Positions 1 through 64,000 of a DNA stretch of 64,000 nt are shown here, in pieces. The stretch lies in the NCBI GenBank assembly GCA_963700285.1, contig CAVOXA010000001.1, positions 1,664,001-1,728,000 on the forward strand, in the 5' to 3' direction. The notes below the pieces were generated by a model. That model did not search any database. It saw only the letters and a program-made list of their open reading frames with translations, and was not told the origin of the DNA. Source of the DNA: an uncultured Chloroflexia bacterium (GTDB lineage: Bacteria; Chloroflexota; Anaerolineae; JAAYZQ01). The stretch's first letter is position 1. Each line of letters starts with the position of its first letter. The translations under genes and the position numbers were made by a program.

Positions 1-69
1 GCTATGCCAGGCTCATTGTAGCACAGGTCCTGTGAAAAGGGAAAACGGCATCCTTGCCCTTAAGATACG

Positions 70-3000
70 GTGCCCAGCAGCCCTTTGCTGGACTTCCAGC
101 CGTTCTTTCTTTTTGTGCTGGGTTTGCACTTTCCGGTCTCCTGCGGTACAATCTTGCCAGGTCTGGAGGTCGGGTTGAAGAGGTTCAGCGGATTGCATCC
201 AACCAAACAAGGTTTTGCCCGAAACGAGAAGCATCTCGGCGGGTGTGGGATGGCGGGCTCGCTTCTCTTGGTACTGCTGGCCTCATTCCTCTTACCCCTG
301 CCGCTGGCGGCCCAGACGCCAGAGCCGACGATCCCCCCGCTGACGGACGAGGATCTGTGGCTGGACGACGTCATGTCGCGGATGACTGCTGCCGACAAGG
401 TCGGACAGCTCTTCCTGGTCACCTTCCCGGGCAACGATGCGAGCGCTCTCTCGGATATCGCGCGTCTCGTACAGGTGTACCGGGTAGGCAGCGTAATCAT
501 CTATCCCGAAAATGAGAATTTTGGAAGCGACCTCACTGCCCCGCAACAGGTACTTTCACTGACGAACGCGCTGCAGGAGTTGGCCTTCACCGAATCATCG
601 CCCGTGACCCTAACGAAGACGGTACCTGTCACGGGTACACTACCCTTGGCGGCGACAGAGTTGCAGACCGACACTCAGCCGGTGACGATTACGAGCGTGA
701 TCACCGTCTCTGAGGTGGTGACGCTGCCCGCGCAGGGAATCCCCCTGCTGATCGCCGCCCACCAGGAGGGTGACGGCTACCCCTTTACATCTCTGCGCGG
801 AGGCTTTACCGACCTGCCAAGCAACATGGCCGTAGGCGCAGCCTGGTCCGAGGCCAATGCCGCTTTGATGGGCAGGATCGCCGGGCAAGAGTTGGAGGCG
901 GTAGGCGTGAACTTGCTCCTGGGGCCGTCCCTCGACGTACTCCATGATCCTCGCCCTGGGGTGAGCGGGGATCTTGGCGTGAGGGTCTTTGGTGGAGACC
1001 CCTATTGGGTAGGGAAGATGGGCCAGGCCTATATTGGCGGGGTCCGCCTGGGCAGTCAGGGAAGGGTGGCGACGGTGGCCAAACACCTGCCAGGACTGGG
1101 GGCGAGCGACCGCGCGCCAGAGGAAGAGATAGCCACTGTGGACGCGTCGCTGCAGGAACTGCGGCTGATCGAGCTGCCGCCCTTCTTTGCCGTGACAGAC
1201 GGCGACCCCATTACGGATACCACCGATGCCCTGATGACAGCCCATATCCGCTACCGTGGCTTCCAGGGGAACATCCGCTACGTAACTCCGCCCATCAGCC
1301 TTCACTCTCAGGGTCTGCAGGTCATCATGAATCAGCCTGAACTGATACCTTGGCGGGAGGCAGGCGGTGTCTTGGTCAGCGATTCATTGGGCGTGCCAGC
1401 GGTCCAGCGCTACTATTCCCCCGAACTGGACTCTTTTCCCCACCGCCAGATCGGGTTGGATGCTTTTCTAGCTGGCAACGATCTTTTGACGCTGTCGCAT
1501 TTTGCTCTGGATGGCACCTGGGAAGAGCAGATGCGCAACGTCGAGGATACGATCCTCTTTTTTCAGTCGCGGTACGAGGCCGACGACACGTTCCATGCAC
1601 GGGTGGATCAGTCCGTGCGGCGGATCCTGTCCTTAAAACGACGCATTTGCTCTGGCTTCTCACTGGAAGCCTGTACCGGCGGCGATGCGTCTCTGTCGAA
1701 CATAGGGGGTGCGCAAGGTCTTGTAGCCCAGCTTGCGCAGGAATCGGTGACGCTTCTCAGCCCGTCCACTGATGAACTCGCCGTTCGTCTGCCCCGCCCT
1801 CCGCGTTTGGACGAAGATATTCTGATCTTTACTGATGCGCGGGAGGTACGCGACTGCGAGGCATGCCCGCCTTTCTACCTCTTGGACCCAGCAATTCTCC
1901 GGGAAACCATTCTGCGCATGTACGGTCCGGATGCGACCGGACAAGTGGATCCCGATCGCGTTACTGCCCTCACCTTTGCCCAATTGCAGAGTTTTCTTGA
2001 GCTCGGCAGCCCGGATCTGGACGACCTCATCCGCAATGCAGAGTGGATAGTATTCGCCATGCTGGACTATGCGCCGGAGGCACATCCGACTTCCCAGGCC
2101 TTGAGGCAGTTTCTCCGTGATTGGACCGCCAGCCTGGAGACGCAGAACGTCATTGCTCTGGCCTACGAAGCACCCTACTATCTGGATACCACGGAAGTCA
2201 GCAAGCTGACGGCCTATTATGGCCTCTACAGCAAAGCGCAGCCTTTCATTGACGCCTCTGTTCGAGCCCTGTTTCTTGAGTTTGCTCTGACCGGGCGATC
2301 GCCGGTGACGGTGGAGGGGGTGGGTTACGATCTGGCCAGGGAGTTGGCGCCTGATCCCGAGCAGGTCATCTCTGTGCTGTGGGCCGACCAGCCTGAACCG
2401 GTCGAAGGCACGCCTCCGCCCGTCCAGTTGGATGTTGGTGACCCATTGCGTGTTCGTACCAGCGTCATTGTCGACCACAACGGGAATGCAGTGCCCGATG
2501 GGACGCCTGTTGTGTTCAACTATGTCTATCTGGATGAGGGATTGGGCGGGCAGGTTGAGGCGACGACGATAAATGGCATCGCCGAAACCACGCTTACGCT
2601 GGAGCATGCGGGTGTACTGGAGATCAGGGCCTCCAGCGAACCTGCCCAGAATACGCTACCGTTGCAGGTGCTCAAGTTGGGGGAGACAACCGAGATTCTG
2701 ACGCCAACGCCCACCCCCACGCCTACTTTTACACCTACTCCTACGCCGACGGCGACGCCAACATCGACACCAACTCCCACTCCAACTTTCACGCCGACCC
2801 CGACAGCAACCCCGACCGCGACACCTGCCCCCATCCTACCGCCGCCGCCTCCTCCCGAACCTCGCGTAGAATGGACGGATCTCGGGTTGGCAGGCCTGGG
2901 CATGGTTGGGGCTGCGGTACTAGTCCTAGTTGCGGCGGTCGCAACTGGTCTTCAGGTCGATGCGGGAAAGCCCGCGATACGGATGGCCCTGTGGAGCCTC

Positions 3001-3168
3001 GTGTGCGGCCTTGCGGGCTATCTCTTTTACAGCCTGGGACTGCCTGGCAGTAGCCTCTTGGAGGGAATGACGCCCGGCCTGCGCGGCCTCCTCATCGGTT
3101 TTGGTTGTGGCCTGGTGCCCCTCGTGGCTGTCGCCTGGCTGACTGTGCGGGAGGTAACCAGTAGCTAA
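70..3168 (+). CDS. Membrane-anchored glycoside hydrolase family 3 (NagZ-like) protein with Ig-like domain, Pro/Thr linker and C-terminal TM helices; true start may be near 250
   Basis: KVGQLF, HQEGDG, LPSNMAVGA, GVNLLLGPSLDV, KHLPGLG and VSDSLG GH3 motifs; signal-like hydrophobic N-terminus; (TP)n linker; three hydrophobic C-terminal segments. Confidence 0.85.
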   Translation: MPSSPLLDFQPFFLFVLGLHFPVSCGTILPGLEVGLKRFSGLHPTKQGFARNEKHLGGCGMAGSLLLVLLASFLLPLPLAAQTPEPTIPPLTDEDLWLDDVMSRMTAADKVGQLFLVTFPGNDASALSDIARLVQVYRVGSVIIYPENENFGSDLTAPQQVLSLTNALQELAFTESSPVTLTKTVPVTGTLPLAATELQTDTQPVTITSVITVSEVVTLPAQGIPLLIAAHQEGDGYPFTSLRGGFTDLPSNMAVGAAWSEANAALMGRIAGQELEAVGVNLLLGPSLDVLHDPRPGVSGDLGVRVFGGDPYWVGKMGQAYIGGVRLGSQGRVATVAKHLPGLGASDRAPEEEIATVDASLQELRLIELPPFFAVTDGDPITDTTDALMTAHIRYRGFQGNIRYVTPPISLHSQGLQVIMNQPELIPWREAGGVLVSDSLGVPAVQRYYSPELDSFPHRQIGLDAFLAGNDLLTLSHFALDGTWEEQMRNVEDTILFFQSRYEADDTFHARVDQSVRRILSLKRRICSGFSLEACTGGDASLSNIGGAQGLVAQLAQESVTLLSPSTDELAVRLPRPPRLDEDILIFTDAREVRDCEACPPFYLLDPAILRETILRMYGPDATGQVDPDRVTALTFAQLQSFLELGSPDLDDLIRNAEWIVFAMLDYAPEAHPTSQALRQFLRDWTASLETQNVIALAYEAPYYLDTTEVSKLTAYYGLYSKAQPFIDASVRALFLEFALTGRSPVTVEGVGYDLARELAPDPEQVISVLWADQPEPVEGTPPPVQLDVGDPLRVRTSVIVDHNGNAVPDGTPVVFNYVYLDEGLGGQVEATTINGIAETTLTLEHAGVLEIRASSEPAQNTLPLQVLKLGETTEILTPTPTPTPTFTPTPTPTATPTSTPTPTPTFTPTPTATPTATPAPILPPPPPPEPRVEWTDLGLAGLGMVGAAVLVLVAAVATGLQVDAGKPAIRMALWSLVCGLAGYLFYSLGLPGSSLLEGMTPGLRGLLIGFGCGLVPLVAVAWLTVREVTSS
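2701..2856 (+). repeat. Pro/Thr low-complexity linker coding repeat
   Basis: ACN-CCN codon repeats encoding TPTPTP...PPPPPP. Confidence 0.9.
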
Positions 3169-3192
3169 GGGTCACCCGCCAGGAGAAAGCTT

Positions 3193-4386
3193 CTACTCGA
3201 ACGAGCGAGTTGGCGTCGGGCTAGGGCGCGGTGTTGGCGTCGGACTGGGCGTTGGACTCAATGTAACGGTCGGCGTAGGGGTCGGTGTCCAGGTTGCAGT
3301 TGGCACAGGTTCAGTTGGTGTTGGTGTCGCCGTGGGTGGCGGGGGGATCATGCCTGGCCGCGCCGTGGCAAGGATCGCTGCCAGAAGCAGGGCGCCGATG
3401 AGTACCAGCAAGCCTCGATGCACCCGGATGTACTGAGCCAGGGGCTGATCCCGGCCAAAAAGCCGGGTAACTGTACGGCTGATGGGGCTGGCTGCAAACA
3501 GCTCTGTTTGAAGTTCGGCAATGTCGGCTGGGCGCTCATCGGGGTGCATGGCCAAGCCCCACATAATCGCCCTTTCGGTCTGGGGGGAAATGCTGGGATT
3601 GAGGCTTCGGGGTGTGGGAAGAGACCTTGGTTTAAGAAAACGTGCCTTGGCGTCCAGTGGCGGCTGTCCGGTCAGCAGGTGGTAGAGGGTTGCGGCCAGA
3701 GAATAGATATCGGATCGGGCGTCTGTGTGCCCTGTATCGCCACCATATTGCTCCAGCGGTGTGTACTGGACAGTCCCACGACCCTGGACAACCGTGATGG
3801 TCCGCTGGTCGTCAGGGATCAGGACCTTAACGAGACCAAAATCTACAAGCTTGACATTGCCTGACGGTGTGATTTTGATGTTGCTGGGCTTGATGTCACG
3901 GTGCAGTACCGGAGGAGTCTGTGTGTGCATGTAGCCCAGCGCATCGCACATCTGTGAGGCCCAGGCCAGCACCTGTCTTTCAGACAAGGGGTGCCCCTGA
4001 TGCAAGGCGCCAACCAGCATCTCATTGAGATCCTGGCCGGGGACAAAGTCCATGACCAGGTAATCGCGGTCATTGTCAGTGAAATAGTCTGATACTTTGG
4101 GTAGGTTGGGGTGATCCAGGCGGGCCAGCGTGCTCGCCTCTTGGTAGAACTGCTCGCGGCTCTGCTCCAGTTCGCTGTCCGAGATTTCGGGATCGGGCAA
4201 GGCTTCCTTGACAGCACACAGGCGCCCTTCAAGACGGAGGTCTTGGGCGCGGTAGGTCGCGCCCATACCGCCCCTTCCAACCAGTTCAATGATTCTATAG
4301 CGATCCCGCAGGATCGTTTCCGGCGATAGTGTTTGCGCCAATGTGGGCTCCGTACGGGCGGACCGTGATCCGCGATCATGGATCAA
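3193..4386 (-). CDS. Hanks-type Ser/Thr protein kinase with one TM helix and a Pro/Thr tail
   Basis: [31 protein letters not shown]; TM segment [15 protein letters not shown]. Confidence 0.92.
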
Positions 4387-4649
4387 CTTGTTCAGGACGA
4401 GGCGCTTTCCGGCCGCCCCGCCGAAAACGGGCTTAGCTTAGCGCAGAATCGGCATCTTGTCAAGACAGGGTGCTTGTGATTAGCCACACACCCAAAATCC
4501 TTCCTTTTTGGAGCTTTGTGTTCTTTTTCATCGCGTTTTTGCATGGACAGGCTGGTGGGGGATCCTTCAGGCCCTGTCACCTTTCACCGGTTCGTGTTCT
4601 CAGAGCTTGCCAAGATGCGAAAAATCGCCACTAGGTAGGAGGTACGGAT

Positions 4650-5294
4650 ATGCCTGCCGAAGTCCCCATGCTGTTGATGATGGAAGGACAGAGTTATGGA
4701 CAGCGTTTCTTTGTGGATCAGCCCGAGTTGCTCATTGGGCGTGATGAAGGGTGTGACTTGGTCATTTCTGACCGGCTAGTGTCGCGCCGTCATGCCCGTA
4801 TCCGCCTCGACGGTGGTCAGTATTTCCTCGAGGACTTGAACTCAAAGAATGGTACCTTTGTGAACGGGCGGGAGATCAGCGAACCACGCTTGCTAGAGGA
4901 TGGGGACGAGATTCAAATCGCTCTGTGCTGCAAGCTGGCTTTTGTGGATGCCGAATCTACTGCGCCGGTCCTATTCGAGGAGCCACAATCAGGCCTGTAC
5001 ATGGACCTGGAGAGCAAGCGGGTGTGGATCGCGGGGCAGGAACTAGATCCGCCCCTTTCCCCGGCGCAGTACCGCCTACTGGAGTTGCTGTATCAGGATC
5101 CCGGGCGGGTTTACAGCCGCGACGATGTAGTCGAGGCTGTGTGGCCCGCGGATGACAGGGCTGGCATCTCGGAACAGGCCATCGATGCCCTGGCCCGTCG
5201 CCTGCGCGAGCGCTTGGTCGAGGCGGATCCTGCTACGCAGTACGTCGTGACAGTGCGGGGGCACGGTTTCCGCGTTGAGAACGTAGTTCTGTGA
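4650..5294 (+). CDS. FHA domain + OmpR-type winged-helix transcriptional regulator
   Basis: FHA motifs IGR, VSRRHA, SKNGTFVNG; wHTH motifs LSPAQYRLL, YSRDDVVEAVW, TVRGHGF; RBS AGGAGG upstream. Confidence 0.9.
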   Translation: MPAEVPMLLMMEGQSYGQRFFVDQPELLIGRDEGCDLVISDRLVSRRHARIRLDGGQYFLEDLNSKNGTFVNGREISEPRLLEDGDEIQIALCCKLAFVDAESTAPVLFEEPQSGLYMDLESKRVWIAGQELDPPLSPAQYRLLELLYQDPGRVYSRDDVVEAVWPADDRAGISEQAIDALARRLRERLVEADPATQYVVTVRGHGFRVENVVL

Positions 5295-5315
5295 GTACTG
5301 TTGAATGACTGGGGC

Positions 5316-6731
5316 TTAGCCCGGGACCATCGCGGCCGCTTGATCGCGGATTTGAGCCAGTTGATGGCCTAGCTCTTTCCGGTCGCCTTCTTCCAGGTCC
5401 TTACCTAGCAACTCCATGAGCTCCAGCAAGGGTGTACCAATCAGTTCTTGATATTCCTCTAGCAGGGCTCTTGTACCGTCGGGATATTCGGCAGCCAGAA
5501 GCTGGCTGATGAGTTGGATCTCGGGGGGTTGGTTCTCTTGGATCATCTGGATGACAACCTCGTTGATCCGGCCGAGTTTCTCCGCTTGTTCGGCCTGTCC
5601 TGACCGCTCGGCAGCCTGGAGCCTTGCAGCCAGAACCCCCACAAAGAGTTCATCGATTTGAGATGGATTTGAGCGAAGGGCCGCCTCCGGATCGTCACGA
5701 TTCAGCAGGTCTTGGATCTGCTGATCCGCTTGCTGGCTTGCCTGCTCAAATGCGGCGTCAACCTTGGCAGTCACGTCCAGAATCGTTTCGCGCAGGGCCT
5801 TGAGTTTCCCTGCCTGGTCCGCGTTCCCAACTGCTTCCGCTGCCTCAATGCGACCCGTCAACTGCTGGTAGAAGACATAGTCGATGCCCTGCCGGGCAAC
5901 GGTGACCATGGTTTCCACCTTGGCTTGCTGACCGGCAAGTGCCGCCTCGACTATTTTTTCCAACAGTTCCTCACGCGTGATGCCTTCACCCAGACTTCTA
6001 ATGGCCTCGTCCCGGTCCGCAATCTCCTGGCCTACTGTGGACCAATCCAGAAGCTGCTGCCGCAATCCCAACAACTCCTGTACGACTTCAGCCAGACCTT
6101 CTCTCTCAGCCATCTCGATGTGCAGAGAGAGCAGTTGGAAGAACTCGTAATCTATCTGGGCATTGTTCTCTCGGGCAATCGCCTGGCGAGCGTCCGGGCT
6201 GGTGGCGTGCATTAGCCGCTCGAGGAGGCCGGCTTTGGCCCGCTGGGCGGCGACCATTTCGGGTGTAATTCCGTCAGCTTCCAGGATGGCGTCCAGCATG
6301 GCCTGCAATTGGAGGAAGCTACGCGGTAGCAGCAGGTAGCCCTTTCGTTGTTCGGAAGGGAGAGCCATGATGATGCGATTGGTCAGGTCGCCGAGGATGC
6401 GCTGCTGTTCCGTGTCCGAACCACCCAGCCCGACTGGTGCAAACGTGAATAGCAGTTCTTTTTCCGGATCGTGGTAGACCAAGGGGGCGCTGAGAATGCC
6501 GGCATGGCCACATTGGGGGCAAACGGCAACATTGATCTGGCCGGACAAGAACAGGGCCTTCAGATCAGGATTCTGACCGACGTCAATGGCCATCAGTATC
6601 GGAGTCGAAAAGGGGGTGCCGCACTCTGGACAGGAAATGGAAGCCGTTTGGTACGCGGGTGAGCTCAAAGGAATGGTCCTTTCCGGTGGTTGGACAGACA
6701 GATCTGCGCCTTGGGATGCCGAGTGGGGCAA
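5316..6731 (-). CDS. CpXC-domain protein (start uncertain)
   Basis: CPECG...CPQCG...PLVYHDPEKELL N-terminal pattern followed by a long helical region. Confidence 0.75.
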   Translation of the reverse strand: MPHSASQGADLSVQPPERTIPLSSPAYQTASISCPECGTPFSTPILMAIDVGQNPDLKALFLSGQINVAVCPQCGHAGILSAPLVYHDPEKELLFTFAPVGLGGSDTEQQRILGDLTNRIIMALPSEQRKGYLLLPRSFLQLQAMLDAILEADGITPEMVAAQRAKAGLLERLMHATSPDARQAIARENNAQIDYEFFQLLSLHIEMAEREGLAEVVQELLGLRQQLLDWSTVGQEIADRDEAIRSLGEGITREELLEKIVEAALAGQQAKVETMVTVARQGIDYVFYQQLTGRIEAAEAVGNADQAGKLKALRETILDVTAKVDAAFEQASQQADQQIQDLLNRDDPEAALRSNPSQIDELFVGVLAARLQAAERSGQAEQAEKLGRINEVVIQMIQENQPPEIQLISQLLAAEYPDGTRALLEEYQELIGTPLLELMELLGKDLEEGDRKELGHQLAQIRDQAAAMVPG

Positions 6732-6864
6732 GTTTAGGCCAGAAGAGCCGATCTGTCAAATGGTTGCTGTTTTGTGTCGCCGGTGGTAGCCAATGTCACC
6801 CTGTGCCTGCTGAGTGAGTGCTTTGGCCGTAACCTGGCACTGCAGAATCGTTCGCGGGCAGGTG

Positions 6865-7377
6865 CTATTGCACCGCTTTGTCGAGCCACATGCTGAGGGA
6901 AAACCGGCCCTCAGTGGCAGCGTCCAGGAGGGCAGCGTGGGAGCGAGCGTTGTCCATCATACCGCCACGGCGATCGCTGGGAATGGCCAACGCCAGGCCG
7001 ATCTGGCCGATCAAAGCTCCCAAGCTCTCAACAAACTGAGCCCATGCTTCCATGATGGCCGTGGCGGGTACAGCCCCTGCTTCACGCATCTGGCTGATCA
7101 GACCCACCAGAGCTGGCCCCAGTGCTGAGAGGCTCGCTGCATCCTGTTGGTTGGCGAGAATGTGGGCAGCGTGGAGGATACAGGTTACTGCCTGGCCGGT
7201 AGAAGCCGGTCCGAGTTGGAGGGCCAAACCCATGGCCCGGACATAGCCATCAAGGGCCGCATCGACTTTGCCTTCGAGTAGCGCCTCCTCGGCCAGGCTC
7301 AATTCGGTCGCGAGCAGTGATGCTGCCCCGACTGGCGTCAGCTCTAGCTCTTGCGGTTCGGTCATCTTTGCCGGCAC
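6865..7377 (-). CDS. Hypothetical helical protein
   Basis: 170-aa Ala/Leu-rich ORF co-oriented with its neighbours. Confidence 0.55.
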   Translation of the reverse strand: MPAKMTEPQELELTPVGAASLLATELSLAEEALLEGKVDAALDGYVRAMGLALQLGPASTGQAVTCILHAAHILANQQDAASLSALGPALVGLISQMREAGAVPATAIMEAWAQFVESLGALIGQIGLALAIPSDRRGGMMDNARSHAALLDAATEGRFSLSMWLDKAVQ

Positions 7378-7469
7378 AGTTTGGCGCGAGCCAGAGACAA
7401 AGGAGGGTGGAGCCGGGGCCAGCCAATGTACCTGGTCCTATCGCGCTAGATTGTGCCTCCTTCGACCCC

Positions 7470-10400
7470 CTATGCTCTCCTGTCCAGGAAGCGTCTGACC
7501 ACAAGGATGTCATCGTGGAGTTGGAGCCGGTCGCCTGTCCTGAGGCTCTCCAGCGGTTTGCTGGACCAACTGCGGCCGTCGGCTCGAAAGATACCCAGGC
7601 GAGTTCCACGTTGGGTATGCCCTGTCTGAACGTAGCCCAATCCGGTCAGCCAGCCCTCGCTGTCAACGGAGCAACTGGTCACGGCTCCGACCACGCGCCC
7701 CTTGCGGCTGACGATGACATCTCCCTGCTTTGGTACCGGCGCGTGCTCCTCGGCAAAGCGGTAGCGTATCAGCCTTGCCTGCCGCCTCTGCTCGTGGGCC
7801 ATATACGCGTCTTTTCCCACAAAGAATGGCTTGTATAATTTCACATAAGGATCAAAGCCGGCATCGGCTGGATTCAGATCCAGCGGCCCAGCCAACTCGT
7901 GGCCATAGAGGGGCAGCCCGGCCTCGATCCGGAGGCTGTCTCGAGCTGCCAAGCCCACCGGCTGCAGGCCATACGATTCCCCAGCTTCCAGCAACGCGTG
8001 CCAAAGAGCGGGCGCAGCTGCGGGATGGACAAAAATCTCAAAGGCCATCGGTTCGCCGGTGTAGCCGGTACGGGCCAGGTAAAGATCATAACCTGCTAGC
8101 TGGCCGTGGATTATCTCGTTCCTCTTAATCTCTGACAGCGGTTCGCTGAGGGCATCCCCCTCATCCAGCATGGACTTTAGGATGTCGCGAGAGCGAGGAC
8201 CCTGCAGCGCCAACTGCACGCGCATCTGACCACCTCGCGCCGAATCGTGCATATCTCGGATGGCGATCCTTTCGGTGCCCAGCGCACGGGACCACGGCCG
8301 CTCCGTATCGATCATCACCTGCCCGCTACACACGGCATTGACCCAGGCCCAGTCCTTCTCATTGTTGGCTGCGTTGACGACCATCCAGAAACGGTCCTCT
8401 TCCAAACGGTAGATGTAGACGTCATCCAAAACGTGCCCATTTTGGTCAAGGAGAAAAGAGTACTGGGCTTGCCCGACATCCAACAACGAGATGTCGTTGG
8501 TGGTGAGGGTATTGAGAAACAGATGTATGTTGTCTCCTTCAAACTCAAAGAGCCCCATGTGGCTCACATCGAACAGCCCTGCTGCCTGGCGCACCGCCAG
8601 GTGTTCGTCCTGGACGGAGGCATAGCGGATCGGCATCTCCCAACCGGCAAAGGGAGCGATTTTTGCACCGGCTTTGCGGTGAATGTGGTGCAGGTTCGTC
8701 TGCCGGATTGGGGTGTCGGCAGGTTCTTCCCAGGAAAATACAGGCATGGACTCCATGTTGCCCGGAGCCTTTGCCCTTGCCCTCTGCCCGATCCAATAGG
8801 GTTTGTGAAAGGCCCAGCCAGTTGTTTCGTCATCCAAGTTCTCGAGAGAAGGAGGCATTGTGTCCCACTCTTCCGTTAGAACGTGCGACAGCCGGCGGAT
8901 CACGACCGGCCCTGGTGCCTTGGCAAAGACATCATCCACGTCCATGCGCACAAATCCATCGGATAGTGCGCGCAACCAGTGGGAAACGCGGGATTCGACC
9001 GATTTTCTGGTTAATAGCTGAAACCGTGTACTTGCCTCTCCCGGGCGCTTGAGCCGCCCGCAGCCCATTAGCCGCCCGTCCGGCTCCAGGATCCAGGTTG
9101 GCTGGCTTTCGCCTGGTTTGAGGGCATAGACGTCGTTGGTCATGGCCACGTTACAGAAGCCGCGAGCATGGATGCCCTCTATCTCGATGATGTCCCAGTC
9201 GCCGCTAGGGTCACTGGTTGGTTTGTACATAAAGTAGTGGTGCGGATAGCCGCTGGGCGCATAGTCGCGGGGCAGGTCAGCACTGACGCAGAGATCCACA
9301 ACATCCCACTTGACCTCCTCCAGCGCGTCGAAATCTACCTTGGCGCGGTAGATTGGCCCCTGCCGGCCGGCAAAGGCATAGGGGCTACATGCCTCCAATG
9401 TCCTGGCAATGAGCTGTGCCAGCGCTTTGATCTCCGGCGCAAGAAAACCACGCTGGGTGACCCAGGGGGTTCCCAGCCGGATGCCGCTGGGAGTGCGAGC
9501 GCTTCTGTCTCCAGGTATGGTGTTGCGGTTGAGCACAATCCCGGCCAAATCCAGAATTTGCGCGGCCACATCACCCATCAGAGGGGTGCCTCGCTTGCCG
9601 TCAGGGCTGACCCCATTGTCAGAGCGGATGCTCTTGCAGTCGACCAGAAGCATGTGTGTGTCAGTGCCCCCGTAGGGAATGCGCAGGCCATGCCCCTTCA
9701 ATTCCGCTGCAAGCTGCCTGGCGTTCTCCACGACCTGGCGCTGGAGCTGTATAAAGTCCGCTGATCTGGCCACTTGAAAGGCCACGGCCATACCAGCGAT
9801 CGCGTTGCAGTGCGGGCCCCCCTGTTCCCCTGGGAATACGGCGGCATCTACTTTGTTGGCCAGCTTCTTGTCCGTGGTCAGGATGCAGGCACCACGGGGA
9901 CCGTACAGGGTTTTGTGTGTGGTGAAGCTAATGACGTGGGCATGCCCTACCGGGCTGGGTACGGTACCAGCCGCCACCATGCCTGCAATGTGAGAGATGT
10001 CCGCCAGTAGGTACGCGCCGACGGAATCGGCGATCTGACGGAACCTGGCCCAATCTGGCGCCCAGGGGTACGACGTGTAGCCAGCGATGATCATCTTTGG
10101 CTTGTGACGGCGCCCAAGTTCCTCGATGGCATCATAGTCCAGCCGCTCGGTTTTTGGGTCGATGCCGTACGAAATGATGTTGTACAGCTTTCCCGAGCGG
10201 TTGGCTGGACTTCCATGGGTCAGGTGGCCGCCATGTAGCAGGTCCATGCCCATAACCGTGCTTCCAGGTGGGACCAGGGCCGCATAGATGGCGCTGTTGG
10301 CTGGGGATCCCGATAGTGGTTGGACGTTGGCCCAGATCTCCTCGGGTGGTACGGTATCCGTGGCAAATGCCTCTGCCGCCCGACGGCGGGCCAGCGATTC

Positions 10401-10703
10401 CAAGATGTTGACATACTCTACTCCCTTGTAGTAGCGGCGGTCAGAGTAGCGGCGATATTGGGCCATCTGAACTTCATAGTCCAGGATTTCTTCTTGAGAA
10501 GCGCCGTGGATATCAGGATCGGGGTAACCTTCGGCATAGATGTTCTGGAAAACCGAACCGAGGGCCTCACGTACTGCGGTGGGCGCCTGGCTTTCAGAGG
10601 GAATCAAGATCAGCTTGCGGGCTTGCCTCTCTGCCTCATGCTCAACCAGGCCGGCAACGGCGGGGTCCAATGATGACAAAGGGGCATGAAAGAAGTCCAG
10701 CAT
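7470..10703 (-). CDS. glyA: Serine hydroxymethyltransferase fused to glycine-cleavage T protein (SHMT-GcvT)
   Basis: LIPSES, YAEGYP, GGHLTHG, TTHKTLYGPRG, PGEQGGP (SHMT); FAGWEMP, LFDVSHMG, ARTGYTGE, RDSLRIEAG (GcvT); RBS AGGAGG. Confidence 0.92.
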   Translation of the reverse strand: MLDFFHAPLSSLDPAVAGLVEHEAERQARKLILIPSESQAPTAVREALGSVFQNIYAEGYPDPDIHGASQEEILDYEVQMAQYRRYSDRRYYKGVEYVNILESLARRRAAEAFATDTVPPEEIWANVQPLSGSPANSAIYAALVPPGSTVMGMDLLHGGHLTHGSPANRSGKLYNIISYGIDPKTERLDYDAIEELGRRHKPKMIIAGYTSYPWAPDWARFRQIADSVGAYLLADISHIAGMVAAGTVPSPVGHAHVISFTTHKTLYGPRGACILTTDKKLANKVDAAVFPGEQGGPHCNAIAGMAVAFQVARSADFIQLQRQVVENARQLAAELKGHGLRIPYGGTDTHMLLVDCKSIRSDNGVSPDGKRGTPLMGDVAAQILDLAGIVLNRNTIPGDRSARTPSGIRLGTPWVTQRGFLAPEIKALAQLIARTLEACSPYAFAGRQGPIYRAKVDFDALEEVKWDVVDLCVSADLPRDYAPSGYPHHYFMYKPTSDPSGDWDIIEIEGIHARGFCNVAMTNDVYALKPGESQPTWILEPDGRLMGCGRLKRPGEASTRFQLLTRKSVESRVSHWLRALSDGFVRMDVDDVFAKAPGPVVIRRLSHVLTEEWDTMPPSLENLDDETTGWAFHKPYWIGQRARAKAPGNMESMPVFSWEEPADTPIRQTNLHHIHRKAGAKIAPFAGWEMPIRYASVQDEHLAVRQAAGLFDVSHMGLFEFEGDNIHLFLNTLTTNDISLLDVGQAQYSFLLDQNGHVLDDVYIYRLEEDRFWMVVNAANNEKDWAWVNAVCSGQVMIDTERPWSRALGTERIAIRDMHDSARGGQMRVQLALQGPRSRDILKSMLDEGDALSEPLSEIKRNEIIHGQLAGYDLYLARTGYTGEPMAFEIFVHPAAAPALWHALLEAGESYGLQPVGLAARDSLRIEAGLPLYGHELAGPLDLNPADAGFDPYVKLYKPFFVGKDAYMAHEQRRQARLIRYRFAEEHAPVPKQGDVIVSRKGRVVGAVTSCSVDSEGWLTGLGYVQTGHTQRGTRLGIFRADGRSWSSKPLESLRTGDRLQLHDDILVVRRFLDRRA

Positions 10704-10795
10704 CGATTACCTCCTAAAGGGTTTCCGGAAACAGATCTGTGGATTGGTAGATTGGGGTACCACTCGTCCATCTACCTCTTTGCCGGTTTCCCGGT

Positions 10796-12144
10796 TCATT
10801 GCTCCCCAATTTCTGCATAGCGCTCCCAAACCCCAGCCGATAGCTCCCTTGCCCTGGCCGCAATCGCTTCCTCATCGAGGCTCAGCAGTTGCCGGTCGCG
10901 CATGAGCCACTTGCCGGCCACCATGGTAGATGTCACCGCATCGGCCTCAAAGCCAAAGAGAATATGCCAGGGTAGATTGCCGGCTGTCAGCTCGGTAAAG
11001 GGGTGATAATCCACCAGGATCAGGTCGGCATAAGCGCCAGGAGACAGCTCGCCGACGGCCGCCTGCGGCCAAAAGACCCGGGCCAGCGCCGCGTTGTTGG
11101 CGACGGCCATCTGCATGATATCGTATCCGTTGGCCCGCCTGGGGTCGCCGTGCCAGACCTTGTGCAGCAGGTAGGCGGTCTTCCACTCGGCCCACATGTT
11201 GTTGCTAAATCCGTCATTGCCCATGGCCACCGGGATCCCGCCGCGCAACATCATCTCTACCGGCGCCACACCAACCGCATTGTTCATGTTGGAGCGTGGC
11301 TGGTGGGTGACCCAGGTGCCTGTGTCGCGCAGGATCTCCATTTCCCAGGCGTCCACGTGCACGCAGTGTACCAGAATGCTCTTGGGGCCCAGGATGCCGG
11401 CATCGCAGAGCCGTTCGACGACCCGCTTCCCGCTGCGGCGCAGGCTGTCCTCTTCATCCGAGATCCCTTCGGCAGCGTGTATGTGAAAGCCCGCGTCCAA
11501 ACCCTGGACTGCCGCCACGCAATCGGCCAGCGTCTCTTTCGATAGGGTCAAGGAAGCGTGCAAGCCAAAAGAGGCCGCGATCAAGGGGTTCTTTCTTGCC
11601 TGAACCGCGCGGAGAAACCGGACGTTCTCCTCGATCCCCGCCTGTGCTTCGTCGCGGCCGTTGCGATCGGTCACTTCATAGCAGAGGCTGGCTCGCAAGC
11701 CAGCTTCATTGACAGCCTCCGCAATCTCATCCAGGCTGCCTGAAAGGGCCGATGGGCTTGCATGGTGGTCAATAGGGTGGTGGTACCATGCTTGATGGCA
11801 TCGACCAGGCAGACGAGCGCCGAGTAGCGCACGTCCTCCTGGGTGAGGGCTCTATCCAGACGCCACCACAGCTTGGCCAGGATCTCTGGAAAGTCACGGG
11901 GCGGATCGCCAGGGATGGCCATGCCCCGGGCAAAGGCACCGTAAAAGTGGGTATGGCCACAGATGTTGCCCGGCATGACGAGCTGGCCGCCTGCATCTAC
12001 CACTTTTTCGTCGGGGTATGCTTCCTTCAGCTTGCCAGCCGTGTCGACATCCGTAATCAGTGCGCCGTCCACCCGGACAGCGCCGTCTTCAATGATCTCG
12101 TTGGTCTCGCCTAGGGTGACTATGCGGCCGTTTGCAATCAGCAT
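10796..12144 (-). pseudogene. ssnA: SsnA-like amidohydrolase split by a 1-nt frameshift near 11775 (real or sequencing error)
   Basis: N-part MLIANG...PGNICGHTHFYG...IKHGTTTL resumes as IDHHASP in another frame; C-part has HIHAAEG, HQPRSNMNN, GNDG. Confidence 0.8.
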
Positions 12145-12201
12145 GGTTGACCTCCTTAACGAAGCGTGGGGAATGGGATGCTGCAACGGGCTCTTATTCG
12201 C

Positions 12202-13758
12202 CTAATCCCCTGTCTCCTCGTGCACGCCTGCCATCAACAGGCCGAGCCGTTCTGGCGTTGCGCTCTCGCTATCCACCACGTCCATGATCCGTCCTTCAAA
12301 GATCACAGCAATGCGGTCCGAAAGGGCCATGATTTCGTCCAGATCTTCCGAGATAAGAAGGACGGCATTGCCTTGCTCGCGCTGCTCCAGCAGGAGGGAG
12401 TGAACGTATTGGGTGGCGCCAATGTCTACGCCGCGAGTCGGTTGGGCGGCGATGAGCACTCGTGGCTCGCGTGAGAGTTCTCGCGCGAGCACCACTTTCT
12501 GGATGTTGCCGCCGGACAGATTCTTGACTCTCGTATCGCGGGATGGAGTCTTGATCTGAAATCCCTCGATGAGCTTGTCAGCAAAACTGGCAATGACTCG
12601 CAGGTTCTGGAAGCCGTTACGGGCAAAGGGTCGTCGGCCATGATCTCGCAAGATCTCGTTCTCTGCCACCGTGAAATTTTGAATTACGGCATCCTTCATC
12701 CGCTCTTCCGGGATGTAGGCAAGCTTCTCTTCCGTCAGCGCCCCCGGCAATTGGCCTGTGACGTCCTTGCCTTCAAGCACGATCTGTCCCTGCGTAGCAG
12801 GTCGCAGGCCCGTGATGACTTCGGCCAGCTCCCGTTGGCCGTTTCCCGAAACACCTGCGAGCCCCAAGATCTCGCCGGAATAGAGTTCCAGGTCAACCCC
12901 ACGCAGTGCTGGCATCTCGCGGTCGCTTTGGGCGTGAAGGTTCCTAACTTCCAGCCGGATCTCGCCCCGCTGCACATCGGCGCGTTCCGGTTTCATGATT
13001 ACCTCGCGTCCAACCATCATCCGCGCCAGATCTGCCTTGGTACAGCCCGCAGTCTCACAACTGTCAACCCTCTTCCCATCGCGCAGCACGGTTACGCGAT
13101 CGCTAATGTCCAGTACTTCGTGCAGTTTGTGCGAGATAAAGATGACGGCGTGACCGTCCCGGACCATCTGGCGCAAGGTAGTGAAGAACTCGTCCACCTC
13201 TTGAGGCGTAAGGACTGCGGTGGGCTCGTCAAGAATCAGGAGGGCGGCTCCCCGGTAAAGGGCTTTGATGATCTCTACGCGCTGGCGCTGGCCCACGGCA
13301 AGTTGCCAGATGCAGGCGTCAGGATCGACCTGCAGGCCATAAATGTCGCCCAACTCCCGGATGCGCTTTGCCACCTGATCGGGGTCCGTCAACAGCCCCC
13401 GGGAAGACGGCAAGCCCAGGGCCACATTCTCGGCTACCGTCAGGGTATCCACCAGCATGAAGTGCTGATGGATCATGCCAATGCCCTGTTCGATTGCGTC
13501 CGTGGGGGATTCGATGCTCACAGGCTGGCCGTTGAGCCAGATCTCGCCTTCATCGGGTGCATACATCCCGTACAGCACCTTCATCAGGGTGCTCTTGCCA
13601 GCCCCGTTTTCTCCCAACAGAGCGTGGACCTCACCAGTGCGCACGTCAAAATCAACGTGATCGTTGGCCACTACGCCTGGAAATAGTTTGGTGATTCCCT
13701 TCATTTCCAAATGGTCGATTCGAGTACGGCCGGAAGGTAGGATGTTGTTGTTCGTCAT
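12202..13758 (-). CDS. CUT2-family (nucleoside/nucleobase) ABC transporter ATPase
   Basis: GENGAGKST, LILDEPT, LSGGNIQK; two ABC domains. Confidence 0.92.
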   Translation of the reverse strand: MTNNNILPSGRTRIDHLEMKGITKLFPGVVANDHVDFDVRTGEVHALLGENGAGKSTLMKVLYGMYAPDEGEIWLNGQPVSIESPTDAIEQGIGMIHQHFMLVDTLTVAENVALGLPSSRGLLTDPDQVAKRIRELGDIYGLQVDPDACIWQLAVGQRQRVEIIKALYRGAALLILDEPTAVLTPQEVDEFFTTLRQMVRDGHAVIFISHKLHEVLDISDRVTVLRDGKRVDSCETAGCTKADLARMMVGREVIMKPERADVQRGEIRLEVRNLHAQSDREMPALRGVDLELYSGEILGLAGVSGNGQRELAEVITGLRPATQGQIVLEGKDVTGQLPGALTEEKLAYIPEERMKDAVIQNFTVAENEILRDHGRRPFARNGFQNLRVIASFADKLIEGFQIKTPSRDTRVKNLSGGNIQKVVLARELSREPRVLIAAQPTRGVDIGATQYVHSLLLEQREQGNAVLLISEDLDEIMALSDRIAVIFEGRIMDVVDSESATPERLGLLMAGVHEETGD

Positions 13759-13777
13759 CACATGCTCCTGATCTGAG

Positions 13778-13819
13778 ACGCAATGCGCGAAACGCGAGTT
13801 CACGTTTCACGCATTGCGT
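13778..13819. repeat. Intergenic inverted repeat/hairpin after the BMP gene
   Basis: ACGCAATGCG-C-GAAACG ... CGTTTC-A-CGCATTGCGT. Confidence 0.75.
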
Positions 13820-13828
13820 TTTCCCTAG

Positions 13829-14842
13829 CTATTCACCTATGTCAATGGTGATGGATCCATCAACAATCCCCTTGATGGCTTCTTCCGCTGCTGCTTTCAC
13901 GTCGGCTGGCAGGTCAAAGTCAGGGTTGTATTCCATGACCTGGCCCTTGTTCTCCAGCGTGATGTTGTAGGCCTTGCCGCCGTAGGTACCCTGGCCCATC
14001 AGGTTGATGATGTCATCCAAGACCACGCTCCAGTCGTATATCTGGTTGGCGACCACAATGTCCGGGGCCAGTGAAGACTGGCTGGCTTGTGTGCCAAACC
14101 ACAGCGCTCCATTCTTCTCGGCAGCGCCGATGGCGCCTACTACCATCTGAGCTGTGCCGGTCAGGACATCGGCTCCGGCCTGAAGATGGGTATTGGCCGC
14201 TTCGGCCGCCATAGCCACATCAGAGAATGAGCCGATATAGTTGACATTGACCTGAGCGTCTGGATTGGAGGCTTTGACACCCTGCAGGAACCCATCGATG
14301 TACAGTTTGGCGTCGCCGGTCTCGATGGGGCCGACCACGCCGATCACGTTGCTCTTGGTGAGCATGCCGGCCATGACGCCGTTGACATAGCCGCCTTCGT
14401 CGGAAGCGGCCTCGTAGGCAAAGACGTTCTTGATCCCTTCCTCCGTGAACGTATTCACGGTTGTGCCATGTGCGAAGGCGGTCTCGGGAAAGTCGGGGGC
14501 AATCTCCTGTAGAGAACTACCATACTGGGAGCCGTGGGCAATCACCAGGTCATAGCCCTCGGTTGCATAGTCACGGATGGCCGCTGCAGCGTCGTCAACT
14601 ACGAACATCCCCTCCGAATAGACCAACTCCATCTTTTCTGGGCCGCCCATCTCCTCTTGGATGGCGAGCAGGGAATCGTACATGCTCTGGCTGAAGGCTA
14701 GATCATTGATGGTGCTGGGCATGATAACGGCTACACGGATCACACCATCGTCCCCCCGCTTCCTCCCCCCGCCAGGTCCGCAGGCGGCAACCACCAGTGC
14801 CACTATCACTGCCAAGACTAACATGCTGCCTTTTTTCGACAT
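13829..14842 (-). CDS. BMP-family lipoprotein (purine nucleoside-binding)
   Basis: Lipobox VAAC; DLAFSQS, AIRDYATEGYDLVIAHG. Confidence 0.88.
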   Translation of the reverse strand: MSKKGSMLVLAVIVALVVAACGPGGGRKRGDDGVIRVAVIMPSTINDLAFSQSMYDSLLAIQEEMGGPEKMELVYSEGMFVVDDAAAAIRDYATEGYDLVIAHGSQYGSSLQEIAPDFPETAFAHGTTVNTFTEEGIKNVFAYEAASDEGGYVNGVMAGMLTKSNVIGVVGPIETGDAKLYIDGFLQGVKASNPDAQVNVNYIGSFSDVAMAAEAANTHLQAGADVLTGTAQMVVGAIGAAEKNGALWFGTQASQSSLAPDIVVANQIYDWSVVLDDIINLMGQGTYGGKAYNITLENKGQVMEYNPDFDLPADVKAAAEEAIKGIVDGSITIDIGE

Positions 14843-14995
14843 TTCTTCCTCCTCATTTCTCAAGATTGTTCATCAAAGCCAAGCTCATCACCCTGATCTA
14901 CAGTTGTCCGCGGACATCACCTCCTTGCCAAACGTTGGGGTTGAAGTTGGAGGCTGACTGACTTGTCCAGTCTCAACTTCAACCTTGACCTCAAC

Positions 14996-15928
14996 CTATC
15001 CCTCTCTCTCAAACGGTTTCGTCAGCGCTGAGGGGGCACGCACTCGCTTTGTGGTCAGGACGAGGGCCACAATGGTCAGGACGTAGGGCATCATCACCAG
15101 GAGATCTGAAGGGATTGCGGCGCCCATCACTTGGAGCCAAAGCTGAAAGGCGATCACCACGCTGAAGAGTAGTGCGCCCAAGAGTACACCTACTGGCCTC
15201 CAACCGCCAAAGTAGACCAAGGCCACGGCGATGAATCCCAGACCGCTGGTCATGTTTTGCTGGAATACATTCAGCAGGGCGATCGACAGGGAAGCGCCGG
15301 CAATGCCGGACAAGGTCCCCCCCATCGTGACGGTAAAATAGCGCACGGCGCTGACGCTCACACCCAGCGAGTCAGCCGCTTCGGGATTCTCGCCCACCGC
15401 CCTGATCTTCAGACCGATGTTGGTCTTGTTCAGGACAAAGGTGGCAATGGGTACGAGGAGATAGGCGATGTAGACCAGGATGTTGTGGCTGAAAAAGACT
15501 TCACCCAGGATGGGAATGTCACTCAGTACCGGGATGTGGATCGGCGAGAAGCCACGCACTGTCTCCACGGTGCCCAAGGTCATTTGAAAGAGGAGAGTGC
15601 TCATCCCCAGACCAAAGAGGTAGAAGCCGATGCCGCTGATCCCCTGCTCTGCTTGTAGGTTGATGGTGACAAAGGCCATTGCTAGCCCCATCGCTGTACC
15701 GACAATGATCGCTGCCAACAGTCCCAGCCACGGATTGCCAGTGATGAAGGTGACATAGAAAGCAAAAAAGGCTCCCAAGAGCATCTGCCCCTCGACGCCG
15801 AGGTTGAGCACCCCACTTCGCTGTCCAAAGGTCTCACCGATGGCGGCGTACAGATAGGGCGTTGCGAGTCGAATGCCCGAAGCTAGGATGCCAATGAGAA
15901 CGGTGGCCGTAAGGAACTCGGAATTCAT
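14996..15928 (-). CDS. ABC transporter permease
   Basis: RSGVLNLGVEG, RAVGENPEAADSLG, GFIAVALV. Confidence 0.9.
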   Translation of the reverse strand: MNSEFLTATVLIGILASGIRLATPYLYAAIGETFGQRSGVLNLGVEGQMLLGAFFAFYVTFITGNPWLGLLAAIIVGTAMGLAMAFVTINLQAEQGISGIGFYLFGLGMSTLLFQMTLGTVETVRGFSPIHIPVLSDIPILGEVFFSHNILVYIAYLLVPIATFVLNKTNIGLKIRAVGENPEAADSLGVSVSAVRYFTVTMGGTLSGIAGASLSIALLNVFQQNMTSGLGFIAVALVYFGGWRPVGVLLGALLFSVVIAFQLWLQVMGAAIPSDLLVMMPYVLTIVALVLTTKRVRAPSALTKPFEREG

Positions 15929-17067
15929 GGCGTCACCCCCGATTCAGGCACCAAAGCCTGTTCTTTTTCCGCCTTGCTGGTGGCCTCAATACGCCGCTTC
16001 CGTTGCCGGCGGCGCCGCCAGAGTTCGCTACTGACGACAAAAATCACGACCAGGCCGTTAAGGGCGAGGATAAACGAGGAAGGCACCTGCATGACGCGCT
16101 GCAGCTTGTTGGCCCCTACGAGCAGCGCCCCAAAGAAAAAGGAAGCCGGGATAGCGCCAAGGGGGTGCAATTGCCCGAACAGAGCAGCCACGATGCCGTT
16201 GAAACCTGCGCTGGCCGTGAACCCCGTGGCCGAGCCATCGGTGATCATGCGGTAGTTCAGGCCGTAGACCTGGATGGCCCCGGCCAGTCCGCAAAAGGCG
16301 CCGCTCAGCAGGAGCGCGATCACGATCTGCCGGCGTACCCGGATCCCTCCATACCGCGACGCATCCGGGTTCTGGCCCACTGCCCGAATGCGATACCCCA
16401 GTACCGTGCGAAACAGAAGAATGTAGACCAGGAAGGCCAGGATCACCGCCAGTAGCGCTCCTAGATGCAGGCGAGTGGGCGCCCACCTGGGCAGACGGAA
16501 GGCTGCCTCCAGAGCGGCGGTCTGGGGGATCTTGGAAGCGAGTTCAGCCTGGGCCGGGTCGATCATTGGGCCACGCAGCAGATAGTTCATGATCTGTACG
16601 GCGATGGCGTTCATCATGATAGTGGTCAGGATCTCGTTAACGCCGAAATATGCCTTCAGTGCGCCTGGGATCGCCCCCCAGAGCCCTCCTCCTACAAAGC
16701 CGGCCAGTATGGCCAGGGGGATGAGCACCCAGCCGGGCCAGTTCGGAAAACTCAGCCCCACCACGGTTGCAAAGATGGCGCCCAGGATCATCTGTCCTTC
16801 GCCGCCAATGTTGATGACATTGGCCCTAAACGCGATACAGATGCCCAGGGCTACCAATAGCAGGGGCACGGCCTTGACTGCTGTCTCCGCGACGGCATTG
16901 CTGCTGCCGAAAGCGCCTTCCACTAGGGCTCCATAGGCCCTGATCGGATTGGCGCCCAGCAGCAGCAACATGACGGCCCCCAGTGCCAGCGCGGCAAATG
17001 TGGCAAAGACAGGCAACAGGGCATCCACGACCTGAGAGAAATCGATCTTTGACAGCCAGGTATTCAT
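15925..17067 (-). CDS. ABC transporter permease
   Basis: NIGGEGQ, VNEILTTIMMN, RAVGQNPDASRYGG. Confidence 0.9.
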   Translation of the reverse strand: MNTWLSKIDFSQVVDALLPVFATFAALALGAVMLLLLGANPIRAYGALVEGAFGSSNAVAETAVKAVPLLLVALGICIAFRANVINIGGEGQMILGAIFATVVGLSFPNWPGWVLIPLAILAGFVGGGLWGAIPGALKAYFGVNEILTTIMMNAIAVQIMNYLLRGPMIDPAQAELASKIPQTAALEAAFRLPRWAPTRLHLGALLAVILAFLVYILLFRTVLGYRIRAVGQNPDASRYGGIRVRRQIVIALLLSGAFCGLAGAIQVYGLNYRMITDGSATGFTASAGFNGIVAALFGQLHPLGAIPASFFFGALLVGANKLQRVMQVPSSFILALNGLVVIFVVSSELWRRRRQRKRRIEATSKAEKEQALVPESGVTP

Positions 17068-17182
17068 GTTCAATTGCTCTCCTTGTTTCTGGAAGACTGG
17101 AGAACTCGCCCATTGGTAGATTAGCGAACTGGACACTCAGATCAAGTATGCCGATCCACCAGTGCACCAATTTACCGTTCTC

Positions 17183-20122
17183 CTAGTCTTCTGCTCTTAG
17201 CGCCTGCCACACTCGCTCCGGTGTAAAGGGAACCTGCCGGATCCAGACTCCCGTCGCGTCGTGGATTGCGTCGGCCATGGCTGGGGCCATGCCATCCATG
17301 GCGATCTCGGAGACCGATTTGGCTCCGAAAGGCCCCGTGGGCTCGTCCGTCTGGACAAAGATGACTTCCGTCTGGGGCATCTCGCTGGACAGATAGGTGT
17401 GGTAGGGGCCGAATCGTGCGTTGACCATCCGGCCCTGCTCGTCGTAGACCATCTCTTCACAGTGGGCAAAGCCCAGGGCTTGCTGGAGCCCGCCCTCCAC
17501 CTGCCCGGAGGCGGTGATGGGGTTGATCACCCGGCCGGCGTCCACCACCATCAACACCCGGTCCACGGTGACCTGTCCCGTTTCAGTGTCTACTGCAAGC
17601 TCGACAAACTGGGCGGCGAATGGCGGCGGGCTGTCGTAGCTTACGTGGGAGGCGCTGGCAATGATCTGGTGCTGGTTCTGCTGGTGCAGACTGCTCAGGG
17701 CTACGGCTTCCAGCGTGAGGGCACGGCCGTCGGGTAGGAAGACCTGCCTGTCCCGTAACTCAAAGCCTTCGATTCCTTCCAGCCCCAGCATCGTGGCTGC
17801 GTGTTCTTTGATCTGGCTGGCTACCTTGTGGGCTGCCTTGCGCACCGCCCCACCGCTGATGTAGGTCGTGCTGGAGGCATAGGCTCCCGTGTCAAAGGGT
17901 GTGAAATCGGTGTCCGAGGAATAGACGATCATGTCCTCCAAAGGCACGCCCAACACCTCAGCCGCCATCTGGCCCAGGATGGTGTCCGAGCCCGTACCCA
18001 GATCGGTAGCGCCGATCAACAGGTTGAACGAGCCGTCGTCGTTCATCTTGATCGTGGCCGCCGCCATGTCGAGGCCAGCGACGCCGCTGCCGTGCAGCGC
18101 GATGGCCATGCCGATGCCACGGCGGATGGGATCGGCAACGGATCCTTGCTCCGGGCCTGGGTTCATCTGACCGCGTTTACCATACCAGTCCATCGCCTCC
18201 AGGCCCACCTGGACGCACTGCTCCAGACCGCTGGAGCGGATGACCTGCGCGAAACCTTCGCGCCCCTCGCCCAGGGCCTTGGCCATCAGAAGTTCCTCGC
18301 CTACCTTGATGACATTCTTGCGCTTAAAGTCGACGACGTCCCATCCAAGCTTGGCTGCAATCTCGGACATCAAGGTCTCGAGGCCAAAGTAGCATTGCAT
18401 GGCGCCATAGCCGCGAAAGGCGCCTGGCGTGGGCTTGTTCGTGTATACGACGTCACAGACAAACTTGGAGAAAGGCGCGTTGTATAGGGTCAGGCCCTTC
18501 TGGCCGCCCACCATCTGTACTGTCAGGCCATGGGTGCCGTAGGCGCAGGTATCTCCGATGAGATCAAGCTCGATGGCGACTACCTCCATCTCGTTGGTGA
18601 CGCCGACCTTGTAGCGCATGATATGAGGATGGCGGCTGCGAGAGCTGGTGAATTCTTGTTCTCGAGAGTATTCCATGCGTACCGGCCGGCCGGTGGCGAG
18701 GGTCAGATGGGAGCAGAGATCCTCCAGGATCATCTCCTGTTTATTGCCAAAGCCCCCTCCAATGCGGGGCTTGATCACCCGGATCTGCTTGACCTGTAGG
18801 CCGATCAGGGGAGCGAGCATGCGCCGCACGTGGAAGGGGACCTGGGTGCTGGTCCGAACCACTAGCCGGTCATCCTCATCCCAGTAGGTGATGCAGACGT
18901 GGGGCTCGACGTGGGCCTGCTGCTGCTGTGAGGTCCGGTACTCCCCCTCAAAGACATGGTCGGCCTTCGCCCACTGGACTTCACCGTCTCCGCCCTCCGC
19001 CTCGATATGCAGGACGATGTTATGCTGGGCATCATAGATGCCCTCAGTGTCGGGCTCGTCGTGGATGACTGGCGCGCCCTCCCGCATGGCTGCCTCCGGG
19101 TCCAGTACGTGGGGCAGCACTTCGTACTCGACTTCGATCAGGCGCAGAGCCCGCTGGGCCAGTGCTGGCGTCTCGGCGGCGACGATCGCCACCCGGTCGC
19201 CTACGTGGCGCACTTTGGTGTCCAGGCTCACCTGGTCGAGGGGGGGCGGATTGGGGTAGCTCTGTCCACCCGTGGCGTACTTGATGCGCGGCACATCCTC
19301 GTGGGTTAGGACAGCGTGAACCCCGTCCAGCGCCCGGGCGCGGCTGGCATCAATTCGCTTAATGCGAGCGTGGGCGTGGGGGCTGGTGAGTAGTTCGCCG
19401 TACAGCATGCCCTCCATCCTGATGTCATCGGCAAAGACGGGTTTCCCGGTGATTAGCTTGACTGAATCCACCTTCTGCTCAGGTTTGCCTACCACCTGGA
19501 GTGATTCCATGTCTGGCGGCGAGATCACCAGGGGGGGGCGAGAGATTGCGTCCTTGGCCGACTCATAGTGCTGCCGGACCGTCTCTGCGGGCGACTCATC
19601 GGGACCCAAGGTGGCATGGGCCGGTTTGACCGGGGCCACTTTTTCGCCCCGCAGCATGGCGGCGGCTCTCTGTACCGCTTGCACAATCTTGACATAACCG
19701 GTACAGCGGCACAGCACACCGCTCATCGCCTCTCGGATCTCTGCCTCCGTGGGGTTGGGGTTGCGGTCCAGCAGCGCTTTGGCAGTCATCAGTTGTCCTG
19801 GCGTACAGTAGCCACACTGGCTCCCGCCAGCCTCGATGAATGCCTGCTGGAGGGGGTGTAGCTGGCCCCCAGATGCCAGGCCTTCCACAGTCAGGACCTC
19901 TCGCCCCTCGGCCCTGGCGGCGGGGAGGGTACAACTGTACACAGGCTGTCCGTCCAGCAGAATGGTGCAGGCGCCGCAGTCACCGGTCTTGCAGCCGTTC
20001 TTTACGCTGAAATAGGAGGCATTTCGTAGCGCGTCGAACAAGGTCTCCCCTCGCTGCACGCTCAGGCTTTTCTTCTCGCCATTGATGGTCAGTACAATCA
20101 CGTTCATCCTGGCACTATTCAT
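17183..20122 (-). CDS. XdhD-like molybdopterin oxidoreductase with fused N-terminal [2Fe-2S] domain
   Basis: GCKTGDCGAC, QCGYCTPG, CRCTGY; STQVP, GGGFGNKQ, AFRGYG, GAKSVSE. Confidence 0.88.
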   Translation of the reverse strand: MNSARMNVIVLTINGEKKSLSVQRGETLFDALRNASYFSVKNGCKTGDCGACTILLDGQPVYSCTLPAARAEGREVLTVEGLASGGQLHPLQQAFIEAGGSQCGYCTPGQLMTAKALLDRNPNPTEAEIREAMSGVLCRCTGYVKIVQAVQRAAAMLRGEKVAPVKPAHATLGPDESPAETVRQHYESAKDAISRPPLVISPPDMESLQVVGKPEQKVDSVKLITGKPVFADDIRMEGMLYGELLTSPHAHARIKRIDASRARALDGVHAVLTHEDVPRIKYATGGQSYPNPPPLDQVSLDTKVRHVGDRVAIVAAETPALAQRALRLIEVEYEVLPHVLDPEAAMREGAPVIHDEPDTEGIYDAQHNIVLHIEAEGGDGEVQWAKADHVFEGEYRTSQQQQAHVEPHVCITYWDEDDRLVVRTSTQVPFHVRRMLAPLIGLQVKQIRVIKPRIGGGFGNKQEMILEDLCSHLTLATGRPVRMEYSREQEFTSSRSRHPHIMRYKVGVTNEMEVVAIELDLIGDTCAYGTHGLTVQMVGGQKGLTLYNAPFSKFVCDVVYTNKPTPGAFRGYGAMQCYFGLETLMSEIAAKLGWDVVDFKRKNVIKVGEELLMAKALGEGREGFAQVIRSSGLEQCVQVGLEAMDWYGKRGQMNPGPEQGSVADPIRRGIGMAIALHGSGVAGLDMAAATIKMNDDGSFNLLIGATDLGTGSDTILGQMAAEVLGVPLEDMIVYSSDTDFTPFDTGAYASSTTYISGGAVRKAAHKVASQIKEHAATMLGLEGIEGFELRDRQVFLPDGRALTLEAVALSSLHQQNQHQIIASASHVSYDSPPPFAAQFVELAVDTETGQVTVDRVLMVVDAGRVINPITASGQVEGGLQQALGFAHCEEMVYDEQGRMVNARFGPYHTYLSSEMPQTEVIFVQTDEPTGPFGAKSVSEIAMDGMAPAMADAIHDATGVWIRQVPFTPERVWQALRAED

Positions 20123-20798
20123 TCCCCGTCTCCTTCTGCAGGCACTGCTCGAGCGCACGCCGGGTCAGCACAACTGCCATCGCCCGGCGGTACGGCTCGC
20201 CGCCTCGAAAGTCGCCTTCGGGTTCGACCTCGCCCTCTATTTCGGCGGCCACCGCCAGAATCTGCTCTTGGGTCAATGGGCCGCCAATCAGTTTCGCTGG
20301 CGCCTGCGCCAACCCCACCGGCTTGGGCCAGACACCCGTGAGGGCGACCCGAGCCTGGGACACGATCCCATCGGTTGTTTCCACCGCGGCAACCGCGGCA
20401 ACAATGGGCTCGTCGGCCGGGGTACGACCCAGATGGGCCTCACCCCAGCTCAAGCCTGTGATTGGGACGTATAGCCTGGTGATGTTGACGGTCTTCTTGG
20501 CCTCCAGCAGTGCCTCGACGGACCGTTGCTCGAGTCCCTCTTCGCCCTGTGTAGCGGCCGTGGCCCCCAGCGCCAAAAGCGCCGCAGACCAGCGGGGCGC
20601 AATCTTGGGCGATAGCAGCGCACGGTGGATCTGCCTTCGATTCCGCTCCTGCCAGACTAACTCGCCGGTGAGCGTTTGGCGCATCAAGGGTGGGCAGTCC
20701 GGGTCCTCCAGTATCGCTTGGAGCGAAAGCTGGGCATCGACGCTCCACCAGCCGTCGATGCTTCCTGGATCTTTCGAAAGAACTTTATCAGCTTTCAT
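20115..20798 (-). CDS. Short FAD-subunit-like (YgfM/CoxM C-terminal type) protein
   Basis: RTPADEPIVAAV, ARVALTGV, DFRGGEPYRRAMA; N-terminal AGGT motif absent. Confidence 0.7.
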   Translation of the reverse strand: MKADKVLSKDPGSIDGWWSVDAQLSLQAILEDPDCPPLMRQTLTGELVWQERNRRQIHRALLSPKIAPRWSAALLALGATAATQGEEGLEQRSVEALLEAKKTVNITRLYVPITGLSWGEAHLGRTPADEPIVAAVAAVETTDGIVSQARVALTGVWPKPVGLAQAPAKLIGGPLTQEQILAVAAEIEGEVEPEGDFRGGEPYRRAMAVVLTRRALEQCLQKETGNE

Positions 20799-20895
20799 AC
20801 CGATTGTCTCCTTTGGGGCCTACCGGGGTGCAGAGATTGGCGGATTGCAATGTGCTAAAGCCTGGCTGCTGCCCGTCGGCCTCACTCACAGCATT

Positions 20896-22275
20896 CTAGC
20901 GCGTGACAAGATTGCGTGCGAGCTGATTCTGGCGTTCGATCACGGGTTCCAGATCAAGGGTCAGCAGGTGCCCATCGTCGATGACCACCCGGCCATGGAT
21001 GACGGAAAGCTCCACCTGTTGTGGGTGGCAGAAGAACAGAGCGGCCAGCGGGTCGTGCAGTGCTCCGGCAAAATCCACCGTGTCGAGGCGGAACCCAATC
21101 AAGTCAGCGGCCTTGCCTGGGGCAAGCTGGCCAATATCGTCACGGCCTAGCACCCGCGCGCCTCCTGCCGTCGCCATCCAGAATACTTCCTCTGCCGAGA
21201 GGCCGGCTGGGTTGCCAGATACCCGCTGCAGGAGGAGAGCCATCCTGGCCTCCGCCAGCATGTGCGAGGAGTCGTTACTGGCCGAGCCATCCACGCCCAA
21301 TCCCGTGCGAACTCCCGCGTCCAGGTAGGCCCGCACGGGGGCGATGCCTGAAGCCAGGCGCATGTTCGAACTGGGGCAGTGACAGACGCCGGTGCCTGTC
21401 TGGGCAAAGAGGTTCACTTCCTCCTCGTTCAGGTGCACGCAGTGAACGTGCCAAACGTCCTCTCCAACCCAGCCCAGATCCTCAGCATAGCCCGCCGGGC
21501 GGCGGCCGAACTCTTGCAGGCAGAAAGCCTCCTCGTCCTGCGTCTCTGCCAGGTGGGTATGGAGCTGGACGCCATAGGAGCGTGCCAGCGCTGCGGATTC
21601 TCGCATTAGATCGGGAGTGACCGAGAAAGGCGAACAGGGCGCGACGACGATGCGCAGCATGGCGTTGGGTTCCGGATCGTGATAGGTTTCGATAGCGCGC
21701 TGGGTCTCCCTGAGGATGAAATCCTCGTCTTCAACGACGCGGTCGGGGGGTAGACCCCCTTTGCTCTCGCCCAGGCTCATGGAGCCCCGGCATGGCTGGA
21801 AGCGGACGCCAATATCCTGGGCGGCGCGGATCTCGTCATCAATGCGGCAGCCGTTGGGGTAGACATACAGGTGGTCTGAGGCGGTGGTACAGCCCGACAG
21901 CATCAGTTCGGCTAGGCCAACCAGCGCGCTGGTATAGATGGCTTCTGGTGTCATTCCGGCCCAGATGGGGTACAGGGTTGTGAGCCATTGGAACAAGGTG
22001 GCGTCCTGGGCCGCCGGCACCGCCCTGGTCAGGGTCTGGTAGAGGTGGTGATGGCAGTTCACCAACCCGGGCAGAATGATCATTCCCTGGCCATTGATGA
22101 TTGTATCTGCGTTTTCTGGCAACTCGGCAGTGTGTCCAACCTGCTCGATGACGTTGTCGCGAACAAAGAGACCTCCGTCGGGAATGCGCTGGACCTCGAA
22201 GGGGTTTTCCGAGTCCGCAGTGCTGGTATCCGTAGTCACCAGTAGATCGGCGTGTCTTAGGAGCAGTGTTGACAT
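20896..22275 (-). CDS. 8-oxoguanine deaminase-like amidohydrolase
   Basis: HHHLYQTLTR, APCSPFSV, HTHLAET, HCPSSNMRLASG, GVDGSASND. Confidence 0.85.
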   Translation of the reverse strand: MSTLLLRHADLLVTTDTSTADSENPFEVQRIPDGGLFVRDNVIEQVGHTAELPENADTIINGQGMIILPGLVNCHHHLYQTLTRAVPAAQDATLFQWLTTLYPIWAGMTPEAIYTSALVGLAELMLSGCTTASDHLYVYPNGCRIDDEIRAAQDIGVRFQPCRGSMSLGESKGGLPPDRVVEDEDFILRETQRAIETYHDPEPNAMLRIVVAPCSPFSVTPDLMRESAALARSYGVQLHTHLAETQDEEAFCLQEFGRRPAGYAEDLGWVGEDVWHVHCVHLNEEEVNLFAQTGTGVCHCPSSNMRLASGIAPVRAYLDAGVRTGLGVDGSASNDSSHMLAEARMALLLQRVSGNPAGLSAEEVFWMATAGGARVLGRDDIGQLAPGKAADLIGFRLDTVDFAGALHDPLAALFFCHPQQVELSVIHGRVVIDDGHLLTLDLEPVIERQNQLARNLVTR

Positions 22276-22277
22276 GA

Positions 22278-22523
22278 TTATCCTCCCCCAACCGGAGGTG
22301 AATAGATCACCTCGTCGCCATCGTGCAGTTCTGCCTGCATTCCGACGTAGGCGCGGTTCACAGATGCGCTGATGAAGCGGGTATAGGCGCGCAGCACCGG
22401 GTACTCTTTTGCCAAAATGCCAATCAGGTCGCCCACGGTCGTCCCCGGTGCGATCTCAACCTCCATCCTGTTGCTTACCAGCGTGCCAGGGGGCACGGCC
22501 AGGAATCGTACACGAACGTGCAT
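22278..22523 (-). CDS. moaD: MoaD/ThiS sulfur carrier
   Basis: 81 aa ending LHDGDEVIYSPPVGGG; start overlaps the upstream stop (TGATG). Confidence 0.85.
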   Translation of the reverse strand: MHVRVRFLAVPPGTLVSNRMEVEIAPGTTVGDLIGILAKEYPVLRAYTRFISASVNRAYVGMQAELHDGDEVIYSPPVGGG

Positions 22524-23479
22524 CACCGCTTCTCTTCCCGTATGTACGGCAAGCCGAGAGCCGAGGGTGCGCCGGCGCGCTTGCCTCTCGATTCCCGCCA
22601 GGTGATCAGTATCAATACGAGGATCGTGACGATGTAGGGCAGCATGTTGAGGAATGCAGAGGGGATGGTGGTCCCCATGGCCTGCATGCGAAACTGGATG
22701 GCGTTGATGCCGCCAAACAACAGTGCGCCGATCACCGCCCGCAGCGGATCCCAGGTGGCAAAAATAACCAGGGCAATGGCGATCCATCCCCGGCCGCCCG
22801 TGATGTTGTCGGCCCAACCCTGGAGGTACCCCAGGGAAAGGTGTGCCCCGGCCATGCCCATCAGCATGCCGCCGACAACCGTGTACAGGTAGCGGACGCC
22901 GGTCACATCGATGCCCATCGCGTCTGAGGCTGCGGGGTTTTCGCCGACGGCACGCAGGTGCAGCCCGGGCTGCGTCCTGTACAGCCAGAATGTGAGCAGC
23001 GGCACCAGGAAGTAGAGCATGTAGACCATCAGATCCTGGTTGAAAAGGGCTGGTCCGACCACAGGCAGATTGCTCAGTCCCGGTATCGGGACACGCCCAA
23101 AGGTGGCGCCTTCAAGGCCGACCATGGTTGTACCGCCAGGGCCCAGCCGCTGGCCCATAAAGGCGGCCAAGCCTACGCCAAAGATGGTGAGCGCCAAGCC
23201 GCTGACGACCTGCTCAGCGCGCAGGGTGACGGTCAGGAAGGCGTGAATGAGGGACAAAATGGCGCCAATAAAGATAGCTGCTCCCAAACCCAACCAGGCG
23301 CTGCCGCCATGATAAGATACCGCAAAGGCTGTAGCCGCACCCACCAACATGATGCCCTCTACACCCAGGTTGAGTATGCCCGAGCGCTCGGTAAAGATTT
23401 CGCCCAGCGTGGCGTAGAGAAGCGAGGCACCGGCCCGGATAGTAATGGCCAGGATGGAGACGATCAGCGCTTCAGTCAT
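22523..23479 (-). CDS. ABC transporter permease
   Basis: ERSGILNLGVEG, RAVGENP, GRGWIAIALVIF. Confidence 0.9.
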   Translation of the reverse strand: MTEALIVSILAITIRAGASLLYATLGEIFTERSGILNLGVEGIMLVGAATAFAVSYHGGSAWLGLGAAIFIGAILSLIHAFLTVTLRAEQVVSGLALTIFGVGLAAFMGQRLGPGGTTMVGLEGATFGRVPIPGLSNLPVVGPALFNQDLMVYMLYFLVPLLTFWLYRTQPGLHLRAVGENPAASDAMGIDVTGVRYLYTVVGGMLMGMAGAHLSLGYLQGWADNITGGRGWIAIALVIFATWDPLRAVIGALLFGGINAIQFRMQAMGTTIPSAFLNMLPYIVTILVLILITWRESRGKRAGAPSALGLPYIREEKR

Positions 23480-24626
23480 GGCTGCCTCCTGCAGGGGCGG
23501 GTTCTGGAGCCTGGGGCGTGTGGCCGTCGGAAGGCCCCCGAACGGTCTCCCTGTCAGGGCGCATGATCCGGACCCGATAGTTCACGAATATGGAGCCGCC
23601 CAGGACAAAGAACAAGATTGCGCCCTGGAGTATGCCGGCCACAGCGGCTGGCAACCCGAGGGCTATCTGTATCTGGTCGCCGCCGACCTGAAGTGCGGCC
23701 ATTAGAAAGGCCACGACCAGCACCCCCCATGGGTTCAGAGCGGCCAGCCAGGCGACGATAATCGCCGTGTAGCCCGTGCCAACCGTGAGGCCATGGTACA
23801 GCCGGTGTGTGATCCCCGAGACCTCGGCCATACCGGCCAGTCCCGCGAGCCCACCTGACAATAGCATGACCAGGATGATGTTCTTGGCGATGCTCATCCC
23901 GGCGTAGCGTGCGGCCTTGGGATTCTCGCCGATCACGCGGATCTCGTAGCCCCAGCGGGTCCGGTTCAGGATGAACCACACCAGCGCCGCGGCCAGGATG
24001 GCAAAGATGAGACCGATGTGTACGCGGCCTGTCAGCCGCGGGAGCCAGGCAGCGTCCGGAAAGATGGCGCTGCCAGGGAAACCGTAGCCTTCGGGATCGC
24101 GCCATGGTCCGTGGTACAGGTACTCGACCATCAGGATGGCGATATAGTTCATCATCAGAGTGGTCAAGATCTCATTGACGCCGATCCACGCTTTGAGCGC
24201 TGCGGGGATGAGCGCCCACAGCGCGCCGGCCAAAATGGCCAGGATCATCATGACCGGGATGAGTGTAAAGCCAGGTAGATAGTCGCTCAGAAAAAGGGCC
24301 ACGAACGCGGCTGCTATGCCGCCCCAGGCCAACTGCCCTTCAGCCCCGATGTTCCAGAAAAGCATGCGGAAAGCAATGGATACGCCGAGACCCGTTAGCA
24401 TGAGGGGTATGGCCTTGACCAGGGTCTCTGTCAGCGCGTAACCGCTGCCCAACGAGCCCTGCACCATCACTCTGTACGCTTCAAGGGGGTTGATGCCAAA
24501 GGCCAGCAGGATGAGTCCGCCAAAGACGAGGGCCAGGACAAAGGAGAGAATGGGCACCAAAACAGAGGCCTTGCGCGAGTGGCTCAGACGTTTTTCAAAG
24601 AGGACGGTGGGTAGGTACTCTTTCAT
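23472..24626 (-). CDS. ABC transporter permease
   Basis: WNIGAEGQ, VNEILTTLMMNY, GYTAIIVAWL. Confidence 0.9.
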   Translation of the reverse strand: MKEYLPTVLFEKRLSHSRKASVLVPILSFVLALVFGGLILLAFGINPLEAYRVMVQGSLGSGYALTETLVKAIPLMLTGLGVSIAFRMLFWNIGAEGQLAWGGIAAAFVALFLSDYLPGFTLIPVMMILAILAGALWALIPAALKAWIGVNEILTTLMMNYIAILMVEYLYHGPWRDPEGYGFPGSAIFPDAAWLPRLTGRVHIGLIFAILAAALVWFILNRTRWGYEIRVIGENPKAARYAGMSIAKNIILVMLLSGGLAGLAGMAEVSGITHRLYHGLTVGTGYTAIIVAWLAALNPWGVLVVAFLMAALQVGGDQIQIALGLPAAVAGILQGAILFFVLGGSIFVNYRVRIMRPDRETVRGPSDGHTPQAPEPAPAGGSHD

Positions 24627-26248
24627 GGCCTATCCTCCTCCAGGGGAGCTGTGCCAATGTCGGGCTCTTCTACCTGCGATCTACCCTCTCCGGCCATCAG
24701 CAGGCCCAAGCCCTCGCGTGTCGCCTTGTCGGCGTCTACGATGCCGGCGATCTGTCCCTCATACATCACGGCAATCCGGTCCGATAGGGCCATGATCTCG
24801 TCCAATTCCACCGAGATCAACAGCACAGCCACCCCCTCATCGCGTTTCTCTAGGAGCTGGCTGTGGATATACTCGATGGAGCCCACGTCGACTCCTCTGG
24901 TAGGTTGGGCAGCCATAAGGAGTTTGATGGGCCGCGAAAGCTCGCGGGCGACGATGGCCTTTTGTTGATTGCCGCCAGAGAGCAATCGAGCGGGCGTGTC
25001 AGGCCCAGGCGTGGAAATGTTAAAGGTTTCGATGAGCTTCTCTGAAAACTGGTACAGGGCGCCGCCATCCAAGAGCGGTCCCCGGGCCAGCGGCGGTTCA
25101 CGGTAAGCCTTGAGCCCCAGGTTGTCGGAAACGGGCAGGTTGGGCGCCATGCCTACCCCCAGCCGGTCGCCAGGTATGTGGCTGACGCTGGCTCGGATCA
25201 CCTCCAAAGGGGAATAGCCGGTGATGTCCTGCCCTCCGACCCGGACGCTTCCGGCGGTGGCTGGCCGCAGGCCAGCGATGACCTCGACAAGTTCTCGCTG
25301 ACCATTGCCGGCGACCCCGGCGATACCCAACACCTCTCCCTCGCAGACGCGCAGGGAGACGCCCCGCAGCGCGGGAAGGCCCTTGTCGTTCAGTGCCTCG
25401 AGCTTGTCTACCTCGAGCGCAGCCTCTCCAGGCTCACAGGCTTCCTTGTCCAGGAAAAAGAGGACCTCCCGGCCTACCATTAATTCGGCCAGCTTTGCTT
25501 TGCTTGCCCCCTCTATGCCCAGTGTGGCTGTGACCCGTCCCCCGCGCAGCACCATCACCCGGTCGGCAAAGGCCAACACCTCGTCCAGCTTGTGGGTGAT
25601 AAAGATGACCGATTTGCCCTCGTCGACCATCTGGCGCATCGTGGTCGCCATCTCTTCCGCTTCCTGGGGGGTCAGTACAGCGGTTGGTTCATCCAGGATC
25701 AGGACCTCGGCGCCCCGGTACAGCAGCTTGAGGATCTCGACCCGCTGCTGTTCACCGACAGAGAGTTGCCAGATGTAGGCATCGGGGTCGACGCTTAAGC
25801 CATAGCGCTGGGACAGATCGGCGATCTCTTTGCCTACTTGGTCCAGGTGAAGGACCTTGCTCGCACCCTGCAACCCCAGGATGATGTTCTCGGCCACTGT
25901 CAGCGTCTCCACGAGCATAAAGTGCTGGTGGACCATGCCGATTCCGTGCTCAATGGCGTCGCGTGGCGAGCGAAAGTGGACGAGTTGCCCGTCGACAAAG
26001 AGTTCGCCTTCTTCCGCCTGATACAGCCCCGCCAGGACGTTCATCAGTGTACTCTTGCCGGCGCCGTTCTCTCCCAACAGAGCCAGGACCTCGCCGGGAG
26101 CAAGAACCAGGTCAACTTTTTCATTGGCCAGAACGCCCGGGAATCGCTTGGTGATGCCCTTCATCTGCACCGCATACCGCGGCTGCGCAGCAGACGGCGT
26201 CCCCGTGGCAGAGCCTACCTCTGCGACACGGGCATGCGAACTGTCCAT
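24623..26248 (-). CDS. CUT2-family ABC transporter ATPase
   Basis: GENGAGKST, DEPT, LSGGNQQK. Confidence 0.92.
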   Translation of the reverse strand: MDSSHARVAEVGSATGTPSAAQPRYAVQMKGITKRFPGVLANEKVDLVLAPGEVLALLGENGAGKSTLMNVLAGLYQAEEGELFVDGQLVHFRSPRDAIEHGIGMVHQHFMLVETLTVAENIILGLQGASKVLHLDQVGKEIADLSQRYGLSVDPDAYIWQLSVGEQQRVEILKLLYRGAEVLILDEPTAVLTPQEAEEMATTMRQMVDEGKSVIFITHKLDEVLAFADRVMVLRGGRVTATLGIEGASKAKLAELMVGREVLFFLDKEACEPGEAALEVDKLEALNDKGLPALRGVSLRVCEGEVLGIAGVAGNGQRELVEVIAGLRPATAGSVRVGGQDITGYSPLEVIRASVSHIPGDRLGVGMAPNLPVSDNLGLKAYREPPLARGPLLDGGALYQFSEKLIETFNISTPGPDTPARLLSGGNQQKAIVARELSRPIKLLMAAQPTRGVDVGSIEYIHSQLLEKRDEGVAVLLISVELDEIMALSDRIAVMYEGQIAGIVDADKATREGLGLLMAGEGRSQVEEPDIGTAPLEEDRP

Positions 26249-26446
26249 CGCTGAACCTCCTTTGGGGGCAGTTACCTACATATCGGAAGATGATTGCTGC
26301 CGACCTCCGCCAAGCGAAGGGGCCTCTCATTCACTCTGCGTTGAGGATGAGCCGGGACAAGGGATGGGCAAACCAACAGGAGCCGCTCTAGCGCATTACG
26401 AGCAAGAGAGTAGGGCGCCTGTCGACGACCGGCGCTAGCTGAGAGT

Positions 26447-26489
26447 CAATGCCTCCCCCGCCGGAATCGTCAGTCAGGGGAGGCATTGG
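26447..26489. terminator. Stem-loop downstream of the BMP gene (terminator or mRNA stabiliser)
   Basis: CAATGCCTCCCC ... GGGGAGGCATTG 12-bp inverted repeat. Confidence 0.6.
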
Positions 26490-26499
26490 TTGTGTTAAT

Positions 26500-27639
26500 C
26501 TACTGTGACGGGATGGTACCCGCCACACCCTCGACGAACCAGTCCATGCCGAGCATAGCGCCGTCTTCCATGCACTCACCTTCAGCCACTTTCTCAGTTC
26601 CATCCTGGCCGTTGATGGGCCCGCAAAAGACGTCCCAGTCGCCGCTCATGATCTTTTCCTTGGCCGCTTCTGCGGTAGCCTTCACATCGTCCGGGACCTT
26701 GGGGCTGTAGGGCGCCAGCTCGACAACGCCGTCAGCCAATCCGCCCCAGAACTCGTGGGTTTCCCAGGAGCCATCCAGTACATCCTCGACGGTGGCCGTA
26801 TAGTATGGGCCCCAATTCCAGATTGGGCTGGTGAGCACTGACTCGCCGACAAACTGGCCCATATCCGAGTCATAGCCAATGCTGAGCAGTCCGCGCTCCT
26901 TGGCTGCCTTCTGGGGCTCAGTGGTGTCCTGGTGTTGGGCGATGATGTCAGCCCCTTCGTCCAGCAGGGCCTCGGCGGCCTCGCGTTCTTTCACCGGGTC
27001 GTACCAGGTGTTGCTCCACACCACGCGCACTTCAGCGTCGGGGTTCACCTCACGTACACCCAAGGTAAAGGCGTTGATGCCGCGGATGACCTCGGGAATT
27101 GGGAAGGCTGCCACGTAGCCGATCAGGTCTGTCTCGGTCATGGATCCGGCCACCAGGCCAGAGAGATAGCGGGGCTGGTAGATCCGGCCAAAGTAGGTGG
27201 CCATATTGTCTGCCGTCTTGAAACCCGAGCAGTGCTCGAACGTGACGTCGGGATTCTCCCCGGCGACGGTCAGCATGGGATCCATGTAGCCAAAGCTCGT
27301 CGCAAAGACGACGTTGGCGCCCTGCTGGACGACGTCACGAATGGCCTTCTCTGCCTCCGGGCCCTCGGGCACATCGGGAACGGTGACGACTTCTACCTTG
27401 TCACCCAACTTTTCCTCCAGCATCTGGCGGCCCCGATCGTGCTCGAATGTCCATCCCAGGTCGCCGGGCTGGCCGATATAGATGTAGGCGACCTTGACCT
27501 TGTCCATTGGCGCGTCAGCCGCAGGTGCGTCAGCCTCAGGCGCAGCTTCCTCCTCGGTAGCCCCACAGGCGCCCAGCACCAAGGCCAGGGTGATAAGGGC
27601 AGCCAACAACAGATACATTCGCTTGGACATCATTGCCAT
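26500..27639 (-). CDS. BMP-family lipoprotein (purine-binding)
   Basis: Lipobox LGAC; DLGWTFEHDRGR, ATSFGY, IPEVIRGINAF. Confidence 0.9.
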   Translation of the reverse strand: MAMMSKRMYLLLAALITLALVLGACGATEEEAAPEADAPAADAPMDKVKVAYIYIGQPGDLGWTFEHDRGRQMLEEKLGDKVEVVTVPDVPEGPEAEKAIRDVVQQGANVVFATSFGYMDPMLTVAGENPDVTFEHCSGFKTADNMATYFGRIYQPRYLSGLVAGSMTETDLIGYVAAFPIPEVIRGINAFTLGVREVNPDAEVRVVWSNTWYDPVKEREAAEALLDEGADIIAQHQDTTEPQKAAKERGLLSIGYDSDMGQFVGESVLTSPIWNWGPYYTATVEDVLDGSWETHEFWGGLADGVVELAPYSPKVPDDVKATAEAAKEKIMSGDWDVFCGPINGQDGTEKVAEGECMEDGAMLGMDWFVEGVAGTIPSQ

Positions 27640-27801
27640 TCCTCCTCATGTTTTGATTGATTCCACTTCTGTGGCTAGTATGACGGGCCTCTCCTGGTTT
27701 TCCAGTATCACCTCCTTGGGTTGGTGCTTTGTAGAGATAGACTGCACTTGCCGGTATTTTGCAGTGGAACCTTTGCCGCCCCTCTTTACCACAGGCTGCG
27801 C

Positions 27802-30800
27802 CTATTGGCGGCCAGCCAATAGAAAGGGTGCCGAAGCTGTGATCCCTTCATAGATCGCAGCCATCTCGGCCACCTCTTTCAGTGAAAATGTGCCCACAAA
27901 CGTTTCTTCGAGGGCCATTTCCAGGATAGCCAGATCAGGAGTGAGTTTGATGCTCATTCTGGCGTCATGAAAGAGCAGGGTGCCGTCCTGAATCCTGAGT
28001 TCTGATTCCCGACCTCGCTCCCGCCGCCAGATAGCGCCAGATCCCGCGGCGCCCCTAATGTAGAAGGCATTGTCGTCTTCCAGATCAAAATCCCGCTTTT
28101 CCAGAAAGAGCCTTGGCTTTTCGGTATAGGGCTTTCCCTCGTGAACGCAGAATGTGGCGCAGTCCCCACACTCGTTGCAGAAATCGTCCACGTGAATGAT
28201 CTGCCGGTCCTGCGTGATCGTGAATGCCTCACTGCCGCTGACGACGAGCTTTCCGTCGTGGCAGGACAGTTGCGGTACTTGCAGGCTCACCGGTGTGACA
28301 AAGTAGCTAAAGTTGGAGCGGTTGGGGCAGACCTCGATACACTTGTCGCAGAAGGTGGTACACTGTACGCACCTCAATGCCTCCGCCTGGGCGGTTTCTT
28401 CCGTTAGCGTGGCTTCGATCAGGTCAAAGCCCGTTCGTTGGGCCGGCGGCAGCATCTCCGCCCGGTGCTGATCTTCCTTCCTGGCCCGCACTCGCCTGAA
28501 GGGGACGATCTCTTCCTCCGTCAGCGATGCCGGGCGTGAGGGTAATTCTTGGAACGGAATGCCCAGTTTCTCGCAGATGCCTTCGGCGGCCCGGCGGCCG
28601 TCGGCACAGGCAGCGATGATGCTATCTGGCCCGTCCACGATATCGCCGCCTGCATAGACGCCGGACATGCCTGCCAGCCCGGTCTCGGGATCGACCTGGA
28701 TGGCTCCCCACTTGTGCATCGAGATCCCGCTGCCATCGAGGAACCTGATCTCTGGGCTCTGGCCGATGGCGACGATGACCGAGTCGGCCTTGATCAGGAA
28801 CTCGCTTCCCGCTATGGGAACCGGCCGCCGTCGCCCGCTGTCGTCCGGCTCGCCCAGTTCGTTCCTGATGCACTCGAGGCCTACCACGCAGCCATTTTCC
28901 AAGAGGATCCGAGTGGGAGAGGCCAGTTCGTGCAGGATGTTCCCTTCCTCAAAAGCACCTGCCAGCTCTTCCTCATTGGCCGGCATCTCCTCCTCAGTCC
29001 TCCGGTAGACGATGGTGACCGGGTTGCCTGTCAGGCGCTGAGCCACGCGCGTGGCATCCATGGCCGTGTCACCGCCGCCGATAACCAGGGCCTTGGAGCC
29101 CAGATCGGGCCGTTCCCCGTCTCGGACGCGTTCCAACAGGTCGAGGGCGGCAAAGATGCCCTTGGCTGTAGCGGCTGATTCATCTAGCCCCTCGATGCGC
29201 AGGGGGGTGTCCTTCTGGAATCCAGTGGCGACGAATACGGCGTCAAAGCCGTCCTGCAACAACGCTTCTGGGGGTCTGGTGACGGGCTCGGAGCGCCTGA
29301 CCTCAACGCCCAGGGCAGTGATGCGCCCAATATCCCGCTGGATGATCTCCTCTGGCAGCCGGAAGACAGGAACCAGGCGCAACATGCCGCCGACTGCGTC
29401 TTTGGCTTCAAAGACGGTGACCTTTAGGCCGCTCAGAGCTAGATAGTAGGCCGCTGAATAACCTGCAGGCCCGGCGCCAATGATGGCAACCCTGCGCTCT
29501 GGGCTACCGGCTTTGGGAACCGGGATCTGGACTTTGCCTCGTTCTTCGGCAAAGCGTTTTAGTGCCCGGATGGCCACCGGTGCTTCATAGTCGTTGCGCG
29601 TGCAGCGGGTCTTGCATAGCTCGGTACAGACATGGCCGGTTACCCCTGGCAAGGGGTTCCGGGCCAGGATGACCTCCAGCGCGCGGTCGTATTCGCCTTG
29701 AGCGATCAGCCAGGCGTATTCAGGCACATCCTGGCATACGGCGCACTGTTCCATGCAAGGAGCGACCACACAGTCAAACAGGCCCAGCCCCGATTCTACC
29801 TTGGGCAGTCCGTAGGGAAAGTAGCTCTTTTTGTAACGTGGCTCTTCTAGTGCTGCGGCAGCCATCCGCTCCAGGTTGGCCAGCTTGTCGCGGGAGAATT
29901 CGGCCAGGCTGGACGCGCCCTGAGCCCGCATCGCGGCTTCCAGATTCTCCAGGTATTGCAGGCACCTGGAGTAGCCTCCTGGTTTGAGCAGGTCGGAAGC
30001 TGCCGTCACCGGGAGGGCGCCGGCGGCCAAGATGCCGCTCACGTTGACGGCGTCCGCGCCGCCAGCATAAGAGACTTTCAGTTCGCCGCCAAACTCCCGA
30101 ACTAGTCTGTCAAAGAGGTTGATGGTGATGGGATACAGCGCTCGCCCGGACATGTACATTTCGTCGCCCGGGAGCTCCTCCCGGTGATTGGCCATGGCCA
30201 GGGTATTGCTTAGTTTCACGCCAAAGGTGAGCCCTCGCTGGGTGGCCGTTTCCTGCAGCGCCCTGATCATGGGCACTGCCCGGTCGTACTTGATGTCGTG
30301 CTCAAAGACCGAGGCGGGGATGTGGATCTCCCGATAGCCCAGCTCGTCATGAAGGATGTGCAGCACCTCATCTCTGCCAAGCAGAGTTGGGTTCAATTTA
30401 ACATAAGTGTGAAGCCCTCGCTCTTCCAACATGTAGCGGCAGATCGCTTCGATTTCGTCCGGGGGGCAGCCATGCATGGTGGACAGCGTCACGCTGTTGG
30501 AGAGTTGGGTGGGTATCTCGAGGCCGGAAAACTGGGGGAACTCGCTCTCCAGGGCCTTCTGGATCTCACCCAGCTCCGCTGAGGCGTCAAGCATCCGGTC
30601 CACAAAGCGGACCATGGGCGGGCTTTGGATGCCTTCAAGGTTGTAGCCAACGCTCATGTTAAAGATGGTGCCAAATGGCACCTGTTCCTCCAGGCCCAAA
30701 AGCTGGCGCAGGACGTGAATGAGGGCCCAGGCGTTGATGTATTCCCGGGTCGATTCATCCAGCTTGAGTTCTTGGGACCACTCGACGTTATAGCCCTCAT

Positions 30801-31110
30801 CCTCCATGTCGATGCATGGTCGGGGGATCTCGAGTTCGTCCATGATCTGGACGGTCTTGAGTTCCATGAAGCGACCGCCAGACAGCCAGGCGCAGATGAT
30901 GTTCTGGGCCAATTGCGTGTGCGGTCCCGCCGCCGGGCCAATGGGGGTGGCCAGGTGGTATCCAAACATCTCCTCAGCATAGGGTGCGTCGGGCGTGGGG
31001 ATGTAGAACAAGGACCGGTGAATGCCAAAGATGGAGTCGTTCTCTTCAAGCTCCTTCAAGATCCACTTGAGGAGAATGGAAAAAGGCTGGACTTTCATCG
31101 TTTCCGACAT
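27802..31110 (-). CDS. ygfK: YgfK (putative selenate reductase subunit / Fe-S flavoprotein)
   Basis: PIGPAAGPHTQLAQNI, ELKTVQ, STMHGCPP, KLNPTLLG, GAGPAG, CIEVCPNR, FCNECGDC. Confidence 0.92.
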   Translation of the reverse strand: MSETMKVQPFSILLKWILKELEENDSIFGIHRSLFYIPTPDAPYAEEMFGYHLATPIGPAAGPHTQLAQNIICAWLSGGRFMELKTVQIMDELEIPRPCIDMEDEGYNVEWSQELKLDESTREYINAWALIHVLRQLLGLEEQVPFGTIFNMSVGYNLEGIQSPPMVRFVDRMLDASAELGEIQKALESEFPQFSGLEIPTQLSNSVTLSTMHGCPPDEIEAICRYMLEERGLHTYVKLNPTLLGRDEVLHILHDELGYREIHIPASVFEHDIKYDRAVPMIRALQETATQRGLTFGVKLSNTLAMANHREELPGDEMYMSGRALYPITINLFDRLVREFGGELKVSYAGGADAVNVSGILAAGALPVTAASDLLKPGGYSRCLQYLENLEAAMRAQGASSLAEFSRDKLANLERMAAAALEEPRYKKSYFPYGLPKVESGLGLFDCVVAPCMEQCAVCQDVPEYAWLIAQGEYDRALEVILARNPLPGVTGHVCTELCKTRCTRNDYEAPVAIRALKRFAEERGKVQIPVPKAGSPERRVAIIGAGPAGYSAAYYLALSGLKVTVFEAKDAVGGMLRLVPVFRLPEEIIQRDIGRITALGVEVRRSEPVTRPPEALLQDGFDAVFVATGFQKDTPLRIEGLDESAATAKGIFAALDLLERVRDGERPDLGSKALVIGGGDTAMDATRVAQRLTGNPVTIVYRRTEEEMPANEEELAGAFEEGNILHELASPTRILLENGCVVGLECIRNELGEPDDSGRRRPVPIAGSEFLIKADSVIVAIGQSPEIRFLDGSGISMHKWGAIQVDPETGLAGMSGVYAGGDIVDGPDSIIAACADGRRAAEGICEKLGIPFQELPSRPASLTEEEIVPFRRVRARKEDQHRAEMLPPAQRTGFDLIEATLTEETAQAEALRCVQCTTFCDKCIEVCPNRSNFSYFVTPVSLQVPQLSCHDGKLVVSGSEAFTITQDRQIIHVDDFCNECGDCATFCVHEGKPYTEKPRLFLEKRDFDLEDDNAFYIRGAAGSGAIWRRERGRESELRIQDGTLLFHDARMSIKLTPDLAILEMALEETFVGTFSLKEVAEMAAIYEGITASAPFLLAGRQ

Positions 31111-31146
31111 GCTTCACCTCCTCGCGAAGTGACGCTGCTCGAACAG

Positions 31147-31182
31147 ATTATACCGTGAACCAGTCACAATGTCCAGTGACTG
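31147..31182 (-). promoter_or_regulatory. sigma70-type promoter for ygfK with an inverted-repeat operator over the -35 box
   Basis: Minus strand TGGACA-N17-TATAAT; CAGTCAC-N8-GTGACTG palindrome at 31161-31182. Confidence 0.7.
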
Positions 31183-31274
31183 ACCTACCCAATCGTGGGT
31201 GTTAAGAAAGGCAGAAACAAAGCATCCTGGGCACGGGCCAATCCCCGGAAGCCTGGCCCAGGTTCTTCCGCATT

Positions 31275-33572
31275 CTAATCTCTGATAGACAACCCTCTCA
31301 AGACCCGTTCTGGTGTAAGCGGCAACTCGTCGAACCAGGCCCCTGTGGCGTCGTGGATGGCCGCCACAAGCGCGGGGGCCAGTGGAATCAAGGGCATTTC
31401 ACCCATGCCCCGTATGCCCCATGCCGAGCGGGGATCAGGATACTCGACAATGACCGAGTCGACTCGTTCTGGCATGTCGCTGATGTTGGGAATCAGGTAG
31501 GTGCTGAGGTTGGGTGTCAGCACCCGGCCGTTGGCGGTGAGATAGTTTTCGCAGGTGGCCCAACCGATGGCCTGGGCCACCGCGCCCTCGATCTGCCCCT
31601 CAACCTGTTGGGGGTTGACGGCTTTGCCCACGTCGTCGGCGCAGATGACGCGCAGGATGTGGATCTGGCCAGTCTCGGTGTCCACTTCTACCTCGACGGC
31701 CTCGGCGACGTAACCGTAGGCAAAGTTGGGGGTGCCGTAGCCGGTCTCTGGATCAAACCGGGTGGTTTTTGGCGCCAGGTAGGTATGCTCGGCGACCGCC
31801 GGGCGTTCCTCGTCACGCCATCGCTTCAGCGCCTTCTCGGCCGCCCCCTGGATGGCGCTGCTGGCCATCACTGTCATGCGAGAGGAACTGACAGAGCCTG
31901 CATCTCCGGGGCTGGTGGCGGTGTCGGAAGCGACGAGGAGAACCCGATCGAGGGCGATGCCCAGTGCTTCCGCTGCCATCTGCTGGATGACTGTGTGCGT
32001 GCCCTGACCCACCTCGGCGCTGCCAATATAGACCAGGGCCTCCTCGATCTCCGCGCCACCTCGCAGCTCAATCTTGGCCCAGCAGTTTTCCTGATAGCCA
32101 AAGGAAAAGCCGACGTTCTTGAAGGCGGTGGCCAGGCCAATACCCCGCCGGCGGGTGGACGTAGCCGAAGGCAGGGTTGGCTTCTGCCACCCGTCTTCGG
32201 TCTGCTGCCAGCCAGCAGCCAGGGCGCACCGCTCCGTCACCTCCGTGAGGCTTACGCCATCGGGCAGCGGCGTAGCCATCGCGGTGAGGCTGCCCTCGCC
32301 CAGCAGATTCTTCAGTCGCAGCTCGACCGGGTCCATGCCCAGGGCCTGGGCCAGCTTGCTCATCTGGGCCTCGGCGGCAAAGCAGCCCTGGGGCGCGCCA
32401 AAACCACGGAAGGCGCCGCCAGGCACGTTGTTGGTATAGACGGCGTCCACATCTACCTTGACGTTGGGGATTTCGTACGGGCCGGTGCAGGTCACGGTGG
32501 TGTTGCCAGCAACCTTGTTGGTCGTATAGCAGTAGGCTCCGCCATCAGCCAGTACCTCGACCTCAGCGGCTACCAGTTGTCCCTCGCGGGTGGCTCCCCA
32601 CTTGCAGTGGAACCACATGGGATGTCGCTTGCAGTGGCCGATGATGGACTCTTCCCGGCTCCAGACGATTCTGACCGGACGGCGGACGCCCATCTGGTCA
32701 AGCCGCCAGGCAGCCAGTGCCACCACGATCTGGATCGACATGTCCTCCCGCCCGCCAAATGCTCCACCAATCGCCGGATAGATCACCCGAACCCGTTCCG
32801 GTGGTAGAGCCAATGCGTGGGCTATCTGTTGCTGATCTTCCCGCGTCCACTGGCCACCCACAAACACCGTCACGATGCCCTCGCCGCCAACTTGCTCATT
32901 GTGGTCGACGTAGGCCACTCCGGCCTCGGGCTGTAGGTAGGCGTGCTCCTGGGGTGAAGTATAGTACTCACCTTCGATTATCAGGTCGGCTGCGGCCCAG
33001 CCTGCAGCCATGTTTCCCTTGCGGATCTGGTGGTGTGAGATGAGGTTGCCCTCAGTAGCCAGCTCGGGGTGGATCTCATTGGGCTCTCTGTCCGGATGGA
33101 GTTGGGGCGCGTCGGGGTTCAGCGCCATGGACGGATCGGATAGAACTGGCAGATCCTGGTACTCGACGTGGATCAGGTCACGGGCGCGGATGGCGGCTCC
33201 TTCAGTCTCGGCCACGACCAAGGCTACCTGGTCGCCAACAAAGCGCACCACATCCGCACCGGGCACTGTGCTCCCGGGCCCACACAGGACCGGCTGGTCC
33301 ACCGTCTGCAGACCGTAGAGGTTCACCGGCACATCTTTGGCCGTTAGGATGGCGACCACGTCTGGGACAGCCTCCGCTTCCGTCGTGTCGATGGCGAGGA
33401 TACGGGCATGGGGCCGCCCGGCAAAGAGTATCTTGGCCTGGAGCATGTCCTCCATGACCAGGTCGGCCGGGTATGCCGCTTCCCCCGTAACTTTGGCACG
33501 AGCGTCCACGCGGCTGATCGACCGGCCTATGTTTCCGGCATACTGGTTGGCTTTCCGTTGGTCAATGGTCAT
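31275..33572 (-). CDS. Xanthine dehydrogenase-family Mo-binding subunit
   Basis: RVDARAKVTG, EHAYLQPE, GGAFGGRE, AFRGFG, GMGE. Confidence 0.9.
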   Translation of the reverse strand: MTIDQRKANQYAGNIGRSISRVDARAKVTGEAAYPADLVMEDMLQAKILFAGRPHARILAIDTTEAEAVPDVVAILTAKDVPVNLYGLQTVDQPVLCGPGSTVPGADVVRFVGDQVALVVAETEGAAIRARDLIHVEYQDLPVLSDPSMALNPDAPQLHPDREPNEIHPELATEGNLISHHQIRKGNMAAGWAAADLIIEGEYYTSPQEHAYLQPEAGVAYVDHNEQVGGEGIVTVFVGGQWTREDQQQIAHALALPPERVRVIYPAIGGAFGGREDMSIQIVVALAAWRLDQMGVRRPVRIVWSREESIIGHCKRHPMWFHCKWGATREGQLVAAEVEVLADGGAYCYTTNKVAGNTTVTCTGPYEIPNVKVDVDAVYTNNVPGGAFRGFGAPQGCFAAEAQMSKLAQALGMDPVELRLKNLLGEGSLTAMATPLPDGVSLTEVTERCALAAGWQQTEDGWQKPTLPSATSTRRRGIGLATAFKNVGFSFGYQENCWAKIELRGGAEIEEALVYIGSAEVGQGTHTVIQQMAAEALGIALDRVLLVASDTATSPGDAGSVSSSRMTVMASSAIQGAAEKALKRWRDEERPAVAEHTYLAPKTTRFDPETGYGTPNFAYGYVAEAVEVEVDTETGQIHILRVICADDVGKAVNPQQVEGQIEGAVAQAIGWATCENYLTANGRVLTPNLSTYLIPNISDMPERVDSVIVEYPDPRSAWGIRGMGEMPLIPLAPALVAAIHDATGAWFDELPLTPERVLRGLSIRD

Positions 33573-35002
33573 GGATCAATCGCCTCCGCCGCCCTCTCGA
33601 TGGCCCGCACGATCTTGTAGTAGCCGGTGCAGCGGCACAGGTTGCCGTGCAACCCGGCGATGATTTGCTCCTGGGTGGGATGAGGGATCTCTTCCAGCAG
33701 GTTGGCGCCTGACATGACGAATCCAGGCGTGCAAAAGCCGCACTGGACTGCCCCCTCGTTAATGAATGCCTGTTGTACGGGGTGAAGCACCTCGCCCCGG
33801 GCCAGTCCCTCGACGGTCGTGATGTCCGCCCCGTGAGCGCGGGGGGCGGGTACCAGGCAGGCCAGCACGGCGATGCCATCCATCCAGATGGTGCACGCGC
33901 CACACTCGCCTTCGCCACAGCCCTCCTTGCTGCCGGTCAAGCCCAGATCCTCGCGCAGCATGTCCAGCAGCGTTTTGTCGACCGCACCCTGCACAGAAAC
34001 GCGTTTCCCGTTGACCGTGCAGACGATCGGTTCGGAACCGCCAACCTGGTGGGTGGCAGTCTGGCCAGCCCCGGCCTGGAAATGGCCGTCCCCTTTCCCC
34101 CATAGCAGGGGCGGGGTGCTGGGGTGATCCGAGCCTTCGGTACCCTCGCGGAGGGCGCCAAGGGCGCGGCGCACCAGCACCTGGACCATCTGCTGGCGGT
34201 AGCCGGCTCCACTGCGGATGTCGTCAATGGGAGCGGCGGCCTCCGCGGCCAAGCTAGCTGCCTGGGCGATGCCGTCCTCATGGAGCGCCGAGCCCACGAG
34301 CGATCGTTCCGCTGCCGGCGCTCGGATGATGGTCGGTGCCACGCTGCCCAGCGTGATCGATGCCGCGGCAACGATGTCGCCCTCAAAGGTCAGCACGACG
34401 GCGGCATTGACCACGGCGATGGCGTGCGAGCGCCGGAGGCCCAGTTTCACAAAGACGCCGCGCTGATTGCCCTTCAGGGCCGGGAAAGAGATGTCTGTCA
34501 CCAACTCATCCTCAGCCAGAGCCGTCTGCCTCACGCCACGATAAAAGTCGGGGAGGGACAGGGTGCGATTCCCCCGGCTGCTGCTCAGGGTCAGGCAGGC
34601 GCCCAGCGCCCACAGCGTGGTGATCGTATCGTTGGCGGGGGAGGCGGTGACCAGATTGCCGGCGATCGTACCTCGGTTTCGAAGCTGGGGGGTCCCGACC
34701 TGCCAGCACGTCTGCACCAGCGGAAATGCCTGCTTGGTTAGCAGGTCCGAGGCCACTGCCTGGTTGTGCGTGACCAGCGGCCCGATGTGGATGACGCCTC
34801 CACCATCCATCGTGATCTGGTGTACGCCTGAGGGTTCTGATACGCGGGTCACGTCGAGCAGTACGGCGGCCGGCCGTATGCCGCGCCGCAGTTCCACCAT
34901 CAGATCGGTTCCACCAGCGATCAGGCGGGCTTCCGGGCCGTGCTCGGCCAGGAGGCGCAGAGTTTCGTCAACGGAGGGCGGTGTGCAATAAGTCTGCCAC
35001 AT
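33569..35002 (-). CDS. Fused FAD-binding + [2Fe-2S] xanthine dehydrogenase subunit
   Basis: IAGGTDL, RNRGTIAGN, ASPAND; GCGEGECGAC, QCGFCTPG, NLCRCTGY. Confidence 0.9.
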   Translation of the reverse strand: MWQTYCTPPSVDETLRLLAEHGPEARLIAGGTDLMVELRRGIRPAAVLLDVTRVSEPSGVHQITMDGGGVIHIGPLVTHNQAVASDLLTKQAFPLVQTCWQVGTPQLRNRGTIAGNLVTASPANDTITTLWALGACLTLSSSRGNRTLSLPDFYRGVRQTALAEDELVTDISFPALKGNQRGVFVKLGLRRSHAIAVVNAAVVLTFEGDIVAAASITLGSVAPTIIRAPAAERSLVGSALHEDGIAQAASLAAEAAAPIDDIRSGAGYRQQMVQVLVRRALGALREGTEGSDHPSTPPLLWGKGDGHFQAGAGQTATHQVGGSEPIVCTVNGKRVSVQGAVDKTLLDMLREDLGLTGSKEGCGEGECGACTIWMDGIAVLACLVPAPRAHGADITTVEGLARGEVLHPVQQAFINEGAVQCGFCTPGFVMSGANLLEEIPHPTQEQIIAGLHGNLCRCTGYYKIVRAIERAAEAIDP

Positions 35003-35131
35003 GTCAGAGTCCTCCTGGGGACACGCGAGTACGCTGCGCAGTCTGGGTCTGGGTTCACTACCCCCAGCGTCCCAACTCAACTCGTTGGCTGGGACTGCTC
35101 GCTCACAGTCCGGGCAGTCCCAGCCACAGGC

Positions 35132-36082
35132 TCAAGCTTCAATCCATGTTCCACTTTCGCCATCCAGCGCCCGGGCGATGTTCGGCGGATCAGTGATGAG
35201 CGCCTTGCCGGCCGGATGGGCGTCCAGGAAGGACAGGACCGATTCGATCTTGGGGCCCATACTGCCCGGCTTAAAGTGCCCTTCGGCCTGGTAGGCGCGG
35301 GCTTGGTCTGCCGTCATCCGGCCCAGCCATTGCTGGTTCGGCTCGTTAAAGTTGATGGCTACCTGCGCGACCGCCGTGGAGATCAAGAACAGGTCTACCC
35401 CGAGTTCTTTGGCCAGCAGACTGGTGGCCCGGTCTTTGTCGATCACGGCTCGTGTTCCCACTAGATAGCCGTCCTCGTCTTCGATGACAGGGATCCCACC
35501 ACCGCCCACGGCGATGACGATAAATCCCTGCTCTACCAGGGCTCGGATGGCGTCCAGTTCAACGATTCGCAGTGGAATGGGCGATGCGATGACGCGACGC
35601 CAGCCGCGGCCAGCGTCCTCGATGACCTGCCAGCCATCCTCCTCAAACGCACGGGCTTTCTCTTCGGTCGTGAAACCGCCAATGCCTTTCGTCGGGTTCT
35701 GGAACCCTGGGTCATCTCGGTCCACCAGGACTTGGGTCACAACCGCGGCGATAGGCTGGTGGATCCCCCTCCGGCTGAACTCGTTCTCCAGGGCCTGGGC
35801 GATCATGTAGCCAATAGATCCCTGCGTGTCGGCCCCGATGAGGTCTAACGGTGTCGTGTGCACCTCGTGCTCGGCCAGCTCATTGCGGCGCAGGATAAAA
35901 CCGACCTGAGGCCCGTTCCCGTGGGTGATCACCAGGTTCCAGCCGCGCTCGATCATGTCGGCGATGTGTTTGCAGGTTTCCTGGACCGCGCCCCACTGAG
36001 AGGCCACGTCTTCGTGTTGTTTGTCAAGGATCAGTGAATTGCCGCCGATGGCGATGACGGCGGTTTTTCGCTTTTCGCTCAT
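35132..36082 (-). CDS. arcC: Carbamate kinase
   Basis: AIGGNSL, THGNGPQVG, GGGGIPV, VIDKD, GSMGPK. Confidence 0.93.
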   Translation of the reverse strand: MSEKRKTAVIAIGGNSLILDKQHEDVASQWGAVQETCKHIADMIERGWNLVITHGNGPQVGFILRRNELAEHEVHTTPLDLIGADTQGSIGYMIAQALENEFSRRGIHQPIAAVVTQVLVDRDDPGFQNPTKGIGGFTTEEKARAFEEDGWQVIEDAGRGWRRVIASPIPLRIVELDAIRALVEQGFIVIAVGGGGIPVIEDEDGYLVGTRAVIDKDRATSLLAKELGVDLFLISTAVAQVAINFNEPNQQWLGRMTADQARAYQAEGHFKPGSMGPKIESVLSFLDAHPAGKALITDPPNIARALDGESGTWIEA

Positions 36083-36178
36083 GGATTCCTCCTTCGGTTT
36101 GGGAACCGATGATAGGGCAACCGTGATTCGGGAAGCGCGACTTGCATCCACTTCCCGAACCTACGGTTCCCAGGCCTG

Positions 36179-37216
36179 CTACAGGTTCCCCATTGTCAAG
36201 GCCATTACCGCTTTCTGGACATGCAGGCGATTCTCGGCAATGTCATAGATGGCGCTGCGCGGACCGCTGGCCACCTCGTCTGTGACTTCAGTACCCCGGT
36301 CGACCGGCATGGGGTGACTGTAGATAGCATTGTCGGTGCGCGCCATGCGCTCGCTGTTCGCGGTCCAGCCTGGGATGGTGAGGGCCTTCTGAATCTCGGC
36401 CTGCTTCTGAAGCACGCCATCCTGGTATGCCTCGGCTGTTACCCAGTTGCGACTGTAGACGATGTGCGCGCCGTCGTAGCCGCTCTCAGGATCGTTGACG
36501 ACATTGAAACTGGCCCCTGTTTCGGCGCAGTTTGCCTTGGTCCATTCGTACACTTCCGGGTCCAGGTCATAGCCGTCTGGCCGGGCCACCGTGACGTTCA
36601 TTCCAAAGCGGGACGCCACGAGGAGCGCTTCCTGCACGCTGCACCACGATCGGGCCAGAGCGCCGGAGCCCCAGGTGAGCAAAAAGTTCTTGCCCTTGAG
36701 GTTCTCATAGTCCGGCCGGCCAGGTCCTTCGCCATACCATTCGGCCCAGCCCATCACGTCGGCCATGCCCTGGCAGGGATGATACTTGTCGTCGGCCATG
36801 TTGACGATGGGCACATCCGCCCACTGCGCGTACTCGCGCAGCATCTCGTTGCCGGCGCCATAGTAGGGGACCTTGTCCTCCAGAATGCGGATGCCAATCC
36901 CACAAACGTAGCGCGCCATGACCTGGGCCGCGTCTTCGATCGTCTCGCCCGCCTGTTTCTCGGTCTTGAAGCGGCCCGCTGAAGGTGTCATGAACTGAGC
37001 GTGCCCACCCAACTCGGTGGCCGCTGCCTCGAAGGACATCCGGGTGCGCACCGAGGGGTTGTAGAAGAACATCATGAAGGTCTTGTACGCCAGCGTGCTT
37101 GTCCAGCGCGGCGAGTAGCGATCGCGCTTCATCTTGGCCGCCAGGTCAAGCAGCGCCTGCAACTCTTTGAGCGACCATTCTTGAGATACGATAAAGTCCT
37201 TGCCGTATAGGTCCAT
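36179..37216 (-). CDS. Divergent ornithine-carbamoyltransferase-family protein
   Basis: FFYNPSVRTR, HPCQ, HPMPVDRG, AENRLH. Confidence 0.85.
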   Translation of the reverse strand: MDLYGKDFIVSQEWSLKELQALLDLAAKMKRDRYSPRWTSTLAYKTFMMFFYNPSVRTRMSFEAAATELGGHAQFMTPSAGRFKTEKQAGETIEDAAQVMARYVCGIGIRILEDKVPYYGAGNEMLREYAQWADVPIVNMADDKYHPCQGMADVMGWAEWYGEGPGRPDYENLKGKNFLLTWGSGALARSWCSVQEALLVASRFGMNVTVARPDGYDLDPEVYEWTKANCAETGASFNVVNDPESGYDGAHIVYSRNWVTAEAYQDGVLQKQAEIQKALTIPGWTANSERMARTDNAIYSHPMPVDRGTEVTDEVASGPRSAIYDIAENRLHVQKAVMALTMGNL

Positions 37217-37268
37217 CTTTAGCCTCCGTTCATCGGAGATTCGGGATCCGATTCTCCGAACCCCCACT

Positions 37269-38330
37269 CTACATCGTCAACGCCATGACCGCCTTCTGTA
37301 CGTGCAGGCGGTTCTCCGCCTCGTCATAGATTGCCGAGGACCACCCGCTCGGGGGATCGGTGTTGTCCATGACCTCGTTGGTCACTTCCCAAGCACGGTC
37401 TGCCGGCAAGCAGTGCATATAGATGGCATTCTTGTCGCCCAGCTCCATGTACTCACGCGTGGCTTTCCAGTCTTTGTACTTGTCAAAGGCCTGCTGGGCC
37501 ATTTCCAGGCTGTCCTCACCGACCGGCGGTTTGTAAATCGGAGTCGCCGCCCAGGCTTTTGGATACAGGACGTGCGCGCCTTCTGCCGCACCCATAAAGT
37601 CGTGGGTGATCTCAAAGCTGCTGCCGTTCATCTCGGCGTTGGCCTGGCAGGCGGCAATGATCTGGGGATCCAGGGCCATCTCCGGCGGGTGAGCCAGCAC
37701 GGTGTCGCAGCCCATCATCGTGGCGGCGATAATCGCACTCTGCGGTACTGCCCGCGGCTTGTGGGCGCTGGGGGAGTAGGCCCAGCTCATGACGAACTTG
37801 ATGTCCTGGAACGTCCCGAATTTTTCCTTGACCGTCAGCACGTCGGCCAGGGCCTGGAAAGGATGGTACATGTCGTCTTCCATGTTCAAGATGGGAATAT
37901 CTGACCACTTGGCAAATTCGTGCAGTAATGCATTGGCCCCGCCATACTCCCAGTCCACCGGATCGCCGTAGCAGCGGATCGCGATGGCCTCGCCCATGCG
38001 GGACAATACCCGGGCAACGTCGCTCACCCGCTCGGTGCTGTAGGCCACTTCTTTGCCTTCCAGCGCCGGGGTATAGATCTTGCTCGGATCCAGAAAGTGG
38101 GCGTGGCCGCCCATCTGGTGCATGCCCGCTTCAAAGCTGTTGCGGGTACGCAAGCTCTGATTGTAAAAGATCATGAACAGCGTCTTGGCCCGCAGCAGGT
38201 CGTCGTGCAGCCGGCCAATGGCCCGATCCCGTTTGAGGTCCAGGGCCAGATCCAGGATCTGTCCCACCTCCTCCTTTGACCAGTCCAGTAGTGTGATAAA
38301 GTCACGTCCGCGAAAAGTGTCTGTCCTCAT
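37269..38330 (-). CDS. Divergent ornithine-carbamoyltransferase-family protein (YgeW-like features)
   Basis: FYNQSLRTR, HPFQ, MSWAYSP, YPKAW, HCLPAD, AENRLH. Confidence 0.85.
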   Translation of the reverse strand: MRTDTFRGRDFITLLDWSKEEVGQILDLALDLKRDRAIGRLHDDLLRAKTLFMIFYNQSLRTRNSFEAGMHQMGGHAHFLDPSKIYTPALEGKEVAYSTERVSDVARVLSRMGEAIAIRCYGDPVDWEYGGANALLHEFAKWSDIPILNMEDDMYHPFQALADVLTVKEKFGTFQDIKFVMSWAYSPSAHKPRAVPQSAIIAATMMGCDTVLAHPPEMALDPQIIAACQANAEMNGSSFEITHDFMGAAEGAHVLYPKAWAATPIYKPPVGEDSLEMAQQAFDKYKDWKATREYMELGDKNAIYMHCLPADRAWEVTNEVMDNTDPPSGWSSAIYDEAENRLHVQKAVMALTM

Positions 38331-38418
38331 TTTGATTCTCCTTGTCTGATTTGTAAAGAGACCTGGTATTCTGAGGATTGGGCAACTCGGCTACGCCCAA
38401 TCCCCAGTCTCCAGTTCT

Positions 38419-39885
38419 CTATTTTCCTAGCCCTGTCATCTCGTTGAACTGCTCAATGAGCGCGTCGATCTCGTCGATCTGGCCGTGGATGTCGCTCCAG
38501 TAGTTGCGGTCGTACCATTGGGCCTGGATCTCTTCGTAGGTTTTGCCCTGCTGTTCCACCCAGGTAAAGTACTTTAGATTGTGGATCCGCTTCTGGTCCC
38601 AGTGGCCCAACTCCTCCACATAGTCCATCGTGCAGCCCAACAGGTAGCGGTGATAGTCAGCGGCGGCATCCACTTTGGTATACTCGCCATGTTCCTCGTG
38701 CAATTCGTGAAGCCTGCTCTGATACAGCTCCATTGAATCGGTCCACACGGTTAGGACTATGTCCTCCTCACCCAGTTCGTACCACTTGGCAAACTTGATG
38801 GAGGACAGCACGTTGGCGATACTCGAAATACCCATCAGATCCAATTGGCCCACCAACTCCTCCGGGACCCCCTGCTTCACCAGGTAGGCACGCCCTGCAG
38901 GTTCGTTGAACAGCCGTACCAGGCACATGCAAGCCTCGTCGTCGATGGACATCACCATGTCGGTGTTTCTCATGTTGTGGATCCAGGGAACGTGTTTGTC
39001 ACCGATACCCTCGATGCGGTGCCCGCCATAGCCATTGAGAATCAGGGTGGGGCACTGCAGGGCTTCGCTGCCGGCGACCTTGCTGGCGGGAAAGATCTCC
39101 TTCATATAGTCGCCGCAGCCAATCGTGCCCGCCGAGCCTGTGGTCAGGACCACGCCCCGGTAGACGTCGTTCGGCCCCATTTCCTGCTCGAGGACCTCTT
39201 CCATCGCGTGGCCAGTGACGTCATAGTGCCACAGGTGGTTGCCGAACTCATCGAACTGGTTAAAGATGACAATATCGTCACCCCGCTCTCGGGTGAGTTC
39301 CCAGCACTTGTCAAAGATCTCTTTGACGTTGCTCTCGCAGCCAGGTGTGGCGATGACTTCGCCGGCGATGTTTGACAGCCACTCGAAGCGCTCGCGGCTC
39401 ATCTCCTCGGGGAGGATAGCGATCGACTCGCAGGCTAGCAGGGCCGAGTCGTAGGCGCCGCCCCGGCAATAGTTGCCCGTGGACGGCCAAACGGCCTTCT
39501 GTGAGGTAGGGTCAAATTGGCCTGTGACCAGGCGTGGCACCAGGCAGCCAAAGGTCGCACCGACCTTGTGCGCACCGGTCGGGAACCACTTGCCCACCAG
39601 CGAGATGATGCGAGCCGGCACACCCGTCAGCGAGGATGGCAATTCGACATAATTCACTCCGCCAAAGCCACCACCGCGAGCCGTGGGTTCATTCTTCCAG
39701 GTGATGCGGGAAAGGTTGAGCGAGTTCACGTCCCACAGGCCGACATCTTTCAGCCCCTCTTTGATGCTGTCCGGGAGCAGGGATGGATCCTTCATCTGTG
39801 CAAAGGTGGGGACATAGATGTCGCGCTCCCGCGCTCTCTGAACGGTTCTTTCCAGTTGTTCTTTGTGAATGGTCAAATCTATCAT
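38419..39885 (-). CDS. Fold-type II PLP-dependent enzyme (cysteine-synthase-like lyase)
   Basis: PTGAHKVG (PLP lysine), STGNY, TGSAGT, HRIEGIG. Confidence 0.85.
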   Translation of the reverse strand: MIDLTIHKEQLERTVQRARERDIYVPTFAQMKDPSLLPDSIKEGLKDVGLWDVNSLNLSRITWKNEPTARGGGFGGVNYVELPSSLTGVPARIISLVGKWFPTGAHKVGATFGCLVPRLVTGQFDPTSQKAVWPSTGNYCRGGAYDSALLACESIAILPEEMSRERFEWLSNIAGEVIATPGCESNVKEIFDKCWELTRERGDDIVIFNQFDEFGNHLWHYDVTGHAMEEVLEQEMGPNDVYRGVVLTTGSAGTIGCGDYMKEIFPASKVAGSEALQCPTLILNGYGGHRIEGIGDKHVPWIHNMRNTDMVMSIDDEACMCLVRLFNEPAGRAYLVKQGVPEELVGQLDLMGISSIANVLSSIKFAKWYELGEEDIVLTVWTDSMELYQSRLHELHEEHGEYTKVDAAADYHRYLLGCTMDYVEELGHWDQKRIHNLKYFTWVEQQGKTYEEIQAQWYDRNYWSDIHGQIDEIDALIEQFNEMTGLGK

Positions 39886-39910
39886 CGTCTGACTCTCCTA
39901 TAAAGTGTTG

Positions 39911-41209
39911 CTACGCGAACCTTGGGTTGTTCATTTCGTCCAACGCGCGCCGCACGTCATCCAGGTCCGGTGTGACGACGGCGGGGCGACCTACAGATTT
40001 CATGGCGGTGGCAATGTCTTTCAGGCCCGAACCTGTGGCCAGTACGACCACTCGCTCATCGACGGCGACCAGTCCGGCATCGACCGCCCTGACCAATCCA
40101 GCGTAGGCGGCCGCGGCGGCTGGCTCGGCAAAGACGCCGCAGCCCTGGGCCAGCTCGGGGATGGCGCTGACGATCTCTTGGTCGCTCACCCGGATAAAGG
40201 CGCCGCCGCTTTCGTTGGCAGCGCGCAATGCCTTGATGCGATCGCGAGGGAGACCGGCTACGATGCTATCCGCCACGGAATGGGCTTCCACGGGCTCCAT
40301 CTCCCAGCCCGCCAGCCCTCGTTCCCAGGCATCCACCAGGGGTGAGGAACCCTCGGCCTGCACACCGATGATCCTGGGCATGCGGTCGATCTTGCCCAGT
40401 GCCATGAGATCCCTGAAGCCCTTGTGTACGCCACCGATGATACAGCCATCACCTACCGGCACCATCACAACATCCGGCGCTTCCCACGCCCCCTGATCTC
40501 CATCAGCCAACTGCTCGCAGATCTCGTACGAAACTGTCTTCTTCCCCTCGCTCATGTAGGGGTTGTAGCCTGTATTCCGATTGTACCAGCCAAACTCTGG
40601 CGCGGCCTGCAAGCACAGTTCAAAGGCATCGTCATAGGTGCCGTCTACCAGGAGGACGGTGGCACCATAGACCAATAGTTGGGCGATCTTGGCCTCGGGA
40701 GCGGTACGGGGTACAAAAATGACGTTGGCCTGCGCGACCGCGGCACACAGCCCCGAGAGGGCGGCCGCTGCATTGCCGGTACTGGCGGTGGTTACGATCT
40801 GGTAGCCCAGTTCGCGGGTCTTGACGACGGCGATGGCCGAGGCTCGGTCTTTGAAGGAGGCCGTGGGCTGTCGCCCGTCGTCCTTTACCCACAGGTGATG
40901 CAGGCCCAGTTGGGCTGCCAGGCGTGGTGCGGGATACAGGGGCGTCCAACCGACGCTGCCCAACACAGTGCCCTCGATCAACGGCCGCGCTGCTTCAGGC
41001 TCTACTGGCAGCAACGGCAGGTAGCGCCAGATGGAGCGTGGGGCATGGCTACCGGTCCTGCCCGAAGCAAGGCGCTGCCCGACGAGTTCATAATCATAGA
41101 CAACGTCGAGTATGCCGTCATCTCCATGTTTGGGGCAGACGTACTCGGTTTCGCCGGCTCCGTATTCTGCGCCACAGATGGTGCATTTGAGACCTATAAC
41201 GTGATCCAT
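39911..41209 (-). CDS. Threonine-synthase-like PLP enzyme
   Basis: N-terminal CxxC...C, GWTPL, PTASFKDR, ASTGNA, PVGDG, EPAAA, TGSGLK. Confidence 0.88.
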   Translation of the reverse strand: MDHVIGLKCTICGAEYGAGETEYVCPKHGDDGILDVVYDYELVGQRLASGRTGSHAPRSIWRYLPLLPVEPEAARPLIEGTVLGSVGWTPLYPAPRLAAQLGLHHLWVKDDGRQPTASFKDRASAIAVVKTRELGYQIVTTASTGNAAAALSGLCAAVAQANVIFVPRTAPEAKIAQLLVYGATVLLVDGTYDDAFELCLQAAPEFGWYNRNTGYNPYMSEGKKTVSYEICEQLADGDQGAWEAPDVVMVPVGDGCIIGGVHKGFRDLMALGKIDRMPRIIGVQAEGSSPLVDAWERGLAGWEMEPVEAHSVADSIVAGLPRDRIKALRAANESGGAFIRVSDQEIVSAIPELAQGCGVFAEPAAAAAYAGLVRAVDAGLVAVDERVVVLATGSGLKDIATAMKSVGRPAVVTPDLDDVRRALDEMNNPRFA

Positions 41210-41285
41210 CGTGAGTCCTTACCCGCCTTTTTGTCCAAATTGGATGGCCTGTGTCTCCATGCCAGGGATCTGCCTCTGTCAGCGC

Positions 41286-42035
41286 TCATCGGCGCACAAC
41301 GTGGAACCGGAAGAACTTGGGGACAAAGTAGTTGCGCGAGCAATCCAGGGCACTGCCGTCGGTGTCAAAGACCACTTCCTCCATCATCAGCACGGCCTGT
41401 CCTGGCTCAATGGCCAGCTTTGAGGCGAGCCGGGCGTCGGCGCTGATGGCCACGATATCCGCCACGGCCTGGTCTACCTGCACGCCCTGGTCCTGCCTCA
41501 GAAGATCGATCACGGAGCCGGTAAAGGTTGCATCGACTGCTTCCACGGACAGGATTGAGGCCAGCACCAGATCGACCATGTAGGCAACTGGCCTCCCCTC
41601 GGCCACGATAACGCGCTCGACACTGGTGAGGGCAGTGCCGGTGGGAACCTGCAGCTTTTCGCACAACTCGGGGTCAGATGTCACCTCCCCAAGCTGCAGA
41701 TCATCGTACCCGAGCTGCAGCCCTTGCCGTCCGGCCAGCTCCAGGATGCTCTCCAGGCGCTCCAGGCCGCCTTCGAGCCGGCCCCCTCGGCCATTTGCGA
41801 CAAAGGTGCCCACACCATGGCGCCGGACGACCATGCCTTCCTGTTCAAGATTCTGCAAAGCTTCCCGCAGGGTGGGGCGGGAAATGCCCAGCTGCCCGGC
41901 CAGGTCGGTCTCCGAGGGCAGTTGCTCACCTGGCTGGTATGTCCCGCCCTCAATCAGACTCAGCAGGTACTGCTGCGCCTGTGTGGCGAGAGAAACGCGA
42001 TTAAGTATGAGCGGCTGGACTGTATCGTCAGTCAT
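41286..42035 (-). CDS. GntR/HutC-family regulator (wHTH + UTRA)
   Basis: LPSETDLAGQLGISRPTLREAL, RRHGVGTFV; start reassigned to MTDDT, downstream of the promoter. Confidence 0.9.
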   Translation of the reverse strand: MTDDTVQPLILNRVSLATQAQQYLLSLIEGGTYQPGEQLPSETDLAGQLGISRPTLREALQNLEQEGMVVRRHGVGTFVANGRGGRLEGGLERLESILELAGRQGLQLGYDDLQLGEVTSDPELCEKLQVPTGTALTSVERVIVAEGRPVAYMVDLVLASILSVEAVDATFTGSVIDLLRQDQGVQVDQAVADIVAISADARLASKLAIEPGQAVLMMEEVVFDTDGSALDCSRNYFVPKFFRFHVVRR

Positions 42036-42093
42036 CTGACGTCTGACCTCTGAGATATGACAGCAGTATATCATGGTTAGGTCTGGCTGTCAA
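42031..42093 (-). promoter_or_regulatory. Promoter and probable GntR autoregulatory operator
   Basis: Minus strand TTGACA-N17-TATACT; TCAGA repeated three times with 7-nt period, running into the ATG. Confidence 0.7.
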
Positions 42094-42129
42094 GGAGGAA
42101 GTGCTCCATTGCAGGTTGCCAACCGGTCC

Positions 42130-42290
42130 TTCAGAGTCGGTGCGGATCCGCGCATCGGTTTCGAGCCAATACTCGTTGTGGGACTCGAAACGGTCTATCT
42201 TGCCGTGGCGATGGGTAAAATGCCCGCAGGCGCGCAGGATCTGGTCATAGTTGTGCATGTCGTCGACATAATAGTACTCAACCGGGCTTC
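42130..42290 (-). pseudogene. Remnant of an ATP-grasp-type protein N-terminal region
   Basis: EYYYVDDMHNYDQILRACGHFTHRHGKIDRFESHNEYWLETDARIRTD, with no credible start or continuation. Confidence 0.55.
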
Positions 42291-42379
42291 CCGGAGTTCG
42301 GGGCTTGGCGTTGGCTCTCTCTGCGGGTATCATACTTCCAGCCGGGGTAAGCGACGTCGCCGTCGCCAGAACGGGGCCA

Positions 42380-42601
42380 TTCTACTACAGAACACGCCTC
42401 CTCGAAATCAACAATGCCCATCAGCGCCGTATCCGACGGGTCGCACAGGATATTCGACGAATCCAGATCGCCGTGAACCAGAGTCGGTTTGAAGCTCCGG
42501 TATCCTTGATCGGCCAGGAACGACTCGAATAGTGCCCGTGTCCAGGTTCGCTCTCGAACGCTTAGAGATGGGTAGACGTGCTGTCTGACCTCACCGTACA
42601 A
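42380..42601 (-). pseudogene. Aminoglycoside-phosphotransferase-family fragment
   Basis: PTLVHGDLDSSNIL...GIVDFEEA motifs only; both ends missing. Confidence 0.6.
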
Positions 42602-42661
42602 TGCCTGCTGTCTTTTACTTGTGCAGGCCCGATGCGCGGCAGTACGATGGGCCGGAGCGTT

Positions 42662-43132
42662 CTAGGTGGGGTGCTGTGCTGGTTCCTGAGCTGATTTGAT
42701 GATGCCCTCCAGCTTTTCGACATAAACAGGTGGAAGCTGCAGGGACCTGGCCCCGGCTAGAATGGGCCGGACATAGTCCTTGGATGGCTGGAAGGGACCA
42801 CCTGGCTCGGGAATGACATAGGTAATCGCTGCTATTTCTGTACCGTCCTTCCCGCTCACGCTGATGTCAATCTTCTGGTAGTAGCCCTTGTCCACCCCAG
42901 CTATGGCGTCCAGGGCTTCGAGCGCTTTGGGGCTCATCTCATAGAGGAGGCCCAGTATTTCTTCGTCGCCAGCTTCCTCCAGGTTGCAGCCTCCACCCGA
43001 ACTGCCCTGGCCGTAGGTTGCGAAAGAGACCCTGTAGCCTGATAACCGTGCGATTCCCGTGGGCTTTGCCGATGGGCTATATTTGCCCATTTCCTCGGCG
43101 TCCAGAAGCGTGCAGTAGGCAAAGTAGAGCAT
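42662..43132 (-). CDS. Gamma-glutamylcyclotransferase (AIG2-like) family protein
   Basis: MLYFAY..L, GLLYEM, LDAIAG...Y, PSKDY; RBS GGAGG-like; extended -10 TGGTATAAT upstream. Confidence 0.75.
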   Translation of the reverse strand: MLYFAYCTLLDAEEMGKYSPSAKPTGIARLSGYRVSFATYGQGSSGGGCNLEEAGDEEILGLLYEMSPKALEALDAIAGVDKGYYQKIDISVSGKDGTEIAAITYVIPEPGGPFQPSKDYVRPILAGARSLQLPPVYVEKLEGIIKSAQEPAQHPT

Positions 43133-43328
43133 ATCCCCTCCTCTGGTTGGGCGGATCCGTAGCATGACCAGCGCTGTGGTCACTCGTGAGGCCATTATAC
43201 ACCACAGTGCCTGAAGTGACAAACAGGCGAAAACGGCACCTGGCTCTCTTTGCACTTCCGGGGCTTTCCGGCTAGAATGGTTCGAGATGATAATCGGTAG
43301 GGTAGTCGAGGATTGGAGGAAGTGAGAG

Positions 43329-44090
43329 ATGAGCAGCGATCAGCCGGCCCTCATCCTTTCCGGAAAGACCAAACCGTACCTTATGGCCCACCGCGGCAAC
43401 AGGGTGGCCTGCCCGGAGAATACCCTGGCTGCTTTCCGGCAGGCGCTGTTCGACGGAGCGGACATCATCGAGACCGACCTGCACCTGACGGCCGACGAGG
43501 TCTTTGTCTGTATCCACGATGCGACGGTAGATCGCACGACGGATGGCACCGGGGCGGTGGCCGGCTTGACATTGGCCGAGCTAAAGGGGTTGAGCGCGGC
43601 CTGTGGCCGCCCGGAATTCGAGGCAGAGCGTATCCCGACACTGACGGAACTGGCTACCATGCTACCCGGTGACGTGGCGCTTGGCCTGGAGCTGAAGAGC
43701 GATCGTTTCCTCGAGCCTGAGGTCTGCGCGAGCCTTTTGGCCGAGCTGGACCGGACCGGAGTCCGCAGCCGGACGGTGGCGCTGTCCTTTTCGCTGGCCA
43801 GGCTGCAAGCTGTGCAGGCGGTCGCCCCCGACATGCCCATCGGTTGGATCACGCTTACGCGACTTGTGCCCCTTCGAGAGGCCCAACTGCTGGGGCCGCT
43901 GTGGCTGCTTCCCTTCCTGAATCCTCTCTATGTCTGGCTGGCGCACAGGCGCGGACAAGTGGTCTGCCCCCTGGATCCCACTCCCGACAAGCGGCTGCGA
44001 TTCTACCGCTGGCTGGGTTGTGACGCGGTGCTGTCCGACGATCCTGGAGCAACGCGCCGGGCGCTGCAGAGGCTCGGAGCCCCAAAGTGA
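43329..44090 (+). CDS. Glycerophosphodiester phosphodiesterase family protein
   Basis: AHRG, PENTLAAF, ETD, HDATVDRTTDG, ELK. Confidence 0.9.
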   Translation: MSSDQPALILSGKTKPYLMAHRGNRVACPENTLAAFRQALFDGADIIETDLHLTADEVFVCIHDATVDRTTDGTGAVAGLTLAELKGLSAACGRPEFEAERIPTLTELATMLPGDVALGLELKSDRFLEPEVCASLLAELDRTGVRSRTVALSFSLARLQAVQAVAPDMPIGWITLTRLVPLREAQLLGPLWLLPFLNPLYVWLAHRRGQVVCPLDPTPDKRLRFYRWLGCDAVLSDDPGATRRALQRLGAPK

Positions 44091-44224
44091 CGGTGTCCCG
44101 AACGCGATCCAGAGGGGTTCGTACATCCCAACTTCTGGTTGTTCCCTACAGTAAGCTTTCCGTTTGGCCCAATACTGCCCCGAGCCGCGCTGTGTTTACC
44201 TTTCTTGAAGGCGCATTGCTCACA

Positions 44225-44254
44225 TTGACAAGATGGCGCTATTCGTGGTAGAAT
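44225..44254 (+). promoter_or_regulatory. Near-consensus sigma70 promoter with extended -10
   Basis: TTGACA-N18-TAGAAT with TGn preceding the -10. Confidence 0.75.
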
Positions 44255-44259
44255 AGGCC

Positions 44260-44568
44260 TAAGGGTGTCGTTCCATGCTGGGCTGATACGGAAGCTGCGA
44301 GCCTGGCCTCCGGCAGTCGGTTCATGCGCACGGGGAAAGGAAGCGTACAGTGCAGTACGGTGCCAGCCACCGAGTCCTCAAGCCAGGGGATGCGGTAGCA
44401 ATATCCGCCGTTCTGACCCACTGGCCTCAGCATCTGATCCATGGGGCCAGGTGGTCGACGATCCAGTGGGTGTCGCAGTGGACGATAGCCTCTGGCTATT
44501 GGCGCGCGGAACCAGATCTCTGAGGTGGCTCCTGCAAGCAAGCACAGGATACCGCCTCTTTTTGTTTT
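44260..44568 (+). ncRNA. Unassigned structured leader RNA / candidate riboswitch or sRNA
   Basis: Lies between a promoter and a terminator; several stems, a GCAA tetraloop and mutually exclusive pairings; no credible ORF. Confidence 0.5.
44522..44568 (+). terminator. Intrinsic terminator upstream of the ABC operon
   Basis: GAGGTGG-C-TCCTG...CAGGA-TA-CCGCCTC followed by TTTTTGTTTT. Confidence 0.7.
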
Positions 44569-44719
44569 CTGCAGCCAAGGTCGCTGTGCAAAGGGCCGAG
44601 GCCAGGTGCTCATCCAACGGGTCCCCGGAGGTGCAAGGCAATTGATCTACGGTCCAATGGGGTTAGCCATCCCACTTGCTGGATTTCTGGTTACAGACAT
44701 TTCACCGGAGGGAAAGAAC

Positions 44720-45757
44720 ATGAATCGTAAGATGCTGTTTGTGACACTCATCGTCTTGATGAGCCTGGTGTTGGGGCTGGCTGGTTGCAGCACCGAAAAG
44801 GAGAGCACAGAGATCAATGTGCTCTGCACGCCCCAGGAAGAGTGGTGCCAAGGGATGAAGCAGGAATTTGAGGACAAGTATGGCATCACCGTCAACTATG
44901 TCCGCATGTCCAGTGGCGAGTCGCTGGCCCGTCTGCGGGCCGAAAAGGACAACCCCCAGTTCGATATCTGGTGGGGAGGACCCATCGATAGCTTTGTCGC
45001 GGCCAAGGGTGAGGGTCTGCTGGAAGCCTATGATTCGCCCAACTATGGGAATCTCCTGGACCAAGACAAGTTCAAAGACCCGGACAACTACTGGGCCGGC
45101 ATCTATGTCGGCAGCCTCGGCTTTTGCACCAACGAGGATTGGCTGGCGCAAAACCCAGGCGTAGAGCCTCCCACTTCTTGGGACGATCTGCTCAAGCCCG
45201 AGTTCGCCGACCAGCTCATGGTTGCCCACCCCTCAACTTCCGGCACGTCCTACACAGCGCTGGCCACCGTTCTCCAGCTCAGGGGCGAGGACGCGGGCTG
45301 GGAATACCTAAACAAGTATGCCGATCAGATGTTCCAGTTCACCAAGAGTGGCGCGGCCCCGGCCAAGTTTGTGGGCCAGGGCGAGGCAGGGGTATGCATC
45401 GTCTTCTCGCACGACATCGTGCACGAGATCGAGGACAACGGGATGCCGCTGGCGCTGACCTTCCCGGAAGAGGGAACCGGCTATGAGATCGGCGGCATGG
45501 GCATCGTCAAGGGGGCGGCACACCTGGATGCGGCCCAGAAGTGGTTCGACTGGGCGCTGACCTCCGAGGCGCAGTCGCTGGGCCCCAAGTACCACGCTTA
45601 TCAGGCGCCGACGGTCGAGGGCGTGGAGCTGTCCCATCCCGAACTGCTCGAGGTCAACCTCATCGACTACGACTTCCAGTGGGCCGGGGAGAACAAGAAG
45701 GCATTCATCGACAAGTTCACCAACGAGATCTCTGCTGCTGACCAGCTGAAGGAGTAG
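44720..45757 (+). CDS. ABC substrate-binding lipoprotein (AfuA/FbpA-like)
   Basis: Lipobox LAGC; RMSSGE, DIWWGG, HPSTSGT, PEEGTGYEIGG. Confidence 0.88.
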   Translation: MNRKMLFVTLIVLMSLVLGLAGCSTEKESTEINVLCTPQEEWCQGMKQEFEDKYGITVNYVRMSSGESLARLRAEKDNPQFDIWWGGPIDSFVAAKGEGLLEAYDSPNYGNLLDQDKFKDPDNYWAGIYVGSLGFCTNEDWLAQNPGVEPPTSWDDLLKPEFADQLMVAHPSTSGTSYTALATVLQLRGEDAGWEYLNKYADQMFQFTKSGAAPAKFVGQGEAGVCIVFSHDIVHEIEDNGMPLALTFPEEGTGYEIGGMGIVKGAAHLDAAQKWFDWALTSEAQSLGPKYHAYQAPTVEGVELSHPELLEVNLIDYDFQWAGENKKAFIDKFTNEISAADQLKE

Positions 45758-45769
45758 GGGTTTTCTGCC

Positions 45770-45800
45770 AAGTGGGCGAGGGCAAGCCCCTCGCCCACTT
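45770..45800. repeat. Perfect 13-bp stem-loop after the binding-protein gene
   Basis: AAGTGGGCGAGGG-CAAGC-CCCTCGCCCACTT. Confidence 0.8.
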
Positions 45801-45817
45801 TGCTACGGGGGACCAAC

Positions 45818-48115
45818 ATGGCTGTATCTGCGCCGCTGAAAACAGACCGGACCGAAGGTCGACGGCTGACGTCGCTCCGGAACCGCTACCGTGAGTTTGC
45901 CCTCATTGCCCGCGACCCGGTATTGATGCTCAGCCTGCTATATGTGGGTCTTTTTCTGTTTATCTTTGTTGTCTTTCCACTTTTCCGCGGCACTTCCAAC
46001 GGCTTTATAGATCAGGAAACCGGCAAGTTCAGCGTCGAGTACTTTCGCCGCTACTTTGATCCCTATTACAGCCCCTATCTCCGTCGCGTGTTCCGCGATA
46101 CCATCATCATGGGCGTGCTGACGGCGACCGGAGGCACGGCGCTGGGTTTTGTCTTTGCCTACGCCATGGTGCGATGCAGCATGCCCTTCCGGCGGTTAAT
46201 CCACCTGCTGGCCCTGGTGCCGACCGTTTCGCCTCCCTTCGCCATCGCTCTCAGCACCATCCTTCTGTTTGGCCGAAACGGGCTGATCAGCCGCAAGCTG
46301 CTGGGTATGACCTTTCCTCCAGGGTCCAACGACATCTATGGCATGGACGGCCTGGTGTTCGTGCAGACAATCACCTTCTTTTCGGTGGCCTACCTCATTG
46401 TCCGGGCCATGTTGGAGCGACTGGATCCCAGCATGGAAGAGGCGGCGCACAGCCTGGGTGCCGGCAAGTTTCACATCTTTCGTACGGTGACCCTGCCTCT
46501 TCTCATCCCCGGCATCGCCGGTTCCTTCCTGCTGCTCTTTGTCGAGTCTCTGGCGGACCTTGGCAACCCTCTCTTTATCTCGGGCAACGTGATGGTTCTG
46601 TCGGCCCAGATCTTTCTGGCCGTGGCAGGTGAGTATGACTACCAGAAGGCCTCCGCTCTTGCATTGGTGCTCCTGATCCCCACGCTGGTCGTTTTCCTGG
46701 TACAGCGCTACTATGTGACACGCCGATCCTACGTTTCGGTGACCGGCAAACCGACTGGCGGGCAGATCATGGTCAAGGAACCGGTGATCCGCTGGTCGTT
46801 CATCATCGTCACCTACCTGGTCTGCCTGCTCATCATTGTGCTCTATGCCGGCATCTTTTGGGGATCCTTTGCCACAGCCTGGGGCGTGGACTATACGCCC
46901 ACCCTGGAGTGGTGGCGGCTGATGGTCACCCGCGGTGTGGAGTCTATCCTCGACACCACCTTCTTGAGCGCTTTCGCCACGCCTATCGCCGCCCTGACGG
47001 GCATGGTCGTCGCCTTTCTCGTGGTGCGCAAGCGCTTCAGCGGAAAGGACGCGGTGGACTTTACCTCCAACCTGGGTGGGGCCGTTCCGGGTACGATTCT
47101 AGGCATCGGTTTTGTTCTGGCCTTCAGCACACCGCCCATGATCGTCGTGGTCGTGCTCTATGTGCTGCTGGCTTTCTATCTGGCGCGGACGGCCTACAGT
47201 ACCCGTCGCGAACAGTGGATTGTGCTTGGGGTTGGGACTGTCACAGGCCTGCTGCTTAGCCAACTGGATAGGTTCCTGGGCGACGAGGGAATGATGTATT
47301 TGGTGGGCGGCATCTTTATCGGGTTGGGCCTTTTGCTGTGGTTGTGGCAGAAGCGACAGTCGCTGCGGCCCGTGGCCGGGTGGATCCTGATCGGCCTGGG
47401 GGCCTATTTGCTGGCTGCCAACCTCGTTGTCTATGCGGCCATGCCCATCGCCATGGCGAGTCGAGCCCTTCCGCGTGGTTTCTGGAGCAATGCTCTCTTT
47501 CAGTTTGCCGACTACATCCAGGTCTTTTTCCAGACACCCACGCCTCTGTCGGCCATCATCTATACCTTTGCGATTGTGTTGGTGGTGGGCAGGGTCGCGG
47601 GTATCGTGCGCCTGGGGCTGACGACGGTGTTGCTGGCCCTGGTGGCTGTGATGTGCTTCATGGGCAAACCTCTGGCCCTGGTGGGTTCGGCCTATATCAT
47701 CATTGCCGCCTATGCGGTGCGCAGTTTGCCCGCCTCGGTACGGGCCGGCATCGCCGCCCTGCAGCAGATCGACCCCAGTATTGAGGAGGCATCCAACAAC
47801 CTGGGCGCCGACGCCCAGTACACCTTCCGCAAGGTGACCCTGCCCCTTATCCTGCCAGCCCTGTTGGCCGGCCTGATTTTCGCCTTTACGCGGCACATGA
47901 CCAGCCTATCGGCCATCATCTTTCTGGTCAGCCCCCGGTGGCGCATCGTGACGGCCAGCATCCTGAGCGAGTGGGAGCAGGGTGGTGTCGGAGTGGCTGC
48001 TGCCTATTCTGTCACCCTCATCGTGCTGGTGATGATCGCCATCGCCGTGCTCTATTTCTTGGTCAACAAGCTCTTTGGTGGCCGGGGTGACGTAGACCTG
48101 TCGTTGGGAGCCTAG
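45818..48115 (+). CDS. ABC permease with two BPD domains and extra TM segments
   Basis: Two EAA loops (MEEAAHSLGA, IEEASNNLGA); unusually long. Confidence 0.9.
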   Translation: MAVSAPLKTDRTEGRRLTSLRNRYREFALIARDPVLMLSLLYVGLFLFIFVVFPLFRGTSNGFIDQETGKFSVEYFRRYFDPYYSPYLRRVFRDTIIMGVLTATGGTALGFVFAYAMVRCSMPFRRLIHLLALVPTVSPPFAIALSTILLFGRNGLISRKLLGMTFPPGSNDIYGMDGLVFVQTITFFSVAYLIVRAMLERLDPSMEEAAHSLGAGKFHIFRTVTLPLLIPGIAGSFLLLFVESLADLGNPLFISGNVMVLSAQIFLAVAGEYDYQKASALALVLLIPTLVVFLVQRYYVTRRSYVSVTGKPTGGQIMVKEPVIRWSFIIVTYLVCLLIIVLYAGIFWGSFATAWGVDYTPTLEWWRLMVTRGVESILDTTFLSAFATPIAALTGMVVAFLVVRKRFSGKDAVDFTSNLGGAVPGTILGIGFVLAFSTPPMIVVVVLYVLLAFYLARTAYSTRREQWIVLGVGTVTGLLLSQLDRFLGDEGMMYLVGGIFIGLGLLLWLWQKRQSLRPVAGWILIGLGAYLLAANLVVYAAMPIAMASRALPRGFWSNALFQFADYIQVFFQTPTPLSAIIYTFAIVLVVGRVAGIVRLGLTTVLLALVAVMCFMGKPLALVGSAYIIIAAYAVRSLPASVRAGIAALQQIDPSIEEASNNLGADAQYTFRKVTLPLILPALLAGLIFAFTRHMTSLSAIIFLVSPRWRIVTASILSEWEQGGVGVAAAYSVTLIVLVMIAIAVLYFLVNKLFGGRGDVDLSLGA

Positions 48116-48119
48116 TCTC

Positions 48120-49199
48120 ATGTATCTAACGCTTGAAGATGTTGTCAAAGTCTTTACTGCTCGTGGCGGCAGCGGCGAGGTGACCGCTGTGGATCACGTG
48201 GACATCGAGATCGAAGAGGGTGAGCTGGTGACCCTGTTGGGACCGTCGGGCTGCGGCAAGACCACCACGCTGCGGCTCATCGCCGGCTTTGAGTTCCCAA
48301 CAGAGGGCACCATCCGGCTGGACGGCCAGGTCATCAATCAGGAGCCGCCCCACAAGCGCGGAATGAGCATGGTCTTCCAGAGCTATGCGATCTTTCCCCA
48401 CCTCACCGTCTTTGAGAATACGGCCTACGGGCTTAACGTCCAGCGCATATCCAAGAAAGAGGTCCAGGACCGTGTGGCGCGCTCCCTGGAGTTGGTGGAA
48501 CTAACCGGGCTGGAGAACCGGGCGCCCAACCAACTCTCCGGCGGGCAGCAGCAGCGCGTGGCGCTGGCCCGCGCCCTGGTCATGGAGCCCAAGGTCTTGC
48601 TCATGGACGAACCCCTGTCCAACCTGGACGCCAAGCTGCGCGAGCAGATGCGCACCGAGATCCGGCGCATCCAGAAGCGCCTGGGCATCACCAGTGTCTA
48701 TGTCACCCACGACCAGGTGGAGGCCATGACCCTCTCGGATCGGATCGTGGTCATGAACGAGGGCAAGATCGAGCAGATCGGTTCGCCGACCGAGATCTAT
48801 CGCCGGCCCCAGACCCGTTTCGTGGCAGACTTTATCGGCCAGGCCAACTTTGTAGAAGGGATCGTGCGTGAGCAGCGGGAGGGGGAGTTGGTCCTCGACG
48901 CCCTCGGCACCAAGCTGACGGTCCCAGCACCTGGCAGCAACTTTTACAAGGATCAGACGGCGATCCTCGTGATACGGCCCGAGATGGTCGAGATCGATCC
49001 CGCCGAGGCGCAGGTGGAGGGTATCGTACGCAGGGCGACCTACCTGGGCAACGTCGTCGAATATGACGTTGAAGTGGCCGGCCAGCTCCTGGCTCTGGTT
49101 GAATACGATCCGCGCCACACCACCATTCATCCCGAAGGACAGACAATGGGCCTCCGTTTTCTCGAGGACTGCCTCTATGTCCTGCCCCAGCGGGAGTAG
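48120..49199 (+). CDS. ABC ATPase with TOBE domain
   Basis: [25 protein letters not shown]. Confidence 0.93.
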
Positions 49200-49207
49200 C
49201 TTCTCTT

Positions 49208-49963
49208 GTGATAGACCTCGCCGTCGTCGATATTGACGGCTGCTTGACCCCTGGGGTGGCCAGCGACTGGAACTGGGAGGCCCTGCGGTCCATACTCGAC
49301 CTCAACCGGCGGGCGCGGTGCGGTGAGCAAGTGCCGGCTGTCACGTTGTGTACCGGCCGCCAGCAGCCCTACGTCGAAGTACTCATGCAGGCCATCGGCG
49401 CCAGTCTGCCTGGGATCTATGAGAACGGCTGCGGACTGTACTTCCCCGACTCGTACCGCTTTGCCCTTCATCCTCTCATTTCCGTAGAGACGCGGGAGGT
49501 TCTGGCTGTGGCCAGGGCGAACCTTCTTTGCGAGGTCATCGAACCGGGGTTGGGGTATTTCCAGCCGGGAAGAGACTTCTCGCTGAGCATTTTTCCGTCG
49601 GCCCGCATTGGGGTTGTGGATCTGTGCCGGGTGGTGACCAACGTTCTGCATGCACACAAAACCTCTCTGACAGTTCAGAACTCAACGGCGTGTGTGGACA
49701 TAACTCCAATAGGCATCGACAAAGGAACCGGCCTGCGTTGGCTGGCCGAGGAGGCGGGGATCCCGCTGGAGCGCATGGGCGGCATTGGTGACTCGACCAG
49801 CGATCTAGGGTTCCTGCGTTTGGCGGGGCGTTCTGCGGCGCCGGCCAACGCAGTGGAGGAGGTCCGGGCGGCGGTATCCTATGTCTCGCCCTACGAGGAT
49901 GGCGATGGCGTGGTCGATATCTTGCAGGGCTGGGCCAGGGACCGGCAGGAGGAAACGGCGTGA
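49208..49963 (+). CDS. HAD-superfamily (Cof/IIB) phosphatase
   Basis: DIDGCLT, CTGR, DKG, GDSTSD, PANA. Confidence 0.88.
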   Translation: MIDLAVVDIDGCLTPGVASDWNWEALRSILDLNRRARCGEQVPAVTLCTGRQQPYVEVLMQAIGASLPGIYENGCGLYFPDSYRFALHPLISVETREVLAVARANLLCEVIEPGLGYFQPGRDFSLSIFPSARIGVVDLCRVVTNVLHAHKTSLTVQNSTACVDITPIGIDKGTGLRWLAEEAGIPLERMGGIGDSTSDLGFLRLAGRSAAPANAVEEVRAAVSYVSPYEDGDGVVDILQGWARDRQEETA

Positions 49964-50826
49964 CTGCAACCTATGACACGGACGTTATGATGTTGGGACA
50001 TTTCGCCCGAGATCGTCTGGTCGTCGATGGACAGGGCGAGATCGTGTCAGGCGGTGGAGTCTACTATGGCAGCGTGGCTCTGCGCCATCTGGGCATTGGC
50101 GTTGCGGTTGTCACCCGGCTGCATCCAGACCACTTTCCGCTATTGGATGAGCTTAGGCGAGAGGGAGTCGATGTCTATGCCACGCCAGCTTCAGAAACTT
50201 CTGGCATCGAGAACATCTATGACTCGGCCGACATGGAGCGGCGCATCTGCAAGCCCCTGGGCTTTGCCGGTTCCATTCGGCCTCAGGACGTCCCGGATCT
50301 CTGGGCCCAGGTCTATGTGGCCGCCTCCATTATCGCTGGCGAGATCGATCTCGCGCTCCTCAAGGCCCTGGCGCGGCGTGGGCCTGTGGCCCTTGATGTG
50401 CAGGGCTTTGTCCGCGTCCGCGATGGCGGCGATCTGGTCTTCCGCCAGTGGCCTGACATGGAGGAGGGACTGGCCCAGGTGACCTACCTCAAGGTTGACC
50501 GCGCCGAGGCCGAGCTGCTGACAGGCCAGACCAATCTGGAACTGGCCGCCCGCCAGCTAACCGAGTACGGGCCAAGCGAGATCGTCGTCACCCAATCCTC
50601 AGGCGTCACAGTTCTTGCGGATGGCTGCCTCTATCAAGCGCCTTTTACCTCCCGTTCCCTCTCGGGGCGGACAGGCCGGGGTGATACCTGTTTCGCTGCC
50701 TACCTTGGCTGCCGGCTGACCGAGCCACCAGCGCAGGCAACCCGTCTGGCTGGGGCTGTCACTTCCCTCAAACAGGAAAAGCCCGGCCCCTGGCGCGGCA
50801 GCCTGGCCGACCTGCAGCAGATATGA
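49960..50826 (+). CDS. PfkB-family carbohydrate kinase
   Basis: GGGVYY, DVQG, EAELLTG, GRTGRGDTCFA. Confidence 0.85.
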   Translation: MTATYDTDVMMLGHFARDRLVVDGQGEIVSGGGVYYGSVALRHLGIGVAVVTRLHPDHFPLLDELRREGVDVYATPASETSGIENIYDSADMERRICKPLGFAGSIRPQDVPDLWAQVYVAASIIAGEIDLALLKALARRGPVALDVQGFVRVRDGGDLVFRQWPDMEEGLAQVTYLKVDRAEAELLTGQTNLELAARQLTEYGPSEIVVTQSSGVTVLADGCLYQAPFTSRSLSGRTGRGDTCFAAYLGCRLTEPPAQATRLAGAVTSLKQEKPGPWRGSLADLQQI

Positions 50827-50856
50827 ACAGGCGCAGACAGACAGGGAACGCCCATC

Positions 50857-52155
50857 GTGCTGCTTGATCGAAGGCAGGTCAGGCTCATGCTGCCCCTCGG
50901 GGCAGCCATGGCCCTTTCTCTCACCGGTGATCTCACAATGTACGCTGTACTGGCCAACCAGACAGAGGTGCTGGGCATAGGCCTGGCTGTCGTAGGGGTC
51001 CTGCTGGGGGTGAATCGCCTGATCCGAATCCCTGGCAACCTACTGGCTGGCGCCCTCAACGATCGCCCTGGCCAATGGCTCGGACGACGCCCGCTCTTTC
51101 TTCTGGGTCTCTTTCTTGGGATCCTTGCCACATTGAGTTACGGACTGGTGAGCGGTTTCTGGCCCTTGCTGGGTGGCCGTCTGTTGTGGGGTACTGCGTG
51201 GTCGCTCATCAACGTGACCGGATACACGATGGTCTTGGATTGGAGTACACAGGCTGACCGTGGGCGCATGATGGGCTTCTATCAGATGGCTTTCATGCTG
51301 GGTTTGGCCATCAGCCCGCTGATGGGTGGGATACTGACCGACGCTGTGGGTTTCCGGCTTGCAGTGCGCATCTGTGCCGCCGTCTCGGGCATTGGCCTCG
51401 TTTTGGCATTCTTGACCCTGCCCGAGACGGGGCCGCCGCAGGACAAGACAAGGCAGAAACTGGGGCTTGGGGCACAGCGCCTTGCGGCATGGGCTGGCAC
51501 CTGGCGACAGGTGCTGCGATCTGGCCCTTCAAAGTTGATTCGTCGAGGTAGTGGCCTTGTTGATCGGCGGATCCTGCTGGCAGACTATATCTACCTGGTG
51601 ATTCTCTTTGTGAGCAGCGGGGTCATGATGTCCACCATCGCCCTCTACCTGGGACAGCGATGGGGCGCCAACATCTCGCTCAACGGAATGCTGATCGGAG
51701 TGTCCACGCTGGCCGGGATGTTGCTGGCCATGCGGGCTTTCGCGGGCATGCTGGCCGGGCCGCTGGCGGGTACGCTGTCGGATTACCTGCGCGATCGGTG
51801 GCCGGTCGTCCGCGGAGGGATCCTGCTGGGTGTGGCCGGATTCATCATCCTGGCCTTGTTCCTTGACGTCTGGGCCGTACCGGTTGGAGTGGCCCTGGTA
51901 GCCATCAGCGCGGGAACCCTGGCGACGGCGCTCGTGGCGCTGGTAGGCGACCTGGCAAGGGCTGAGCAGAAGGGCTTGACCATCGGCGGGCTTGCGACGG
52001 CTGGCGATATCGGGAGTGCCGCCGGCCCGTTCGTGGCTTATGCGCTGCTGGCGACCCTGGACCTGCGCTGGATCTATCTACTATGCGCACTGGCCCTGGC
52101 TTCTACCCTGATAGCGACGGTGGGACAGGGGAGGCGAAGCACGACGACGGTGTGA
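50857..52155 (+). CDS. MFS transporter
   Basis: About 12 TM segments; G-x3-DR..GRR motif A; RGRMMG. Confidence 0.85.
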   Translation: MLLDRRQVRLMLPLGAAMALSLTGDLTMYAVLANQTEVLGIGLAVVGVLLGVNRLIRIPGNLLAGALNDRPGQWLGRRPLFLLGLFLGILATLSYGLVSGFWPLLGGRLLWGTAWSLINVTGYTMVLDWSTQADRGRMMGFYQMAFMLGLAISPLMGGILTDAVGFRLAVRICAAVSGIGLVLAFLTLPETGPPQDKTRQKLGLGAQRLAAWAGTWRQVLRSGPSKLIRRGSGLVDRRILLADYIYLVILFVSSGVMMSTIALYLGQRWGANISLNGMLIGVSTLAGMLLAMRAFAGMLAGPLAGTLSDYLRDRWPVVRGGILLGVAGFIILALFLDVWAVPVGVALVAISAGTLATALVALVGDLARAEQKGLTIGGLATAGDIGSAAGPFVAYALLATLDLRWIYLLCALALASTLIATVGQGRRSTTTV

Positions 52156-52177
52156 CCTGTGGCGACTCCTCCATGTG

Positions 52178-53806
52178 TCAGTTGCAGCCCTTGGGAACTT
52201 CCAGTGGATAGACATAATCTTCGGACCGGTCGTTGTACCAGATAGGCGACACAAACTGTTGGCCTGCCTCCATCCGCAGCGTGATGCTTCCCCGCCCCCG
52301 GGGAGGCACGTACAGAACAAACTGATGGTCGCCGGGAGAGAGCTGCAATAGCAGCCTGCCTGGGATATCGCCCTGCTTTGCGGCTACCGACCACTGGCCC
52401 GACCCTCCCCGAATCTGCTCGACCTCAAGGCCCTCTCCAATGTGGTTTTCGACGAGCAGAATCCCCTTCCCCGGCTGCGGCTTTTCGTACCAAGCGGGAC
52501 AGGTATCCTTTGGCTTGGCGGTCGGCGCCGGCGCCTTTGTGGAAGCTTGAGTTGGGGCTGGTACCTCGGTGGCGGCCACCGTAGCGGTTGGGGCCGTGAC
52601 CGCAGGCCGAGTAGCGGTCGCTTGGAGCGTCATCGTCGGCTGGGCTGTGTCGGCCGCGGCCGGTGCCAGGCTTGTGGTCGCCCTCGCGATGGGAGGCGCC
52701 GTGGGCGTCTCGATGGGAGGCGACGCCGACATGACGATGGGCGCTGACGTGACAACTAGCGTAACCGCCTGCTGCGGCGTGACGACCATGGTCACGAACT
52801 GGGGCGGCCGCGACCTGGTCCGCCCGCCCTCCGAGCCGCTGAGGGCGAGGTATAGGCCAACTCCGATCAGGAGGAAGAGCAGTGCGCCAATCATCGCGAC
52901 CAACAGGGGAACAGGGTTCCTCCTGGTCCGCCGAATGGCGGGGGTCGGGGTTGCGGGCCGGGGGGTCAGACCGAGTGCGGCCCTGCTCTCTTTTCCCTGG
53001 CGCAACGCCGCAGCAAACTCGCTGGCTGTCTGGAAACGGTCTGCGGGTCGCTTGGACAGGGCCTTGGCGACAACCTTCTCCAGCCAGCTCGGCAGCTCTG
53101 CATCGTTCCGCCGCAGAGGAGGCGGCGGCTCGTGCACCTGCTTGTACAGCGTCGCCATGGGGGTCTCGGTGTGAAAGGGAACGTGCCCGGTGAGCATCTC
53201 ATACAGCACGATGCCCAGGGCATAGATATCGGTACGGCCATCCGTTGGCTCGGCCAAGCCCTGTTCGGGGGACATGTACTCGGGTGTACCGATGCTGGCC
53301 CCCGTCCGTGTGAGCCGGGTGCTGGCATCCAGGGCCCTGGCAATGCCAAAATCGGTCAGCAGGGGGCGTCCGTCCCGGGCCAGCAGGATGTTGCCGGGCT
53401 TGACGTCGCGGTGTACGAGGCCATGCTGGTGGGCCTGGTCCAGGGCGTCAGCTACCTGCGCGGCCAGCGACACAGCGCGCTCTGCCTGGATCGGGCCGCG
53501 CTGCAGCAGGTCCTTGACCGATCCCCCCTCGGCATAGTCCATGGCCATGTACTGGCGGCCCTCCACTACGCCAGCGTCATAGACGTGCAGAATGTTGGGA
53601 TGGCTGAGCCGGGCCACGGCCCGCGCTTCCTGGCCAAAGCGGGCGATGAACTCTTGGTTGCGGGCCAATTCACCCCGCAACACCTTGATGGCGACGTAGC
53701 GGTTCAGCGATTCCTGGTAGCCCCTGTAGACCACCCCCATCCCGCCCTCACCGATCTGTTCCAGGATCCTGTAGGGGCCAAAGGAGGTGCCGATCAATCG
53801 ATCCAT
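52178..53806 (-). CDS. Receptor-like Ser/Thr kinase (TM, Pro/Thr linker, small Cys-flanked extracellular domain)
   Basis: GEGGMG, HRDVKPGN, DFG, GTPEYMSPE; TM segment; C-terminal CPAWY...GCN. Confidence 0.92.
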   Translation of the reverse strand: MDRLIGTSFGPYRILEQIGEGGMGVVYRGYQESLNRYVAIKVLRGELARNQEFIARFGQEARAVARLSHPNILHVYDAGVVEGRQYMAMDYAEGGSVKDLLQRGPIQAERAVSLAAQVADALDQAHQHGLVHRDVKPGNILLARDGRPLLTDFGIARALDASTRLTRTGASIGTPEYMSPEQGLAEPTDGRTDIYALGIVLYEMLTGHVPFHTETPMATLYKQVHEPPPPLRRNDAELPSWLEKVVAKALSKRPADRFQTASEFAAALRQGKESRAALGLTPRPATPTPAIRRTRRNPVPLLVAMIGALLFLLIGVGLYLALSGSEGGRTRSRPPQFVTMVVTPQQAVTLVVTSAPIVMSASPPIETPTAPPIARATTSLAPAAADTAQPTMTLQATATRPAVTAPTATVAATEVPAPTQASTKAPAPTAKPKDTCPAWYEKPQPGKGILLVENHIGEGLEVEQIRGGSGQWSVAAKQGDIPGRLLLQLSPGDHQFVLYVPPRGRGSITLRMEAGQQFVSPIWYNDRSEDYVYPLEVPKGCN

Positions 53807-53884
53807 ATCAAGTCCTCGCCGTGCCCTGCGACCCGTGATCTGTGGCCACATTCTATCACAGTTCAGGTGAACAGGCAAGGTCCC

Positions 53885-55918
53885 CTAGCGCGCCCAGCTC
53901 GGGTCGCCATCCCGGTGTGGTCCCTGAACCAGCGCTACCTTGTCCCTTCCGTCCAGTGGCACGGCCCAGATATCCGATGTATCCTGCTCATCGTTCCGCC
54001 CGTTGCTGTTGGAATCGAGCAACTGGGTAAAGGCGACCCAGCGGCTGTCGGGCGACCAGGCAGGCGTGCGCGCCCAGGCGTTCGCCGTCAGGCTCCGTGG
54101 GTCGCTGCCGTTGGCCCTGGCTACCCAGACGTCGCCCATATCCTCCTCGTCGACGGCGCCATTGCCATTGGTATCGCGGGAGATGCGGAGGAAAGCGACC
54201 CATTGGCCATCGGGCGACCAGGTGGGCTGCACGTCGCAAGCGGGCCCGCCCAGCCAGACCTGGCGCTGGCCTCCATCGCCATTCATGGTAAAGATATCCC
54301 AGTTGCTGCTCCCCTTAAAGCCTTCAGTATAGATGATCCGCCCATCGGGGGCCCAGTCAGGCCATTGGTCCTCGGCGGGGGTAAAGGTCAGGCGCGTGAG
54401 CTGGCCGTTGGCCTGACGGACGTGGATCTCCGAGTTCCCCTCGGCGGTGGTCGACAGCGCCAGGCGGCGCCCGTCGGGGTCCCAGCGCGCATAGTCATCC
54501 CAGGCGCCCGTGGCCACCAGTGGCCCCTGTCCCCCGCCGCTGCCGTCCATCGACCACAGATCGTAGCTGCCCCGCCGGTGGCTGGTGAACGCGATCCGGG
54601 CCCCATCGGGCGACCAGTCGGGCAGCCAATCGTTGGCGTTGTTGTTGGTCAGCCGGGCCACGTTGCCGCTCGTCAGATTCACGACATAGATCTCGAGGTT
54701 GCCGTGGCGGTTGGAGGTAAAAGCCAGCCGCCCAAAGTGTGCGGTAGGCGGCCGGGTTGGAGGCGGCGGTGCGTCCGTTGGAGGTAGCGGGGTGATTGGT
54801 TCCGCTGCTGTGGGGTCGGGCGGCAGCGGGGTGTGTGGCTCCGGCCCCGGCACTGTCCCCACGGCTGGCACCAGCGTCGATGTGGGGCGGGCAGGCGCCG
54901 GCGTGACCACGACGATCGACCTGGCGGCGGTGGGAGTGAGCCTATCCGCAGGAGCGCCGCCACCGGACAGCAGGAGGAGCAAGCCCAGAAGGATTACAAG
55001 GGCCGCCGCAGCGCCGGCCAGGATCCAGGGCAGCAGGGATCGCCGCCGGCCCGTTGGCAGGGGCCGCGGCCCGCCGGCCAGAGATGCCCGAAAGGCCCTT
55101 CGCAGCTCGCTGCCCGACTGGTACCGGTCCTGGGGCCGCTTGGCCAGCGCCTTCAGGATGACCTGCTCCGAGGCCACGGGCAGGCCCGGCCTGATCTGCC
55201 TCGGGGGCGGCGGGACCTCATAGATGACCGCGTGCAGGGTCGCATGGGGCGTCGAGCGGCGAAAAGCCGACCGGCCGGTGAGCATCTGGTAGAGCAACAA
55301 TCCCAGGGCGTAGAGGTCGGCGCGGTGGTCCACCGGCTGGCCTTCGGCCTGCTCGGGGGCCATGTACTCCGGGGTGCCCAGGATGATCCCGGTGCGGGTC
55401 AGGTGCAGGCCATCGGCCGCGCGGGCAATGCCAAAGTCGGCCACCTTGGCTGTTGCGTCCCGGGCCCGGAGCGGGTCGGCACTGAAGAGGATGTTGCTGG
55501 GCTTGATGTCGCGGTGGATCACGCCCTGGCCGTGGGCATAGTCCAGCGCCCTGGACACCTCGGTCACGATGCGCAGGGCTTCTGCCTCGTCCAGGGGACC
55601 GGCGGCCAGCCGTTCCTGGAGGGAGCCGCCCTCCAGGTACTCCATGGCGATATAATACTGCCCGCTGGCGACGCCGGTATCATAGATGTGGACAATGTTG
55701 GGATGGTTGAGCCGGGCTACCGACCTGGCCTCACGCAGGAAACGGGCCACAAACTCCTGGTCGTGCCCAAAGGTGGCCGGGAGGACCTTGAGGGCCACGT
55801 ACCGGCCCAACGATGGCTGCCGCGCCTTGTAGACGACGGCCATCCCACCGCGCCCGATCTCGGTCACGATCTGGTATGTGCCTAGCTGGCTGCCGATCCA
55901 TGATCCGTCAGTACTCAT
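53885..55918 (-). CDS. Receptor-like Ser/Thr kinase with extracellular TolB/PD40 beta-propeller
   Basis: [14 protein letters not shown]; repeated PxWSPDG; acidic DxNxNG loops. Confidence 0.92.
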   Translation of the reverse strand: MSTDGSWIGSQLGTYQIVTEIGRGGMAVVYKARQPSLGRYVALKVLPATFGHDQEFVARFLREARSVARLNHPNIVHIYDTGVASGQYYIAMEYLEGGSLQERLAAGPLDEAEALRIVTEVSRALDYAHGQGVIHRDIKPSNILFSADPLRARDATAKVADFGIARAADGLHLTRTGIILGTPEYMAPEQAEGQPVDHRADLYALGLLLYQMLTGRSAFRRSTPHATLHAVIYEVPPPPRQIRPGLPVASEQVILKALAKRPQDRYQSGSELRRAFRASLAGGPRPLPTGRRRSLLPWILAGAAAALVILLGLLLLLSGGGAPADRLTPTAARSIVVVTPAPARPTSTLVPAVGTVPGPEPHTPLPPDPTAAEPITPLPPTDAPPPPTRPPTAHFGRLAFTSNRHGNLEIYVVNLTSGNVARLTNNNANDWLPDWSPDGARIAFTSHRRGSYDLWSMDGSGGGQGPLVATGAWDDYARWDPDGRRLALSTTAEGNSEIHVRQANGQLTRLTFTPAEDQWPDWAPDGRIIYTEGFKGSSNWDIFTMNGDGGQRQVWLGGPACDVQPTWSPDGQWVAFLRISRDTNGNGAVDEEDMGDVWVARANGSDPRSLTANAWARTPAWSPDSRWVAFTQLLDSNSNGRNDEQDTSDIWAVPLDGRDKVALVQGPHRDGDPSWAR

Positions 55919-55977
55919 CGTTGTGCGCCTCAGACCCGAGGCTTGCTGGCTCTCTGGCTGATACGGCTGGCTGCCGA

Positions 55978-57186
55978 TCAGTAGTTGATGGTGAGCGTGT
56001 AGAGATGGTTCTGGTTCAGAGCACCTCCAGTATAAACCTGAAGGTAGTACGTACCGGCCGGCAGGTCCCGTATCCGCAGGTTCATCTGACCATCGCCTCC
56101 AGGTAGCTGGTTAATGTCTCTGTCGACTGACGACTTGTCTGTTCTACGCACCAGGACCTGGCCGTCAGCCTGATAGTTGGTGACGTCAACATTTAGCGTC
56201 GAGTTTCGAGCCAGTACGACGCGATAGTAGTCATTTGTGTCGTTGGGATAGGCACTGTAGGCCTGTCCCGGCCTCAAAGGACCGTATGCTGTAGTCATGG
56301 TATTAAACTGTTCGCAGAAAACGTTGCTCGCAGAGCACGGCGGCGCAAACTGAGGAACCTGATTGGGCTGACGTCTCAGCACTGGCAGAAAGGTACGGGA
56401 CTTTTCGGGTGCGGTCGTACCCAGTGTCACGTCGTCAACAAACAGGTTGCTGTTTGCGGAGCTGTCGGTCTCGGCACGGATATCCAGTTGGACCGTCTGA
56501 CCGGCGTAGGCGCTCAGGTCCACCACGCGTTTGACCCACGTATCCGTATTTGTTTCCGTACACAGGTAAAAGACATCCACAGCTGTAGCGTTATTGATGA
56601 CAACGCCACCAAGGTCATTTTCACAACTATCCGCAGAGGCAATCCACATCCAGAAGCCCAGAACCGCTTCTTGTGCATTCGCTGGAACAGTGACAATCTG
56701 CGCGATTGCCGAAATTTCGTCGTCAGCGCCGCCCAGCCATACGGCCCAACGGCCACCGTGCGGGGGGGTGAGGAGGACCTCCTCATCCAAGATGAGGGGC
56801 CAGCCCTGCTTGGAATACTCGTACCACGAACCATCGGGCCCATTCTCAAAACCACCGTCGACGATGCCGTTGACCGCGGCCGGGGCGCCTGCCGTTGGCC
56901 CGTCAAGCTGGGCCTGCTGGCCCGGTCCCTTTGGCAGGCTGTGAGGGTCGACCATGCCCTGCTCAGTCTCACCTACTTTCCGGCTTTCCCCAGTGGGCTC
57001 GGCAACGCTTCCAAGTAGCTGTGACGCCGCGTCGCGCAGGATGGGACCGTCGCTGTTCGCTGTGCCCTGCGGTCTGGCGCCTGTCAGGGCCTGGCTAGGC
57101 CCACGGGCAATGCCTGGTAGGCCGGCAAGGATCATCACCAGACTCAGTCCCACGCTTACTATGATGGCAAAACGCCCAAAGTTCAT
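55978..57186 (-). CDS. Secreted protein with jelly-roll (carbohydrate-binding-like) domain and C-terminal PPC-like domain
   Basis: Signal peptide; DGGFENG...W, VDLSAYAGQTV, FVDDV; FLPVLRR; AYGPL...YPNDTNDYY...GTYYLQVY. Confidence 0.7.
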   Translation of the reverse strand: MNFGRFAIIVSVGLSLVMILAGLPGIARGPSQALTGARPQGTANSDGPILRDAASQLLGSVAEPTGESRKVGETEQGMVDPHSLPKGPGQQAQLDGPTAGAPAAVNGIVDGGFENGPDGSWYEYSKQGWPLILDEEVLLTPPHGGRWAVWLGGADDEISAIAQIVTVPANAQEAVLGFWMWIASADSCENDLGGVVINNATAVDVFYLCTETNTDTWVKRVVDLSAYAGQTVQLDIRAETDSSANSNLFVDDVTLGTTAPEKSRTFLPVLRRQPNQVPQFAPPCSASNVFCEQFNTMTTAYGPLRPGQAYSAYPNDTNDYYRVVLARNSTLNVDVTNYQADGQVLVRRTDKSSVDRDINQLPGGDGQMNLRIRDLPAGTYYLQVYTGGALNQNHLYTLTINY

Positions 57187-57260
57187 GTCCTTCTCCTTTT
57201 CCTTTCTGGCTGCTGTGCTGTTGATGTCACGCTACTCTCTCTGCTCACGGAGGCCAGTTG

Positions 57261-59168
57261 TTAGGGTGGCGGCTCGGTTGGCAACCCGGGACCACCTGAT
57301 GGGGGCTTCCAGGTCAAGGTCCGTTCCTCGCTCATGGGACTCAGCGGCACCCCGGTGGGCCTGCCCTTGGCGTCCTCGCCCGTCTTTTGCATAACATGCA
57401 CCGACCACTGGAACTTGCCATCAGCCGACAGATCTTTTGCCAGGTAGTCGTGCTCGCTTAGGGTCCAGTGAGACTCCCGGGTCCACGGCGTCTCGTCCTT
57501 CCAGGTATCGGCCGGAGCAGCTGTAGGCGAGAAGGTCACCACAACCTCATAGTACACCTCTGGCGGCAATTGGCCCACAGGCTGCCAGGACAGTACGACC
57601 GTGTCCTGCGTCGTGAAAGCATCACCATCCTGCGGGCCCAGCAGGACCGGGGCGGCAAACTGCCCGCTAACCCTGGTGGGTGGCGCCGTCACGGTAGGCG
57701 CAAGCTTGGCCGGCGCTTCCGTCGCGGTTGGCGTGGGTGACTGGGTCGACGTGGGCGCAGCGGTCGTTGTCGCCGTCGGCGACGGCGTTGGCGGACTGGT
57801 GGCTGTATCGGCCGCCGTGCTTGTCGCCTGCCGAGTCGCTGGGGGCGGCGTTTCCGTGTCCTCTGTGGTGGGCGGCACGGAGGTCACCGCCGGTGAGGGC
57901 GTGGGTGCTGGGATCCTGCTCTCCACCGTAGGTGGTGCGGGTGTAGCAGACGGCCCGGGCAGGGGCGACGGGCCCGGCTCCTGGGCCGTCGCCGTCTGGG
58001 CAACGGCCGTCTGGGCCATGGCCACCGCCGTCGCCTCCGTCTGGGGAGCAGGAGGGGGCGGCCCGCCGATGCCCCCCAGGGCCATGACCAGGCCCGCCGC
58101 CAAGAGGATCAAGGCCAGGGCGCCCACCACCCATATCCCGACCGGCACCCGGCGCCTCGCCGGTTGCGGACCAACCGCGGCTCCAGCCCCGGCCGGACCC
58201 CCGGCCGGCGGCGCTTGTGCTGGCCCCCCCGGCACCGCGCCCGCGGCAGCCACGCCAGCCGCTCCCACCAGCACTGTGGGTGATTCCGGGGGCGGCGTGA
58301 CCGGCCGGGGGGGTGGGGCCTTGACCGGCTGGCCGGCCATGGCCCTCTCCAGGTCATCGGCAAAGGCCCGCACGGACGGGTAGCGATCCGCGGGCGCCTT
58401 GGCCAGGGCCTTGCCCAGCACGTATTCCACCTGCACCGGTAGATCCTGCCGCGTCCCGCGCACCGGTGGCGGTGGCTCGAAGGCGATCTTGAACATGAGG
58501 GCCGCCGTGTTATCGGCATAAAAGGGCACGCCGCCGACCAGCATCTGGTAGGCCACCACCGCCAGGCTGTACTGGTCGCTGCGGGCATCGGCAACCTGTC
58601 CCTGGGCCTGCTCTGGGGACAGATACTCGGGCGTTCCAATCACCATACCTGTGGCCGTCAGGCCCGAGTCCTGCACGGCCCGGGCGATACCAAAGTCGGT
58701 CAGGGTGACCCGTCCCGCGCGTCCGACGACGACGTTCGAGGGCTTGATGTCGCGGTGGACCAGCCCGTTGTGGTGGGCAAAGTCCAGCGCGTCGGCCAGC
58801 GGGCGCAGGATCGACATCACCTGCTTGGGCGCCAGGGGGCCCTGCCGCTGGACAAGGTTGGTCAGCGTCTCTCCGGCCAGGTACTCCATCACGTAATAGT
58901 ACCAGCCGCCCTCCTGCCCTACGTCGTAGATGTGAACGATGTTGGGGTGTTCCAGCCGGGCGGCGGCGCGCGCCTCGCGCAGGAACCGCTCGACCGAGTT
59001 CTGCTGCCAGGCCAGATGGGGGGCCAGTACCTTGACCGCCACGTGGCGGTCAAGGTTCGGGTCATAGCCCCGGTAGACGGTGGACATCCCGCCGCGGCCG
59101 ATCTCGTCCTGGATCCGGTACTTGCCCAACTGGGTTCCGACTAGTGATCTGTCATTGTTCATCCTCAC
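57261..59168 (-). CDS. Receptor-like Ser/Thr kinase with Fn3-like extracellular domain
   Basis: [19 protein letters not shown]; TM; APVLLGP...LSWQP...FQWSV. Confidence 0.92.
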   Translation of the reverse strand: MRMNNDRSLVGTQLGKYRIQDEIGRGGMSTVYRGYDPNLDRHVAVKVLAPHLAWQQNSVERFLREARAAARLEHPNIVHIYDVGQEGGWYYYVMEYLAGETLTNLVQRQGPLAPKQVMSILRPLADALDFAHHNGLVHRDIKPSNVVVGRAGRVTLTDFGIARAVQDSGLTATGMVIGTPEYLSPEQAQGQVADARSDQYSLAVVAYQMLVGGVPFYADNTAALMFKIAFEPPPPVRGTRQDLPVQVEYVLGKALAKAPADRYPSVRAFADDLERAMAGQPVKAPPPRPVTPPPESPTVLVGAAGVAAAGAVPGGPAQAPPAGGPAGAGAAVGPQPARRRVPVGIWVVGALALILLAAGLVMALGGIGGPPPPAPQTEATAVAMAQTAVAQTATAQEPGPSPLPGPSATPAPPTVESRIPAPTPSPAVTSVPPTTEDTETPPPATRQATSTAADTATSPPTPSPTATTTAAPTSTQSPTPTATEAPAKLAPTVTAPPTRVSGQFAAPVLLGPQDGDAFTTQDTVVLSWQPVGQLPPEVYYEVVVTFSPTAAPADTWKDETPWTRESHWTLSEHDYLAKDLSADGKFQWSVHVMQKTGEDAKGRPTGVPLSPMSEERTLTWKPPSGGPGLPTEPPP

Positions 59169-59270
59169 CTGCCTCTGTTTGGCGTCTAGGCTAACGTCGT
59201 CAAGGGTGACCGCTATGGACGCGATGCAATTCTAGTTACGTCCATGCGCGCTCAGGTCTCCGTCGTTGCT

Positions 59271-60437
59271 TCAACGCGGGATACCCTCCCACTTGAACCA
59301 CACCGGGTCGGAGTCGACCTGGCCCGGCTGCTTGCTCAGGTTGCGCAGGTTGGTCCCCCGGTCGTTCACCACCTCCATGACCCAGATCTGGCGCGTGGCT
59401 TCGCTCAGCTTGTCCGCCCGGTTGGAATAGAATGCGATCCGGCGGCCATCCGGCGACCAGGTGGGATGCTTGTCCCACTCCCAATCGTTCTGCGTCAGGC
59501 GCCGCTGGTTCTGGTCCCCGGGATCCAGCGTCTTGATATAGATCTCGTCGTTGGCGTTGCGGTTGGTCACCCAGGCCAGCCACCAGCCGTCGGCCGACAG
59601 CACCGGGTCCCAATCCTTGCGGTTGTTGACGATGATCATCTCCTTGCGGCCCGTGTCCAGCCACAGGCGGTAGATGTCCAGCGGCCTGTCGCTCACCTCC
59701 ACCCGCCACGCGCCGTCGGGCGAGGTCCGGTCGCGGACCAGGCCCCACTGGTATGCCTGCGTGTTGCACATCGGCGCCTGGTTCGAGCCGTCGCCGTCCA
59801 TGACCCAGATCTCGACCGGGCCACAGGCGTTGCCGCTGCGGGCGTCGCAGCGCTGCTGCCGCCGGAAGCCGATGACGCCCCGCTCCGCGTAGCGGCAGCG
59901 GGGCTGGGCCGGCGGCCTGGCCGTCGGCGGCGCCTCCTCCGTTTGCCCGGTCTCGGGCGCTGACGCGGTCAAAGCAGGCGCGGCGGGCGTGCCCGGTATC
60001 AGGGTGGCCGTCGGACTGACCTCGGGCGGGGTCGCCCCGGCCCCTGGCGGCGTGGCCGTGGGCGGTCGCGCCGTGTCCTGGGGTGTTGCCTCCACTGGGC
60101 CCGGATTGCCGGCCTCGGGCGAAGGGCTCGTCGGTGGCGTCTCGACCACAATGAGTACCGCCGTCCGTACCGACTCTACCGTACTCTCTACGAGCTCTTT
60201 TTCCGGTCGCTGGAGTAGCAGCAGGGCCAGTAGGGCCAGCAGCATCACGACCAGAACCGCGGCGATGCCGCCCACCAGCCCGATCAGTAACGTGGATGAC
60301 GAGCGGCGCCCGGGTCGCACCGAGGTGGGGGAGCGGCCCACCGGCTGCGCCCCCGACCCGGACGGCAGCGTCTGTCCGCACTGGAGGCAGTAATAGGCGC
60401 TCTCTGGGTTTTTCTTGCCGCATTCTGGGCAGTACAT
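59271..60437 (-). CDS. Zinc-ribbon + TM + PD40 repeat protein
   Basis: CPECG...CLQCG; TM; HPTWSPDG, DSDPVW. Confidence 0.82.
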   Translation of the reverse strand: MYCPECGKKNPESAYYCLQCGQTLPSGSGAQPVGRSPTSVRPGRRSSSTLLIGLVGGIAAVLVVMLLALLALLLLQRPEKELVESTVESVRTAVLIVVETPPTSPSPEAGNPGPVEATPQDTARPPTATPPGAGATPPEVSPTATLIPGTPAAPALTASAPETGQTEEAPPTARPPAQPRCRYAERGVIGFRRQQRCDARSGNACGPVEIWVMDGDGSNQAPMCNTQAYQWGLVRDRTSPDGAWRVEVSDRPLDIYRLWLDTGRKEMIIVNNRKDWDPVLSADGWWLAWVTNRNANDEIYIKTLDPGDQNQRRLTQNDWEWDKHPTWSPDGRRIAFYSNRADKLSEATRQIWVMEVVNDRGTNLRNLSKQPGQVDSDPVWFKWEGIPR

Positions 60438-60622
60438 GGTTCAGTGTCCTGAGCGAGTTATCCTCTTCAGGGATCGCGAGTAGCTGGCCGCTGGGCACCG
60501 CCGTGAACAGGCGGTGCTGGATGCTGCATCTGGATCCGGCGTGCTACCGTCTCCAGCACCGGCTCTTCAGGCCGGTGCGAGCGCCTGCTGGTAGCTGTTG
60601 GGCACAGTCCCTTCAGCCGTTT

Positions 60623-60669
60623 GTAGTGCGCGCTTCAGCGCGCTTCTGTGGCGCCAAAGCGCCTACTAC
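60623..60669. repeat. GTAG-family REP doublet
   Basis: GTAGTGCGCGCTTCAGCGCGC ... GGCGCCAAAGCGCCTACTAC (inverted pair). Confidence 0.65.
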
Positions 60670-60796
60670 GAACCTCTGTTCGTCTGCCACAGTAGGTTCC
60701 CGCCTGTCCCATTGCTTGACCGGTGGGTCAAGAGCCATAACGGGGCTGGAAAACCGGCCAGCCTGCCTCCAAGCCCGATTGATCGGGCGCCGCTCT

Positions 60797-60822
60797 GTAG
60801 CCGGGCGACTTTATCGCCCGGC
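60797..60822 (+). repeat. GTAG-family REP hairpin
   Basis: GTA-GCCGGGCGA-CTTTA-TCGCCCGGC. Confidence 0.65.
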
Positions 60823-60869
60823 GGTCTGCACCGGCTCCGATGGGCCGCCAGCCAGGCATCCAACTCGGG

Positions 60870-61083
60870 CCCCGCCCTGAGCCTCGAATCCTGAGGCTGT
60901 CCCCAGAACCTACTACACAGGGCGGGACCGGTTCATCTTTGGTTGGGCACACCACCCGGGCGGCGCCCCAACCGGGAACAGGCCTGGAGTTTTCTCTCTC
61001 TCGGCACTAGCGCCGCGTCCGTGAACCCGGCGCACCTGGCCTTTGAGGAACACACCTGGCGACCCCGCACACCGAAACCCGAT
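60870..61083 (-). ncRNA. DGR template-repeat 3' remnant (with IMH*) and structured downstream spacer
   Basis: 61055-61082 is identical to the VR1 3' end at 62083-62110, then diverges into hairpin-rich sequence (GCGCCG/CGGCGC; GGTTGGG/CCCAACC; CCCGCCCTG/CAGGGCGGG). Confidence 0.75.
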
Positions 61084-61953
61084 GAAATCCACGCCGACCT
61101 GGACCGGAAACACCAGGCTCTTCTTGGGATGCAGGACCAAGCGCAGCCGCGCCCCCAGGAACTCACGGATGGCGGCCTTCCAGTCCTGCAGTTGCGCCTT
61201 GTCGTTGCAAAAGAGGACAAAGTCGTCCATGTAGCGCAGGTAGGCGCGACACTTCAACTGGTGTTTGGCAAACGTGTCCAGCTCGTGCAAATACAGGTTG
61301 GCCCAGAACTGGCTGGTAAGGTTCCCGATCGGAAGGCAGCGCGGGCGCAGCGCCGCAAAGAGGCCCTCACCCGAGCCCGTCGTCGGGTAATCGCCCGGGA
61401 AATAGACGGGCGGGCACTCGCTGGCCTGGATCCCCGCGCCGCTGTCCAAGATCTGGTCCACCAGCCACATCGCCTCCTGGTCGGCGATGCGCCGGGCAAG
61501 CAGGCCGCGCAGGATCTGGTGGTCGACGCTCGGAAAGTACTTGACGACATCGCCATGAAAGGCGTAGCCGTACTGGCGCAGCCAGGCCTGGCACTGATCC
61601 AGCGCCCGGTGGGTGCCCTTGCCCTGGCGACAGGCAAAGCTGGTGTCGATGAAACGCGCCTCCCAGATCGGCTCGATGACCCGGCACAGCGCGTGGTGCA
61701 CGACCCGATCGCGGAAGGGCGCGGCGCTGACCAGCCTCCGCTTCGGCTCGTGGATGTAGAAACTGGTGTAGGCGCCGGGCTGGTAGCTCCCCCCGCGCAG
61801 CTCGGCTTGCAGGTCCAGCAGGTTGTGCTCCAGGTCAAACTCAAAGCTGGCCACCGCCGCCCGGTCGCGCTTGCCTCTGCGGGCGGCGCGGAAGGCCAGG
61901 TAGAGGTTCTCAAAGCTATGGATCTGTGGGTACAGGTTCTTGTACGTTTTCAT
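60913..61953 (-). pseudogene. DGR reverse transcriptase, C-terminally truncated and fused to the TR remnant
   Basis: PKRRLVSAAPFRDRVVHHA, GKGTH, DVVKYFPSVDH, LPIGNLTSQF, YLRYMDDF; RT-like sequence stops at VDFIGFR, followed by CAGSPG (VR/TR end). Confidence 0.88.
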
Positions 61954-62010
61954 AGATCATGCTTCCCCGGCACCTGAGGGGCTAAAGCTCCCAAAACCCT
62001 CCCGCGGCGA

Positions 62011-62037
62011 TCTGAGGGGGGCAAAGCCCCCCTCAGA
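62011..62037. promoter_or_regulatory. Hairpin/cruciform downstream of the VR1 IMH (DGR homing element)
   Basis: TCTGAGGGGGGC-AAA-GCCCCCCTCAGA, perfect 12-bp stem about 40 nt after the target stop. Confidence 0.75.
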
Positions 62038-62075
62038 CTCCCCCTCAGAAGTCCAGGAACCAGCAATCCAGAAGC

Positions 62076-62203
62076 TCACTCTCCTGGCGACCCCGCACAC
62101 CGAAACCCGAGACTGATGTAGCTGTAACCCGGGTTGTGGCTGTACGCGGTCCGCCGCGCGGACGTAGTACGCATCGTTGAGCCACGAACCGCCACGCAGC
62201 ACC
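62076..62203 (-). repeat. Variable repeat VR1
   Basis: Codon-aligns with VR2; differences concentrated at positions 1-2 of NNC codons. Confidence 0.8.
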
Positions 62204-63605
62204 TTATACGAACCGCTGGCCGGCCCCGGCGGGTTGCGGTAGGGCGAGACGCCGTAGTAGCTGCTGCTGTACCAATCGTTGACCCATTCCCAGACGTTGC
62301 CGGCCATGTCCAGCGCGCCGTAGGGGCTGGCGCCGCTGGGGTAGCTGCCCACCCGGCTGGTGTCGCCCACGCAGCCGCTGTAGTTCGCCCGGCTGCAGTC
62401 CGGCGCCTGGTTCCCCCAGGGGTAGGTCCGCGCGCCGGTGCCGCGGGCCGCCTTCTCCCACTCGGCCTCGGTGGGCAGGCGCTTGCCGGCCCAGGTGCAG
62501 TAGGCCCGCGCCCCGTACCAGGTCACTTCGATGGCCGGGTGGTCGCCGTAGCCGGCATCGGCCTGCCAGACCCCGCCGGCCTGGTGGATGCGCACATCCG
62601 GATCGTCTGTGTCCAGCCAGGTGTCCCCCCCTCCTGCTGGTTGCCCCTGGCATTGAGAAATTCAGCGTACTGAGCGTTGGTCACCTCGTACCGGTCGATG
62701 GCGTAGGCGTCAAGGTACACGGTGTGCACCGGCTGCTCGTCGCTGTCGCCGTCGTTGCTGCCCATGGTGAACTCGCCGGCGGGCACGGAGACCATGTCGG
62801 CGGGCGGAGTCCGCTGTTCCGTGACAAAATCCCAAACCGGCCCGGCGGTGGTCGCCCCCCGCGAATCCCTGGCCACCACCTGCCAGTCGTAGTGCGCACC
62901 CTCGCTCAACCCGCCGGGGTCGCAACTGGCGCTGGCCACGTCGTTGCACACGAGCGCATCGCGTATCCGGCGTGCTGTCCCGGCCTCCAGGTAGACGTCA
63001 TAGGTCACCGCATCGCCGTCGGGATCGCCGCCGCTCCAGCTCAGCACCACGTCGACGCTCTGATCCGTGGCGCCGTCGGCCGGCGATGGAGCCCAGGGGC
63101 TGGTGGGCGGCTGGTTCGGGCGGTCCCTGCGGATCGTGGGCAGGTGTGCGCGGTGGATCGTGGGAAAGGTGGCGCGCAGGGTGTAGGAAGACGTGTTATT
63201 GAAACCCGTGGGCGTGTAGATATAGATGTAATAGTCCCCGGGATCCCCGGCGTAGTCCAGGTGGTATGGCGGCTTCCAGTCGCGGGCCACCGTATTGCCC
63301 GTCGATTGGTAGTACAGCAGCAACTGTACATCTTGACCGGTATGGTTGCTCAGGTCCACGGCGATCGGTCCGGCCCTGTAGAGATGGATGGAAAAGTAAT
63401 CCTTCTCGTCGTTGGGATAGCCATAGTAGGTCCGGTGCGAGCGCAGCGGGCCGTTGGCCTGCTGGTAGCTGTTGTTGGGCTCCACCTCCCAGGGGCCCTC
63501 AAAGTAGGCCAGGCTGGCCGCCAGGGACGCCGCCGGATAGGCCGGCACCCACCCCAGGGCCAGCAGTATGGTCATGGCCAGAATCGTTATCCCCGTTGGT
63601 TTCAT
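62076..63605 (-). pseudogene. DGR target 1: secreted PPC-like + Fn3-like + FGE-sulfatase (CLec) protein with two frameshifts
   Basis: Signal peptide; [49 protein letters not shown]; -1 at the G7 run 62625-62631 and +1 at ~62145; corrected end is [11 protein letters not shown]. Confidence 0.82.
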
Positions 63606-63660
63606 TGGCTGGCTCACTCCTCCTGTGAATTGCTATCGCCCTGTCTCACCGTGTCAGAAA

Positions 63661-63684
63661 CCTGCCCTGAGCGCCGTCGAAGGG
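63661..63684 (-). repeat. Short palindromic REP-like element downstream of VR2
   Basis: CCCTTCGACGGCGCTCAGGGCAGG; resembles the insertion inside the RT gene. Confidence 0.55.
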
Positions 63685-63708
63685 ACCGGGAAGCAAAAGT
63701 CCAGAAGC

Positions 63709-64000
63709 TCACTCTTCTGGCGACTGCGCACACCGAAACCCGACGATGTTGTAGGTGCCGTCCAGGCTGTGGTGGATGCGGTTCGCCGCGCGGAGGACGT
63801 TCGCTTCGGCGAGCCACGCACCGCTACGCAGCACCTTAAACGACCCGCTGGCTGGTCCGGGCGGGTCGCGGTAAGGCGAGATGCTGTAGTAGTTGTCTTT
63901 GTACCAATCGTTGACCCATTCCCAGACGTTGCCGGCCATATCCAGCGCGCCGTAGGGGCTGGCACCGCTGGGGTAGCTGCCCACCCGCGTCGTGTCGCCC
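63709..64000 (-). CDS. DGR target 2 (3' part): FGE-sulfatase/CLec domain with VR2 at ~63709-63835
   Basis: [22 protein letters not shown]...RAANR...VGFRCAQSPEE*; 5' part lies outside the window. Confidence 0.88.
   Translation of the reverse strand, partial: GDTTRVGSYPSGASPYGALDMAGNVWEWVNDWYKDNYYSISPYRDPPGPASGSFKVLRSGAWLAEANVLRAANRIHHSLDGTYNIVGFRCAQSPEE

Follow-up and report, generated by a model that had tools for sequence, protein, structure and literature searches.

The 64-kb window analyzed here is the whole stretch of DNA under study and forms part of contig C1 of the source assembly (G000), which is metagenome-derived, 89% complete and 6.5% contaminated. Close to its right end lie the remains of a diversity-generating retroelement (DGR), a cassette for targeted hypermutation. 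They comprise the features below, in which the labels IMH, IMH*, Sp and NTE are taken from the cited DGR papers:

60440..60860, no strand assigned: dispersed palindromic repeats, presumably REP-like, with many copies in G000 and outside the DGR core (genome search)
60885..61054, minus: IMH*-like divergence and conserved structured spacer, Sp (alignment, fold)
61055..61083, minus: retained TR 3' end (Ile codon, GFRC, GC-rich stretch), with 28 nt equal to VR1 (sequence identity)
61083..61084, minus: probable deletion junction, RT TTC followed by TR ATC, with a loss estimated at 712-858 nt (thumb, avd, TR body) (relatives; contig of public run X3; protein P0002)
61084..61953, minus: DGR RT codons 1-290 (NTE, fingers, palm to the D-F of domain 7), without thumb (RVT_1 match; relatives)
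62011..62037, minus: 12-bp DNA hairpin after VR1, at the position of the DGR target-recognition stem (fold)
62076..62202, minus: VR1, the 3' end of target 1 (FGE-type C-type-lectin end), with +1 base near 62140 (alignment)
62076..63617, minus: target 1, with an N-terminal region, a weak fn3 match and an FGE-sulfatase domain (ORF list, Pfam)
63709..64000, minus: 3' end of target 2 (FGE paralog, VR2) (Pfam, alignment)

The RT open reading frame (61953-60913, minus strand) encodes 346 aa and matches Pfam RVT_1 at residues 71-294 (E 2.5e-16), with the catalytic YxDD of DGR-class RTs present as YMDD. The protein tracks its closest relatives up to codon 290 and then passes into the final TR codon, followed by GFRC, IMH* and the conserved spacer; on the minus strand, 61089-61055 reads GAT TTC ATC GGG TTT CGG TGT GCG GGG TCG CCA GG. 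The 28 nt at 61055-61082 are identical to the VR1 end at 62083-62110 (28/28), as a preliminary description of this DNA had noted, and the chance expectation for such 28-nt repeats in 64 kb is about 5e-7. That description was also correct in that the two copies diverge beyond the match in the manner of a TR and a VR (IMH*/IMH), as they do in 5/5 intact relatives checked, and in that the codon preceding GGG is ATC at the junction, CTC in VR1 and GTC in VR2. The RT frame reads through the spacer, remaining open for 52 codons past GFR until it meets a stop at 60913. These data show a direct join of the RT gene to the 3'-terminal 29 nt of its own TR, followed by the spacer.

The approximately 170-220 nt downstream of the join align with the spacers of intact relatives (at best 80% over 228 nt). 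The spacer had been described as hairpin-rich, which the comparison bears out: the predicted stems are conserved and both sides change in 12 of 28 pairs (14 sequences). Within this Anaerolineae DGR subclade it is strongly conserved, with two covarying stems and invariant single-stranded motifs, and the segment 60885-61054 (alignment A1) is a candidate for an RNA family model.

In order to evaluate what is missing at the join, 160 related loci were gathered (with a few duplicates across collections), 151 of which reach RT domain 7. Identity of the window RT to intact Anaerolineae-type DGR RTs is 62-80%. The codon before the domain-7 Gly is Cys in all 27 relatives of at least 62% identity, most of which read D-F-C-G-F, and the TRs of those relatives end in Asn-Ile-Gly-Phe-Arg-Cys. 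Since the RT of the relatives has Cys where their TR has Ile, the Ile in the window comes from the TR, which places the crossover between 61084 and 61083. Past domain 7 the relatives go on with [IL][YF]PTHRRL over at least 67 aa, and those with their stop in view carry 61-153 aa after residue 294; the window instead has translated spacer. Thirteen relatives have the intact order target-RT-avd-TR-spacer, their RT GFR and TR GFR being 712-858 nt apart (median 738), and the order target-RT-avd-TR is also that of an intact paralog in G000 (C10:223740-228800). Because thumb, avd and TR lie between the two GFR motifs in the relatives, the RT thumb, avd and the TR body have been lost here. This agrees with the loss of thumb, A-rich TR body and possibly avd proposed from the sequence alone, and the alignment with intact homologous DGRs suggested at that time puts the missing segment at an estimated ~740 nt. 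One intact relative (L018) matches BPP-1 bRT (8UB7; E 1e-56) in an alignment that extends ~50 aa beyond GFR.

In G000, a thumb, an avd (C10:228196) and a full TR were detected only in the unrelated C10 cassette, whose TR has a different 3' end. An A-rich TR matching VR1 was not found in the G000 assembly (89% complete), the C10 TR being no match. When an intact allele was sought in kin, the spacer was not found in 22 other genomes of the family or order and the same-genus genome held only RTs of 57-60% identity; P0005 is the translated intact TR of a close relative, but a different TR. The ancestral allele of the source strain was not found among the kin searched. The C10 cassette itself (L006, C10:223,740-228,800, plus strand) is an intact DGR with a 1,075-aa NTPase-FGE target, a 373-aa RT, a 110-aa Avd and a short TR; we take the NTPase to be NACHT-like. 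One extra base (+1) seems to be present toward the end of the cassette's VR, and its TR motif region appears identical in G001:C20.

A join of this kind in a metagenome-derived, incomplete and partly contaminated assembly could be an artefact, and misassembly had been named as the observation that would overturn the preliminary description. An independent 167-nt contig of public run X3, which may come from the source sample or campaign, spans 61022-61188 unbroken, with 1 mismatch and no gap, extending 105 nt into the RT side and 62 nt into the TR side. (A contig of run X2 reaches just 17 nt into the RT side and was not counted as bridging. Word shares are small, 0.05-0.09, in all 13 public runs, which makes these runs uninformative on habitat.) The identical join is carried by P0002, a 339-aa protein on another contig of 132,589 nt, with a tail that is frameshifted relative to the window. 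The two RTs differ at 10 of residues 1-290 and the neighboring gene at 0/232 aa (Fisher p 0.003); the join is shared by a second, diverged assembly. Moreover, the relatives have no long exact RT/TR repeat that could collapse, the longest run being 2-6 nt. An assembly error joining RT and TR is accordingly unlikely, and we give it hardly any weight. We consider just as improbable that the protein is a naturally short, still working RT whose C-terminus overlaps TR and spacer, as the 52 open codons beyond GFR might suggest. GFRC directly follows domain 7 in 0/151 relatives, so that the second objection foreseen, a natural C-terminus of this form, finds no example among them; the tail is frameshifted between the two strains, the TR body is gone, and the thumb of bRT contacts the template:primer duplex and the Thumb Ring RNA according to the available text of 10.1101/2023.10.23.563531.

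Target 1 is frameshifted near 62628 and near 62140, the latter inside VR1, and target 2 just beyond the window at ~C1:1728313. VR1 nevertheless has an IMH-like end and the 12-bp hairpin, while its target is frameshifted in the assembly. The DNA after VR1 folds with -18.6 kcal/mol, including the 12-bp stem at 62011..62037, which is a putative target-recognition stem by analogy with the BPP-1 system as presented in the accessible part of PMC3240598; the fold after VR2 is weak (-8 kcal/mol). The codon series at the position before GGG fits a template adenine as had been proposed. VR2 is not a current partner of this TR, as its mismatches to the retained TR end include non-adenine positions. Since it combines these differences with the lack of a 12-bp hairpin, only VR1 was a recent target.

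Several further observations concern the surroundings. The palindromes of 60440-60860 were noted also on C6, C7, C10 and C22, and such palindromes form tandem arrays elsewhere (~18 copies at 106-nt spacing in C10:1,338,100-1,339,960). At C10:1,496,540 (L005) an RT is cut at ~codon 38 by an insert that is presumably REP/RAYT-like. An orphan VR fragment with a hairpin lies at C15:143,400-143,650, joined to another GFRC-type end ~12 nt before GFR. A cluster of Ser/Thr kinase genes surrounds the DGR, at 52178-60437 and along C1 to ~1,765,000; the encoded proteins have Pro/Thr-rich linkers and PD40 or other C-terminal domains, and a 100-kb stretch of C1 around the DGR accounts for 9 of the 20 kinase genes detected in the genome.

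A second collapsed DGR was found in the same genome (L301, C14 ~612,250-613,000, minus strand). Its RT, present to ~codon 115, joins out of frame to the last 20 nt of a TR plus spacer, with no GFR match. This locus has an FGE target with VR and hairpin, and several frameshifts were seen by eye. Recurrence was then evaluated in the class by two surveys. A search for the TR motif in 401 genomes gave 94 matches, 92 of them distinct and examined; it needs three retained Asn codons and would miss joins of the type seen in the window. RT-avd-TR with the RT C-terminal end was found in 45 of these 92 cases, RT joined to avd in one, and an RT 5' part joined to TR in four (G142, G251, G330 and G000:C14); the remainder were other layouts, short contigs, VRs and chance matches. 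The RT-anchored survey (400 genomes), which is free of this bias, started from DGR-type RT matches ending before ~residue 330, picked by eye. Seven that lay at a contig end or gap and 9 with nothing but a frameshift were excluded, and 35 joins outside G000 were kept.

Six of these 35 assignable truncated RTs are joined to a TR, four to its 3' part (G142, G251, G259, G371) and two to an antisense TR in convergent layout (G228 and G354, of the same genus with different RT breakpoints). The assignment is confirmed by the locus's own VR in G228, G251 and G371, and supported by a loose VR match in G142, by motif and spacer in G259, and by likeness to G228 in G354. The other joins lead into spacer (3), avd (3), RT-internal sequence (2) and unrelated DNA (21). 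Relative to the TR Gly codon, the six surveyed joins lie, by eye, at about -42, -21, -7, -5, +9 and +15 nt; the offset is -3 in the window, -20 at C14 and ~-65 in G330. Under a length model with ~400 nt for avd plus gap, 110 for TR and 170 for spacer, the 6 TR joins among 12 in-cassette joins give p 0.007 and the sense layout alone (4/10) p 0.06; these values are post hoc, the kin are not independent and most of the genomes are short-read MAGs. A breakage hot spot near the TR 3' end is suggested by this comparison at most, and 21/35 truncations end outside the cassette. On the RT side the breakpoints fall at ~codons 18, 42, 115, 132, 146, 240, 255, 290 and 297 in different genomes. The window locus would thus be one case of a recurrent RT-to-TR collapse in the class, most cases of which use other RT breakpoints.

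The search for other RTs ending in F-x-GFRC, proposed earlier as a check on recurrence, gave for the region 262-346 4 matches among 74 candidates, of which P0002 alone is a GFR/GFR join. Among 50 matches of a representative-protein search, P0018 is an avd-to-TR join and P0028 has a natural GFRC followed by a normal thumb. P0007 is an RT-to-TR join; its junction query gave 9 matches, the 8 others covering at most 74% of the region. P0007 and P0018 were found by a TR-tail query and were left out of the statistics.

Other rearranged cassettes were seen alongside. In L159, L320, L323 and L276 RT 5' parts are joined to avd, with the TR intact where it is visible (L276, L320, L323). In L192 (G187:C408) a target VR is joined to the spacer through the end shared by VR and TR, and RT, avd and TR are absent; this layout is a deletion or an assembly collapse. 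In L020 (5600-7450) and L019 (2680-4150) an intact cassette is followed by more copies of spacer plus RT 5' fragment between small genes that we take to be toxin-antitoxin-like (HNH/antitoxin, BrnT/BrnA-like). The second copy in L020 begins ~7 nt before the TR GFR, a similar gene pair follows a shortened avd in L100, and the L020/L019 arrangement resembles a cassette array built on DGR ends.

We then considered how the window join arose. It lies exactly in register with the GFR motifs of RT and TR, which, judging from RT length, a random RT-side breakpoint would produce in about 1 of 1,000 cases. The match between the two motifs is weak in the 13 intact relatives (4-9/12 nt, longest run 2-6 nt). 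In 6 of the 13, the RT GFR ranks in the top 2-6 of 1,100-1,500 upstream matches to the TR 12-mer, and in the other 7 it ranks 28-494. Only 0-1 nt is exactly shared at the crossover itself. When all RT and TR 12-mers were compared with one another, the GFR diagonal was not the best, and GFR homology as sole predictor of the join was rejected. For the recombination between the two GFR motifs first proposed, the register is borne out and the position has to be shifted: the crossover is 5' of ATC, the GFR codons are TR-derived and the match is weak. Imperfect GFR pairing probably chose the upstream end, with weak homology, and such homology is dispensable for events of this kind, since the other RT-to-TR joins use no GFR/GFR match.

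We favor, with a probability of roughly three in four, the view that one DNA deletion, an estimated ~740 nt long and likely directed by imperfect GFR pairing, most likely inactivated a target-RT-avd-TR DGR. A break or a replication slip would have occurred at the TR 3' end and would have been resolved at one of the best upstream microhomologies, the domain-7 GFR of the RT. Without TR, Avd and thumb, no mutagenic cDNA could then be made for VR1, and the remains would have drifted after inactivation. The need for Avd is in line with the accessible part of PMC6182149, where bRT alone is inactive.

A different origin of the same join would be an accident of homing, in which a short cDNA begun in the GC-rich TR 3' stretch paired with its own TR and with the cryptic RT GFR and looped out the thumb, avd and TR body between them. 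BPP-1 offers precedents, as far as the accessible portions of the papers go: cDNA synthesis starts in the GC-rich TR end (PMC6182149), cryptic 5' cDNA integration occurs and short homology of at least 8 bp is enough (PMC3240598), and homing follows the direction of replication (PMC12875486). The joins moreover cluster near the TR 3' end, and the TTC before ATC could be an adenine-mutated AAC; it is equally the normal Phe codon of the RT. The window retains one TR adenine only. In a BPP-1 cDNA ~50% of the TR adenines are substituted (PMC6182149, same portion), whereas the retained TR codons are unmutated AAC or AAT, in comparison with their own VRs, at G000:C14, G251 and G142, and their being intact indicates that those pieces are not mutagenized cDNA. 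Intact Asn runs are also seen in P0007 and P0018, and in G228 and G354 the TR body is kept and the spacer side lost, an outcome that this route would not produce. We regard it as unlikely. An A-to-N signature was looked for in the RT flank as well; the one candidate, Gln285 (Lys in 8/27 relatives), lies at a variable site and was rejected. With the intact TR codons and the two antisense joins that lose the other side, a deletion at the DNA level fits best. Breaks at the TR end may come from the DGR machinery or from AAC repeats, or may be enriched by selection. A broader reading, a self-destruct built into DGRs in which the TR, having its GC-rich 3' end in common with the homing target, is sometimes attacked there by the element's own cDNA or homing and repair through a short upstream match deletes RT and avd at once, is speculative and rather unlikely. 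If true, it would explain the recurrent Anaerolineae joins, whose distal ends lie between about -65 and +15 nt relative to the TR GFR, and would show the site at which DNA is damaged by the initiation of homing.

The deletion could also have been selected as an off switch that locks a useful VR allele, the cutting of the TR blocking other RTs in trans as well. Two strains with 10 residue differences in their RTs have the fused allele in common, there are more joins into TR (6) than into the longer avd region (3), and truncation affects 3 of the 4 DGR-type RT loci detected in G000. Against this, no intact locked allele is seen, target 1 being frameshifted twice and target 2 once; breakpoints differ in every case; and over half of the GenBank DGR candidates were set aside as broken or incomplete (PMC5758913, in the part available). 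No fixed recombination sites and no sign of the reversibility of a programmed DNA switch were seen, the sequence being lost. We hold selection of this kind to be quite improbable, and the one-step switch freezing useful alleles that was first proposed is not supported, in view of the varying breakpoints, the irreversibility of the event, the frameshifts in both targets and the changes in the RT. The RT has Ser64, Cys206 and Leu220 where the relatives have Asn (31/31), Gly (31/31) and Val (30/31), and P0002 has the residues of the relatives. No frame change is found in 20 kinase genes, which total 15 kb; some of the frameshifts and substitutions could still stem from the assembly. In view of the target frameshifts, the RT changes at invariant sites and the 10/290 differences in the RT against 0/232 in its neighbor, the locus looks like one that drifted after inactivation rather than a preserved useful allele. 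The locus is very probably inactive in cis and, within what is assembled, in trans as well. We conclude that it is most likely a dead DGR, a deletion relic that reflects mainly gene decay with a possible breakage hot spot.

Compared with known systems, the locus has the YxDD RT and the structured spacer of a functional DGR and lacks the thumb, the full TR and avd; its targets stand with key machinery missing, which is the state of a degenerate DGR. The closest well-studied counterpart is the BPP-1 DGR (mtd-VR, avd, TR, Sp, brt; 8UB7 series), whose RT is related to that of the intact relative L018. Like BPP-1, the intact relatives have Avd, a TR and VR that differ at adenines and share an identical GC-rich end, divergence between IMH and IMH*, a hairpin following the VR and a structured spacer. 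Unlike BPP-1, the DGR of the window is chromosomal, of the order target-RT-avd-TR and with an FGE-type target, and its thumb, avd and TR body are deleted. Architecture B DGRs (Wu et al. 2018, PMC5758913) consist of avd, TR and RT only, as do the core parts of the relatives; the figure legend does not list the order RT-avd-TR under B1-B3, and Supplementary Figure S3 may have it.

Inactivated DGRs are reported as frequent in the available portion of PMC5758913, and RT-to-TR joins are not described in the accessible parts of 10.1101/2020.04.01.020958, PMC12629997 and PMC12875486. In the titles and beginnings of abstracts searched, no report of an RT-to-TR junction or of a TR breakpoint hot spot was found; loci of this kind may appear in the supplements to Wu 2018 and Dore 2024. 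The accessible part of Dore et al. 2024 (PMC10907252) presents degenerate loci in multicellular bacteria, filamentous Chloroflexi and FGE/STAND targets among them, and contains no description of RT-to-TR junctions or breakpoint positions. As in that study of clade 5 DGRs, where one genome has a complete locus beside degenerate ones with missing or pseudogenized machinery, G000 combines a complete locus with degenerate ones. In contrast to that study, where each class retains a complete locus, a matching TR was not found in G000 (89% complete). The genome holds the intact cassette on C10, presumably NACHT-like-FGE, and three truncated RT loci.

Broken DGRs are common and known, and the case in the window is unusually well resolved, with the lost segment, the base of the crossover and a second strain all in hand. 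A new lead is the possible TR hot spot, with truncated RTs suggestively joined to their own TR 3' end more frequently than expected from length. Should the clustering persist in a larger sample and depend on an active RT, natural deletion scars would be a genomic footprint of initiation and would measure how DGR activity limits its own lifetime.

Follow-up and report, generated by a model that had tools for sequence, protein, structure and literature searches.

In the diversity-generating retroelement (DGR) of Bordetella phage BPP-1, the components lie in the order target-avd-TR-brt. This element is the prototype of a class, surveyed in PMC5758913, in which the targets of diversification have an FGE-sulfatase or C-type-lectin fold. 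A 140-nt Spacer is reported to supply the priming site in the BPP-1 DGR (bioRxiv 10.1101/2023.10.23.563531). Degenerate DGR loci, with machinery that is missing or pseudogenized, have also been described (PMC10907252); that paper counts filamentous chloroflexi as one of the multicellular forms of the clades concerned, and reports that most of the incomplete loci are still diversified, some of them in trans.

The window analyzed here is a 64,000-nt stretch of the genome of an uncultured Chloroflexia bacterium (contig CAVOXA010000001.1, positions 1,664,001 to 1,728,000, forward strand). Toward its end, on the minus strand, it carries in order target 2, target 1, a reverse transcriptase (RT) gene covering residues 1 to ~290, a 28-nt stub of the template (TR), and a Spacer-like RNA. 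This is very probably a decayed DGR, in which the variable regions (VRs) of the two targets keep the pattern of adenine mutagenesis while the RT gene has lost its end and now runs into the final 28 nt of the TR. Because of this lesion, the locus is likely no longer able to diversify on its own.

Target 1 (62076..63617, minus strand) has a signal peptide-like N terminus, a weak fn3 match, and an FGE-sulfatase domain recognized by Pfam on both of its ORF pieces (E=4e-15 and 8e-41). Only the 3' part of target 2 lies inside the window (63709..64000, minus strand); it encodes the C terminus of an FGE-sulfatase/C-type-lectin fold (Pfam E=1.1e-20) ending in ...GFRCAQSPEE*, and in the genome the gene continues to about window-equivalent 65213. 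In both proteins the VR occupies the codons just before the terminal GFRCA...stop, which, judged from the domain matches, probably places it at the C-terminal tip of the C-type-lectin/FGE-sulfatase fold. As assembled, target 1 falls into three frame segments, with switches mapped to a C7/G7 run at 62625-62631 and to 62145, and target 2 has four apparent frameshifts, at about 64975, 64845, 64815, and 64313 in window-equivalent numbering. The view that the targets are pseudogenes, suggested by these 2+4 frameshifts, was withdrawn: rpoC of the same assembly is broken into 10 pieces with 8 frame switches, and one of the target 2 frameshifts is missing from a short-read contig of run X4. Given such indel-rich patches, all six target frameshifts, and the extra VR1 base described below, are unreliable. 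Two smaller features accompany the targets on the minus strand. A scrap of the target 1 N terminus with internal deletions lies at 60570..60610; it is homologous to 63430-63480 (repeat family D5; the match covers 18 nt at 100%, and 13 further nt beside it were matched by eye). A GC-rich hairpin in the stretch separating target 1 from the RT gene (62010..62036; DNA fold z=-3.1, with 0/200 shuffles folding as well) is conserved in the copy of the locus on contig C15 of the same genome and in the relative G017.

Each of these tandem genes carries at its 3' end a VR of 23 codons: VR1 at 62109..62178, including one extra base at 62145, and VR2 at 63742..63810, both on the minus strand and both defined by codon alignment, with the gapless alignment of relatives' TRs as further support for VR2. 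In a gapless register, anchored on the stop codon common to both paralogues and with base 62145 omitted, 16 of the 23 codons are unlike, and at 12 of these 16 a third-position C is present in both copies. The preliminary description had listed 12 VR1/VR2 codon pairs and had noted a constant third-position C beside variable positions 1 and 2. All 12 pairs recur in the codon alignment, and positions 1 and 2 account for 20 of the 23 nucleotide differences; the list was correct in its pairs, and it silently corrected the extra VR1 base, which as assembled throws GFRCA out of frame with the remainder of target 1. The segments it gave as conserved, CGC GCG GCG, GGG TTT CGG TGT GCG, and the 3' flank GAGTGAGCTTCTGGA, are indeed identical in the two genes. 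The invariant 3' end of VR1, GGG TTT CGG TGT GCG GGG TCG CCA GG..., runs to the stop codon (62076..62108, minus strand), and its first 28 nt are those of the TR stub; the GC-rich end is common to VR1, VR2, and the stub. Beyond it, a 7-bp hairpin (CCAGAAG/CTTCTGG) predicted 3' of VR2 folds no more stably than shuffled sequences do (z=-0.56), and its counterpart 3' of VR1 is weaker and likewise no better (z=+0.35); this post-VR flank is absent from the stub.

One alternative holds that VR1 and VR2 are ordinary diverging paralogues, under diversifying selection at a ligand-binding lectin tip, with no retroelement involved. The paralogues are indeed unlike in other places too, for example at 62530-62690, where a segment has been replaced. 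In the VR, however, nucleotide differences fall 9/11/3 on codon positions 1/2/3, and over the 114 upstream codons they fall 11/10/19, so that positions 1 and 2 hold 20/23 of the differences in the VR and 21/40 upstream (Fisher p=0.0065); differences are also denser in the VR (23/69 nt against 40/342 nt; p=3e-5). The VR thus stands apart from the rest of the paralogue alignment on both counts, a comparison on which the preliminary description had staked its reading. Its remark that the paralogues also differ at synonymous third positions upstream of the VR covers part of those differences, as 19 of the 40 are at position 3 and the rest elsewhere. That position bias, the third-position C kept at most of the differing codons, and the presence of an RT gene, a TR stub, and TR-flanking RNA immediately downstream all speak against simple paralogue divergence.

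A second line of evidence comes from intact relatives, whose TRs (accompanied by RTs up to 80% identical) align to VR1 and VR2 without gaps. Across 17 such TRs, adenine is found at 14-19 of the 26 positions at which VR1 and VR2 differ and at 10-19 of the 79 at which they agree (each p<=2.4e-4, the TRs being related to one another and the individual tests not independent). The preliminary description had made an adenine-specific template in relatives a touchstone, and relatives do carry TRs with adenines preferentially at the differing sites; since the locus has no TR of its own, adenine specificity here is inferred from these relatives. In a set of eight relatives' TRs, 19 of the 26 differing nucleotides are adenine in at least one and seven are adenine in none. 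These seven, which include GGG/CAG, the C/T of CCG/CTG, and a third-position T/C, speak for the paralogue-divergence alternative, and are best read as ordinary drift; for the other positions, the coincidence of variable sites with the adenines of homologous TRs goes against that alternative, which we regard as scarcely credible.

The comparison supports the proposal that VR1 and VR2 were both diversified from a single AAC-rich TR that is now gone, a proposal in keeping with the RT gene downstream of target 1, the adenine sites of relatives' TRs, and the lack of a matching TR in the genome. For a second TR serving VR2, which the preliminary description had offered as an alternative to drift, no evidence was found. 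Drift suits GGG/CAG, which is not an adenine site in any of the eight relatives' TRs, and GGT/GAC is half accounted for by adenine mutagenesis, since relatives have GAC at that codon and its middle base is therefore an adenine site. The idea that the TR can be reconstructed is likewise partly borne out: its adenine sites are recoverable from the comparison of VR1 with VR2, and the bases at which both copies agree are not.

Directly downstream of target 1 is a DGR-type RT gene (ORF 61953-60913, minus strand), which, with the remainder of the element beside it, the preliminary description had overlooked. Its homologous part, a remnant comprising residues 1 to ~290 (61084..61953, minus strand; RVT_1 E=2.5e-16), includes fingers and palm with the YMDD motif and lacks the thumb. 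Of 41 related genomes (G000 among them), 16 have homologues with 57-82% identity, as do 10 of the 23 of good quality; these align only as far as residue ~294 (293-297 across all homologues). Likeness to RTs in cassettes that have Avd and a TR/VR pair argues for membership of residues 1 to ~290 in the DGR clade, a class assignment made from RVT_1 and that likeness, with all NCBIfam RT matches below their cut-offs. The RTs of eight intact cassettes extend about 57-87 residues beyond the end of homology, continuing ...FLGF(R/H/K)(V/I)YP.HRRLKRRNG..., for overall lengths of about 350-395 residues. No full-length RT with a thumb was found at the locus: homology stops at residue ~290-294, and beyond that point the ORF reads through the TR stub into non-coding RNA. 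Residues ~295-346 are a spurious translation of the post-TR RNA, and the same peptide tail can be read after the TR in the intact relative L094. The closest relative, G017 (RT 82% identical), also has a truncated RT, ending at about residue 260, and its short contig contains no TR.

In the intact relatives, an RT of about 350-395 aa is followed by avd, a TR (~105 nt aligned), and then the same RNA as in the window. L094, for example (RT 80% identical), encodes an RT of 394 aa, then an Avd (recognized by NF033474 with 83.6 bits, the cut-off being 80, and by PF22296), then its TR. A search with NF033474 finds no Avd in the window, and its sole match in the genome is at C10:228202-228510. No orthologous intact locus was found in the same genus, where G001 has only RTs at <=69% DNA identity, without synteny.

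What survives of the TR is ATC GGG TTT CGG TGT GCG GGG TCG CCA GG (61055..61083, minus strand), corresponding to its last ~28 nt as judged from alignment with the 3' ends of relatives' TRs and from identity to the end of VR1 (61082-61055, 28/28 nt; repeat family D3). The preliminary description had the TR as lost. The A-rich body is indeed gone; the last 28 nt and the RNA that follows survive at 60854-61082, and since they are fused to the truncated RT gene, the manner of the loss is visible. The deletion junction lies at about 61083/61084, and in nine relatives the corresponding RT motif and TR end are 725-867 nt apart. The ATC codon of the window ORF at this point is that of TRs; in the RTs of relatives its place is taken by Cys (TGC) or Leu. 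A microhomology-mediated deletion across ATCGGGTTTCGG was considered and set aside, as the RTs of close relatives have TGC rather than ATC and share only 4-10 nt with their own TR ends; the breakpoint is probably just 5' of the ATC, as this comparison suggests.

The fusion of RT and TR might instead be an assembly artefact, with the real cassette intact, since the assembly is error-prone in places and the locus contains repeats. The errors seen are 1-nt indels, however, rather than kilobase-scale deletions, and a 167-nt short-read contig from run X4, with 1 mismatch, bridges 61022-61188, extending 61 and 105 nt to either side of 61083/61084; X4 may be the sample from which the window came, and its contig may therefore not be independent. 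Another contig, from run X2 (60956-61100, 1 mismatch), extends just 17 nt beyond the junction, too little to be scored as bridging. We hold an artefact to be highly improbable. Ten sequencing runs each contained <=0.08 of the sampled words; contigs from six of them (X1-X4, X7, and X8) were short and scattered and leave VR1 and VR2 essentially uncovered at 97% likeness.

Alignment with 12 relatives matches the ~200 nt after the stub to the sequence that follows the TR, and delimits a structured, Spacer-like non-coding RNA that has been kept intact (60854..61054, minus strand). An nhmmer profile matches it over positions 3-211 with 174.5 bits, a score obtained with the window's own row in the training set, and the consensus fold of 25 sequences shows compensatory changes in 28 of 36 predicted pairs. 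Rfam has no family for this post-TR RNA, returning three chance-level matches only. The element is likely the counterpart of the BPP-1 Spacer, because of its position directly 3' of the TR; by analogy with BPP-1, it may serve in priming or in binding Avd. The comparison thus defines, for this DGR clade, a structured RNA of ~200 nt 3' of the TR that has strong covariation and no Rfam family.

A search of the rest of the genome for a TR differing from the VRs at adenines, as the preliminary description had proposed, was run as a masked-pattern scan of all 22 contigs (7.05-Mb assembly, 89% complete). No TR for VR1 or VR2 was found; the scan returned only other VR-like ends, with adenine at <=8 of the 26 differing positions. 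At 89% completeness, unassembled DNA might still carry one. A TR/VR pair differing only at TR adenines, which defines a DGR, was found neither in the locus nor in the 22 contigs, the last 28 nt of a TR being all that is present. The genome contains several related DGR loci, of which the one on contig C10 is complete and those in the window and on C15 and C14 are without key machinery. The intact C10 DGR (C10:223.7-228.7 kb, RT-Avd at C10:227084-228510) resembles the intact relatives of the window locus in its target-RT-avd-TR order and in a target ending in GFRC; its RT is 58-60% identical to that of the window. On direct reading of the printed sequences, its TR and VR differ from each other only at adenine positions, and both appear unlike the window VRs, being shorter (90 nt) with another 3' end. 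As a template for VR1 and VR2, the C10 TR was rejected on that different sequence and 3' end, and BLAST found no match between it and either VR. The Spacer-like profile has no match at the C10 locus at E<=1e-3. With TR, VR, and 3' end all different and the downstream RNA unmatched, the C10 DGR is unlikely to serve VR1 or VR2.

These results bear on whether the VRs are still being diversified in trans, from a TR on unassembled DNA or in coexisting strains without the deletion, by the C10 RT-Avd, perhaps with RNA bearing the retained Spacer-like element as its substrate. Such a source is favored by the incompleteness of the assembly, by the intact C10 DGR with its adenine-only differences, and by the lack of decay both in the Spacer-like RNA and in the N-terminal RT ORF; trans diversification has been explored, and reported for some, among the incomplete loci of Thiohalocapsa (PMC10907252). 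Two assembly indels also resemble merged variants: in target 2, CTT/CTG is written as CTTG, and in VR1 a TAC at an adenine-derived site is preceded by an extra G. Against this stand the empty search of 7.05 Mb, the mismatched TR and unmatched downstream RNA of C10, and the fact that the assembly and the X4 contig show the deleted form only, so that we consider continuing diversification in trans unlikely. A more radical version, which we rate as very unlikely, would have the locus alive: through the deletion, the RNA coding for the RT would have come to lie immediately 5' of the TR 3' end and of the Spacer-like priming RNA, itself intact, RT-Avd from C10 or from co-resident strains would prime there, and the merged-variant indels would be heterogeneous VRs. 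If true, the locus would be a recipient with no TR of its own, its variability maintained in trans, or else a DGR re-templating on new sequence.

For the decayed DGR that we favor, the history may be put as follows. In the ancestor, RT-Avd would have reverse-transcribed the TR RNA with misincorporation opposite A, and mutagenic retrohoming would then have replaced VR1 and VR2 with the cDNA. Later, one deletion of some 0.7-0.9 kb, with endpoints in the RT motif F-x-G-F-R and the TR end ...N-I-G-F-R, would have taken avd together with the thumb of the RT and the A-rich body of the TR, and the VRs would since have changed by ordinary mutation only. Degenerate DGR loci are already known as a kind, and this is another example, modest in itself, that leaves the known DGR mechanism unchanged. 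Its interest is that the death of a DGR can be read to the base, one deletion removing the thumb, avd, and all mutable adenines and leaving the targets and flanking RNA in place. It should aid the annotation of "orphan" VRs and of TR-less RT genes in Chloroflexota MAGs, which would otherwise be seen as odd RT fusions.

Set beside the known systems, the locus is like the DGR class in having an RT beside lectin-fold targets and NNC codons in its VRs where homologous TRs have AAC, and unlike it in being without a TR body, avd, or RT thumb. It shares with BPP-1 a structured non-coding RNA directly 3' of the TR position, whereas the order in its clade, target-RT-avd-TR-RNA, differs from that of the phage element. 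Another parallel is with Thiohalocapsa PB-PSB1 and related clades (PMC10907252), where a genome likewise has several DGR loci, some incomplete; the host of the window, a member of the Chloroflexota, also recalls the filamentous chloroflexi named there. What sets the present locus apart from those loci is that its lesion, an RT fused to the 3' end of its TR, is legible at base resolution.

All the relevant genes lie on the minus strand of the window, which is C1:1664001-1728000 within a 7.05-Mb assembly (22 contigs, 89% complete, 6.5% contamination). Two tandem genes, target 2 (start at about 65213, beyond the window; stop at 63709) and target 1 (63617-62076), each encode an FGE-sulfatase domain, the C-type-lectin fold of many targets of diversity-generating retroelements (DGRs). 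Their variable regions VR1 (62109-62178) and VR2 (63742-63810) are stretches of 23 codons, with the register anchored on the common stop codon. A strong spacer hairpin (62010-62036, z=-3.1) separates target 1 from an open reading frame of 346 codons (61953-60913) that matches the reverse transcriptase (RT) domain RVT_1 at E=2.5e-16; related RTs come from genomes labelled Chloroflexota, mostly Anaerolineae-type MAGs. The clade of its RT, the fold of its targets, the VR pattern and the flanking RNA mark the locus as a DGR. Three defining features of an active one are absent, namely the body of the template repeat (TR), the accessory gene and a full-length RT.

The paralogue alignment and the VR codon pattern set out in the preliminary description are confirmed, as are its invariant blocks CGC GCG GCG and GGG TTT CGG TGT GCG and the flank GAGTGAGCTTCTGGA; it had missed one extra base at 62145 in VR1 as assembled, which puts GFRCA out of frame. 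Sixteen of the 23 VR codons differ between the copies, and 12 of these 16 end in C in both. The differences fall 9/11/3 on the three codon positions, compared with 11/10/19 in the 114 upstream codons (Fisher p=0.0065), and are denser (23/69 nt versus 40/342 nt, p=3e-5), which sets the VRs apart from the rest of the paralogue alignment.

What became of the template can be read from the end of the RT frame. Homologues of this RT occur in 16 of 41 related genomes, counting the window's own, and two public collections supplied 160 loci that were kept; wherever the contig permits, these homologues match the frame only as far as residue 293-297. The RTs of eight intact cassettes extend 57-87 residues more (...FLGF(R/H/K)(V/I)YP.HRRLKRRNG...), whereas the window frame at that point reads a GFRCA end typical of a TR or VR. 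The 28 nt at 61055-61082, inside the supposed RT frame, form a TR stub identical to the 3' end of VR1 (28/28) and differing from VR2 at GGG/CAG. In the related locus L094 (RT of 394 aa, 80% identical, followed by the accessory protein Avd and then the TR; Avd scores 83.6 bits for NF033474 against a cut-off of 80, with a further match to PF22296), translating past the TR in frame gives ...GFRCAAAGPGVFLKGQVRRVHGRGAGAERE..., a peptide that also forms the tail of the window frame; the tail is hence spurious, a reading of the TR stub and of non-coding RNA. In nine relatives 725-867 nt separate the RT motif from the TR end. We infer that one deletion of about 0.7-0.9 kb took the RT thumb, avd and the whole adenine-rich part of the TR. 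Its breakpoint is probably 61083/61084, because the codon aligned to the window's ATC is TGC in the RTs of close relatives and CTG in more distant ones, while the relatives' TRs end in ...AAC/AAT ATC GGN TTY CGN.

Contigs from other sequencing runs bear on whether this junction is real. One of 167 nt from run X4 spans 61022-61188 with one mismatch, and another of 157 nt spans 60863-61019 with none; a contig from run X2 (60956-61100, one mismatch) reaches just 17 nt beyond the junction, too few for bridging. Whether or not X4 is the source sample, its contig comes from short reads, which means that the junction did not arise as a slip of long-read assembly. In the closest relative, G017 (RT 82% identical; loci L002, L022 and L174, G017:C11), unrelated sequence truncates the RT at about residue 260, the target has a kinase-like N-terminal part and a VR, and the contig stops 450 nt further on; the same DGR lineage seems to have decayed there independently.

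Relatives' TRs, chosen by their match at the 79 positions common to VR1 and VR2 with adenine count as a tie-breaker only, align gaplessly with both VRs over 105 nt. Across 17 such TRs, adenine occupies 14-19 of the 26 positions that vary between VR1 and VR2 and 10-19 of the 79 fixed ones (odds ratios 6-11, each p<=2.4e-4, the TRs being related and the tests not independent). In a 35-codon frame, 11 of 18 differing codons differ only at adenine positions of the L094 TR, and 19 of the 26 differing nucleotides are adenine in at least one of eight relatives' TRs. The proposal that the VRs were diversified from an AAC-rich TR is supported and extended. The other seven differences (third-position T/A and T/C, G/C in codon 10, C/T in CCG/CTG, and GG/CA in GGG/CAG) are best read as drift. 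A second TR serving VR2 had been hinted at from a few differences; nothing points to one.

A TR might also have survived elsewhere in the genome, and a genome-wide search had been suggested both for it and for further remote targets. Neither a BLAST search with both VRs at word size 7 nor a masked-pattern scan, the latter covering both strands of all contigs, found a TR for VR1/VR2; they retrieved other VR-like ends only (C15:143553, C10:1150658, C10:1333427, C10:1337725, C14:612903 and others), in which adenine occupies 8 of the 26 variable positions at most. The genome has one apparently intact DGR, at C10:223674-228667, in the order target, RT, Avd, TR: a target of about 1100 codons with its VR at 226849-226938, the sole Avd in the assembly (C10:228202-228510) and a TR (C10:228578-228667) that apparently differs from its VR at adenines only, as read from the printed sequences. 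The sequence of this TR is different and shorter, and its 3' end differs as well, so it seems an unlikely donor for VR1/VR2. Several copies of a REP-like palindrome, AACCTCCCGCAGGTTTC(N)GAACCTGCGGGAGGTT, surround the C10 DGR or separate its parts (approximately 223155-223200, 227030-227075, 228140-228185 and 228520-228560), and it is also present in the same-genus locus L006. A third FGE fragment (C15:143340-143690, minus strand) holds the last ~85 target codons with their own VR variant and a target-1-type spacer hairpin, followed by a second ...NVGFRCAA-type end, not an RT; an IS-like frame (140462-141724) lies 2 kb away. An RT fragment is found on C14.

As assembled, target 1 has two frame changes (one at the C7/G7 run 62625-62631, the other at 62145) and target 2 has four. 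We do not accept pseudogenisation by these frameshifts: rpoC (C10:1212652-1217167) is broken into ten pieces by eight switches of frame and has two in-frame stops, whereas a single 1294-codon frame on C1 encodes rpoB, so the assembly has indel-rich patches and single frameshifts anywhere in it are not to be read as pseudogenes. Moreover, just one of the target frameshifts is covered by a near-identical short-read contig, and that contig lacks it: from X4 and 98% alike at 64298-64449, it has CTG GAC in place of the assembly's CTTGGAC, the corresponding bases of target 1 being CTT GAC. Separately, target 1 at 62530-62690 and target 2 at 64160-64290 carry unrelated mid-FGE sequence between flanks 90-97% alike, which suggests a mosaic formed through recombination with other FGE paralogues, and a compensated indel pair (+1 and -7) distinguishes the two at 62960-62985.

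Beyond the stub, about 200 nt (61054-60854) align with the post-TR region of 12 relatives and score 174.5 bits against a post-TR RNA profile that includes the window row itself. A consensus fold from 25 sequences of the DGR clade (the window and 24 related loci) has three helical regions and 36 pairs, 28 of which show at least one compensatory double change; Rfam 15 gave no match. This structured RNA is a candidate RNA family of the Chloroflexota DGR clade.

Further out, a scrap of target N-terminus recurs as a sequence repeat at 60570-60610, and a multi-hairpin repeat, GTAGTGCGCGCTTCAGCGCGC...GGCGCCAAAGCGCCTACTAC, occupies 60617-60680; the same-genus genome G001 contains dozens of partial copies of the latter, some of them in arrays with a period of about 170 nt (C17:105056-105595, C4:707255-707985), and contigs from several environmental runs also cover it. 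Three Ser/Thr-kinase-like frames (domains by eye) flank the remnant, two of 677 and 635 codons at 53885-59168 and an open frame of 695 codons just past the window (C1:1729265-1731349), with Pro/Thr-rich linkers and, in one, beta-propeller-like repeats. They recall the link of DGR targets to signalling and conflict proteins of multicellular bacteria.

We take the locus for a fossil DGR that lost its template to a deletion still readable at 61083/61084, and a base-level model of DGR decay is a useful by-product. A limited literature search, which took in bioRxiv 10.1101/2023.10.23.563531 without its supplements, found no published description of an RT-to-TR fusion deletion or of the post-TR RNA of this clade, and a search of a large survey (PMC5758913) turned up no relevant passage on degenerate or truncated DGRs or a missing TR. 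In the Bordetella phage BPP-1 DGR a 140-nt Spacer provides the priming adenosine and wraps around bRT-Avd; for 207 of 278 DGRs with Avd, stem-loops were reported downstream of the TR (bioRxiv 10.1101/2023.10.23.563531). The window RNA is alike in its position directly 3' of the TR, likely making it the positional counterpart of the Spacer, and by analogy it may do the same job. Clades of multicellular bacteria, among which filamentous chloroflexi are named, carry multiple related DGRs, and some incomplete loci are diversified in trans (PMC10907252). The same source describes degenerate DGR loci beside one complete locus in Thiohalocapsa, the arrangement seen in this genome.
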